Origin: Dicyema japonicum
Lineage: Eukaryota; Animalia; Dicyemida
Length of the DNA stretch: 64,000 nucleotides
Direction of reading: 5' to 3'
Assembly: GCA_011109175.1 (NCBI GenBank)
Contig: RDEW01000022.1
Coordinates: forward strand, 477,834-541,833
Both the position numbers and the translations under genes were made by a program. Every line of letters starts with the position of its first letter. Position 1 is the stretch's first letter. The notes beneath the pieces were generated by a model, which saw only the letters and a program-made list of their open reading frames with translations, ran no database searches and was not told the DNA's origin. Positions 1-64,000 of the stretch are shown here, one piece after another.

Positions 1-1013
1 GATCGAAATCAAAGTCAGGGGGAAACATAAACCAAAATTGACGTAACATGATTTCACATAAAACCACAAATTTCCCCAAAAGTGCATGCCTAAAATGTTA
101 ATTGTATAAAAATGGTCAATGGCAGGAAGAACAACTTCTCCCCGATAATAATATTCACATAATAGAACGGGAATCTAAGTTAAGAAAAAAACCCACCAGA
201 ACGCAAAAAATGACGAAATTTCCCGCCATTTTTAGATCTGAAATCATTTTATGTCGTTGTGAAGAACATAACTTGTGAGCAATCAAAGGAAATCTAAATA
301 AAATAGAATAAAAACGAAAGGAAGAGAGTAAAAGGCCAAGAGACAATGGATACCGAAGTGATGACTAAAAGTGCTTTCTATAAATAAGAATGAAAAATCA
401 TACAAAAATGTCATCATTTAACCAGAATGCGAGGAAGACAAAGACAGCGAACATTGAAAATGATTCTGTAAGCATTTCTGCGGCAGAAATGAACATAACA
501 GGAGAGAATAGCAATGAAATTATCAATACAGCAGAAAAAAGCCCACCAAATCGTTTCAGTGTGTTTCTCAAATAAATCGTATAATTACTTGTAAAAGTAT
601 AACAATGAGAGCACAGAGAGTAAAGAAGTAAAGATTCTGATTACAAAGTATCCCCCTCCTTTGGGTCCACCCATAAGCTTGAAGAAGGAGACAACAGGCA
701 TGTACAGACTAATGTAGGAGTAGGAAAATATTGAATTTTGTTTGAAAGGAATTGACTTGCCGTAGATAATTAAATGAAGCTAAAAATAATTGTTTTATTA
801 AAACTTATATTTTATAAAATTATAAAATAAATTTTAAATTTTAAAAACCGGTTCAATGTTGTGTGTTATTGAATGTTCGTCTGTGATAAACCCCCAGAAT
901 GTGGCAGCCATGCAGGCTGAAGCCAACAAATGAATAACAAATCTCATTTTTATTAACGGTGGATCAGATTCCTGAGTATTTTCTTGTTTAGGCTCTAAAT
1001 TATATTTTTTCAT
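1..1013 (-). CDS. ALG9: ALG9-like alpha-1,2-mannosyltransferase (GT22), multi-exon, 3' end runs off the window
   Basis: Manual splice reconstruction from ATG 1013: MKKYNLEP...HLLASACMAATFWGFITDEHSITHNIEP|LHLIIYGK...SYSYISLY...IRIFTSLLSVLSLLYFYK...MFISAAEMLTESFSMF...VSWPF...IPVLLCEYYYRGEVVLP. This is colinear with ALG9 motifs (DCDETFNYWEP, SAFLPSSF, GWPF, DSYYYGK). Introns include 780-848 (69 nt) and 175-196 (22 nt). Confidence 0.8.
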
Positions 1014-1779
1014 AATTTACCTGTTTTTTCAATAACTTTTGTAATATTTTGTCTTTTCCTAACCATTGTAACGTGATTATTATAGTTTTAAATTTTAATG
1101 ATTTATTATTAAATATTAATTTATAATTTATTAAAGGATTTTATGATTTTATTAAAATATTAACTGTCTTGTTATATTTTTTGGTAATTTTACAATTCCC
1201 TCTCGAGATAATAAAAATAATTTTATTTTGATTTTTTACGAAACACTGAAAATAATATTTTCATGTCACGAATTCTCAATTTTTGAACTAGATTTACATG
1301 GAAATGACTGATGTGTATAAATATTAAACTATAGTCTCGATAATAGTAAAAATCTTTGTCTCATAAACTTGTTTGTTTACTGCATAAACGACAACTCACC
1401 TTTTTAGATTAAAGAGGACAATTACCATGAAAATCATTTTACGGAAAACATTAATTTGAACAATCTACCGAGCATTAGTTTGGTTATTAAAAGAGTCGTT
1501 TCCAAAATCAAGAATTATAAAAGAATGATTGAATTTATTGTTGAGATTTAAATTTAAGAAAGATATAAAAAAGAATCATAGAAAACATAAGTCTTATATA
1601 TCATAATTACATTCGTGGATAAATTGAACAACTTCGTGGCCCAAGAGAATAACCTTGGAGGCCTTCAGAAACCACAATTTTTACAAGAAAATTGAACGAA
1701 AATCATCAAAGGGCTGGTGACCTCAGGGTAGTTGAGTCAAACGACACTATTGTTCTCTATTAACTTCAACCTTAGACAA

Positions 1780-2330
1780 TGTCACAAAGAAACATCCCCG
1801 AGACCGATGAACCATATTGATGTCAACCTACCTGGCAATCTCCCCGTGTCAATTATCTTTGAATAGTCAGTTGTCAACAAAATTCTGCTTTTACCACTCA
1901 ATCTGAGGTGACATTGATTGACGAAATCAGATCCATTAATAACTAGACAGACTAATCAATATTGCTATATACCCTTATATGAGGGACCTTTTTATGCCCA
2001 CTCAACAAACAAGGGTATTTGACGACTGATGAGGGAATTTAGACCTTAACTCAAATATTTCAACAATACTCGTATATAACCATTGATGTTGGGATTCAGT
2101 ATCCTTTACAACTGAGGCCACCATCGTTTTCTCCCTCTGAAAATTTCTACTACAACGGCCGAAAGGTAAAAAAGTGACCTCGGACCTTCTGAACCTACTG
2201 GATCTAATTTCAGATCTGACATTTTTACTAAAAGTAATTATTAAGTTTCCTAAGGAGGTCATTATATCGGTTGCAGACTGTTATACGAGTGTATTGAGAG
2301 TGCTTCTTCACATAAACACTATACTCCAGT
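1780..2330 (-). mobile_element. Degenerate LINE (Jockey/I-like) ORF2 fragment
   Basis: ORF 2002-2262 (FLPFGRCSRNF) resembles the LINE segment near 60310-60360 (FLMPFGRCSIEF). A decayed HQYG-like RT motif lies downstream. Confidence 0.45.
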
Positions 2331-2445
2331 TAGAGAAGTAAAAATTGATCATACTTAAAAAATATACACAAATGCTCATTAGGAACAAAATGATTTACTC
2401 AAAGAGGCCTAAAATGTAAAAACCAGGATCGTAATATTCAGATTC

Positions 2446-2525
2446 CAGTGATTCTCAACGAGGCGCGATACATTATTGGCGAAATTATTTTATAGGAACG
2501 ATATGATAAAAGGTTGGAAACACTG
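2446..2525. mobile_element. 80-bp hAT (Charlie/Buster-type) MITE-like remnant
   Basis: Imperfect terminal inverted repeats cagtgattctcaac ... gttggaaacactg, followed by ctctaaac. No matching 8-bp TSD. Confidence 0.45.
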
Positions 2526-3089
2526 CTCTAAACGATTACGGAACTTTTTGGCAGATTGGTAGCCTACTTATCTCTAATAAAACGTAAGATATGAGATTCT
2601 TTTCTTGGTCCAATGATATCCTAAAAGCGTACATGAGGAATAGAACCGAACGATTATAAGGGTGCAACAGTGAAAGTCTGTAGAATCATCGTGATAATAC
2701 TGAATGATATTATAAAACTAGCACTGGAATATGTCGAATATTTCTTCCATACTGAAGCTAGCTGGCATGGAGCTGAAATGAAATTGGACTCTTTCTTTTC
2801 AAGGAGAAAAACCTATTAACGTATCGACTCCATATATCCTACCAGCATTATCAGTAGGGCAGTTTAAGTCACTATCCATTACAGAAAAGTCAGAATAGAT
2901 TAAAGTTAAGAAATATTAAAGGCTTCCCTACTGGTTTACGTTCCGTGTTCAGAAACAAAAAAATCTTTGTTTTTCTTTAAAAACCTTATACGTCTGGGCT
3001 CATTAAGAAACCATGATATTCATGAAACGAGTAGTCCCTAAGGATAAACAATTAAATGAGAACAATTAATACGTCAATGTTAGAATAAA

Positions 3090-4598
3090 TTATGGAGATT
3101 TATCATTAGTTTCCTTTTTCTGCATAGCCCATGGTTGGATATCCCCCTTTGCAAATAAAGTGAAGATAATAAATCCAACGAGTTCAACTCCGATCATGAT
3201 GGCAAAGACGATTTGCCATTCGTGCGGATTATTCTAAATGGAACAAATTTTTTACATTTTCTGAAACTATGGCATAGGTTATTTGAATGGCGATTAGACC
3301 GGCTATAGAACCCATGGTATTAGCTACCCCTGAAATGATTCCGTAAAATTGAGGGGCAATATCTCCGATGTTTGGCATTGTGATTGAAATTTGAACTCCT
3401 GAGAAATAACAAGCAATGAGAATCAAAATAACACCTCCGTATAAATTTGATTTTGTAATTAACGTGGATAACATCATAAAAATTCCAACAGGGAGCAAAG
3501 CTTAAGTCAATAAAATGTCTCACAAAAAATATTGAAAACTTTTCGCATTCTTATTTTTGAAATTATATTTTTTCTCTGAATAAAGTCCGCCAATATGCTA
3601 AAACTCAGTCCACCAGCCCACGTGAGAATAGGGGTCAAGAAAGTAATATATACTTGCTAAAATATAAGATAATCCTCAACATCTTTAATTTCCACAGAAT
3701 AAAGGTCCTTCATTAATGAAGGAATTATTGTGACTATCAAAAAGAGACTCCACGTTGATGAGAAATGACATATAACGACAGCCCAAAATGGTAACGATTT
3801 TAGCATTTTCTTTATAGGAAATTTCTAAAGTTTAATTGTTGGACACCTTAAAGTTAGAGACTTGTTCTCTATCCACGCTTTGAGAGAGATACTCTTTCTC
3901 TTCTTTCGTGATCCATCGATTGTCCTTTGGATCATCAGTGGTGAAAATAATCCAAAAAATCATCCATAAAACCCCAAATAATCCTAAAACTTTGGTTATT
4001 AATTACCAAAAATATAAAATGTGTATCTCCAAAGTGTTTTGTCATATGCCATTGCTGAAGTAATAATAAGAGATAAAAGTGTTCCAAAAAAAGTTCCAGG
4101 AAAAATAAGGCCCATTGCACTTGTCCTAAAATTTGGTGGAAACCAGTTAGCAATCATTACGGAAAAACAGGGAACAAAGATACCCTGACTTGATTACACA
4201 AGAAAATCTGAACAATTCCCATAATAATCCGAGTAGCAACAAAAGCGTATGGGGACTTTTCCAAGGCAATCGGAGTTAAAAAACAGCAAATTGTTGAGAT
4301 TATTACAGAAAACAGAAAACTCTTTTTTGGACTATATTTCTCAGCCAAGTATCCCCCAGGAACTTGTGTCAATAAGTAACCCACATAAAACGACATGAGA
4401 GCAAATGCTTTTTCATATTTGGTCCATTTTATAGGCTAAAATAATTTTTAATAATACAGATTCACGATCCTTGTTGATTGAGACGATTTGCACGATAATG
4501 ACGACCGGGGTTTGTCTATGACTGTATAATACTGCCAGGCATACGAATATACCAATTCCAGTTATAGTTCTACCTGTTTTCGCAATTTTCTTTTCCAT
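3090..4598 (-). CDS. SLC17-family (sialin/vesicular anion cotransporter-like) MFS transporter
   Basis: Exons with SFYVGYLLTQVPGGYLAEKY, GDIAPQFYGIISGVANTMGSIAG and C-terminal HEWQIVFAIMIGVELVGFIIFTLFAKGDIQPWA; stop at 3090-3092; 22-nt intron at 3234-3255. Confidence 0.88.
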
Positions 4599-4832
4599 TT
4601 GAATTTATTTTAAACTGACTTTTTATTATAAAATAAATATTACTGTTAAACAAATAATTGTTTGTTAGTTATTCACAAATGCCCAAAGAATTATTTACGA
4701 TTTCACATTTAAATAGGAACATCAATCTTTAACTTTATTAATAAGTCCTTCTATTTTAATTGTAGATTTGTTATAAAATAGAACTTCATAGTTATGCAAA
4801 TAAGAACTCATTTGATTGGAATCAATTTAGAG

Positions 4833-5180
4833 CAGGTAATCGCGGAACCAATTGGCCTAATTTATTTTTTGCGGAACCCTTCCATTTCAATTATTACAAT
4901 TTCACTTAAAACATAATAGTAATAACCAAAAACAATTTTAATGTGAACATTGAGGTAATTTGTTATCATAGCATAGTGTAACGTTAGGAGTTATTGCTGA
5001 CAACTGTTTTCTCATATCAGCGAAAACATTAAGTTTATTTCTATATTTTGTTTTGGTAGATGTATATATTGAAAACCCCGACAGGCAAAAGTTAGTCGTT
5101 GGAAAAGGTAATAGTTTACGTATAGCCTTTTCTGAGATATATATTTTGAAATGTATGCTCTCCAAAAATTAAGAAGGGAT
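4833..5180 (-). mobile_element. Buster/Charlie-type hAT transposase 3' end
   Basis: KAIRKLLPFPTTNFCLSGFSIYTSTKTKYRNKLNV...QCSH matches the Buster-type hATC dimerisation C-terminus. A homologous second copy lies at 30300-30451 plus 32376-32570. Confidence 0.8.
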
Positions 5181-5499
5181 TCATTTTAAATATCTGATTT
5201 GACGTTGATTCTGATGTCAATAAAATGTTCATATTCAATTGATGTTAAATTTGCTTGTGTTATTTTAACTTTGAATGGATTTGAACCCAATCGTCATCAA
5301 ATTTACACAGAAAATATTTCGCAATGTTATCGTCCAAAATCACCAAATGATCTTTGATGTGCTGAAGACCTGTAGACCCATAGTCCGAGGAGGAAGTGGA
5401 AGTCAGGCTGGTGAAGATTCTCGTAAAAGAAGAAGGATTTATTAGTTTAGTATAATCATAGTTGTTTCACAATATATAAACTTAATGAGGAACTATTAT

Positions 5500-6430
5500 T
5501 TAGAACCAATAAATGTTTAGATAAACCTCCATTATAACTTTAGAACTCTTAGCCACTTCTATTGAATCTTTAGTCTGCAAGAATTGCGATGCGTCCTCGT
5601 GCTACTATGAGCATCCAATTCTATGCCTTACATGCGGTTGTGTGGTAAGTTGACCACCTTCAAGAATTTTCTTTGTAATTTAATTAATTTCTCAAACTCA
5701 TTGATTCGACTTGCTGGATTTTGGTCTATTTATTTAACGAAGAATGGGAAATGACCAGTGTCCTAGTTGCATTCAAATAGGTCAACTGACCGTACAAATT
5801 GTAAATAGATAGTGGATACAAATTGTTTTAAAAAGTTTTTGTGATGATTTATGATCTTCATCACTGTTGACACCCTATTTTCCACATATTTGGCGAAAGT
5901 TCGTGATCAAGTCACAGGATGTTTAGTATATTATCAGCAGTTATCGCCTAATGGTTATAACAAAACATATATTAATTAGCCTCTTCCATCCTCCATGGTT
6001 ACACGAAATCGATCTCAGCTCGTCCACATCGTCTCTCGTCTTTAGGTACTTCCTCACTCTTTGGAGGTCTTTGTGCGGTTTGATAGGGAGTGTATCCTAT
6101 GTCGGTCACGGAAGCATTTCCCCTCGAACATGAAATGATCCTCTATTGCCACATTCGCTGAGGTAACGAATCCGATGTAGCCAAACAGATTCCACCGGGC
6201 GTCAGTGATGTGTCATGCTTAGAGGCCTACTCTTATATTTGTATAAATTCCAGCATTTGAGATCCTGACAGGCCAATTCATGCCAAAGATTTGTTTCACA
6301 TGCGCATCCGTAGGTTAACATCAAATCCCTTTAGGATCTTTGTTGTGACTGGAATAATCTTAAGAAGGATTCTTGGCTGTAGTCAATGTTGTAATCGATT
6401 TGAAAAATCTAGTTAGTTAAGTAACCCCAT
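5500..6430 (+). mobile_element. Highly degenerate LINE RT C-terminus and 3' UTR
   Basis: Stop-riddled RT-like remnants ending in a ctagttagttaag tail like other LINE 3' ends in this window. Confidence 0.35.
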
Positions 6431-6466
6431 TTGGAAAATCTAAAACGGGGATAATAAACATAATAA

Positions 6467-8330
6467 TTAAACATCAAACACAGTGTCATAATATGAGTCT
6501 TCAATACATGATAATTCACGATTATGTTCACTAAGAGCTTTATCTCTTATATTATCCAGACTCGAATAAAACCCTTCAATATTGAATAGATTAGACAGTC
6601 CTGGTGCTTCAAGTATTTGCCTGTGTGAGTGGTCCACTGAAGTCAATAGTTTTTCAAAATTTTCTATTTTCCGTGATTGCTCCTTTCTTCTGTTTATGTA
6701 TTTAATCAACAAATCCATACAAGTCTCCCCCGTTCCTGGATTTTTGCAAATCTCCAAATTATAATCATTTCATACTTTTCTATAAGAAAGAGTCTCCAGG
6801 ATTTTCTGGTGAGTCTCCGGGTCCACTTTTTCAGTCCGAATCTATCGTTTGTATCGCTCAGACTGCGCACGTGGGCTGTTTATCCATTTCCTCAGCTACA
6901 ATCTTTAAAATAACAACCGATCTTTGAATAACACAGGCAGCTTTTGTTCTCTTTCGAAAATCCGCTTCGAATTCCGAGTTTTTCTGTGAAACACACCTCC
7001 GCCACCACTGTTGAATCATTACTGCAGCCTCGACACGTGTTCTCAATTGATAGTCTCTTATGTTCACTGTAATACTTAACATGATCAAATACTTGCTGGA
7101 ACTTGTTGCATTCGAAAGTAATCTCTTTCCTTGAACTGACGAGAAATAGAAATCCCACTAAGGGATCTGTTCATTTCGTCGTAGAGCTCCAATTCCTCAG
7201 TTCTTTTTAGTTTGTGTCTCTGCTCAATATTGGCCCTGGAAGTAAGAAAACACCAACTTGAAGTTTTTTTTGATTAAAGTGACAATTTTCGTAAGACTTT
7301 CAATGTCTTTTCGGATTTTGTGACCTCGCCAAGCCGACTGAATACAAATAGCAGCTTCTTCTTCTTTGGCCAACTTTGAAAATCGTCTCATTCGTCGATT
7401 TATCTCAACCTTTGCTTCATAGGTGGAGATTATCCGTTCCAACTCATCGTCAAGACCTTTTCCCTCCCATTTCTCAAGGGCATTTATTAGCACTTGTTCA
7501 TTTACCACCTTTTCAACCTCTCTCGAAGACTTTAGCATCCCAATAACTCTGAATAAGCAATAAAATGCCAATCTTAATATTACTACGTAACCACCTTGCA
7601 GTTTTACTAACACTCGTGATAATAGTTATGTCCAAAAAATACCCACATAGACTACTTTGCACTTCAAAAGTCAAATCTGTTTTGTCTAAATATGTAATTT
7701 TGATAAATTCAAGGCAAATATCCAAAAGACCCTCATTTGTCACACGTGAGAGCACCATTGCCGTATTTTGTGTAAAGATAACTATTTTAAAAAGCCAATA
7801 AAACCAGAAAAATCAATTTTTGGATAGTTCTCCTTTATTTTCCCCATATTAGCAAAAAGAACTTTGCACGTATCAACCAGATTGTTCTGTCGTAGTGACT
7901 AAATTATAATTGTCCAGTTTTACGTATTCCGGGAAAGAATTGATATCAAGAGTTATCTTATCGATTAAAGTCACTATTTCTGCCAACAAAGCTTGTAATT
8001 CCTTAGCAAATTGACTGGACTCCAGGTCCTTGGCACAAAAGACAGCGAAACTCAGAACATTTTCAATCATTTTCCACTTTCCGTGAATCGCGGAGAATTC
8101 GTTGCTAAGGAGGATGGGAAATATTTCAAGAAAGTCATGGGAGATGATTATATTCTTTATTATAATAGACTCAGCCTTTGACTTTGCAGTTTCTAGCCTT
8201 TCTGTCTGTAATTTATTGTAAAGTACCTTTTAAGGTTAAAATATATTTTGGCATTTCCTCGATGGGGGAATTTAACATTTTTTTTGCAAATTTCATTTAC
8301 AAAATCTTCATGAATGCAAGTTATAGACAT
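6467..8330 (-). CDS. IQCB1: IQ calmodulin-binding motif protein 1 (NPHP5)-like ciliary protein; start codon uncertain
   Basis: Three IQ motifs (AAICIQSAWRGHKIRK, AAVMIQQWWRR, KAACVIQRS) in IQCB1 order. They are preceded by KWEGKGLDDELERII and followed by ILEAPGL...DKALSEHNREL, colinear with remembered IQCB1 sequence. Multiple short introns. Confidence 0.72.
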
Positions 8331-8580
8331 TTCTGTTGCCTGGATATTTATTTTAAATTATTATTTATGTGAGGTGGTTTTCCCTCCTTTCGATTTTTCA
8401 TAGATTATATAGGTCCTCTTCATATAATTTATTTTTTAATTCCTTATGTCTTCTTGTGTTACGACAGGTAGCTCTGTTGTTTTCAATATCCTCGAATCAC
8501 TCGAAATATGCTTATATAACGTATCAATGAATTCATTCTTAAAATATGTCCAAACAGACATCACTCCAGATTTACACAAC

Positions 8581-8654
8581 CGTGACTTGTATGGATTTCT
8601 TCTCAGATATCAAAATGCGTGACTTGTATGGATTTCTTCTTAGATACCAAAATT
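8581..8654. repeat. Two-copy ~37-bp tandem repeat
   Basis: cgtgacttgtatggatttcttct(c/t)agata(t/c)caaaat occurs twice with 2 mismatches. Confidence 0.85.
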
Positions 8655-9015
8655 GCCCAACTATATAGGGAGAGCAGGGAGACGTAGTTTAGTCATAAAA
8701 ATAGATACGAACTCCAAAATCATTTAGATTGTAGCTTATAATTATATCGTCTCCTGAATTATCCTTCTTTGTATAATTTAATAGTATTCTTTGTATATCT
8801 TCATTCAAGTTTTTTGACTTTCTCCAGCTTACATCATTTGGTTGAGTATTCGTTCGCGTCAGTAGAGTTCGGGTCATTCTGAGAAAGTATATGTGCATAA
8901 AAGTCTCGAGAAAATTTATTAGTATTTGTAAATTTCGAATCCACTAGATACACTATTCCCAATATGCGTATTTCTTGTATTTTTATTGTACCACAGGGGT
9001 TGAGAAAAATTTTTA

Positions 9016-10578
9016 TGCCTGTCGTTAGAAAAGCTACTACAAAGAAGAATACTAAAATCAAAAAGACTAACTCTGGAAAGGTCTTAAAGGAGAATTATAT
9101 TGAAAACGATGAGACTACCTCTGGAGGGGTTTTAAAGAATAGCTGTATTGAAATGTTAAGGATCTGTCTCTGAGCCTCTTTTGAATACTCTGGGAATGCT
9201 TTTATACGAATCACTGTTATGTCAAATATGGGAGCCATCAAAATCTCCAACTTACTGTACTCGTTCGACCCGACAGGGTCTATCAGATTGAGCACAAAGG
9301 CTCCGGCATCTTCCGCCTCGAATTCACGAAGGAGGAGGATAAAAGGAACTTTTGTGAACATGTGAATGCCACTTCACCTTTTTGGTCTTGGAAACCATTG
9401 TTTCAGTGAAATCCGAGTGAAACCGTCCGAAATTGTGTTGAAGAACTTGCCATTTTGGGTTGATGATAACGACCTTCATGAATTTGTCAAGAAATTAGCT
9501 TCCTCTACTACGAGCATATGCCGTTTCTACAAGGGAGATAGGAGACTCCCTCTTGCAAAAGTTCTAGTTGGATCAAGGGCGGAGGCTACATCGCTTGTCC
9601 GTCTTGGTTTCAACATTGCCCACGTGCCAATTACATGTGAATGGTACAGAAGAGGCCCACCTATATGTTTCAATGCCAACGCTATGGACACATATCCTCC
9701 TTCTGTATGTCTCCGTTGTGCAGGGGAACACGACTTGACTGCTTGTGGAGAGACTCCTAAGAACACAATGAATTGTATAAATTGTGGCTCGTCCTCACAC
9801 TGTGCAGATATGGTGGATGCCCAGCCGCCAAGAAATCTGATCGGAAGAAAGCAACTAAAGGCGATGGACAGTCGATAATAAACGATATTGGGAGAACGTG
9901 GACAGCAAAGACAGTTATGTCAAAGTCGGCACCTAAAATTCGTCGAAAACCAAACGATGTCTCACCCAATCTATCAGAGAAGATACACGCTGAAATATCG
10001 GAGATTATGTCGCGGTTAAACTATTTGTGCTCGATTGCACATGTGGATTTAATGGAAACGGTGACCTTGACTTTGAAGAAGCAAGGTCACCCAAATGTTT
10101 GAAGCAAGGACTAAAAATAGTGCTAGTGAATGCCCGATCCCTAGGGAAAAGTCATAATGAACTAGCACTACTTGCGAGGGCCTCCAAGATAGACATCTTG
10201 GTGGTCAATGAGACGAAATTAAAGAAAGCGAAGAGTAATATAATGACTGGATATAATTCTGTAGACATTTTATGGAAGGCTGAAGCAGTTGCTGGTACGG
10301 GAACGTCTATTTTCTACCGGGACTGCCTCCGAATTCGTAATCCAAAAGTCGTTTGTGATGTATTGTGTGAATTTGTAAGCATGGACGTTTGTTGCGACGG
10401 AGTATGGATTAGTGTTGGAGGTCTATACTCCAAGAATCTTGAGACTTGTTCTACAGATATCACTGAGTTCTACAACAAGAATCCCTATACTATCTTAATT
10501 GGGGATCTTAATTCTAAGAACACTAGTTATGGTTGTAGCAAGACAAATCAGGATGGACGACGTTTAGAATTATTGTCT
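9016..10578 (+). mobile_element. Jockey/I-group LINE: gag-like ORF1 with CCHC knuckles plus APE start, 3'-truncated
   Basis: ORF1 has KPSEIVLKNLPFWVDDNDL, CLRCAGEHDLTAC and CINCGSSSH; APE has IVLVNARSL, VVNETKLK and LIGDLNSK. A paralogous element lies at 61900-63170. Confidence 0.8.
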
Positions 10579-10579
10579 G

Positions 10580-12345
10580 TGCGTCATGTGGTTCACCGTT
10601 TCTGGTGGCGTCGGATAATAATAATAATAATAATAAAGCCTTTTCACGAGAGCCATAGTATTTTATAGCTCCGCATAGGCAGGACACACACTTTATTTAA
10701 GTAAAGAACAGTTAATTTTAACTAATCGTAGAACCAAGGAATGATCTTCACTTCTTTTTTTTCTTTTTCTTGTGTGAGTGTCCTTTCTAGACAAATCCAG
10801 TTCCGCAGTGAGTATTCACTGATGACGGCGTCACTCGTCAAACCATTTCTGCATCGTAGATGCGTGGAACCTTCCACCAGGTGAACAGCAGCGAGATTCG
10901 AACCCGTAGCCTAAGCCACTTAAGCCCGACACCTAACCACTAAGCCACCCGGTGGCGTCGGATATAGTCCTAAACTATATCTAAAAAGAACCATTTGCTC
11001 TCTACCAACCAGAGGACTTCCCACTGGACGGCATTCTCTCACTGTTGGAACATTCTATCGATTGAGACTGTTGACCTCAGGAGACGTGGAACAAAACCCA
11101 GGCCCAAAGAAGTTAACAATCCAAAACTAAACATAAACGGGATCAGAGGAAAGATTGCCGAACTTTCCTTATTCTTGGAGAGGAACAGAGTGGACATCTG
11201 CCTTCTCCAGGATACGAAACTTTCAAATAACATTCCTACTCCTCTCTTTAACGGATACAACACAGTAAGATCCGACCACCCATCTGGCCAAGGAGAGGGT
11301 CTACTGACTCTTGTGAGAAAAGGAATAAAATACCTCGAGAACCCTTCTCTTTACAAGAGCTTAATGGAAGACTCGAACACGGAGATAATTGGAATCTCTG
11401 TTATAACTTCCATTGGAAAAATTGAAATTGCGAATGTTTATGTTCCTCCTCCTGGCTCCTGCAAGAAAAATTTCTCCTTTGACCTATCTACCTTGGACAA
11501 CTAGAGAACTTGCTTTTATGTGGAGACCTGAATGCGAAACACCCTTCTTGGTTCCGCTACCAGTCCGCTGATAACAGAGGAAACCTGCTATTATCCCAAA
11601 TGCAAAACTTAATAATCATCAACAACCCGAAAAAGAACACTAGGACACCATACAACACGAAGGACATGGTGACATCTCCGGACTAATCCGTCTGCTCACC
11701 TCGTCTTTTCCCGATCATTAATTGGACGGTCCGTTATGACCTCCGGAGCGACCACCATTCAATGTTAATGAAGCTGAACTGCGAGCTACGCTTTGTACCG
11801 AAGCCTATTCATTTCTATGATTACAAAAATGCAAATTGGACTGGCTTTACAAATTTCGTTGATTCAAAACTGCAACATTTCCAACCTGAAAATTTCTTCT
11901 CCATAGACAAAGCTGTATACTATTTCAACAAAACAATCATTGACGGGAGAAATATTTTTATCAGAAAAGCATATATAAAAAACGAAAAATTGAAATACGA
12001 CTCAAAAACAAGAAAATAATTATGGAAACAACCTTAAGAGAATGATACATCGTTCACGAGAGGTTATTAATCGAATCAGGTCACTAAACATTCTTATCAC
12101 GAAAAGCACAAACAACACCCAAAAGAAGAAACTCATGCGAATCTCTGCTGCCATGAATAATCAAGATTGTGGAGGATCGGATCAATGGTTTCAGGAGGAG
12201 ATCAAAGGTCCAGGACACATATATAAAGCTGGGGGAATAAAGATTAAAAAGCTGGGAGAAACGTTCCGAAAAAGATTTATAATAAAAAAAAGGAGGAAGG
12301 GTCCAGGTGTGGAGTCCAAGCCTTATGGTAGGACTCAGATGTAAT
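10580..12345 (+). mobile_element. Ingi-like LINE, copy 1: 5' HDV-like fold, 2A motif, APE; interrupted by a SINE
   Basis: RLRLLTSGDVEQNPGP at 11059-11106, then APE (LNINGIRGK, LLQDTKLS, NVYVPP, GDLNAKH, LRSDHH). Several stops and frameshifts. Confidence 0.75.
10618..10950 (-). mobile_element. Full-length tRNA-derived SINE (333 bp)
   Basis: A box TGGCTTAGTGGT (10936-10947), B box GGTTCGAATCT (10894-10904), (TTA)n tail, and a 14-bp TSD ggtggcgtcggata at 10604-10617 and 10951-10964. Confidence 0.9.
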
Positions 12346-12349
12346 ACCC

Positions 12350-12720
12350 TCCAGAAATCTTAACTCTTTTGTCAATAAATCGTTGTTGTTGTTTATTGTA
12401 CCACAAGCACATCGATAAGCAATGAATCGATCCCACCAGTTTGGCACATAGACAGAAAATTTCCTGGAGTTTGTGCGATTCTTTGTAAGATAGCAATTAA
12501 TAATATTTTTATTAATGAGTTCAAAACTATGATTGAATGTAGAATTCTTAAACACCTTATTGACTAGTTTTTGTACAAGGTTTTTGTACAACAAGCGTCT
12601 GTAACAAATGATTTTGATACTTTAGGGAATTTACTCAGACATTTTTTGAAAAATATGGAACATTATTTTTAAAGGTTATTGATTTAAAATCCCAAGACCA
12701 CAAAGAAGTGTTAAACTCAC
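12350..12720 (-). mobile_element. Penelope-like RT C-terminal fragment
   Basis: RFIAYRCACGTINNNNDLLTKELRFL resembles the PLE thumb motif (RA..ICS...L..EL..L). Confidence 0.4.
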
Positions 12721-13208
12721 TAATTAGGTGACCTCGCCGTGTATCTCTCTTTTTTAATAACTTCCATGAGGAGACTGCGAGTTTAGTCCTTGATCATAAC
12801 ACCAGAGACCACGGTTACACAAACTAACTAATCACGTGATCCCAGCACACACTAGCAGGGACCTCATCTTGCCCCGATGCTCTTCCCTGGACCCCACAGG
12901 TGGTTAATTGGATGAAGTTTAAAGTTAATTATCATGGAAAGGGGTAGGCAAATACTTTTGGTGAAGAGCCACTTTTTGACATTTTTGTAAAATACGAAAA
13001 ATTATATAAGCAAATTTACGACTAAAAATGTAAATTTTTAAATAATTTTACAAAAATACATAAAAATAAATAAATGAAAGAGTTTACTTTTAGTCTTAAA
13101 GAGCCCGCTTTTGCCGACCCGGGATCATGGGGATACTAATGACTAAAAGTCTTAGTTTAAATATCTGTGAATAGAGTTAATGTGAGTTAAATTTGTTAGA
13201 ATATAAGG

Positions 13209-14789
13209 TTAGTAAGTGAAGATCATAATATCTTCATCCCTGCCAATAAAGAAGTTGTTAAAGCTGACAATATTATTAGTTTCCAAATCAATTCCATGAG
13301 TTATCCCGGACTTTGTAGCAAAATCCCTACAAAATAGACAAATTATAACTTTGAAATAGGCTCATTGTTAAAGGGGAGGATCACAAAATAAGACTGAAAG
13401 CCGGCTCTCCCAAGAGTGTAGTACACACTCTCGTGGTCGTAGTAAACCTCAGTTTCTCCCCATTTGATGGATTTTGTATAATATATACGTAGAAGTGATC
13501 TTGTTTTAGAAAGTCCATTAATTTTGGACTCACTGGCTGTTTGAATCTTATAATCAAATTTCCTTACTTTTACTCCATAAGGGAAAAAGTCAGAATTAAA
13601 ACTTTGACTAACATTATTCGCTTTACTAAATCCCCTGTTGGGGGCTTCATCTTCCCAATTCATTAGAGGCTGAGTTCTTGGGTTTGTTTTGTTGACTTGT
13701 GTTGTATTAATGTGTACCTCTCATATTTTGTAATTCTTCCCCGTAATTCAACACAAGCGACCAACCCTGAAATATCATTCGATTGTCCAACTCATTCCTC
13801 GACATTGAGTCCGTTCCCTCAGAACTCTGAGCCTTATGACGACAAATTACCGTATAAGCTCGGTATGGCTTTTGACTGAAGTGATTTCCATTTGCTTTGA
13901 TGTTCTTGACACATTGAGCGGGGGAGACACACTCAAATCTTCCAATTACAAGATCCAACTCCTTGTATTCTTGTTTTGTGGTGGACAATTGCATTCCAAC
14001 AATTCTAAAATGAGAGACACTCATTACACGTCTGATGAGAGGATATTTTTTATTTTCTTATAATTTGATGTAAATGTAGAGTAGTTCTGGTCATTTAAAA
14101 CGATTCCATCCACTTGATCTTTGATTTTGTTCAAAGATCCCTACAGAATTAACAAATCAGAACTTCTAGATCATTGGCAAGTTTGGAAGTATCAAAGCTG
14201 GCCAAGAGTTTCATATCTTTGATTATCAGATCACGAACCATATTGACGAATCCGTTTTGAGAATGAAGCTAAGTCTGGATATGGCCAAGTTGGATATTTT
14301 ATGATGGATTCAAATACGTCGTCCGTCTCAAACGGTTGGATCCAAATTGCCTTGACATTTAATTTGCTCAAATAATCTATTTTTTTAGTGATTCCTTAAA
14401 TTGGTGAGAAATTAAACCGTTAAGATCTCCTTGACCATCTCCGTCGGAATCATAAAAAGCCTTTACATTGATTCTGTAGATCACTGCGTTTTGGTACCAT
14501 TTGATATCTCTGGGTTTTGTGCAGATTGGATTAATGGCCACTTCAGTGATTACAGCAATCAACATTGAACAGAAACCCAGGAAAATAAGCGTAACTAAAG
14601 CAATTCTTGGCTAAAGTTATATCATATAAAAACAATCCTCCAAATTGACTTGTTTGCATATTCCAGAATCTCATTTGTTGTCAGATTACGTTGTTTTGAA
14701 TCCTCGATTTCTGCAACTTTGTTCAAAGCTCGATGGTAGACTTGTTGGCTCGGACTATATTCCATTTCAATGTTTTCAACTTTCGTCAT
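13209..14789 (-). CDS. SLC3 (rBAT/4F2hc)-like amino-acid transporter heavy chain: type II TM helix plus GH13-like ectodomain
   Basis: LTTNEILEYANKSIWRI|PRIALVTLIFLGFCSMLIAVITEVAINPIC (TM helix plus conserved Cys), WYQNAVIYRINVKAFYDSDGDGQGDLNGL, LNYGEE and MNWEDEAPNRGFS. 23-nt intron at 14611-14633; stop at 13209-13211. Confidence 0.82.
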
Positions 14790-15129
14790 AATTTCCTTAC
14801 AATATTTATATTTTCAAAAATTATTAAAAATATTTAAATAAAACAATATTTTTAATAATCAATTTAAGAATTTTCTCAACGAAATTTAAAATTATAAAAC
14901 TTTGTAAATTCGTTTATGGAAAACATATTGTTATAACTGAAATCTGACTTGGACTGAGAAATCAATACTCTCAACCTTTGATTAGTTTTCTGATTAGTGG
15001 TTACGAATCCGCCTTACTATGTCACCATTACATAGACCGCATAAACAATAAGAATATTATAAATTAATACTTTTACTCAAAAATTATTGAAAAAAATAAA
15101 CTTCTAAGAGTTAATAAAGCTTAACATCT

Positions 15130-16490
15130 TCTTTTGGCTCCAGGATTGGTCATTTCCCAAGATCTTTTTTCCATCACTCGTCTCGGCCCATTGTTCGACT
15201 TTTCAAGCGTGTTACCAGTCTCAGTAGGGTTCATTTCATAGTCCTCCTGTCTCTTGGTTTTATCAAAAATATTGTGAGGATATGTATTTTCATCCAAAGA
15301 TTCGCCATTAAATTTCTATTTCTCCGTCTCATGATCATGAAAAAATAAATCATGAAATTTTCGTTATCTTGAGTTTTAATTCCATGTTTATAGTCAACAC
15401 ATATACTTTCAAAGCCACTACAGATTGGACCAAATGGTTCTTCAATTTCCTCGACTGCTTGATTCCGAATTGGCGAAACAGATGAATACATTTTATTACT
15501 TCATTGTGTCTCTTCAAATAATCACTGTTAAGCATTCGTCTGGTTGCCAGATGATCAACTGATTTCTTTGCAGAGTGGCAGTGACTGCAACTTCTCAACC
15601 AGTTTCAAAAAAACAAACTACGGTGTGTACCAAACACAATGTTCCTTCTGAGGGAGGGGAGTTGTTCCCGTGCATTAACCATGTGGATGATTCCGTAATG
15701 TCCGTATCTGTTTCTTGGAAGCATTCAAAGAGAGTTGAATGCAAAGACTTCCTTTTTATTTGTTCCATTAGGTATTTTGTAATCCTATAATTTTAACATT
15801 TAGGCTCTCTGTTGTTCAATGCTATATTTCCGAGTTAGGAATTCTACGATTGTGGCTATATGTGTTTTTTTGATTTAATTACCCGTAGAATTCCTGTTCT
15901 TGGGCACCACTAGGATTTTCTCTCCAGATTCCTGAGAAATTGAAAAAGCATACGTTCGCTCTTATTGGTTATAGAGACCAATCCTCTTCCTAGTTTGTTC
16001 CATGGCATATAAAGTCATTTTTTAATAGAAGGTTTCAGATGAATTCGATGATTTGTAAGTATCCCGCGTATTTTTTTTATCAATGTTCTCGAATTCGTTT
16101 GGATCGATATCGACAAGTCCGATGTAGTAATTATATAATGACAGTTGATGGCCTTGAACATGTTAAGTTTCGTATCTGCTAAATTATTTATTCTCTTGTT
16201 CATCGTATCAAAAATCGCCTTCAATACATCATTCTTCAAAACACTGCTTGACTTATCTTCAAGCACTCCAAGGTAGCGGTAGCCATCAAGTAACCTTGCC
16301 TCCTCAGATAAGCTCTGTACATTTGTTGCTGACTTATCAAAATTATTTTAAAGTCCATCAGCTTCAAAGAAAGCATTGACTTGATTAATAATTCTTACCA
16401 ATCTCTTTATGGGAAAATATTTTTAAATCATCCATAAACAATAGATTATTTGTTGCGTATAAGAGTGACATCCGATCTGGATTGTTAATT
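15130..16490 (-). mobile_element. R4-like RLE non-LTR retrotransposon, 3' half, degenerate
   Basis: KAIN, LYMPWTN, zinc knuckle CSHCHSAKKSVDHLAT and DYLKRHNEVIKCIHL are typical of R4/Dong-type elements. Confidence 0.7.
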
Positions 16491-16639
16491 ATCACTCTCC
16501 GAAATTTTTCATTTAATAATTTGCTTAACACGTCCATCACAAAAACAAAGATCTGAGGGGACAGTAAATCGCCCTGTAGGATCCCCTGAGTCGCCCATTG
16601 TTGGTTGAGTTGGTTGACACCTTTCTCACTGTAATGTCT

Positions 16640-18960
16640 TTATTGTATTCTCGATCAATCCACTCTACGCTTTTTTCCATTACATCTTTCAATGTCAGAG
16701 GAATTGCCTCAAACAGCAAACGGAACATTCTATGTACGGATCTAGAAAAATACAAAACCGGTGTGGCATGTCTGCAAGAGACGAAGGTTACAGAACGAGA
16801 TGTATCTATGACAATAACCGGTTAATCTACTACCATCCGACTCTCGTCATTATGGGATAGGCTTTGCTATACACATTTCAATTGTGGATCGGTTACTCAA
16901 AGTAAGGAGGGTAACAGACCGAATTACTATTATCCAACTTAATATCGGATCACGTAAAAGAGATCGATTATGACTGTCATAAATGTGTAAGCCCCCCCAC
17001 ACACACAGGAAGATTATCAACTTCTATGGATGAGCTTGATGATTTTTATATGAGTTTATCGAAAGTATACTCTCAACTCTGCTCGTCAACGCTAATTTTT
17101 ATTGCGGGAGACAGGAATTCAAAGGCAGGAATTAAACGCAAAGGTGAACTTTGCATTGGTAATCACGGAAGGGGATATCGAAATTCATGTGGAAATTTTA
17201 TGATCGACTTTTGTAATACCTACGATTTGTTTATGTGCAACACGGCCTTTCAGCACGCCGCCCGACACAAGACCACCTGGGTAGGTTGTAAAACAACCAA
17301 AAATGGAGAGGAACAAAAAATATTTAATCGAATAGATTTTATTTTGTGCAAGCAGTCGCACAAGAGAGTATTAGTGGACTCCCGTTCGAATGGAGGAGCA
17401 TTGACAAATAGCGATCACAAGATCGTAGTCTTTCGGTTGAATCTTAGCAGGCTTTTTGGAATATTATATGCGAATTATGCACATCACAGAAAAACACAGA
17501 TGATAGCGTAAAAAGAATTAGTAAATAATCCTGCACTTTTCATGAGATACCAGCAGCGAATGGACCAGTATCTATCCAAAATTTCTATGGATGGCCTACC
17601 CCACATCGTGTGGAAAAGAATCTCTGAAGCCATAATGACGACTGCCGAAGAAACAGCTGGATTTGCGAAAATACTATGAAAGGAAGATATAAAGGAGCAT
17701 ATAACAGTCAATGAATTGTCAATCCGTCAACGAGATATAGGACATCAATTTGAAGCTTGTGATCCTGAACGAAAATCCGAATTAAAAAAATTGCGCAATC
17801 CAACACGAAATTAAGAAGAATGTGCTCATGGTCGGACTTTTTGGACCAACAAATATTGTAAGTGGAAAGATTGCATTCATGTGCAAAAATGTTTATGGCT
17901 GTGCGTTTACTCAAGCGCGGGTCAGCTAAATTCAATTTAAAAATTCAAGATAAGTTCGGTCACTTTGTATTGGACGCTAACCGTTCTGCTGTATTTATAG
18001 CCCATCACTTTAGCAAGCAGTTCAATCGGGAGATCCTTTACCCCTCACACAATTCGAAGGATAGCCTCGTTCACTTAATAATGTGTTTACGGATTCCGAG
18101 ATTCGCGGAGCACTCCTTCATCTGAATGACAACAGAGCAGCTGGCTATGACTATATTTGTGGGGAGTTGTTAAAATACGCACCAACCCAGATAGCAGAAA
18201 ATATAACTTTCATATTTAAAGGAATATTCAGGAATCATTGACATCGCGATGGGAGTTCTACTTTTTTTACAAAAACCTGGCAAACCTGTCGGTCCAATTA
18301 AAAATCTCGGCCGATCGTGCTTTTGACCACATTGTCGATTACAACATTGAATATCAAATTTAGTTGACCAATACTTGTCACCATGTCAAAGCGGATTCAA
18401 AAAGAAGATCAACCGCTGATGTAGTATAAAGTCATCGGTGGCTTACGGCAATATGTCAGAAGTACAGAAAAACAATGCATATTCTGGGAGTCGACTTATT
18501 ATATCCCAGCGAACACAGAAAAGAGGAAAAGGTATCGTCTAATTAAGTGATCCCGGTGTCAGTGCGTCCTTTTGTTTCGACTTTGCAATTTTTTATGATC
18601 GTCCAAAAGGGGGAAAGTTTGCTCACATACTTCTGGTAGGCAAAAAACTCATCTTCAAGGGGGCTACCAGAAGATCGTACCATTTTCAAAAGTTTTTGTT
18701 GTTCGTCACCGAGATTTTCCATAATTTTTTAGAGATCTAATGTGTTCCTCATTTCTGACGTAGGCGTCAATTCACATTTAAGAAAGATCCGGAGGCATTG
18801 GTTTTGTATGACCTCTAATTTGTTCTGCGTGGACAAGGGTGTAGTCGACTTATCCAAAGCATTCGACTGTGTCTGCCAAAATAAACTATTGCAAGTTCTC
18901 AAGGACATAATTGATGAGGACTGTTTCAGAAACGTATTACCTTTCATGCTGATTCCGGAT
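16640..18960 (+). mobile_element. RTE-clade LINE (APE plus RT start), degenerate
   Basis: SFNVRGI, CLQETK, IAGDRNSK, NTAFQH...TTW, RIDFIL, SDHKIV, and RT segment ILGV/DLSKAFD split by a nested insertion. Confidence 0.8.
18500..18842 (-). mobile_element. 5'-truncated Ingi-like 3' fragment inserted in the RTE
   Basis: 11-bp TSD agtcgacttat at 18489-18499 and 18843-18853; protein KLEVIQNQCLRIFLK. Confidence 0.7.
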
Positions 18961-19199
18961 GAACTCTGTTTCTGTAGAAGTGGAAACTGGATACACTTAA
19001 TTAGTTATTTACTTTAATTTCTTTCTCGATGTATCCGGGGTTAATAAATAATAAAGTAGTACAAATGCCGGTTGCTCCCGTAAATTGGGCAGTCTTGGAG
19101 ACGAACATTTTACTAACTCAGGACATTTAAAAAGGTGATTTGCTGTCAGATCGGTCAGGTTACAAAACGAACAGAGGACATCTTTAAATCATCAGTTTA

Positions 19200-19810
19200 C
19201 GTATGTCGGTAGAGATAAGTGGTGGCAACATCGTAGACGAAGGTTTATCCGGATGTCCATCGGAAAAGAGGATTCTGATTCGTCGATTAGAGGAGGGGTT
19301 GGTATAGTATATTATTATAATCGAGTCTTCAAATGATTCTTGTATAAAAATATGTTTAAAACGGGAAGGATTTTTGATTCCATATGAGGATGATCAATGT
19401 TTACCAACAATGGCAGAAGTAATGTCCTCACAACTTTCAATGTGTTGATTTTGTGAGAGACACTTGTTCATTCATGTTTAGAACAAGTCAGTAGTCGAAT
19501 ATGACTCCAAGTATTTTGGGATTTAATGGGATGTGATTGTCCATGAATTGTTAAAATTGGCTGCAAATTTAGTTGGCGAGGGCTGGATGTGAATAAAGTG
19601 ACAGTGGATTTCAATGGAAAAGGAAATTGTTGATTTAGACGAGAGTAGTTCGATTGAAATAATTATGATGCGAAAGAAGGTCACATAACTTTCCATGAAA
19701 TTGACAAAGCGATCTGGGTAGTGGAAGCTGTTAGTGTCTAGTTGTTTAAGTTGAGAGAAGATCGAAATATTTGGAAGCGAAAGGTTTACTCCAATAGCCG
19801 CCATCATCCG
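19200..19810 (-). mobile_element. Degenerate LINE RT C-terminal fragment
   Basis: GVNLSLPNISIF and IPKYLESY..TDL are decayed versions of the GS.LSP.LF and KYLG..D motifs. Confidence 0.45.
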
Positions 19811-20014
19811 ATCCGACTTAATTGTTGAACAGGGGACTAATTGTAGTTCTTTTAGCTATCAGATTGAATTAAAATAAAATTTTCGTCACAAGAAGGTGAA
19901 CCATATCAAAAATTGGTAAAATATTCATTTAATTAAAATGTTTTATTAAATAATATTTTATTTTTAAAGTGGCTTATCAAAATTAAACAATTTATTTAAT
20001 TGTTCTAGTTTTAA

Positions 20015-20204
20015 ATGATGTTATTATTATTGTTAACATTTTTCCCTTTGTTGGTAGAATCTGGATCTGGTTTTTATTTTTATTATTGTAGTTTCTGGAA
20101 AAAAAGATCCCGTTAAATCAAAACATCCTGATGAATATAAATGCTATTTTCATGAGGTGAAGAATGAAGACGGAGAAGTCAGTGTAATTCAAGCTTGTGC
20201 CTAA
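20015..20204 (+). CDS. Putative orphan 55-aa secreted peptide precursor
   Basis: ATG at 20015 and a 22-nt phase-1 GT..AG intron at 20070-20091 give MMLLLLLTFFPLLVESGSVSGKKDPVKSKHPDEYKCYFHEVKNEDGEVSVIQACA*. It has a hydrophobic signal-like N-terminus, a GKK site and two Cys. Confidence 0.55.
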
Positions 20205-20333
20205 TCTATTTATCTTTACTAACATATTTCTTGTTTGATCTAGTCTTAACTCATTATTATCTCTTCATTACGAGCTGTAACTAAAGTCAGAAATTAATAT
20301 TTATAAATACAATCAATAATTAAAATAACACAT

Positions 20334-20419
20334 CCAACCATCCAAAGTGAACTCTTCCGACATTATCGACGTTGCGTTGCCTCTCACGATTGCAACATAG
20401 ATCAACTGGAGAAGCCAAC
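20334..20419 (-). repeat. ~85-bp dispersed structured repeat, copy A
   Basis: Reverse complement of 32204-32289 with a few substitutions. Confidence 0.8.
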
Positions 20420-21351
20420 TATAAAATATTACATTTCTCAGTTGAAAATTTTTAAATACTTTTAGATAAAATCAAGTAAATGCTAAAGTATAAATGATTA
20501 CAGCAAAAAGTGTGGTGCACATTGCCAAACAACTTGCTGGCTAAGGAAAGAGGTTTGATATGTTGACTACATTTTCTATATATGAAAACATTAAAAATTA
20601 GGTCATAATTTGGAATGTTCAATAGAACCATGAACAAATATAATTAGCTTTAATTATATTGATGAAAGCTCTAGTCTTCTTGCATACTAATCAACTAGAA
20701 ACAACTATGTCTAAAATTTAATAAATGCTTACTTATTAAAAAGTTTATCACAAAAACTCAAGTGTCTTTAATTTTGCAACAAATAACTTTTGTTATTTTA
20801 ATTTTCTCAAAGCATATCGATTTAAAACTAGTGATTTCAACTTTAATCTCTTGGTACACCTCAAAGTGAGCTTTTTTTAAAATTTGGGTTAATAAGACCT
20901 GATTCTTTATTTCTAAACTTATTTCCAATTAGTCAATTAATAAGAGGGATAAAGACAATAAGAGTTCAACAATTACCTAACACGAATGTCATCAAAATGA
21001 TCTCAATTTTCAATAACCACATTCTTGTTTTTGATGGTACTAAAGTGTTTTCGAGAACGTCTCTTCAGGTCTGATCGGGATTATCCCTATGAACTTATAG
21101 TTTCCAAATTGATTTCGTATATATTTGTAGAAACACAGAAATTATTACCTGTGGACCTTTCTAAAAAGTGACGAGGATCAACTTTGAAGAAAGATTTTCT
21201 CAATTCTGGAAAGGAACAAAACTTTAGACGAAGGTCTTAACATATGTAATACACTATGAGACAGATCCCAGGTGACTTGATGTCACTAATTGTAGAATAA
21301 ACTTAAAAGTATAACAATTAAGAAAAAACATAACAAAAATAAATTATACAT

Positions 21352-24300
21352 TTATTCCCTTCCATACAGAATAAAACTAAAAATAAGACAAAAGCGAACT
21401 CTAATCCGACAAAGAGACAATTGGAATTAGAAGCAAAAGACTGTATACTACAATCACCAATCTTAAAAGAATCATCACATTGAAAGGTATCATCATTCCA
21501 TAAATGGACAACACCGTCTCTACAGCCAATGACAAAGGTGTTATCTATAAAGGGAATATATTTAACTGCTGTCATATTCTTCCCAGTCAACAAATTCATC
21601 TAAAGTAACAAACACATAAACATGTCTAATCCCTCCCTCAACAATATCCCACACAAACACAGAACCATTAGAACCAACATTAATCAGCATTCCTCCTTGC
21701 ACTGACATATCATCTATTCTCTCCATTAAAGGGGATTCCAATATAAAGGAAGGGAGAATAGTACCTGAAAAACTCACTTGGAAGCACTAACATACCACAC
21801 ACATCATACCATTATAGAACACTTTTTCAAAGCAACAAACAGCAATGACCCCTTCGCAGTCTCACTCTCAATTATCCTATCCACCAAGGATCCACATTCA
21901 TACTTCACTGGAAGTAGTTCTCTCCTAAAAATACCATTACTCTTAACCTCCCCAAGTCCCATACATTAACCACAGAGTAATTGGCATAGTAAAATCTAAT
22001 CCCATCTTCACTTAAACACACAGGAAGGTGAGTCATAGAATTCCTTGGACAATCAGAATAACTTTTAGCAAAATCAACAGATCCATCAGGACTAAATTGA
22101 CCACAATAAACAACAATAAAACACTCATCTTCTTGGAAAATGACTCCCTTATATCGAAAATCAGTGAGCATCCATCACTAGTCATAACCAGGCTCTTCAG
22201 AGTGGGAGGAGTAGTCCAAACTCCGTGTATAAATCGGGAAGCCATGAAAACGCTGAATCTCTCTACATGTTTCAATATCCAACATATAGTTGGTGCAATC
22301 TACATAAATCTAATAGATACCTCTAATGGCACTAAAGAGAAAGTCATCCGTGGCTGCGAGAGACACAATACGTCCTCTTTGTCCTTAATGTCATATATAT
22401 TATCCATAAACATAGAATTCCCACATTTGTCACCCTTAGGTACAAAGTTGATCCTAAATAATTAACCCCCAATATACGTGATAGGCACTTTGTTCCCTCT
22501 ACGACAGTCGGAGACTTTGAATATTTTTACGATCACCCTCCAATTTGGTCATCCTAGATTTATCGATGAAAGGGCCAGCTCTACGATTAGTCGAAGGTAT
22601 ACCCAGATGAATAATAACTGCTTTCCGTCTTCACAGAACTTGGCATGTCAAGGTCTTTAAATATCTGTGGAATTGCTGTCATTCTGCGTTTCTTCTTAAC
22701 ATTCTAATCTCAAACGTGTTGCAAACCTCATCAGGAATTGCCGAAATATCACACTCAATATCGCCTCCAGTCAATTCAGACCTAAAGTTCTCCAGTATTT
22801 CAACACCATCGTTGTTAGTTGCACTGCAAAGTAATAATACAAAAAACCATGTCTTTTCTTCTTCAGACTCATCTTCCAAGTAACTTTCTGACATTAAACA
22901 ATCAAATACCCTCTGAATTGTCCTCAGAGAAATCTCCCGTCATTAGACTAAGGTCAATATCGAGGACGTCATCCTCTCGAGACATCATAGAGACAAGATC
23001 TCCAAGTAGTTGTGCTCTGACACTACTCCGAGCGTTCAATTTAGATATCCTAGCCCTTAGAAGAGCCCCTTCATTCTTGCTGTGTTCCAATTGTACGTTC
23101 TACATATTCAACACAAACATACATAATCAACAATCTGGGCCATCAGATTTATCAACAAAGGTTTTATTTGATTATCATCAATATAGCCTTCCATCATAGA
23201 GGTAACAAACTCCTCCACCGAACTCAAGTCATTCTAATATAAACAAACGTTTTACCTTTTTTGAGAGATAATGATTCAACTGCAATTTTGTGTCATTTAT
23301 TCTTTCAACGAAAAATTCCAAACTCGTCGATAACTGCTCAAGTTTATATTTTTTAGAGGTAATCTTTGTCTTAAATATAAAAATTGATGAAACTGTTTTA
23401 TGAGAGGGAATTTTATCCAAATTTTCTTTAATCTTTAAAATCCGTCGTTTCACAAAATTTTGTTTCTAAAAGTCCCCATATAAGCTACTTTAATCCAACT
23501 GAAGATATCCTTCTCAATCTCGTCTATTTTGACTTGTAGTCCAGAAAACTTGCAAATCCATTCATCTGACATTTTTATTCGTGTATCCACCAATTCTTTA
23601 TTATCCCGTTTTGGTGCTAATGGTCATAAAATATTATACTTTTAGTATTGTTTAAGGTTCTTTGTTTGTTTATTCTTTTTAAATACTCAATCTGAGTTTA
23701 CTATATAAAATACCTCCAGTTGTTTCCGTTTAAGCAAATTATCCTTCTGTTGTACAATCCTCTGGAGATTACGATAGTGAGTCAGTGTCTGTTGGGACGA
23801 CCGTTGTAGTTGGGTTATCTCCCTTGTGTGCCCCACCTGTATTATTCTATTCCTTGAGGAATCCTCACGCATTTTCCTCATCAAATTCACCTTGAAGTGA
23901 GACATGAATATACTTTCACTTTCTTTAGTTCAATTAATTCTGTTTTCATAAGCTGCAAATCTCGTTCCGTAGCTGCGTTTGCCTTTAATGCCATCGTTTT
24001 GTCCCTCAGTAACTTCTTGTATTTCTCCACATTACTCTTCAGGTCTCCAATCTTCCGATCATACTCCTCCTTTAGCTTCTCATGTGAACCCTCTTTTTTG
24101 CCTGATAGTAATAATCTTTCTATACTCATAGGTTTCTTCATCAGTATATCCCTCTCTTTCTCCAAATTCTTTATAGTTTCCAACATTGATGTAATTTCCC
24201 CTCCATATTTAGACTCAATCTCATTCCGACGTTGTTGTGAAGTTTCTATCTGTTTAATCAACTTCTCCTTCATATCAATCTCTTGTGCCAATATAATAAC

Positions 24301-26070
24301 TTGATTTGAATCATCGGAAATATCGCCTTCTGTTATTGTCTCATTAAGTGACTTTTCCACAGCATGTCTAATAAATCAAACGTCCTTACAAATCAGAAAA
24401 TCGCTGAATCTGATAACCTGGAGTTTCCGAGCATCATCTATTAAATGACGGACCTAAATAAATTATAATCAATCAACACCTCATCGTCCTCAATATTAAC
24501 ACAAGATTCGGAAGAATCACGTATTTTCTCAACTCTGCTACATTAGTTATCCCCTACTTTAGAAAAGCAACTTCCTTTAATAATCCACTAATTATTTTCC
24601 GAGAATTAGTATCATGCTCTCCCTCACAAGCTACAGCTCAACACATCAACCACCATTCAAATATTCTTGCAATTTTATGTTCTCCTTTTCATTTTTTATA
24701 TCCTCAATGTTTTGAACAAGTCTTTCATTCTCCATCTTGACATTCTCTAACTCCTCCTCCAATTCCTTCATACGGATTTCGTTACCCCCACACTTATTCT
24801 GTGGTAAATCAACGTAATACAATATTTAGTTCTCTCTTAAGCTCTAATAACTGATCTCTTAAGGAAGCAATCTCTTGCATCTTCAAGTCCTGATTCACCA
24901 CAGCCTTGTTTTCAATATTCTTGGCTCTATTTGCATACTCCAAGGTTCCTGATGTCTCCGCCCAATCTGTCATAGCGGGAGACACACAGGCCAACATAAG
25001 AGTACGACTATTCCCACCCAAAGAATCCTGCAAAATTCGAGTCAACTTCGAGTCTCTGTAAGGCACATAAATTCCATTCCTGGATTTTTCAGCCAAAGCA
25101 GAGATTACATTGCCCAGAGCGAACTGAATAGTCATGAATGATCTACCAGGCCGTAGTTTATACAAATCCCTCTTTAGCACGGTTCCCTGTGGCACCGGTC
25201 CGCTTCAATCGTTCAGACCCAGCCAAGTCCACAAAGTTAAGTTTAGATGTTAGGACTTGCTTGAAATTGCTGCTTCCGTCTTGTACGGGCCTCTCCTGCT
25301 TTATTATTAGAGAGAATATTGCATGAGATCTGGATGACTTTTCATTCATATTGGTGCTCCCGGTAGTCCTTAGAAGGCAACCACCTTTGAGCAGGTCAGT
25401 TACCTACTTTTCAAAAATTTATCCGACCTCCTTAATGCTGCCGACGATTTTAGTAGTTGTCCCCATCAAATATATTCCTCCCTGAATGTCCTCGTGGATC
25501 TTTATTTGCTTCTTGTACCCAGAGTCCAATAGATCGTTTATATCCTCATTGTACAGCTGTTATAATAATTGTCACATACCTCAACAAACTGAATCGATAC
25601 TTGATATGAGATATCTTGTCCCTTCTCAATTTCTGCGTACAAATGACTTAATGCACGTGGGATTATTCCTACAAGATCTTCGGAGAGTTCGAGATCGAAT
25701 GATGATCCCATTGAGTAGGTTTTGCCAGACCCGGTCTAGACGTTAAAAAATCGTCAACTTGACCGTAAGCAATCACAGTAGCATTGTAACCACCGAAGGA
25801 ACTATGTAAACTAAAATCAGTACCCTTCTATCAGATTATGGACAACTTGGTCGTAGATTTCTATCTGTTTAGAGTTTGTGTCAAACACGTGGTCGAATGT
25901 GTAAAACTTATTACCTCCTATCATGACCTGTGAGGTTTCCTTTAATACTTCGACATATAACGGACATTGAGATTCCAATTCAGTTTTGTTTAATGGTCTT
26001 ACTCTGATATATAGTAAATACATTCTTACCTAACTGCCACTTTAACGTTAGTATTGTCTTTCCTGCTCAT
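21352..26070 (-). CDS. KIF21: Kinesin-4 family motor with coiled coil and C-terminal WD40 repeats (KIF21-like)
   Basis: [14 protein letters not shown]|VRPL; P-loop YGQ|TGSGKT reconstructed across introns 25802-25823 (22 nt) and 25736-25758 (23 nt). Also [15 protein letters not shown] and [19 protein letters not shown], a long coiled coil and WD-like repeats (VNVWD, VFVWD, VHLWN). Confidence 0.85.
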
Positions 26071-26279
26071 CACCAGAAAATTACAGTATCAGAGCGCCTA
26101 TTTATTTTTGATTTTAAATAAAATAAAATTATGTATTATTTTTGATAAATTTGATTATTTTGTATTAATGGTGTCATAGGTTTTCATTTTCTGTTAAATT
26201 TTTTTGAGGGAACCATTCTATTGAATATTATTTCCTTCGTGTCAACTCATCTTTTGGACGAATGTCTTGAAGATCTAGC

Positions 26280-26462
26280 CTAGCCGGAGAAGAGCCTCCA
26301 AAATCACGGAACGCTGGATTCCTGGAGAACACAAACCACCAATGTTTCTTGAAGCCTTGATTAGAATGAACCACGGAACGCGCCGTCGTGACTGCGAAGG
26401 TCCAGTCACTCGACCAAGATGAGGTCCATGCTAGAGTGTGCTGGGATTTAGTTAGTTTGTAT
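26280..26462 (+). mobile_element. LINE 3'-end remnant
   Basis: caagatgaggtccatgctagagtgtgctgggattagttagtttgt matches the reverse complement of about 12820-12872. Confidence 0.5.
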
Positions 26463-27039
26463 TCATAAATTATGTCATTAACATCAATTTCGTGATTATT
26501 TAATCAAAAATTTTGTCATTATTATTTTAGAGAATAATCTAATATATAGGATTTCAGTCATCTTTGATTTGTTTTCTTCTATTTTCTTCTAACGATTAAT
26601 ATCTCTTGTGGGGATTTACACTATTAAAAACTACGCTCAAGACTGAATTCATTTTACCAAACAATCATTCTTATAATGTATGATGAGTGAGAATATTTTG
26701 AGTATCTGCGAAAGAAGGGACATCAAAGTAGCTCTTACTAAAAGAATCCCAAATATAGAGTGGTGAACCCTCACTCTAATAATTTTAATAAAAAAATATT
26801 AATTATAACAAATTGCCAAGTTGTTGTTTTGTTTTGTTCATCTATTTTGTTCCTCTTTGTGTTTTTTAGCTCCAGGGAGATTGAATTGTTAGATTACGTC
26901 ATTTGGTTCACCAAAAAATTTAAAATTAAACTCTATCCTATTTTATTTTTTGTATTTTCTTGTTTAATAAACACAGTTTTTTGGAATTTCATGCCAGTTT
27001 TCATGCGTGTGGTGGCATCGCTCACTTGAAGTGTTGGAA

Positions 27040-29395
27040 AAGATATTACAAATCAATGGTATCCGAACAAAAATTGCCGAACTACAACGCTTTCTCATAC
27101 AAACATTCAGTGGATACAGCTCTTTTCCAAGAGACGAAATTAACCCACGGCGACCAACCCCCAACTTTCTGGGATACTCCTTATTCAGACGAGACAGAGG
27201 TCATGGAAAAGTAGGAAGCCTTATTATACTAATCAGGAAGTATATAATGGTCAGAAATATCTCGGATGACATCCTGGACCCCTCCCCCCAAGACGACACA
27301 CTGGAACAACTAACTCTGAGAATATGCCTACCCTTTCTTCGGTTGATAGTTGTCAATATGTCCATTCCCCCTCCACCGTCATGCCCAAGCGGCTACAGCA
27401 CCGAACTCAAGCGATTCACAGGTTGGAAAACACGCTAATTGGCGGTGACCTAAATGCGAAGAGTTCTCAATGGTATGCTGACCAACAAGTGGATCAACGG
27501 GGAACCCTCATATCTGACAGTTTTGACGACTTGGTCATTCTCAATAATCCTAGCAAACACACAAGGACCCCTTCCTGTCGAGGCGACTCCCTTAATCACC
27601 CGACATTTCTTTTGCCACTCTTTCTCTTGCGGCTGTCATTTCATGGTATGTTATATATGACTTACATACTGACCATAAACCCGATCTTCATGAGGATCCT
27701 ACAAAAATATAAGTTAATGAACACTCCGAGAACCAATGTGAACTTCTCAAAAGCAATATGACCTTCACATATTTCATCGAACTACACCATCAGGCTATCA
27801 GGATAAAGAACTTTGGATCTATCGACGCTGCTGTCAAATATTTCAACGAGATTATACTCCGAGCTCGCAAAAAATACATTCCGATGGGTCGTCCTCTAAG
27901 CTGAATAATTTCGAAAGACAATCAGTGGATGTAACTGAAGGGATATAACTGAACAAAGAAATCACGCGGAACATCACAAAACACAACAAAGAACGTTGGG
28001 AAGCCTTGATCAGAAAAGCTACAAACAATACTTTCCCCATTGTATTATGGAAATCGATAAGGAGACTCAAGATGTGCTCTCCACTTTTAATTGGACATCG
28101 AGAGCCATATCCAAATTCCAATGACATTATGAAGTACAATGTGAATATTAGTCATAAACCATATTCAAAAGACCTGGATGTTCGTTCTGCCAATAATCGA
28201 AGAAATGACTTTCTTCGACCTTTAATGGTGCACTCAGTAATCAGGAAAATGAATAACTCGTCGTCCCGCGGTTCAGATGACATCTCTATTCTCGAACTGG
28301 AACACCTGGGTTCTTCCGCGACGGCCGCAATAACACAAATTTTCAACTTCTCAATAAACGAGAACAAGTGGATGTAGAGAAGGCTTTTGACTCAGTATCC
28401 CGGAAGATCCTTACAGAAAAAATTTTTACGACATCGATCCACCCTAAATTCAAATCATAGTTGGTTAACTTCATCAACGGTCGAATAAGCCAAGTGGTGG
28501 CAAAATCAAAACCGCTATACCCTCCGAATGGAGTTCCACAAAAATCCCCGTTGTCACCAATTCTCTTCAACATGTTCATCAGTGACCTCCAATCCCCAAC
28601 TACCAAAAACACAATTCTTTTATCGCATGCGGATGATCTCGTGATTGCAGTGGAACATCGAAGAATCGAGGATGCGACACGGTACGTGCAAGATCTACTA
28701 AACCTGATGGGTCTTCAGTTCCTGAAGAACCGTCTAAATATATCACCAGGAAAGTCACATGTAATGAAGTTCACCGCAGCGTGAAAGAAATACGGGCAAC
28801 ATCACGAATAAAATTGTATGACATCCCGCTTCCTATTAAGAAGACCCTTTCAATCCTTGGAGTCATCCTGGATCCCCTCCTCACATTTAATCATCAAATG
28901 GACCTAATAACCGCGAGGATCCAAAAAATTGGAATTCTCAAGGCTTCCACTAACTCTCCAATATCTTCCCTCCCATTGTTAGAACTTCTATACAAACAAT
29001 TCGTTTACAGAGATCGAGTACGCCTGTGCTGCATGGATTGCCCCGTTATCACTATCGGCACAGAGCAAGCTGGAAGTTTTACAAAATTGATGTCTTAGAA
29101 TAATACTGAAAGTGTCTAAAAAGACGTCCACTTCGTTACTACGGAAAACACTAAACGTCCCCCAATCATGGAATATTTTACGGAACGTCACCGGGACTTC
29201 CTCAAAATGGCAAAGTCCCCTGATCATCCCTTCGGGCCGCACATCGGACTATATATGGACGCCTGCCCGAGATATGAGAAGAAGCCTTCCCGGCTGTAGA
29301 GATTGATCCAGGACTCCAAAACTAACTGCCGGAAAAGGACTGGTATAGACACCAGGATCACATAATTAGAGGATAACTTTTATCCTTTTTTTCGT
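27040..29395 (+). mobile_element. Ingi-like LINE (APE plus RT, degenerate, 5' end missing)
   Basis: INGIRTKIAEL, LFQETKL, GGDLNAK, DVEKAFDS, GVPQKSPLSPILFN, HADD and LGVILDPLLTF; taataaaataaataata tail. Confidence 0.78.
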
Positions 29396-29689
29396 GATTT
29401 CTGGGTTAATAAAATAAATAATAACACGTTGTTGTGTGGTACTAATTTAGAATCATTGGAATCACCGTTATTCTGAAGAAACCAATCCGATTTGGCAACA
29501 TAGTAATAGTATAAAGTTTATTGTGACACTTGGCGATTTCAACATCTCTCTTGTGCCAGGATGAGAAAAAAAAGTTGCAAAACCAATGAAGAGGTGAATA
29601 TGTGTTGTTCCCGGCTGGAGTCATCTCCAGGATTTAATATGGCACAATAAAATAATATCAGAATATGACTCCAGAAAAGTTTTCTAATT

Positions 29690-30295
29690 GCATTTTGAGG
29701 AAGATTATGTTTCCCACTGCCTTTCCGGAAAGAATTGCTTGTCGGTTATTGCAAATATTTCGGCCGACTTGTGTCCAATACAGTGAGTTTGGCAGTCAGA
29801 GGCGGATACGAAGTGGGGTTCGTCAGACTATCATCTGAAGCTGATAGCGTCCTTTTCAAATTGGATCTGCTTAATGCTTTCAACTTGGTCAGAAGATCAT
29901 CCTTGACGTTTGCTTGAAAAGATTGCCGAAAATATCTCCTTTGTCTACCATTCATATTCGAATCCAGATTGATTGGAGTTGTTAAGTGGCAAAAGGACGC
30001 TTCTGTGTAAGTTTGCCAACAGATTGATCTTTCTGAACAGTTGACCTTTGATGTTCAAAAACTGTCCCCTGCTGTCCAAAATACTTTTCAACTACCGAAG
30101 ATTTTTGTTATGATGAAGATTTGCTATCTCTCCCTGATGATGAAATTAAGTCGACCCTTGAGGCGAATTTAAATATACATTTTGATGACTATGGATATTT
30201 TCAAGCAACTCTGCCTGTTGGTTTTGGAGGATTGGAATACTTTCGGATGCCATATTTTTCTTCTTACGACTCCTCAAAGAGTTTGATGGTCCTCT
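29690..30295 (+). mobile_element. Degenerate CRE-like RT fragment
   Basis: AVRGGYEV, KLDLLNAFNLV and LPVGFGGL. Confidence 0.55.
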
Positions 30296-30468
30296 ACTCC
30301 AGTGGTTTCCAACCTAAAGGTCTTTGCGGAACTTTTTTATTTTTTGCGATACCCTTCCAATTCTATTATTACAATTTTCACTTAAAACATAATCGTAATA
30401 ACCAAAAACAAATTTAATGTAACTATTATCATAGTTGTGTTACGTTATGAGTAGGGCGATTTTTGTCA

Positions 30469-30783
30469 TAATAATAATAACAGCCTTTTTCACGGAGCCG
30501 TGGTATTAGCTCCGCATAGGCAGGACACACACTTTATTTAAGTAAAGAACAGTTAATTTTAACTAATCGTAGAACCAAGGAATGATCTTCACTTCTTTTT
30601 TTCTTTTTCTTGTGTGAGTGTCCTTTCTAGACAATCCAATTCCGCAGTGAGTATTCACTGATGACGGCGTCACTCGTCAAACCCTTTCCGCATCGTAGAT
30701 GCGTGGAACCTTCCACCAGGTGAACAGCAGCGAGATTCGAACCCGTAGCCTAAGCCACTTAAGCCCGACACCTAACCACTAAG
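30469..30783 (-). mobile_element. tRNA-derived SINE copy 2, missing its first few 5' nt, fused to a U2 fragment
   Basis: Near-identical to 10618-10950. An 18-bp TSD gtagggcgatttttgtca at 30451-30468 and 30816-30833 encloses SINE plus U2. Confidence 0.9.
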
Positions 30784-30819
30784 TCGCTTCTCGGCCTTTT
30801 GGCTAAGATCAAAGTGTAG
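30784..30819 (+). pseudogene. U2: U2 snRNA 5' fragment (about nt 2-37), retrocopy
   Basis: TCGCTTCTCGGCCTTTTGGCTAAGATCAAAGTGTAG matches the conserved U2 5' end up to the branch-site recognition sequence; no downstream U2 sequence. Confidence 0.92.
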
Positions 30820-31074
30820 GGCGATTTTTGTCAATAAAGTCAAAAATTCATATGTTCTTTAAAATTGTTTAAATTTTATAAAAATGTAGTTTTTAATCAA
30901 AAATATTATATTAATCGAAAGTTATAAAATCAAAAAGTCAAAATATTGGGTAATGTCAAAAAATCAAAATTTAATTTTTAAGGTCAATAAAGTCAAAAAT
31001 TTTATTGATTTTTATTTTTTAATTTTTCGAGTTTTTAAATAAAATACTAGCGTGGCGATTGTTTAATCCATCTA

Positions 31075-31170
31075 CGATTAGTTAAAATTAACTCTTTTTT
31101 ACTAAAAAAAAGTGTGTCCTGCCTATGCAGCTAATACTATGGCTCCGTAAAAATGTCTGTTATTATTATA
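31075..31170 (+). mobile_element. SINE 3'-end fragment
   Basis: tacgattagttaaaattaact...gtgtgtcctgcctatgcagctaatactatggctccgtaaaa...ttattatta. Confidence 0.8.
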
Positions 31171-32203
31171 GTAGGGTGGTATCAATTATTAGAAATATGT
31201 CAACACACTTATTGGTAGAATTTCTGATCCAAAGAAAATATTTTTAATATCTTGTCGTCCATTGTCTTCTGCGGCTAACTCGTCGACTGTCTGTCAGATA
31301 ATTGACGATGTGCTAAGGGATTTTGCGATAGATCGAGAGAATTTTGTATTACTGGTATCTGATGCAGCCAGATACATGGTGGCTGTTGCACAGGTATTGA
31401 AGGTTTTATACACGAATTTGGATAATGCAACATGTGTTCTTCATCTTCTTCATAACAGTTGCCGTAAAATAAGAGGATATTTTAAACTTGTGGATTTTTG
31501 AATTTCATCGATAAAGGCTGTCAAAAACAAGACACGAAGAGAAAATTTTGCTGAAATTGGGTATCCACCTCAAGTTATTCTAACAAGATTGGGAAGTTGG
31601 ATGGAAGCAGCTTGCTATTATTGCAAAAATTACACAGAAATAAAAAAATAATTGAAAGTTTCGATGGAGAGAGGATTTTAGTAGAAATATGTTCGCAAGC
31701 GGTTTGTCAAAACGAACCACGTACAAATTTATCATTAACATTATGCCAATATGACGATATGTGAAATAATTAAGGCAGAAGAAACCTATTTCACTATAGA
31801 AGACGCAGTTGAAGACATTAAGAAATTCCATTTTGGGGACGATTTATGTGGAATCGGGAAGTATTTAGAATCAAGATTATCTGTAAATCTAGTGTTTTCT
31901 ATTTCAAAAATGGAAAAGCAACATATTTCTCCATTTGTATACAACTGTCTTAATAAGTGTCCTTCCACATCTGTTGAGAGAAGTTTTTCTTTATTGAATA
32001 AATTATTTCTAAAGACCAAAATTTTAAACCCGAAAACGTTTCGAACTAAATTATTCTGTTTTTTAATAAAGATTTTAATTAGCTTTTTTTAATTAAAAAA
32101 TTTTTTTGTAGATAAATTTATCATAAAGTCAATTTTTCGCTTCGCTTCCTAAAGAAACTTAGACGCTTAGCTACACTAAAAAGCCACGACGCACGTGAGA
32201 CCC

Positions 32204-32289
32204 GGTGGCTACTCCAGTTGATCTCTGTTGCAATCGTGAGAGGCAACGCAACGTCGATAATGTCGGCGGGGTCCACTTTGGATGGATGG
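32204..32289 (+). repeat. ~85-bp dispersed structured repeat, copy B
   Basis: ggtggctactccagttgatctctgttgcaatcgtgagaggcaacgcaacgtcgataatgtcggcggggtccactttggatggatgg; homologous to 20334-20419. Confidence 0.8.
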
Positions 32290-32661
32290 CAGTTTTAAAT
32301 ATGATTTACTAGGGATAAATTAACTGATTATTTTTCTAAAATTGATTTATTTATAAAGTCAAAAAAATTGCCCTAGTTATGAGTTATTGTTGACAAATGT
32401 ATACTCATCAGCAGAACCATTGAATTTATTTCTATATTTTGTTTGATAGATTTATATATTGAAAACTCAGACTCGCATAAGTAAGTCGTTGTTAAAAGTA
32501 ATAGTGTACGTATTGCCTTTCCTGAGATATCAGGACATTTTGAGATATTCTTCCTAAACGGCGAAGCATGTAATGTTATTTTTATTTATAGATGACCGCG
32601 AAAATTCAATTTTCCGTTTTAAGGCCATTACTTTATCGTTCAAAATACAAACAGATTGATA

Positions 32662-34278
32662 CAGTGCGACCCCGAATTGGGGAATCCCAAGTAGCGGGGA
32701 AACTTTTTTTTGGGGGAAATATTTTCGCCATCACTATAAAATACGATGATTTTTAAAAAAATAAACCCCCTACTGGGGAAAATTTTATATTATCAAAAAC
32801 GATTAATATATTTCTATAATTTTAGATTTATTATTTATTCTAACCTGTTTTAAAAGTTATTCTATAAATTTTAGAAAGCGAATGCCTAGAAAACTAAATC
32901 AAAGTGAAAAATCAGAATTTGCAAGGATATACAGTCAGGTCTAAGGATAAATTGATTTGTGAAATATTTAACATCTCTAAAGAATGCTATCCCACTAAAA
33001 AGAAAGGGAAGGAATCCTAGCTCAAGGCTTCTCAACATCCAAGGGACAATTGGATGCGAATTGAATGCCCAAGTTTACGAGATTTTTCGTAATCTCAGGT
33101 CGAAAGGTTTCAATCAATCCTTAAAGCTAATTGCACGTAAAATTGCATATGAAATTCAAATCAAGATTTCACTGGCTTTAACCGATTTAAGAACAATTCG
33201 AAATAAAATTCAGAATATTACATGGCGACAATCAGCTGATAAGGAGGTAAGGAAACTTCCTATCGACTTTCAATGATTTGCTTGAATGGTGAAGAAAACA
33301 TTTCAATTGTGATGAAACTGCATTATTTTATAAACCCGTTTCTAAAAAGAGTTGAAAGAAATGAGTCACACAGCGGACATAAAATAAGAAAAACGCATGA
33401 CACTTCTTTTGTGTTACAGTTACACAGGAGAAAATATAATTGGACGTGCAAAGTCACCGAGAGTATTAAAAGGTGTGAATCTGAAAGAAATCGGCATTGA
33501 ATTATTATGCTTCTTGCAAAACTGGATGACAAAAAATATTTTTGAAATTGGTTATCTCGATTTAACGAGGAAATGAGGAGAAAAGAAAAAAATAGCATTA
33601 TTAATTGACAATGCAACATGTCTCTGCCTAATATTCAAACGTCGACGTAATATTTTTTCCAAAAAACACAACTTCCTTAATTCAGTTATGTGATCAAAAG
33701 ATAATACAGACTTGTAAGAATCATTTCAATAATTGGATGATGAAAACGGTTATCTATGATAAAATCCTGTAGCTCAAAAGGGAATCACAATATTGGATAC
33801 TATTTCATGTTCGAAATTGGCATGGGGCAAGATTACAGAAACTTCAATATGACATTGCTTTGAAAAGGCTTTGGAATATGACTGTTGGGATAAAGAGGAC
33901 ACCGAGAAAGTCTATTGATTTGGATATTGTGGAAAATGCGATTTTGGAGAGCTTCTGGATGATAATAGTAATGATGACTGCAGCGAACAATTTCTGGAAC
34001 ATTTGAATAATCAACAAGTTATAAACAATGCGGAATGTCCACAAATGCTGCTACATGTTATTAAGCAAGAGACTCTGGAAAATGTCCTTGATCTATACAG
34101 ATTCAAAGCAAATATTATGAGTTCGATTCGAAAAAAACGAAACACTCGATTAAAATTAACAGATTTTTTTATTAAAAAATAAAAATTGTAATTATCCGTC
34201 TTGGTTATATTATTAAAGTAGGATATCGAACAGAGGAGAGCCAAATTTAAGGAAAACCCTTTTTTTGAGGTCGCACTC
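32662..34278 (+). mobile_element. pogo/Tigger-like DNA transposon, degenerate
   Basis: TA-flanked TIRs cagtgcgacc(c)c / gaggtcgcactc; remnants of a CENP-B HTH domain and a DDE_1 domain (RKILLLIDNA). Confidence 0.8.
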
Positions 34279-34559
34279 TATTTTCCTTATAGCGATAATG
34301 TAAATTTATTCAGTTTATCATAAAAAAATATTATTCAATTTTATAAGAATTTTAATGAGAAACAATAATTGCATAAGAGATTTAAAAATATTGAATGCAT
34401 TATGCGGATGATATAATCGTCGCAGTCAAAGACCAGTGCGTTAATACTGCTGTTTACAGGATACAAGCTTCATTGGACGAGCTGAACTGTTAACTCGTTA
34501 ATAACATTCTACATACAAGTCCTGAAAAGTCTTATACAACATTTTTCACAACAGAAGAT

Positions 34560-35115
34560 TGACAAACTCCGCTCCATGTGTAACCATAAATGGAAACTCA
34601 ATCCCCACGACCACTCTGTCAAGATACTGGGCGTAACTTACGACCCACTCTTGACCTTCAGCAAACACATCGACAACGTCATCTCTTTGACACAACGAAA
34701 GCTAAATTTTTGTTAAAACACTCCTTGGACAATATAAGGGGTGTTTCAACTCAAATTTGGACTCGCTTTTCGTGCAGTATATTCAACCGTCTCTAACTTA
34801 CGGGTGTGCTGCATGGGAAACCAACCTATCAAACAGGAATATAGAAAAAATCAATACCTTCCAAAAAATGGCCAGTAAGGCTTTGCAAAGTTTTCTTGGA
34901 CACCTCTAAACCCTACACCTATTGAGGAATTAGTGAGGAAAACCGGAGCCTTACTACCCTCCAAAACAGTTAGAAACTCCCGCCCAATCCGAAAATGCGT
35001 TGGAACCCAGGAAGAACACCGAGCAAGAATGAGATGGCTACTCGCGGCCGGAATCACCTGAAGGCTATAGTTAATTAATTTGTCGGTGATTTTTGGTTTT
35101 TAATAATAATAATAA
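34560..35115 (+). mobile_element. Ingi-like LINE 3' fragment
   Basis: ILGVTYDPLLTFSKHIDN, TYGCAAW and KINTFQK, ending in an (aat)n tail. Confidence 0.7.
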
Positions 35116-36510
35116 TTCACGCACGGTACTCGCTGTGGTCGTTGTAGTGCTAAGAAGAAAGAAGCGAAAAAGAATGGAAAATCAGAAAAGAACATGCAGA
35201 AAACTAATCAGGCCAAGTCTGACTCCGTTCACTGCCCATCTATGGATCATGTTCATTCGAAGAAATACTACTTTTACCTGCGAGATCGAAAGAGCAGTGC
35301 GTGTCCTGTGGATATTGCAACGCGAGGAAGTACAGGTTGAATTGCACACCTTGCTGGAGATTTTTCCACCTCGGGTTTGTCCGAATTGGCTGCGAGATCT
35401 TACTACAAATGGGACTGCGCATACTATATGGATGCCGACCCCGCTCGGTACCGTCATCCGGTCGAGTCCAGTCTTTCTCATATTTTGGATGAATCGAACC
35501 TTTGTTGTTACGCCTATCGGAGAGTCAGAAAAGTAGACGGATTTTACTGAAGATACCAAAGGCCGCTCGAATTCATGCTGCTGAATTTCTCACGTCATTA
35601 ATTTATAAAGCCATCAGTACCAGCAACCAGGCTTCTTGGATACGTCTACTGAGTTTTGCAACTATGACCCTTGGAATTTCTGCCTCAGAGCAAGCTCGCA
35701 ACGGATCACTGGCCTCAAAAACCAAGAAGAATAATTTTGCCTTTTTAGCCACTTGTCTTGTGACAAAGCGTTATTGAAGCGTGAAGTCTTGGAGTAATTG
35801 AGAAGAAAACACCCTGCTCCACCACCGAACCAGCGGAACTTGACAATGCCAGAAGACCTCCCGGCATTTACTCCCACGGAATTCGAAGTAGTGCGTGAAA
35901 TAAAGTCCTTTGTTCCCAGTAACTGCGAAGGTCTGGATGGACTACGCCCAAGCCATATAAAGGACTTAACCTCCGAAGCTACTGCTGATGCCGGCCGTGC
36001 CTTGTTAACGTCTATCACCTTGCTGCTCACTCGAATAGCTAATGGCGATATTCCAAAATTTGCTAGAGATCTTCTTTTTGTGACATTTATTGGCATTCCG
36101 AAAGGAGATGAAGGTGTCCGCCCAATTGCGATCGGTACATACTTTCAAAGGCTAGCTGCTAAAATCGCTGCCCGGAGAGTCTCCCGCAATGTTGCTGAAG
36201 AGCTGTTCCCGACTCAACTTGGGGTGGGAGTGACCGGAGGTTGCGAGGCAGCAGTCCACGCCGTGAGGAGTTACAACAACAATAATTCCCAGACCCAAAG
36301 GCCTGAAACTTGATATATCAAGTGCCTTCAACTCGCTGAGGAGAGACTGTATTTTGGAAACCTGTTGGAAGAGAGCTCCAGAGATTGGCCGACTTGTACA
36401 CTTATCGTATGAAACGGACTCAGCTTTAGTTTACGGAAGCGACATCGTTTATTCACGCAAAGGCGTTCAGCAGGGAGACCCTCTAAGGCCTTTGCTTTTT
36501 GCAATGACGT

Positions 36511-38016
36511 CCCGTGTAAATGTTACCGCCAGGGTCAAGTAATTCATAAGATAAGCAAAAAATGTTACTTTTATTTGATAACTTTTATTATTTTAAAAAG
36601 CTTTCAAATGCTTTTAAATTTTAGCCAAACTAATCAATTTTTTATTTATTTATTTCATCCCTTAAAAATGGGATTTTTCCACTTTTTATTTTTTAACGAA
36701 AATTAACCCGTGCATATGTTACCGCCACCTAAAGGAATTAGATATATCTGAAGTCAAGTATTGATTATTTTATTTTTAAATTTCTTAAATGTACAATAAA
36801 TTTAAAAAAACGTTAAATTTCACGTGTTTCAGTTGAAAATCGTTATAAAATCATATTTTTTTATTGAAAATGGGACTTCGATTTCTAAAGTTGCTAGTAC
36901 TCTCGGAATAGGCAGAAGTACAGTTCGTGAAATCCATAAGCGCTAAATTTAAGGATATGGCTGCAATGATAGACCTAAATCTGGCCGGAAAAAAATTTTG
37001 TCGGCACGATATGAAAGAATTCTCGTCCGAAATTCTGTGTTAATCCCAATAAAATCTAATCAGATCCGAACAGACTGTGATGTTTCTCATCTTGTCAGCA
37101 ATGATGCTGTAAAAAAATATTACTTCAAAATAATCTTTTCGGACGAGCAGCGGTCAAAACACCGTTGCTTATTGAGCCTCAAAAAACAAAAAGAAAATTG
37201 TGGTGTAAAAGTAAAATACTCTTCGAATGGAAAAATGTAATTTTCAGCGATGAGTGTCGGATTTCATTGAGTCTCGAATCGAGAGAATATGTTAGAAGAC
37301 CTCGGGAATCTCGATTTGAAACAAGGTATGCAACTAAGACAATTAAATATTCATCTTCTACAATGGTATGGGGTGCAATTAGAAATGATGGAAAACGAGT
37401 GCTAGTTTTATGCACTGAAAATGTAAATTCTGTTAAATATCAACGAATTCTGTCTGAAGGACTTGTTGAAATTTATCAAAAAAGATACTTTTTACAACAA
37501 GATGGTGCTCCTTCACAAACTTAAGTCTACAAAAAATATCTCCAAAACAAAGAGATCACAGTTTTAAAAAAATTGGCCTCCACAATCTCCAGACCTGAAT
37601 ATTATTGAGACTTGTTGGAGTTATCTAAAATCAAAAATAAAAGATAAAAGTCCAAAAACAGTTTCAGAACTGTGGATAACCGCTCAAAATATTTGGAACA
37701 CTATGGACAATGAATATATACAATTATTACACAAATCCATGCCTAAAAGAATTGACGAAGTTATTTGCAATAAAGGAGGAACTTCTAAATATTGATTTTA
37801 CAATTTATTTAACAAAATCTCGGTTTATCTTGAATTTTGAGTAAAGTGGCGGTAACATATGCACGGGTTAATTTTCGTTAAAAAAAATGACAAGTGGAAA
37901 AATCCCATTTTTAAGTATGAAATAAAAAATAAAAAATTGATTAGGTTGGCTAAAATTTAAAAAGCATATTTGCTTTTTAAAATAATAAAAAATATCAAAT
38001 AAAAGTGACATTTTTG
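36511..38016 (+). mobile_element. Tc1-family transposon with long IR/DR-type TIRs
   Basis: WKNVIFSDE, MVWGAI, FLQQDGAP and SPDLNIIE. About 170 bp of inverted repeat (about 36557-36728 vs 37846-38016). The direct repeat ccgtg(t/c)a(a/t)atgttaccgcca occurs at 36512 and 36708. Confidence 0.85.
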
Positions 38017-39499
38017 ATTTTACCAAGGTCCTCGACATCTTTAGGTAAAAAATCATCTTTTTAAAAATCTTATAAAAATTGATTTTAAGGGGTCCTATGG
38101 GTAAGTGGGACATTTTACCAAGGTCCCTCAATCCCTTCGAATAAAAATTAATTATATTTATCAAAACTAAATTTAATGAGTTATTATCTCTTTTAATTAC
38201 TTTTATTATAATAAAACTTTTGAATAATTTAATTAATCAATTGATTCACTATTGCACCGTTTCTCGTTAATAAAAGGGAAATAGAAGCTTAGAACATGAT
38301 GGAAATCTGTACCATTTAAATTACATATTGGAATTGCTCAGGTCATACCTGTTTTGGATCTGTAAAAACCATTCAATCGTGTGAAGTTAAAAGTCTGAAG
38401 CAACATAATCATCTTCCAAGGAGTGAATTTGTCAAGAGAGTCTTAATACGGGAGGACATAAAGTTTCCTTAGAAGCAGTTATTCATAATTTCGGTAATAA
38501 TTAATTACCATGTAATTCCAATAATGTTCTATCTTTTAACATCAAAAACTGAAAATGAGTATGACACAATGCCTCTAATAATTAAACGTCTCACTCCGGA
38601 TTTAGAACCAAGAGTTATTGTCTCAGATTTTGAAATAGGAACAATAAACTTTTTTCAAAAGTCATTTCCAAACGCATGGATAAATTGCTGCATGTTTCAT
38701 CTAGGACAAAATATTAACAAAAAAATATTGGAATTAGGAGTTTTCAACGACATAAATAATAAAGATATAAATAGGTTAAATGTGATTTAAAATTAACAAT
38801 AGATTTGTAAAACTGTTGAAATGCCTCTCCCTTATTCCTAGACATACTGTAAAGAACACTTTTGATTAGATAGTGTCGAGATCAGATTATCCTGCGATTC
38901 TAAACTCACTACATCAATATTTTTTAATCAATTATATCGGAAATCAAGAAAATGGATTAAATCCAAAATTTCTAATTAATTATTGAAATAATCTGGATAA
39001 TTTATATGAGGACTTACAACGGACAAATAACTCCTTTGAAGGCTGGCACAACGTTTTTAGAAGTACATTTGGACACTAAACAAGACTCCAAGAAATTTTG
39101 TAAAGAAATTAAAGAAGAAGGCATAATGATAAAAATCTTAAGATTATAAAATGGAGAAAAAAATTCTTAGAAAAACTAAATATATCGCTGTATCTGAGAA
39201 TATATTGAGATTTGTTTAAGAACAAATGTTACTTAAAATGGACCCGATAGAATATATATTCAATTTAGTAGAAAATGTTATTCTACTAACATTTATAATT
39301 ATTTTCTTTTTTTTGAAAATAAATCTTTCATTTTAAAGTTAAATAAAAATTTTAAAAAAGATGACATTTTACCTAAAGATGTCGAAGACCATGGCAAAAT
39401 GTTCCACTTACCCATAGGACCCGTTAAAATCAATTTTTATAAGATTTAAAAAAGATGACTTTTTTACTTAAAGATGTCGAGGACCTTAGTAAAATATCA
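38015..39499 (+). mobile_element. MULE/Mutator DNA transposon, degenerate
   Basis: About 110-bp TIRs (about 38015-38126 and 39385-39499); VIVSDFE, CCMFHLGQN and RTNNSFEGWHN. Confidence 0.85.
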
Positions 39500-41685
39500 T
39501 GTGATGTTTATTGATGAACTTATCCAAAACCTGAGAGAATTAATTAGAGGCCATTTTGAATGGAGGCTATTTTGAATAAGAACCATATCAGGATATTTCT
39601 TCAACCATTCCAGCTCTAAACGAATTGGGTTAAGTGTCAATGTTATGAAATCGGAACTATATTTCCTGCTCATCTCCAAGCTTTTCTACTGCCTGCCAAA
39701 AATTTAGATCCCTACTTCCAGGTTTCAGCATATACTCCATGGACAAGGCACACTTCCTCGGCTGCCCTTTCGGAAACGACGAGCTGGAAAACTGCCTTAC
39801 CAGTAAGAATAATGAAGTTGATGTCTTTACAAAGAGAGTATCATCTTTGGATCACATGTGTCCTTCTTGCTCAAGAAATGTATTTCCATGTCGAAGATGA
39901 TGTACATTTTGAGATGTTCACCATGTTTTGAACACCAGAGAGCACTATTGTCGGCTGATGGTACTCTGAATCAATACAATACTGAATGTCAAATTCGATG
40001 ATCTGAGCAGGACAATGTGCAAACTTCCTGCGAGTAATGGGTTAAGATGCCTCCTTAAAGCCGCCCTGCCTGCCTACTTTTCATCCTTTGCGAGCTGCAG
40101 TCGCTTAGTCCAAGCAGTCCAACGCAACCAGAAATACCTTGGACTCGGAGCTTGATAGAGTTTGCAAGTTGTGGGGTAAGCTGGGACTCAATTGCATCTA
40201 TGAGCACTCTGGAGTCCGCGAAGAAAAGCGCCAACCAACATCGACGCACATCACGGAAATGGAGTCTGGCTCGAGGCCCTACCATGCCCACATTTGGGGA
40301 CCCTCCTTGACGAAAACAGCCTGAGGTTCGGGATGGCACTGCGCCTAGGACTGGACATATGCCAGAGACACAAATGCCGCTGCGGCGGGGACGTTGATGC
40401 GAAAAGCTTTCATCCACTCTCTTGCCGACGAAGTGCTGGTCAAGCCCCGCAGCCTAGATGACATCATTTTCGATCCCTCAAGGCCGCGGGATTTCCAGCC
40501 CAATTGGAACCTTTGGGCATAGACAGAAGCGACGGGAAGAGGCCGGATGGCATGACGTTGATCCCATACTTCCACGGAAAATCACTCGTCTTCGACACAA
40601 CGTGTGTGGACACCTTCTCAGGTGCCAGATCTCTGACGGCGACGCAGCCGACCAGGCAGAGGCCAAGAAGATCCGTAAGTACGAATTTCTCGGAGACCAT
40701 TACCATTTTACCCCCATTGCTGTGGAGACAACTGGAACCGTGGGAGCGAAAACGGACGCCTTTCTCCACAGCATTGGAAGCAAACTCGCCTAAAAAGGTG
40801 CGATCCACGGGAAGGACTCTGGTTGAGGCAGAGACTCGAAATGGCGAGTATCAGAGGTAACGTCTTCGCCATTCTGTCGTCCTAATTATCTATAATTTAA
40901 AAATAAATAAATTATGTGCTAATAAAAAATAGAATAATGATTAACTAACACAAAACAGACAGGGGATATGGATGATTGATATATTTTAATAATTAAAAAC
41001 TATTATTAAATAATTTATAATAAATTTCGGAACCCTGGGGTTCCCCGGAACTCAGGTTGGGAACTACTGCTCTACTTTTATTCCGAATTGAATGCATCTA
41101 TGAGATCATCAGGAGCTATGGACGTGTGGAAGACTTATATCTTAATGTTCCGGAGGGAGGCAATAATCAGAAAACGTATTCGAGACGTATCTTTTATAAG
41201 AGGGAAGACCTGAGAGCACTGTGGATGTAAGAAGACTTGGATGTCTCAAGACGGCTAGCTGTCATTCATCGGGTAGCTGGTTGAATGCTAACGATATTAT
41301 GGAATCATAATCTGCTCAGGATTTTTTAGAGGGAAGTCACGATCAACTTTGTCATCAATAATGAACAAAACATATTAAAATGGCATTAGATCGCAATCTC
41401 GAGAAGAGCATGGACATAAAAAACTCTTTACTAAAATGGTCAAATCTACATTCTTTATAGACCTTTGTTGGCCTTATTTCTTGGATATCAAATTTTATTG
41501 ATTAGTAATTATCCTGTACAAATTTCTCTAGACTCATTAATGGAATTAATGGTTAAACATTTTCAATCCATCAATGAGGAATCTAGATTGAACGCCCAAT
41601 AATGGAACCCACCAGTTCACTAAATAATCCTACGTATTCTAAACTTTAAAGAATAAATGATAAATAGCCAGTTAAGAGAGAATAA

Positions 41686-42707
41686 TTACTCCAACAATTC
41701 GGACTTGAACCGACAAATGGGATTAATGAATATGTTGACATATTTTTCAATTTGGATAAATGACCCATTTTCTATGATTAGCCTGTCTTTTTCAGTTTCC
41801 ATAATAATATCCTGCATTACAGATAACGCATAAAGGACTGTTTCCTATTTTATCTGTAAAATGCTAACTTGAAACATTCCCATCGTTTTAATATGGAAAC
41901 CCACAATCAAACCTGAGAATAGATCACCTGTCCCCACGAATCTGAATTTAGATTTTTTATATTTTATTCTGAACGCACGGATTGAACCATCTATAAATAA
42001 AACAACACACGTGCCTGATTTTTTCTCAGAAGCAACTGTCAACATGTAAGATTCCAAGGCGATGCTGCTGATAATAACCCTTTGGGGTCCAAATTGATGT
42101 AGTTTGTTTAAAACTCTCAAAATGTCTTGATTATTATCTGACAATTCAAATCCAGATAATTTTCTGAATAATTAGCGCAATTACTCTGCCTCAAACTGAT
42201 TTGGAATGATAACATCTGCTATTGGAAATATATAGGTTTTGTAGAGATTGACTAGTTCTTGGGGAGCATACTAAATTAAACTCACATAACCAACAAATCT
42301 TCCATTGTCCCCAAAACAGGATCACAAACTAATAAATGAAATTTTTATACAATATATTTTTAGAATTTTTTGATATTTTAGATCACCAATGATTTCACTC
42401 AATTTTATAAGGACATCTTTTTTATTAACATATCCTGTTAGTAGATATGAATAATTATTCAAATTATTGTGTTTCAGGGCATTGTAAATATTATCAAGTT
42501 CATTAGTGGATAATTCTACTCCATCGAACATTTTATAGTCTACAACTAACAAACCTATCAACTAGTGGGGTTGCTGAATTGAACAGTATGAATTTCATCT
42601 ACACTCATCCCCATCACTCGCAGTGGAAACACAGAAGATTTGTTGCCCACTATCCCGGAGACCACGTGACTATGAATCGACAGTATCTTACCATCATATG
42701 AGTTCAT
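41686..42707 (-). CDS. PDXK: Pyridoxal kinase
   Basis: [31 protein letters not shown]|NY (23-nt intron 42540-42562), LLTGYV, DPVLGDNG and FVGTGDLF; stop at 41686-41688. Confidence 0.9.
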
Positions 42708-43829
42708 TTAACTTTATAACGCTAATATTTTTTATAACAAAATAATTAGGTCAGATTATTATAATTTTAAACCACCATAAAAATATTGACGATTCGCTGT
42801 TCTCACCAAAATAATAAATTATAAATCCACAAAACATTTGAATACCTGTTTTTCACGCAAGTAAGAATTGGAAACTTGGATAGAATATAGGACACAAAAC
42901 TATAACAAGTCAGGGTAAGTTTAGTTATTGAAATTTTGGGATTATTGAGGAAGACAATGTCTTTTTGATGTCACAAAGATAACACTTTCACAAATTGTCA
43001 ATAAAGGTGACTTTGAGGGGGGAATCTAATATAAATAATAATAGAATACAGTAACACCAAATTAACTAGTCACGTGATCCAGGGACGCTCCAAAAAAGAC
43101 TTCTTTATCTCAATCTATCTACTTTGAAGTATATTCTTCTATCAGGAACATCGATTGCCATGGTGTACTCGTCTTCGTCGACCACTCAAGAAATTTCCCA
43201 ACCATAATTTCAGGTTTGCGTCAATGTTCGACAAATATACAGTAAAGTCCCTCTAATTGGCCAACTCATAAATTGTGGCTAAAAGTTCACGTCGGGGTTT
43301 CAAAAAGCAAATTTTCCTAAGAAATTGGCCCCGATTGAAAAGCAAGTGGATGCGATGGGTCATATAATTTCTTTTTTAAGAAATTGAATCCTTTACATGA
43401 CTTTTCATGTACAGAGATTAACCGAAGTATTAATGGAGAGGACATCCCACTGGACTCTAACGGAGATATTTTGACTGAATCTGATGTGTAGATGGAAAGT
43501 AACAGGGAGTTTATGGCTCACTCTTCTTCTAAGAGAAGATGAGGGATTACAAACAATATGGATCAAATTCACTTTATTAGTTAATTTATTCGTTATAAAC
43601 AAATAAAATTATATTCTCAAATTAGCCAACATTATTTAAAAAATTCGAAAGCTTCTCGTTGTAATTATACAAGGCTTAATTGTTTCCAAAATCTCAACCA
43701 AATCGTCAATTTGTTCTGGAATCGCACACTCATCACTTCAATTATCTAAGTCATAATGTTAAGTATAACCATTAATTATTGAATTTATTCCCTTAATTCC
43801 TCAATATTTTTCGAAAGGACTTCCGTTAG

Positions 43830-44856
43830 AAAATGAATGGACCGATATGTTATAACTGTAGACAGCTTATTCTAATTTATCAAGCCACTTTTTTTTCACT
43901 GTTATCCAGCATTTTTGACAACTTCCTCGTGATCGTCTGATTAAATCTTTCGACAATACCTTGTGCTCGTCGATTGTTAGGCCTTCCGTGAATTTGCTTA
44001 ATGTTAAAATCTTCGAAAAGTTTTGTTATTTCTTGATTTTTAAATTCATAACCATTGTCCGACTAAAGAAACTTTAGGCGAAACAAAGATCTTAAGTTTT
44101 CACATACTTCTTTATCAGACTTATTATAGAGTTGTCGTACGAAAGCGAATCTATAAATTAAAAAAAACCAGCCTACTATATATGTCAATGACCGCTAAAA
44201 TCCATTTGAAATTTTCATTTAATGTTGAAAAATTTTTCAGGTCTATTAGATCTACCTGAAAACGTTCATTTGAAGAAGCACACACATATGATTTATATCT
44301 CCAATCTACAATTATAAAAAATCACGAACTTTTAAAAAACGCGAAAATTTGCAGACTTCACAATTTTGAATGACTTTTCTGATAATCTCATTCTTTACAG
44401 TGAAGTATCTTTGTCGACATTCATACTCAATTTTATTGACTCCTCCGTGTGAAAACTCGTGCAACGATTTCGCAACATGCTCCATTTCGGTTTCATTATC
44501 CAGGGATATTACTAACTTGGAGTCAATTGATTTAACATTCATACTCAATTTTATTGACTCCTCCGTGTGAAAACTCGTGCAACGATTTCGCAACATGCTC
44601 CATTTCGGTTTCATTATCCAGGGATATTACTAACTTGGAGTCAATTGATTTAAGATACAGTCTAAATTATTGCAAATTTACAATACCTGTCATTGATAAT
44701 AGAAAAATTCTCTATCTTCTTTACAAGCCTATATTTTCGGTGCCTCGGAAGATTTTCGGGAAATTTATCATGCAAAGCATTTTTTAAAGTTTGATATTCA
44801 ACGCAATCTTTCACAAAACCCTTGTAAGAAGCCATTGCAGCAAAATAATCTTCCAT
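43830..44856 (-). mobile_element. Solo retroviral-type integrase (KRBA2/SCAND3/Ginger-like), degenerate
   Basis: HHCC motif HEFSHGGVNK...NCEVC, ERFQVDLID, SDNGYEFKN and HGRP...QGIVERFNQTI; no adjacent RT or LTRs seen. Confidence 0.72.
44417..44652. repeat. Perfect tandem duplication, 118 bp x2
   Basis: Units start at 44417 and 44535 and appear identical by eye. Confidence 0.9.
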
Positions 44857-45049
44857 GCTATAAATCTAGGTTTAATAATAATAAAATCTTTATGATCATA
44901 ACATTTATGAATAAAAAACCAATTTAGCAGGATTAAATCACGATATAAATCGGATATACAAAATTAAATGTAGGATAATCAAAAGACCTTTTCAAGGTCG
45001 AAAAATGTAACAGGCTGCCCATGCGTTACGCCCATGTGACATAATATAC

Positions 45050-46290
45050 ATCGTGCCAAACAATCGCTCACAGATTTTCTGATTTATTTAATATTCGAAT
45101 TTAAAGAAAAACAGTGAATAATATTCTTAAATCCCGAGAGTTCATATTAAAAACATCTAAAAGTTATATTCCTTCAACAAAGACATGCAAATCATTAAAA
45201 TTTTCTGAACTTGATACTAAGCTTGTTGGATGGATGGATCTAAAGGTATTTTTAATTTTTTATGTTAAATGATGGAAAAATATTAAATAAAGCACAAAAT
45301 ATTGCTGAAAAGTTATCAATTAATGATTTCAAGAATTCAAAGGATTCAAAAAAGACATGGTTTTCGAATGCATAAATTACATGGGTAAATGACAACGTAC
45401 AAACAACCTGACTTTTTTGTAGATCACTTTGAAGAAATTTCTAAACATTATAAAAAAGACGAAATTTAAAATATAACAGGGCTCTATTATAAACTGATTC
45501 CGTCCAAGAGCATGTGCAAAACACAACTTGGTGGATATAAAAATTTCAAAGATCGGGTTTCAATTATGTACAAATATGAGTGGAACCCATAAATTAAAGT
45601 CAGTTATGATTTAAAAATCTAAAGTACCCAGATGTTTCAAAAATTATAATTATGAATGTTCGATAAACTATTATCACTCTAATAGAGCATGGATGACCAG
45701 TTTAATTCATTGGTTAATAAAATTGGATAACGAACTGTTCCATCAAAAAATCTTTGGTTATTATTGTCCTCATTGTATAAAATCTAAATTGGAACACATT
45801 TAGATATTATTTTTTCCTAAAAATAGGCTTAATACAACCTATGGATATTGAAATCATTAAAACATTTTAATAGACATAAGCTGTTATATCTAATAAGATA
45901 ACAAAAATATTTCAGTTTATGAGTCTTATAAAAAGTTAAATTTGAAAGACACGGTTTTTTTACGGCATGGGAAGATGTATCAATTGAAAAATTGTTTCAA
46001 TAAATTGCATAAACAAGATATCGAGGTCATTCCAAATGATTGAGGCAATAATATTATTGCAATTTTTAGGAAAACTCGCATTTTGGACCCTCTGGACGTA
46101 GAAATATTCCTTGATATCAATACCATAAAAATGAAGCGATAATTAATGAATATGACGAAATGGTGCTATCGGGGAATTCTGAAAAAGAAAAATTCATTAA
46201 TGAAGACGAAATGATGAATTCTGAAAAAGACGAAATAATTGATGGATGTACTAGAACTGAAAACAAAACTGAGATTTCAAATGCACTATA
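45050..46290 (+). mobile_element. Tigger/pogo-like transposase remnant
   Basis: ELDTKLVGW, GLYYKLIP, KDRVSIM, KVPRCF and SNRAWMT remnants. Confidence 0.6.
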
Positions 46291-46300
46291 TCTGATTAAA

Positions 46301-49300
46301 TTATTATTATTTAAGCACTTCACGAGAGCCATACTAATTATAGCCCCGCATGTGCAGCAAAAGAAACAAGGTTAGATGTCATCCTTTTCCATGCTCCCCT
46401 GTTCCTAGCCAAGGCTCTCATGCTGTCCAGGTCGTCGGCATTTGTTAGATTTTTTTGATATTGACAAGGTCTTTTTGTAAGACTATTAGCAGTGTTGTTC
46501 TTGGTCTTCCACGATAGCGGCCTTCTTTACTAACATAGTATGTTTCCGTAGATATGTTCATTGGGGATGTTAATTCCATCCTCAACACGTGTCCGAAGAG
46601 CTTCCATCGGGATTCCAATACATCTAAGCTGATAGGTCTAGTGCAGCATCTCTTATATAAAGCATTTCTCGATATTCTCGTAGGACAAGTAGTTCCTGTT
46701 ATTTTTCTCAGCTGACCTCTGTGGAACGAGTCTAGTTTTTTCATATCCGCTGATGAGGTCGCCCAAGTTCCAGCGTTATATAAAAGTACGGGTTTTTTGA
46801 ATGAGTCGTATAATAAGATTCTCATTTTCGTATCGATACATCTTTGATTGAGCCATAAATTCTTCAGTTTATATAACGCAGCATTGGCTAGAGTTTTCCT
46901 ACGTAAAATATCTTCGCTATCTCCCATAAGTAAATCGAATTTCTTCACTTGTCGCTACTTCTCTTCTAGGACGTTACTCATCTTTCTTATCTCTGTGAGT
47001 TCTGTTTTCTCTCTGTTCACAGTAAGAAACCATTTCCCTAGTACATCTGCTGCTTTTTCTAATAAGTTTTCCAGGACCTCTTTGTCTTCAGAAATTAGGT
47101 CTACATCGTCCGCGTAGATCACTTCTTCCGTCTTTCCTTGGTATAACGGTCTAAGTTCCCTCATAGCGGCTTCCAAATAAATTGTGAATAGTAAAGGAGA
47201 CATGGAGTCTCCTTGTGGAGTGCCCGTGTTTGTTTCAAATTTTCTTGAATAGGTCATTCCGACTATCACAAGGAGCTCAGTATTGGAAAGTAAAATTCGG
47301 GTCATCCTTAAACTCGACCCATCAAGAAATCCGCTCAGTAACCCATTAATTTGTTCCTGTTAACCGCATCAAAAGCTCTTGATAGGTCAATTCCCAAATA
47401 TTGTTGGCGTTACGGTATCTTTGATATGTTGCACACCTCCATCTGTGACTCCAGACCGCATCAGCAGTGGATCTTCCTTCTCGAAAACCACTTTGACTAT
47501 CTGGTAGGTATTTGTAAGCAGATCCTTTTATTCGTTCAAGCACAATGTTTGCCAAGACTTTGCGTAATGAATTTAGTAGTATTATGGGTCGCAAATTTTC
47601 GATCGGTCCTCTGTTTTTGTTAGTTTTTTATATGAGGATTAGTAGTCCCGTACCCAGAGGTAGAGTTGAGTTAGTTGAAAACATTTCATTTAGTAGTGTA
47701 GCGATTTTTTCAAAAAAAAGGTCAGGGCCGTATTTCAGTAATTCTGGGTTTATCGCATCTGGTCTGGGACTTTTGTTATTCTTGAGTTTTCGGCAGGCCG
47801 TTTTGATTAGTATCTCAAAGGGTCTTGGCCTTCCATCAAATGGGTGGATTTCTATGGTTTTAATGTTGAAAAGCTTCTACAAAATGAGCCACGATGGCTT
47901 CAGTTTGTTCTTTGGTGTACAGTATCAGCTTGCCGTTCTTGTCTTTTATGGTTAGTCTACTTCGGTTTGTTCGCCGCAGCAAACGGGCAGCGACGTACAT
48001 TTGTGCGTTGTCTTTCATTATGTTTACCTCTTCTATAAAGGAAGCTATTTCTTCTAGGAAAAGCTTCTTGTTCAGACCCTTTATTTTTTTCATGACACGT
48101 TGCCTTTCACCCTGAAGGGATTTTATCGTATTAGCGTCAGTGACATTTGATTTTCTCATGTTTATTTCTTTTAAACTTTTCGCAAGCTCAGGAACATAGT
48201 TTGACAAGTGACGCCGTCATCAGTGGATACTCACTGCGAGACTGGATTTTCTAGAAAGGACCCACACATAAGAAAAAGAAATANATTTGATTTTCTCATG
48301 TTTATTTCTTTTAAACTTTTCGCAAGCTCAGGAACATGGTTTGACAAGTGACGCCGTCATCAGTGGATACTCACTGCGAGACTGGATTTTCTAGAAAGGA
48401 CCCACACATAAGAAAAAGAAATAAAGAAGTCAAGATCATTCCTTGGTTCTATTAGTTAACTGTTCTTTACTTAAATAAAATGTGTGTCCTTCCTATGCGG
48501 AGCTATAAATATTATGGCTCTCGTGAAAAGGCTTTTAAAAAAAAGCTCAGGAACATTTGGATGAATAGCCTTCAGGTGCATTTTACTATTCTCCCTTTTG
48601 CCAAGACATGCTTCAGCAGCTTCGTTGATGGTATCCTTTGTGCGTTTCCAGGTCGCATTCTAACGAGATATCCACCAATACGTCCTGCAAATGAGTCTGA
48701 ATGTATTGTTGATATTTCTCAGTAGTCTCCGGTTGGGAAATCAGCCTTTCAGTCGCCTCTGATTTTCTCAAAATTGTGATTTTTGGCATTTAATGGCATG
48801 TTTTTCAGGGTGAAGGTCGCAATAACCATCTTGTGGTCGCTGACAGTCGTCGAACCTCCATATGAACGTGCGTTTACTAGAAGGTGTTTGTCTTTAGCCC
48901 GGCATATGACATAATCGATTTGGTTGTATATTGAGACCAGCTTTCCTTCTGAGTTCCTTCGCTTCCCCATCCACGTAGTTTTGTGGCAGGATGCGTAAAT
49001 GCAGTATTGCATAGGAAAAGGTTGTTTGCCATACAAAAGTGACCAAGTATTGTCCCGGGTAGGTTTCTTATTCCACGTCCATGTTCTCCCAAGAAAACAT
49101 CAAAGAGTTATTCTTCATCCCAATTTTCGCATTCAAATCTTCAGCAATGAATATTAGTGATGACGACTCATATTCGTTGTACGTCCGTAACAGTGTTGAA
49201 TAGAAGTCGTCTAGTTCTGTCGGATCTTTCGCTACACTCCAGTATGGCACAAAAACATTTACAATTGTCAGAAAGCTCTTCGAAGAAGGTAAGTCGTTTA

Positions 49301-49668
49301 GACGGATTTGTATAACACAGATCCTGTCATTCACACTCAATAAACAGTGGACTGCACTTGTCAACTTTGAGTGGATGGCAAATCCAAGTCCATAATATTT
49401 TGAATCGCTCGGTTGACATATAATTCGATATTCACCATAGTTCTCATCAAGGCTACAAGTAACTTTCGTCTCTTGTAGGCACCCAATAGATACGTCGAAT
49501 CTCTCCAGGTCGTCACAGAGAATCTTCCTAGACCAGGTCGTAGATAAGCCTCTAGCATTGAACGTATGGACCTTTAGACGAGATGCATCTCTTTGTATCC
49601 CTTACCTTTTAAACATTTTTCTCAATTGCGATCCAATTAAGAAACGAGGCACTTCACCACCTCACCAC
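46301..49668 (-). mobile_element. Near full-length RTE-clade LINE, degenerate
   Basis: 5' motif gtggtgaggtggtga, APE (FNARG, EDLNAK, SDHKMV), RT (RPIILLN, QSGFREGRST, GTPQGDSMSPLLF, YADD), RTE C-terminus (RWKLFGHVLRM, GRPRTT) and (taa)n tail. Confidence 0.9.
48198..48542 (+). mobile_element. 5'-truncated SINE copy inserted in the RTE; includes an N-joined duplicated segment
   Basis: 14-bp TSD aagctcaggaacat at 48184-48197 and 48543-48556. The segment 48145-48283 is repeated after the N at 48284. Confidence 0.8.
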
Positions 49669-50029
49669 TATATAATAAATAATATCGAAAATGAAAATAA
49701 TGTATAAATTATTTTTGCTATTAAAAGATACATTTAAAATAATATTTTTAAAAATAAAAGACTTGTACAATTATTTGAAACATGGGGTTTAAAATATTAT
49801 TTTGNCCTCTAGCATTGAACGTATGGACCTTTAGACGAGATGCATCTCTTTGTATCCCTTACCTTTTAAACATTTTTCTCAATTGCGATCCAATTAAGAA
49901 ACGAGGCACGTCACCACCTCACCACTAAATAATAAATAATATCGAAAATGAAATGGTTTTTTAAATTTTTTTTTCAAATTCTCAAATTGGCCAAAAATAG
50001 TTCAGGAACAATTTTGGGCCAATTTAAGG

Positions 50030-51893
50030 GACTTTACTGTATTTTGTGTGTGATAATCTTCCTCGAAACCGAGTCAAAATCCTTCTGGATAGTAATTGAG
50101 CATACAATCGTCTTTTTCAGTCCTGGTTTTTTGCTAAGGCCATATGTTATGAACTTCTGTGATGTAATTAGGTGTGTGACAGTTGATCGTCCCTCTTTAA
50201 AACCATGCTGAAAACTGGAATCCGGGAGGGAATGTCGTGTAAGTGTCATAATCATCTTTCCTAGGATTCTTGTCTGGACGCACAAGAGCGACAAAGGCCT
50301 GTAAGAAGCAGGGTCCTCCCTTGGTTTCCCAGGCTTCAGTATTGGATGAATATTCAAAAGTTTCCATATAGCGGGAATACAGTTGAAGTTGATAGAGTAG
50401 TTGAAGATGCATGTTTGTGCTTATACTCCCACTATGCCAATCTTTTTCAACAGAATAACCGGGATCCCGTCCGGTCCACAGGAATGTGTGTTATTTGTTC
50501 AATAGATCTTCAAAGCGACATCTCCCGGTAGAACATACATTGTTGAGTGTTTCCTTTTCGGTTTTTTGTGGAGGAATGTCTATCCTTTTGAATGGTTTGT
50601 GACTTATTCCACACAATGTTTGATAAATTTATTCAGATCCACCTCGATATTGTTTTCAGAATTTTTGACATTTCGCAGCATCCTCCAGATCGTGATAAGT
50701 GAACTATTTTTTTTCATAGCTCTAGAAATTCGGCCAAGTTTTGTTTTTCGGAGAAGTTTTGTCTTTTCGTTGATCTTCATGTTCAGTGCACGGATTCTGT
50801 TAGTTTCATGTTTTGTTATTTTTACGTTTGAGACAATTCCTTTCTTTTATTAGTTGGATTGTGCTTGCATCATATTTCTTCTTGGTGAGTTTTAAGATTC
50901 CTTTTCTGACAGTTTTCTCCCTTCCAGAATCACCTTATTGAAGTGATAGACGGCTCTATCAATTGAGTTGAAATTATTCGGATGAAAATTCAACAGGGCA
51001 GAGTTCACATATCTTCTGAATCCTGTCCAGTCAGCATTAATGGTGTCATAAAAATAATGTGTTTTTACAGCGTCATTGACGTACAATTGATCTTGATCAG
51101 AATGGGATTATAGTCACTTCCTAAGTCATAGTTTACAGACCAGCATATTAGGGAAGCAAGTCGTGGTGAACATGACGTAATATCTGGTGATGTAACCGAA
51201 TCCTTGCTATTATACGGAATTCGTGTATTCCTGATTGAGTCGGTCATAATCGACAGATTTTGTAATTTGGAAATAATATGAAATCCCCTCGTGTCTGGAG
51301 GTTATTTCTCATACCAAAAACGTCCTTGGCATTAAAATCTCCGGACACCAACATGTTTTCCATCATATCTAGGGCAGACAAATCCATAGAAAATCCTTTT
51401 GCACAGGAACGTGGGGGGAACATATAAATTGGCGATAATAATAGCTCCGAGAGAGGTCTGTACCAAAATTCCAATAACTTTTGTGTTTGTGTCTTCTAGC
51501 AGATTCCTGAATATGGAGGAGTGTTTGTCTAACATAATCCCTCTTCTGACGAGAATCAATAGTCTTCCACCTCGGCCCAATTGTCGATCGACTTTCAATA
51601 CATTGAAATCGGTAAATTTATGAGCATTGGAATTCCCAGAAAGCTTGGTCTCTTGTTAAAGGCAAATATCAATTTTATTCCTCTCCAAGTATAAACTCAG
51701 TTCGGATGCCTTGCCTCTAACTCCGTTAATGTTCAAGCTAAGTATCTTTAATGACTTTAATCCTGGATTCATTTCAACATCTCCAGACATGACAAGTCTC
51801 CACCGGAAAAGTGCACGGATGTGTAGGAAGTGTCGTCCAGGGGTGACAAATGGTTCTTATTGGTCACACTTTTGGATTGTATCTGACGCCACC
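50030..51893 (-). mobile_element. Ingi-like LINE, copy 2: 3' half of HDV-like fold, 2A-like motif, APE, RT start
   Basis: Starts ggtggcgtcagata like copy 1; RLVMSGDVEMNPGL at 51758-51787 is in frame with APE LSLNINGVRGK; RT segment YRPLSLL, QHGFKEGRST. Confidence 0.78.
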
Positions 51894-51953
51894 TAACAAG
51901 CTAACATTCAATAATATTCAATTTATTAAGCACTTATAGTACTCCCTAAACAA

Positions 51954-52196
51954 TTATAGTACCCCCTAAATAATTTTTATTATTTTTTCTAAAATTAATA
52001 ATTTTTTAGCAATAATAGATTTGGTTAAGTGCTAGAAACAACTTTCTCTACTTATCACTCTAAATCAACGTGAGATTGGCGTTAGGGACAAAAAAGTGCG
52101 ACCTTGACATCGGTTTGCCTTTTCGGAAAAAATATAAATTTTTAATTTTTTTTCTAAAACGTGATTATTGTTAGTTAAGGAGGGGGGGTACTATAA
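51954..52196. mobile_element. MITE-like element
   Basis: Inverted ends ttatagtacccc ... ggggtactataa around an AT-rich body. Confidence 0.55.
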
Positions 52197-52529
52197 CTAT
52201 TTTTTGAATATCTCGTGGTGCTGTGTGGTTTTGTGTGCGTAATTGCATCGGTGAATTGATTACCACGGACATTACCCACGGAACTGAACCCTTAATGATC
52301 GCTCATTACTCATTACCACGGAACCTCATCATGGAGCAGCACAAATTATATCCAAGAGACTGGACCTGATTTGCTCTTCGTGCGGTTGTGCAATTCACGC
52401 AAGTAAAGGCTTTTCTGCTCGTCTTGCGGGTACTTTTTCCACCTCGGATGTGTAAAAATGTCTCAGCGGGCTACATGCTCATTTTGCATATGGAACTGCA
52501 GTGTCTGCATAAGCACTGGTCGGAGGATT

Positions 52530-53930
52530 GTAAGAAAAAAAGTCAAGTGGAAAATAGGTCAAGCGGGAAAAAAGTCAAGTTGTCTTTTTTCAGGTAATAT
52601 CGCATTTTTTGTTATACTACTAGCATCTTTTAATTTTTAATAATTTTTTAATACTTGACTTTTTTTCCATTTTTGAAATTTTTTCCCTTATAAATTTTCA
52701 AAATTTCAAGTCCGTAATTTCTTTAACGGACTTGACTTTTTTCCGTTTATAAATTAAGATTTTTATTCATGATCGATTCATTTTAAAGTAAGGAAGTTTC
52801 TATCTATAATATTTTCTTTATATTGATTTACTAAAAATTCCAAATTCAAATTATGATTTTGAATAGCCTCAAAAATTCTTAGTAAATCTTTCGTGATTTA
52901 GAAGGTAATATTCCATAAATAACTGTAATTGCACTGGCATTGAACTGAATCCTGATAAAATAGATTTGCTTGAAGATACACGGTGCCATGGAAAAATATC
53001 CATCCAAATACCATGATTTTGAATTCCCCAATAACGTTAAATTAGTTTTGGTGCTGAATATTAATATTCTATCGGTTCTTCTATGATTATCATAAATTAA
53101 AAAAATTTCTGAATCTAGGCAAAGAGATAAAGTTAAAGAGGATAAAATATCTCCGAGATCGAAAATATTTTTTGGAATAGGTAGAGACAAGCTTGATTCT
53201 TTAGTGTTCGCTTAAAAGAATCTGCAGAAAAAAGAATAATTCTGGTTGCTGTTTCACATTTAACACAACCGTAAAGGAATTTCTTTACTCGTTTTAGCAA
53301 TAACTTTTTTTTCGTTGCACGATTTTATCAGTTTTATTTGACTTTCATCAAATTCGTAATTGTGAGAAATTCCTTCTTTGGGAAATTCAAAATTTATCTC
53401 TTCTTAGGCTTCCTCTGCATCCTTGTGAAGATTTTTTTACACATTTAAAATTATATAGTTTTTTGTCACTGAGTGCATTGTATACATATAACCCTTAAAA
53501 TAAATTTACTTTCCGCCTTTGTTAGTTGATATTATCTCCATTTTGTCACTTATTTTTGCGGCAAGCATAATAATTAAAATACGCTTAATTATAACCTTGA
53601 ATTCCGTGATTAAGTCAAAAAGATTAAACCAAAGCGAAAAATGTCAAGTCAATTTTATTATCACCTTGAAATTCTTAAATTGATTTAGTCAAAGCGATTA
53701 TTCCAAAACGGAAAAAAGTCAAATCCGTGATTTCGTTAGCGTAAGGGAAAATTTAAGATAATTGGAAAAAAAAGTCAAATGGAAAAAAATCAAGTGTTGA
53801 AAAAAATGTTTAAAATTATAAAATGCTACTAATGCTATAAAAATACGATATAAACTAAAAAAAGACGACTTGAGTTTTTTTCCGCTTACGGACTTGACAT
53901 TTTTTTCGCTTGACCTTTTTTCCGCACTCC
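52530..53930 (-). mobile_element. MULE transposon with FLYWCH-like region, degenerate long TIRs
   Basis: WYLDGYFSMAPCIFKQIY and VIYGILPSK; about 200 bp of degenerate inverted repeat rich in aagtcaag at both ends. Confidence 0.78.
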
Positions 53931-55706
53931 GGTGGAGGATCCAGACCATCATTTCAAACTAGCCCGTCGAATCAAATGAGCTGTTGGATCTCAGCGATAC
54001 GGACTCCCTCTTGCTTTCTTGTCGGAGCAAAGGAAAGCCAAGAAGATTCCACTCAAGATCCTGAAACCCATCCGGATCCCCGCAGCTACATGCCTAGCTT
54101 CCGTAATTGACGACGCATTCACGTCCAACAACCAAGAGGCCTGGCTCAAACTCCTCGGTATCGCCCCGTTCGCACTTGGCATACCATTCATCAAGTCAAA
54201 GGAACAACACCGGAACACTAGAGAAAATGCAACACGTGGGAATTCCCTTTCCTCGAAAATGATAAAGAACATCCAGATTTTCCATGTACATTCTCTCACC
54301 AAGACGGAAGTCCTGAAACCAAAACACCCGGATGTCAATCCTCTGTCTTTTTAAGTGGCCCGCCACTTTAAAACATCTTCACCAGCATTCAGGCCTCGCA
54401 AATATGTAACCCTCAGCTAAACCACCGCCCAATCATGACTAACTCAAAAAGAGGGTTAATCGAAAGCTTTTCGAAAGATATCCGAGCAGCTTTACGGATA
54501 ATCGCTTCAAATGATACATTATTTTCCCCGCCCCCGACTGTTCTTGAGACGCTAAAAAGGAAACATCCAAACCCTCCGGACGACCTTTACATACCTACTA
54601 CTATTGAAACCACTTTAAGGATGACTATCAACGTGAGAGATGTGCGACTCGGGATTGCATAGTTTGCTGCTAGTAGCAGCGGAGGACTGGATGAACTGTG
54701 TCCGGGCCGTCTGGTTCTACAACTGAGGCTGGACATAATCTCGTCAAATCGATCACTTATGGGGATATTCCATGCACAGGACTTTCTCTTCTCTGCCCAC
54801 CAACTGGAATTCTCAAAGATTGATGGAGGCGACCGTCCCATTGCAGTTGACAACTATTTCAGATAATTGCTTCCAGGCTTGTCTCTAAAAAATTATCCCC
54901 AATCCAACCGGGTGTAGGCGTACATAACAAATGCGAAGCCTCATTTCACGCTGAGCATCAATTGAACTCACAACCTCATCAATGGTCAAGGCAAATAATA
55001 TAGGTCCGAGCGGATCTCCTTGTTGTACACCCGTTTTTGATTTAATAAATTCATTTTCAAAAACCAAAGACGTATCTTCCCCATAGGATAGATTGACAAG
55101 AGGGAAAAGCTTTAGAGCCCTCTTCCAACACGTTTTCATAATTTCGTCTCTTCTGAGAGAATAAAAGGCATTCGTTATGTCCAACTTGATTCCAATTCAT
55201 TCATTTGAAATATTTTTCTGTGTGAAGAAACGCCTTGCTGCATGAACCGCAACCTCACATCCGTTCTGAATACTAACACCCATTTGTTTTTGAAAGAACT
55301 TTTCTCCGAGTTATCGGCTCACCATAGTCGATGCTACTTTTGCTGCAAGTCTTCTAAAATAGTTCCCGACCGCAATGGGGCGGATTCCTCCGTTGAATTT
55401 TTTGAAAGCAAGTAGCCTTGCGGAGAAAAGCAATTTTCTGGCATATTTTTGGATGTCGCCGTTAACCGTTTTTCTGATTAGGTCCGTAATTGATTTGACA
55501 AGACAGCGTCTAACTTCCGAGGTGTAAGTGGACGTAAGGTCCTTAATATGGCCTGGACGTAACCCTTCCAAGCCTCCACCGCTGCTAGCCGCGAAGGAGG
55601 TTATTCCGTGGCGCACTTCGGATTCAGTAATGATTATCTCCTGGGTTCCTTCAGGATTCAAATTAGGACAACTCCTCTTTGCATTAACGATCGATCAAGT
55701 CGTTCG

Positions 55707-55904
55707 TTCCGTCGATGGGGAATTCAACCTCTGGTATCTCGATGACGGAACAATTGGAGGGACACCGAAAAATGTTTATAACAATCTATCGAACTGGTAC
55801 CTGCCTTCCGTCGATGGGGAATTCAACCTCTGGTATCTCGATGACGGAACAATTGGAGGGACACCGAAAAATGTTTATAACAATCTATCGAACTGGTACC
55901 TGCC
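55707..55904. repeat. Perfect tandem duplication, 99 bp x2, in frame within the CRE RT
   Basis: SVDGEFNLWYLDDGTIGGTPKNVYNNLSNWYLP is repeated. Confidence 0.9.
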
Positions 55905-56998
55905 TTACATGATCTCTGCCTGGAGGTCAGCACAAAAAAGTCGGAACTCATAAATTTGTCATACCCAGAAAACGATTTCCTCAACATGACAAGAATATTT
56001 TACTGTTTAATACCGATTATATCCGTCGTCCCCCGTGAGAAAGTCTATATATTGGGTGCCCACTCGACAATGCAGAATTACAGAAACTTGAGCACAATTT
56101 TTGACGAAGCTTGCTTGCAGTGGAGGGTAGCAGGATTTCCAATCCCAGATGATGTGTCGAATCAGAACAAATGGGACACAATTTCCTGCAATGCTATCGT
56201 TGATAGCCTAAAGCAAGAGTCGAACCAACAACGGCTTGCCTATTTGCTAGCTGCTGCACAACATGGGAGTAGTGCATGGCTCCACGCATTTCCATGCGCT
56301 TCTTTTGGAACTCTTATGGAATACGACTGTGTGAGAATTGAAATAGTACAACGATTGGAACGTCTTCCAGAAGCACAGATGCCGTTGTGGAGGAACAGTT
56401 TACACAAAAAAATTACATCCATTGTCTTGAAAAAAATCCAGGTCGCTCACCTCATCACATCATTGAATAATGTTATTCTTCGAACCCTCGAGGCAGCAGG
56501 CTTCTCAGCTCAACTGGAGGCTGTCGGACTGGATCATGGATATGACAAGAGGCCAGACGGAATGACGCTTTTCCCATATTCACACGGAAAATCATTGGTC
56601 TGGAATGTAACCTGTGTGTATACCTTCTCCACTTCGCTTCTGAGATCTGCTCATAAACCCAGAAGATTGGCCAAAATCCAGAAGTACTCGGCCGTTGAAG
56701 ACCGATACCGATTCGCACCAGTGGCTATAGAAACGTCGGGAGCCGTAGGATCCCTCACTGCGGACATTCTGAAAGAAATAGGAGGGAAACTAGCGAGCCG
56801 AAAAAAGAACCTCTTGAATCGTTCTGTCTTAGACAACGAATCAGGATTGTAGTGTATTAAGTGGAAACGCATACGCAATCCTGTCTGCAAAGGATTGGTT
56901 ATAGAAATCTTTCATTATTGTTAATAAATCGTTCATTCAAAAAAATATATTATAATTTTAAAAAAATTTAAATTAATTTTTGTTGTTCTTATTCTTGT

Positions 56999-57718
56999 AT
57001 GACCATAAACTACTTTTCAGTCTTTAAATGTATTTTAAGGAGGGCTTCCATCCTTCCTTACATAGTTGAGACTGCCGGTACAGGAGAGAAAATATATGAC
57101 ATACCAACTCGTTTATTAAAAGACCGAATCGTATGCTTAATGGGTCCTGTTTGCATTTATATTTAAAATTCCCAGGTAAATGACAGTCTATCATTCAGCA
57201 TCGTCTCTCAACTACTCTATCTTCAGTCGGAGAGCCCCTCAAAGCCTATCCATATCTACATTAACAGCCCTGGAGGCTCTATTTCCTCCGGGCTTGCTAT
57301 CTATGACACAATGCAGTTTATCTCTCCCCCTATAGCTACTTGGTGTGTGGGTCAGGCTTGTTCAATGGGGTCTCTGCTTCTGGCTGCTGGGACACGTGGA
57401 ATGAGATATGCTTTGCCTTCTTCTAGGATCATGGTCCACCAACCAAGTGGTTCCTTTGAAGTTTGTCAATATAATAAACTTTTAAGGGACAAGCTACGGA
57501 CATTCTAATTCAGGCAGATCAGATTCAAAAATCAAAAGAACAGATCAAGGGGATGTATTCCTACCACTGTGACCAGACTCCTGACCTAGTCGGTTTAGTT
57601 TTTTCTTATTGTAGCCAATTGGTTGGAGAGGGATAAATTTATGACTGCTGTGGAGGCAAGAGAATGCAGACTCGTTGATACCGTCGTTAATTCTTCTAAG
57701 ACTAAGAAGTCTGTTTGA
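56999..57718 (+). CDS. CLPP: Mitochondrial ATP-dependent Clp protease proteolytic subunit
   Basis: [18 protein letters not shown]|, [10 protein letters not shown], catalytic [15 protein letters not shown] and ERD; 27-nt intron at 57149-57175; stop at 57716-57718. Confidence 0.92.
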
Positions 57719-57808
57719 TTGTATCCATTTCATTTAATAGGTCTTATTTTTATGTCCTTGTTTTACTTAAGTTAACACGCTGTTCCTCTATTGACTCCTG
57801 TAAAGTCA

Positions 57809-58084
57809 GGTTCACCTTTTTTATTGCTGATGAACTCAGCAAAGGAAAAGACATTACTGGTCATCTTCAATTTAAATAGATAAATTTATTTTCACTAGAA
57901 AGTGAAACACTGAAATCCTAGGACGGACATCCGTACTCGAACGTAGGGTTCACCTTTTTTATTGCTGATGAACTCAGCAAAGGAAAAGACATTACTGGTC
58001 ATCTTCAATTTAAATAGATAAATTTATTTTCACTAGAAAGTGAAACACTGAAATCCTAGGACGGACATCCGTACTCGAACGTAG
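57809..58084. repeat. Perfect tandem duplication, 138 bp x2, in a minus-strand LINE remnant
   Basis: Units start at 57809 and 57947; the minus strand reads PTFEYGCP. Confidence 0.9.
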
Positions 58085-58173
58085 GTATAAGGAGCTGGTT
58101 GTATAGGAAAAGCGAACATCAGCATAGGCTCAAAAATAACGAAATCTTTTATAATTATTATATGAACGATTTT

Positions 58174-59779
58174 TGGTGAGGTGGTGACGTGCCTCGTTTT
58201 TTCTCTGTACAACGGTCAAGAAAATTGTCTGAAAAACACTCATTAAACAATCGAGAACTCAAGCTAATGACGTTTAACGTACGTGGAATATCGAAAGATT
58301 GGACAAGGAAAGTACTTTGTGACGATCTCGACAAATACAAAATATCTATTGGCTACCTACAAGAGACGAAAATCTAAAATGGACGTGATGAGACATGGAA
58401 CAACTACCGACTGATTTTCTTCCCAACTGAATCAAGCACTACGGCATGGGATTTGCTCTACACGTAGAGTATCTCAAAAAATTACATCGCTATTGGAGGG
58501 TCAACGACCGAATATGTGTCCTACAAGTCAAACTAAATGAACTATGCCTGTCCAAGAGTCTATTAACTGTCATAAATGTCTATGCACCACACTGTGGACG
58601 AATAATCAAAAACCCTGATGAGCTCGAGGAATTCTACTCAGAACTATCAAGCACATACTCTAATAATGCTTCCTCGTCGCTTGTCTTTGTTGCGGGAGAT
58701 ATGAATACAAAGGCCAGAATGTGAATGGGGCCCGAAGAATCCTCTATTGGAAGACACGGGCGCGGAAGGAGAAATGCATCTGGAGCCTCTCTGGTGAACT
58801 TCTGTGAGGCAAATAGCCTATTCCTGTGCAACACGGCTTTCATGTATTCTGCTTGCCACAAGACCTCGTGGCATGGACAAAGAAAAAACTCTGTGGGGAG
58901 ACTGTGAAAATATATAATCAAATCGACTACATTATATGCCGAAAGTCTAATAAATACCTGCTAAATGATGCACGTTCCTACCAGGGGACAACAACTGACA
59001 GCGACCACAGGATCGTCATTGCAAAACTATCTGTAAAAAACACTTGACTGGGAAAATATATTGAAAATGCAAAGAAAGCGAGAAAAAGACCCAATATATA
59101 CTTTTAGACAGGAAATTGTGGTTTGAGCCCACTTGTAGAGCTAAATATCACGAACAAATCGAGACTCTTATGGATAATACCGCGCCGGAATCATCAGTAC
59201 AAACTCTGTGGGATCAAACAAAGCAGGTAATCTCCAAGTCGGCCAACATATGCCTTGGAGTCCGAAATCATTGCGCCATAAAATTAGATCACCACCCGAA
59301 CGTGCCAAATATGGCAAAGCATTGCAGAGAGCTACGGCTAAAAGCGGCAAACACGTCAGACGAGAGTAAAGAAAAGCTTACTAACAAAAGGAGCTAAAAT
59401 GGAAAATCAAAAAGATGAACAAAAAACACTCACGGGAAATTATTACATCTTTATTAAAAGATGTGGAATGCCTAAAGGACAATTCAAGGATGTATGCGGC
59501 TTTGCGACTGCTGCGGACAAAAAAAGGACAAAGCACCTTTCACATCGAAGACAAAAATGGAAAATTCGTGGGTAACCAGGAAGAAAAAACAGAATTGATT
59601 GCACGACACTTCGAAACACTATTGAATAAAGAAAATAAAGACTTTCCCCTTTTTGGGAAGAAGCAAAGGCGATAAAATTCCCAATCACAGTGGAAGAGGT
59701 GGAATTAGCGATAAATAAACTGAAGAACAACAAGAGTGCTGGGCCGGACAACATAAGCCCTGAGCTCCTAAAATATGGA
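58174..59779 (+). mobile_element. RTE-clade LINE 5' part (APE and linker)
   Basis: Same 5' motif tggtgaggtggtgacgtgcctcgttt; TFNVRG, INVYAPH, AGDMNTK, QIDYII, SDHRIV and GPDNISPELLKYG. Confidence 0.85.
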
Positions 59780-61994
59780 TTTTGTCAGAAAAGGGGAAGG
59801 GGTTTTCGTCTGTAGATATAAGATGGAAGGAGCTGCTTGCGACACGGGAAAGCCTCTTTTTTATCGTCGACATTTATACATTCGAAGACCCCAAGCTATA
59901 TGGAACACTGATTGTGAATTTATTTCTGTTGACATTTTCTGTGACGATGTGTGGATTATTATTGGTGGAATGTATTCGAAGACTCTTATTAATTGTGTGG
60001 ACAGTATCGGCCAGTTTTCGATTGACTATCCGAAATCTATTTTGGTTGGAGATTTTAATTCTAAGCTCGTTCTTTTTGGGTGTGGTACGACAAATCAGGA
60101 TGGACGAAGATTGAGATATTTATCCTATTGGCTTCGAGGTTTTGACATCCAAGGAACCAATTCATTATTCGTAAATAGGTGGTGATAAACTTGGTGTTTT
60201 TCTGGTGTCTTTATCTCTTATTGCGCAAGTCTTATCGGAGGCTTGTACCTCCTGGATATAAATCAGATGTTATTAATTTGAAAAGATCCGATGGCAGTGT
60301 TGTCACCGAAGCGGATTTCTTAATGCCTTTCGGGAGATGCTCGATAGAATTTAAGGGATTGATTCAAAGGATCTAGTGCCCGAAGAATTTCTTTCAAGTA
60401 TGAAAATTCTGGAAAAGCATTTTGGGACATGCCTCATGAAGATAATTACTAAAGAGGTGAAACAAACTATTATGGAGTGCCGAGATAAATCTCATGGACT
60501 GGACAAGATACGCCTTAAATTATTCAAGGATTGCCTTTTTGAGGTCCTCTGTTACCTATTTGGAGCAAGTCTCAATATAGGATATATATTTCAAGCTTAG
60601 AAGGATTCAATTATTCGGATGATCCTAAAACCAGGAAAATCGAGAACGGATCTTTTGGGCTATAGACCTATTAGTCTAATAAACTCAATTTCGAAAATCA
60701 CTGAGAGGCTGATTTATAAATGACTTACGCGCCATATCGAATCACGGAATTTTTTAAGCAAGAAACAATGAGGCTTTCGTCCATGGAGATCATGTTGATA
60801 TTGTTTTTCAATCTTGAACTCAGATTGAGAAGGCTAGGAACTTTAAATATCAGCTGAGTGTCGTCTGCTTGGATATATCGAAAGCCTTGGACCGAGAGAG
60901 ATTGGACCGCTTGTGTCTAATAAATTGTAAATTTGAGCATTATGTAACGCGTAGCGCCTGTGACAGATTATTTTAGTTTTCTAGTGATAAGAAACACCAC
61001 GTAGCGTGAAATGAGGCTTCGCATCCGTTATGTACGCCTACACCCGGTTGGATTGGGTATAATTTTTTAGAGACAAGCCTGGAAGCAATTTTCGGAAATA
61101 GTTGTCAACTGCAATGGGACGGACGCCTCCATCAAGTTTTGTCAGCTAGTCGCAGCTGGAATTCCAAAACTTTTACTTGATTGTTTAAGAAATCTTCTGA
61201 TAGGGAGAAGATCACTTGTGATATGTGGAAGATTTACTTCTGAAGAGATTGTTATGAAAATGGGAGTGCCACAAGGCTCAGTCTTAAGTCCTCTGCTATT
61301 TAATATAATTATGAGAGATTTTCCGGCTTTCATGAATCCTAGAACTAACGTGATTATTTACACAGACGACATACTGATATCAGATATCTCGAAAAGTCCG
61401 GTAGTGTCAGAGAGAATACTACGTGGATTTTTGGAAGCTATTCTATGGTAGTGTAAATCCCGTGGCTTAAGTTTCTCAATGGAAAAGTCAAAAGCCATGA
61501 AAAAGTTTTTTCTACAGGAGTCACTTTGAGTGGTATCGGAAATGTTGATCATTTGCGTTATTTGAGTGTCTGTTTTGGATATAGAGGAGATTCTGTTGAA
61601 GATGTCAAAATGAAAAGAAAAAGACTCACTAAGCACTTCTCTGTCTACGAAAAATAGGTTTGAAGAAGGAGACGTTTATCTTTATTTTTGATAGAAATAT
61701 TCTGCCCTCTCCATATACGGATGTGAAGGATAGTATTTTTCGCCCATAAGGTAAAGAATAATCAATCTTTTGGACAAGACCAGGAGGATGGAAATCAAGT
61801 TGGCCTTCCAATAAAGGGGTGAAGAATCACTAGATAAGGAGGAAACCCTGACCAAGTCAGTAAAGAGTGTGGTAGTGGAACGGATCGAGGGTTTTCCCTT
61901 AGAACCAAAGTGGATGAAACTTCATTCAGAAGATACTGCAACTCTGACAAAATGGCCTTTTTTGAAGCCATGAACGGCACTTGTCCCTTTGGAC

Positions 61995-62192
61995 CGGACA
62001 CCCACCGGTTCAGAACGATAACCTCAAAACCATCGGAAATCGTAATAAAGAACCTACCCCTCTGGGTTGAGGACAACGACCTCATGGACTACATCGGACA
62101 CCCACCGGTTCAGAACGATAACCTCAAAACCATCGGAAATCGTAATAAAGAACCTACCCCTCTGGGTTGAGGACAACGACCTCATGGACTAC
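61995..62192. repeat. Tandem duplication, 98 bp x2 with 2-nt spacer
   Basis: Units start at 61995 and 62095. Confidence 0.9.
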
Positions 62193-62439
62193 CTACAGGC
62201 AAAAGAAGGTCACTAGAATGTCTTGAGGAGCACACACGATGCCAATGGCGAAATCGTCAATCAGAGGCCACATAGCTAGTATATTGTGGCCTCTCCATTG
62301 GAAGGAACGTGATCACTTGAGAGTGGATGAGAAGAGGCCCGCTGATTTGCTTTAGCTGTCAGCAAGTCGGGCACTTTGCACACCAGTGTAAGGAAAGAAT
62401 GTGCGGGAGAAAATAATATCTTCGATTACAATATGGATC

Positions 62440-62697
62440 CGGGATTAAAAATTAATTGTGTTAACTGTGGATCTTCCAAGCACGGGGCCAGATATGGAGG
62501 ATGCCCCGTGTTATTGGAAGCCAAACATAAACTTGATGTTCGCAACAACAAAAGGGAACCAAGACAGACGGGATTAAAAATTAATTGTGTTAACTGTGGA
62601 TCTTCCAAGCACGGGGCCAGATATGGAGGATGCCCCGTGTTATTGGAAGCCAAACATAAACTTGATGTTCGCAACAACAAAAGGGAACCAAGACAGA
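62440..62697. repeat. Perfect tandem duplication, 129 bp x2, in frame in ORF1
   Basis: GLKINCVNCGSSKHGARYGGCPVLLEAKHKLDVRNNKREPRQ is repeated. Confidence 0.9.
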
Positions 62698-63667
62698 AAG
62701 ATAATACCAACACTAAAATCAACAAAGGGACTCCGCCGAGAATAACTACCGAATCATTGAAAGCGATATAAAAAAGAATAATCGCCCTCAAATAATAAAC
62801 AATGAACCGGTTCGACAGGCACGAAAATTGGCTCGGCAAGCACGAAGTGATATGCCTGACAAGATCTCAAAAGAACTGAGAGATATAATCTAGAGACTAA
62901 AAAAATGAGCAAAATTATTGGTGTGGATTTACGAAAAATGGCGATGGAGAGCCCAGGCCACCCAAAAACCAGTTAAAAAGATGTCTGAAATAGTGCTGGT
63001 GAATGCCCGATCCTTGAGGAAGAGGCATCATGATCTAGTATTACTTTTGACAGCCAAAAGGATTGCCGTCCTGGTGGTCAACGGAATTAAGGTGATACAA
63101 ACCAACACTACTATGCTTGAGGGATTGAACTCTACAGGAATACCATGGGCAGAAGTTGTCTAGGCTGGTACTAGAACCACACTGTTCTACAAATACGGAA
63201 GCCAAAAATTATCCTGGGAAAATAATGCGAATTTATCAATTCTACCAAAACTCTTATTTTCACAAGAATAATCCTACCGAAACTGTTAAATAGATGCTAT
63301 CCACAAAAATGGATAGAAAATTGTCACTATTAAGAAAATTTAGAAGATCAGCGATAAAGTTATCCCTGGGCAAAAGACTACGCGATGTCCTGTGTACTGA
63401 AGAGACTCTTGCTCCAGTTAGCAGATTGTTGAAAAAAGATCTTCAAAATTTTACACTAGAAAGCAAATTAATAATTGAGGTGGAGGACGTCGGAAGTAGG
63501 TCTCAAAGGCGGACTAATTAATAACCCCTATATCTAACTCCGAATTCTGTTTTCTAATAAAGCTAAGTTGTCAAATTAGTTTATTGAGGTATTGCTAATA
63601 CCAATGCTTTCTCAGCTGAATTGTAGGATTCGTATACGATTATAAATTTTAAAAAATTAAAAACAAT

Positions 63668-64000
63668 CTAATACGAAATTAGAATGAAATAAGTCCCAAT
63701 AAAATACAACGCCGAAAATAACACCAAAAACAGACGATCAAGGATCCCTGCTGCTTTGTTCCAGTCATCATCGATCTAACAATAAAGGATAATAGTACCT
63801 CTTCATCTTCTTTTTTATTTTTGAAAAATTCTGAAATTTGGTATACCGCTTTGAAAAATATATTTAATTTTCCTCCATTTTTTAGTGATTTTAATGGTTT
63901 ATTTAATTTATAATTTAAATCGAAATTGATTTCTTGCTCTTGTTGTTCCTCGTTTTCAATTACAATTTTCTTTGGTTTTTTCTTTTTTCTGCAAAAATTC
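63668..64000 (-). CDS. 3' end of a nicotinic acetylcholine receptor-like Cys-loop channel subunit (not in the ORF track)
   Basis: ...KAVYQISEFFKNKKEDEE|IDDDWNKAAGILDRLFLVLFSALYFIGTYFILISY*, with a 23-nt intron at 63776-63798. Matches the MA helix and TM4 pattern (DW..A..LDR.FL..F....GT). Confidence 0.82.

Follow-up and report, generated by a model that had tools for sequence, protein, structure and literature searches.

A tRNA-derived SINE and a fragment of U2 snRNA lie head-to-head inside one 18-bp TSD in the genome of Dicyema japonicum, and we consider that both were probably placed there by a single TPRT event acting on two RNAs, that is, by twin priming in trans. One locus was examined, from assembly sequence, within a window of 64,000 nt (the whole stretch of DNA analyzed) on contig RDEW01000022.1. 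The insertion consists of the following parts.

30451-30468, no strand assigned: left copy of the 18-bp TSD GTAGGGCGATTTTTGTCA; its original context is the G of a hAT TSD followed by nt 1-17 of the hAT left TIR.
30469-30480, minus strand: microsatellite tail of the SINE, (TTA)4 in the SINE sense and (TAA)4 on the + strand; the putative start of the first-strand cDNA.
30469-30783, minus strand: tRNA-derived SINE from nt 7 to its end, with 95.7% identity to the full-length copy at 10618-10950.
30784-30819, plus strand: U2 snRNA nt 2-36 with one extra A (Rfam RF00004), comprising stem-loop I and the single-stranded stretch to GUAG.
30816-30833, no strand assigned: right copy of the 18-bp TSD GTAGGGCGATTTTTGTCA; its first 4 nt, GTAG, are attributable to either the target or U2.

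The two TSD copies matched at 18 of 18 positions in a direct-repeat comparison within the window, and the + strand between them reads, in order, (TAA)4, the antisense tRNA-SINE, and 36 nt of U2. SINE nt 7 on the - strand adjoins U2 nt 2 on the + strand at 30783/30784, and the RNA 5' ends of both partners meet at this inner junction. Inspection of the junction revealed no microhomology; it is blunt. At the other end of the U2 piece, GTAG (30816-30819) forms both the last 4 bases of U2 and the first 4 of the right TSD copy. Read in the SINE sense, the locus runs from the flank ...GAATTTTTGACTTTAT through the TSD TGACAAAAATCGCCCTAC and antisense U2 (nt 32 to nt 2) into SINE nt 7-end with (TTA)4, and then through the other TSD copy into TCATAAC.... 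A search of the window for GTAGGGCGATTTTTGTCA with up to 3 mismatches recovered the two TSD copies and one inverted relative, and no more, where 0.18 matches were expected by chance. This anatomy agrees with the preliminary description, which had placed a minus-strand SINE and an oppositely oriented U2 piece within one TSD, with the first few 5' nt of the SINE lost and GTAG common to the end of U2 and the right TSD copy: the perfect TSD encloses both parts, the overlap at 30816-30819 is real, and the loss amounts to exactly 6 nt (GGGTGG) relative to the full-length copy.

The site of insertion is the end of a DNA transposon, of which the following features were identified.

30444-30451, no strand assigned: left copy of the hAT 8-bp TSD GTTATGAG, the last G of which also begins the 18-bp retro-TSD.
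30452-32375, plus strand: remnant of the host hAT-type DNA transposon, with TIRs, 8-bp TSD, subterminal repeats, and a DUF659 remnant.
32376-32383, no strand assigned: right copy of the hAT 8-bp TSD GTTATGAG, an identical octamer located right after the right TIR.

An 8-bp TSD is the hallmark of hAT elements. The left TIR (TAGGGCGATTTTT) and the inverted right TIR (TAGGGCAATTTTT, 32359-32375) agree at 12 of 13 positions, with the consensus TAGGGC(G/A)ATTTTT, and the element also carries subterminal GTCAATAAAGTCAAAAA repeats. The DUF659 transposase remnant at 31193-31498 was detected with an E value of 3.9e-5 and 23.8 bits, which is under the curated cut-off of 34.7. Outside the element, on the minus strand at 32376-32585, lies a 70-aa piece that had been read as a hAT C-terminal remnant; it gave no Pfam match. 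The retro-TSD is composed of the last G of the hAT TSD and 17 nt of the left TIR, and its inverted relative in the window (TAGGGCAATTTTTTTGA, 32359-32375, minus strand) is the other end of the transposon. When the hAT TSD GTTATGAG is joined with the right TIR, G+TAGGGC(G/A)ATTTTT, the first 14 bases of the site, is rebuilt as a contiguous target; judged from the sequence, these 14 nt would amount to a partial empty site. The uninterrupted pre-insertion site would read GTTATGAG+TAGGGCGATTTTTGTCA+ATAAAG, without U2. The earlier proposal that the target was a hAT TIR is therefore borne out by the left and right TIRs and by GTTATGAG at both ends.

This target also bears on an assembly artefact, in which a SINE copy would have been falsely joined to a U2 gene. 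Both SINE and U2 are repeats, and an N-flanked tandem duplication is present elsewhere in the window (48284). The shares of sampled words recovered in public runs from the same organism, which ranged from 0.24 to 0.85, are not junction-specific and are possibly repeat-derived; for a second sample, X1, the equally non-junction-specific shares were 0.24 for an 801-bp stretch and 0.46 for the left junction stretch. A false join, however, would not be expected to start at mature U2 nt 2 and end after 36 nt, and it would leave unexplained both why 18 bp of the hAT TIR target are duplicated perfectly and why the hAT sequence downstream is correct. We therefore regard such an artefact as very unlikely.

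Comparison of 30784-30819 with the Rfam U2 model using Infernal gave an alignment to model positions 2-36 with zero mismatches and one inserted A (38.5 bits; E values of 5e-6 on 1 kb and 3.3e-4 on the whole window). The score is below the Rfam gathering score of 46 bits because only a fragment is present. In the whole-window Rfam scan (E≤1), this was the sole match of any family; hence, neither a U2 gene nor the 3' half of U2 lies nearby within the 64 kb. Such U2 3' sequence had been named beforehand as the sign of a real U2 gene. The end of the piece had been put at about nt 37; its start at nt 2 is confirmed, and its canonical end is nt 36, with 37 reached only by counting the extra A. A full-text literature search for the string containing this A (AUCAAAGUGUAG) gave no match. 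The piece begins with the 5' end of the mature RNA and has neither a promoter nor a 3' half. From the mature 5' start and the lack of any other U2 match in the window, we concluded that U2 entered as RNA, and the piece is RNA-derived. The cut lies inside GUAGUA, the branch-point recognition sequence, which is unpaired according to the Rfam consensus structure.

Insertion of the SINE into a genuine U2 gene or an older U2 pseudogene has nothing in its favor except the presence of U2 sequence, and its probability is negligible. A real U2 gene was rejected on the grounds that U2 lies inside the TSD, that hAT flank, and not U2, lies before the left TSD copy, and that GTAG continues into the hAT TIR instead of U2 nt 37 onward, no other U2 being present in the window. 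Two separate events were also considered, namely, insertion of the SINE with its 18-bp TSD and a later endonuclease-free insertion of U2 at the boundary with deletion of 6 SINE nt. Six SINE nt are missing at the junction, and L1 endonuclease-independent insertions without TSD are known (PMC1920257). The second hit, however, would need to fall exactly at the boundary, and the end of U2 would also need to match the TSD start over 4 nt. In addition, both parts look equally young, since the TSD is perfect and U2 is undiverged. This sequence of events seems quite improbable.

A BLAST search of the insertion against the window returned three related sequences: 10624-10944, with 95.7% identity to the focal SINE; a diverged, 5'-truncated SINE copy near 48199-48537; and a 100-nt tail-only match in the opposite orientation at 31071-31169. 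The first of these lies within the only full-length copy in the window.

10618-10950, minus strand: reference full-length SINE copy, without a U2 leader, flanked by a 14-bp TSD.

The TSD of this reference copy (GGTGGCGTCGGATA, 10604-10617 and 10951-10964) is exact over 14 bp and therefore fixes the SINE 5' end as GGGTGGCTTAGTGG.... The pol III A box TGGCTTAGTGG corresponds to SINE nt 4-14, and the B box GGTTCGAATCT is located downstream. The focal SINE begins at nt 7 (CTTAGTGG), and the lack of GGGTGG clips its A box, with the B box kept. As its A box is clipped, the focal copy is not likely to be a master copy, as far as its sequence indicates. Neither the SINE head nor the shared tail was found when metagenome contigs were scanned for exact patterns.

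These copies allow an inherited structure to be weighed, in which an antisense U2 leader was already present on the source SINE, as a subfamily feature or by 5' transduction, and was copied by read-through. The window offers a single full-length SINE for comparison, which leaves some room for this explanation. However, that copy (10618-10950) carries no U2 leader. Furthermore, the transcript start would have to equal the U2 cut point, which itself overlaps the new TSD by 4 nt, and antisense U2 provides no pol III promoter, while the A box is clipped. Inheritance of the leader is accordingly an unlikely explanation.

Twin priming in trans would account for the locus as follows; the order of the steps, and which end primed which RNA, are what we infer. 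The endonuclease would have nicked the + strand of the window after ...TTTTTGTCA (30468). The resulting + strand end, ...GTCA-3' (30468), would have primed on the (UUA)n tail of the SINE RNA, with the first-strand cDNA reaching SINE nt 7. A second cut 18 nt away on the other strand, between 30450 and 30451, would have left the 3' end ...CGCCCTAC. Instead of pairing with the first cDNA, this second-strand 3' end would have annealed through ...CTAC-3' by 4 nt to GUAG at U2 nt 33-36, and the RT would have extended it to U2 nt 2. The end of the U2 cDNA would then have been joined to the end of the SINE cDNA without microhomology, by a template jump or by end joining, yielding antisense U2 adjoining the SINE 5' end within a single TSD. 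The enzyme would probably have been that of an RTE-type LINE with the same tail as the SINE.

The minus-strand end predicted from the TSD, ...CTAC-3', is complementary to U2 nt 33-36, and extension of this end on U2 to the RNA 5' end gives exactly the antisense piece observed. The chance of a 4-nt GTAG/CTAC coincidence is about 0.3-0.4%. If GTAG is assigned to U2 alone, the TSD shortens to 14 bp and there is no primer overlap; we regard this as the less parsimonious reading. The lack of microhomology at the U2/SINE junction counts against twin priming in trans, and a template jump or blunt join is inferred there for that reason. Twin priming in trans had already been put forward in the preliminary description; its geometry fits all features tested, and the part that named RTE as the enzyme is only partly supported.

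The main rival is the microhomology-mediated capture of a preformed U2 cDNA. Here, a U2 5' cDNA or DNA fragment, such as a self-primed or abortive cDNA, would have been ligated as filler via the GTAG microhomology during repair, between the target end and the 5' end of the SINE cDNA, and the target 3' end would never have primed on U2 RNA. U2 nt 2 and SINE nt 7 meet in a blunt junction, an overlap of 4 nt is typical for microhomology-mediated joining, and the product would be indistinguishable in sequence from that of twin priming. On the other hand, capture requires that a U2 cDNA was available in free form with its end exactly inside the branch-point region. Random orientation would also be expected, so that the fit to twin priming would be partly luck, and published cases are consistently inverted and truncated in single-stranded loops (PMC4476161; PMC13174262). 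We judge this capture to be improbable, although less so than the other alternatives, and prefer twin priming in trans.

With regard to the enzyme, a sensitive search found no LINE/RTE body ending in the SINE's tail in the window; besides the three SINE copies, the shared tail is carried only by the fragment at 31071-31169, which belongs to the following feature.

31056-31167, plus strand: older tail-only retro-fragment of 112 nt, of which about 100 nt are 3' tail in common with the SINE, at 87% identity.

The upstream 15 nt of this fragment (31056-31070) are unlike the SINE, and a degenerate 11-bp TSD of its own, matching at 9 of 11 positions, borders it (TACTAGCGTGG / TAGTAGGGTGG; 31045-31055 and 31168-31178). 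The non-SINE upstream nucleotides, the degenerate TSD, and the identity of 87% together indicate a separate and older truncated element. It is probably a severely 5'-truncated copy of another element, and the partner LINE would be the likely candidate. The tail copy at 31071-31169 was rejected as a part of the focal event on the basis of its own degenerate TSD, its greater divergence (87% identity), and its location 237 bp outside the focal TSD.

In RTE-related SINEs and LINEs, the TSD begins with a T located roughly ten nt downstream of some five consecutive T, its first base correlates with the 3' microsatellite, and the usual TSD length in the RTE clade is 7-15 bp (Nishiyama & Ohshima 2018, PMC6007223). 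In the SINE sense, the focal insertion has the (TTA)4 tail, a TSD starting with T, and TTTTT at -13..-9. The tail-only fragment at 31056-31167 likewise has a T start and TTTTT at -13..-9, and the reference copy at 10618-10950 has a T start and TTT at -10..-8; the signature is absent from the old truncated SINE copy at 48338-48542. Across these four insertions in the window, the strict signature was found in 2, a partial one in 1, and none in 1, in a comparison made post hoc; as background, the signature occurs at 0.8-0.9% of positions across the window and at 1.4-2% of those within the hAT element. The focal TSD of 18 bp is above the RTE-clade range, or 14 bp long if GTAG is credited to U2, and the TSDs of the other copies are 14, 14, and 11 bp long. 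The site suggests that RTE-type machinery probably carried out the insertion. With respect to the earlier attribution to RTE, the site signature is indeed of RTE type, but the window contains no RTE body with the SINE tail, only the 112-nt fragment.

Inverted snRNA chimeras have been described for human L1. Doucet et al. (2015, PMC4476161) reported seven human chimeras of U5, U1, U2, and U6, termed 'Group IV' snRNA pseudogenes and including one U2/L1 case, in which a 3'-truncated snRNA is inverted relative to L1 or SVA within one TSD. Their cleavage sites match the L1 endonuclease when read in the orientation of L1 and in no other, the snRNA is complementary to the insertion site where it was cut, and the truncation falls in a functional loop that is single-stranded; a twin-priming model for inverted snRNA chimeras was already proposed there (PMC4476161). 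Law & Burns (2026, PMC13174262) described antisense 5S, tRNA-half, and U5-L1 chimeras and extended the twin-priming reading to them. The view in the preliminary description that twin priming mainly concerns a single RNA and that U6/L1 chimeras share one orientation is outdated by these two studies.

The locus in D. japonicum resembles the Doucet chimeras in having a single TSD, an inverted and 3'-truncated snRNA whose 5' end lies at the inner junction, a truncation within a functional loop that is single-stranded, a few nt common to the cut and the insertion site, and an endonuclease site that is sensible only in the retroposon orientation. The sequence-level features of that class were found here, the pre-insertion site being rebuilt for its first 14 bases, and the locus would be assigned to it on this basis. 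It differs in its partner, a tRNA-SINE with a (TTA)n tail in place of L1 or SVA with poly(A); in its site, which is of RTE type (T start and a T-run about 10 nt upstream) and not TT/AAAA; and in its host, which is non-mammalian, as the TE content, with RTE, CRE-clade, and Ingi-like elements, also suggests. The locus is also similar to the chimeras of Law & Burns (2026), in which the 5' fragment of a small structured RNA is antisense to the retroposon, begins with nt 1 at the junction, and terminates at a loop, and which are likewise read as twin priming at the opposite end of the TPRT break; their catalogue, however, covers mammalian L1 only, whereas U2 is combined with a SINE here.

Classical 5' inversion of L1 (Ostertag & Kazazian 2001, PMC311219) likewise involves priming of RT by the second-strand 3' end through short microhomology and the joining of two cDNAs within one TSD, but both primers act on the same L1 RNA, whereas the second primer here would have used an unrelated RNA. 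U6/L1 chimeras formed by template switching or RtcB ligation (Buzdin 2002/2003; Garcia-Perez 2007; PMC6789731) are also co-inserted within one TSD. In those, the full-length U6 3' end joins L1 in the same orientation, in contrast to the head-to-head arrangement here; for the present locus, template switching and RNA ligation as in U6/L1 were rejected, since they yield same-orientation chimeras and never head-to-head ones. In SINEU families (Kojima 2015, PMC4494074), U2 is located on the 5' side of the SINE as it is here, but the snRNA head (U1 or U2) is sense and family-wide. The U2 piece described here is antisense and single copy, the tRNA A box beside it is clipped, and the other full-length SINE has no U2.

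The mechanism itself is known, and what is apparently new is a SINE partner with a microsatellite tail, a probable RTE-type machinery, and a non-mammalian host. Catalogues of inverted snRNA/retroposon chimeras have to date covered mammalian L1 only, and our literature search for such chimeras in clades other than L1 found no report. One locus is an instructive footprint rather than the discovery of a principle, and it yields a concrete genome-wide test: snRNA 5' fragments beside SINE or RTE 5' ends can be sought and their orientation and TSD overlap recorded. It is conceivable, though we are doubtful, that RTE-type (ORF1-less) TPRT in this genome regularly gives rise to second-strand priming on bystander nuclear RNA, with a preference for the single-stranded U2 branch-point region. 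If so, the genome would hold independent inverted U2/SINE and U2/RTE chimeras, all ending within GUAGUA, and twin priming in trans would be general to APE-type retrotransposition and not a peculiarity of L1. A clean example would imply that a free second-strand end recruits any accessible RNA during TPRT in any LINE clade, that neither an ORF1 protein nor a poly(A) tail is needed, and that the process works with a passenger as the primary template, so that neither of the two RNAs encodes the enzyme.

The hAT-type DNA transposon remnant whose left TIR was the target of the SINE/U2 insertion is listed below with the sequences that flank it.

24812-26029, minus strand: exons of a kinesin motor-domain gene
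26971-29300, plus strand: decayed non-LTR retrotransposon (Exo_endo_phos_2, 27270-27758; RVT_1, 28461-28781)
30452-32375: hAT-type remnant, with 13-nt TIRs and the 8-bp TSD GTTATGAG
32376-32585, minus strand: 70-aa stop-free piece (…TTYLCESEFS…) just past the right end of the hAT

The hAT-type element contained subterminal GTCAATAAAGTCAAAAA repeats together with the remnant of a DUF659 transposase, and it carried two separate retro-insertions. The 70-aa piece gave no Pfam match and looks like a C-terminal remnant of a hAT transposase. Because this hAT-like piece adjoins its right end, the element seems to be nested in another hAT. The decayed non-LTR retrotransposon lay directly upstream of the hAT. 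Apart from the kinesin gene, no clear host gene was seen in the vicinity of the SINE/U2 chimera.

Two other copies of the SINE were located.

10604-10964: full-length SINE copy with its 14-bp TSD
within 48144-48556, plus strand: older SINE copy, 5'-truncated, with the 14-bp TSD AAGCTCAGGAACAT
46958-47359 (RT) and 49071-49601 (APE remnant), minus strand: LINE enclosing the older copy

The full-length copy broke the reading frame of a plus-strand LINE, leaving stop-free segments at 9994-10665 and 10974-11501. The older copy had an A-rich tail, not TTA, and was contained in a tandem duplication of approximately 140 bp. Since the TSD motif occurred three times at 48144-48556 and an N was found at 48284, this duplicated arrangement could have arisen as an artefact of assembly or scaffolding.

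A further fragment shared the SINE tail, and a short hairpin was identified near the end of this tail.

31056-31167, plus strand: tail-only retro-fragment, with putative TSDs at 31045-31055 and 31168-31178
30489-30501, 10641-10656 and 31139-31150: hairpin in the focal SINE (the copy joined to U2), full-length SINE and tail-only fragment, respectively

Approximately 100 nt were common to the fragment and the SINE tail, and the 15 nt upstream were unlike the SINE. Its 11-bp TSD was degenerate, and its site showed the same T-run/T-start signature as the focal insertion. The hairpin covaried among copies, with CACGG..CCGTG in the focal SINE versus TATGG..CCGTA in the tail-only fragment. This fragment probably represents a copy of the partner LINE (the presumed RTE-type element with the same tail) that was truncated at its 5' end.
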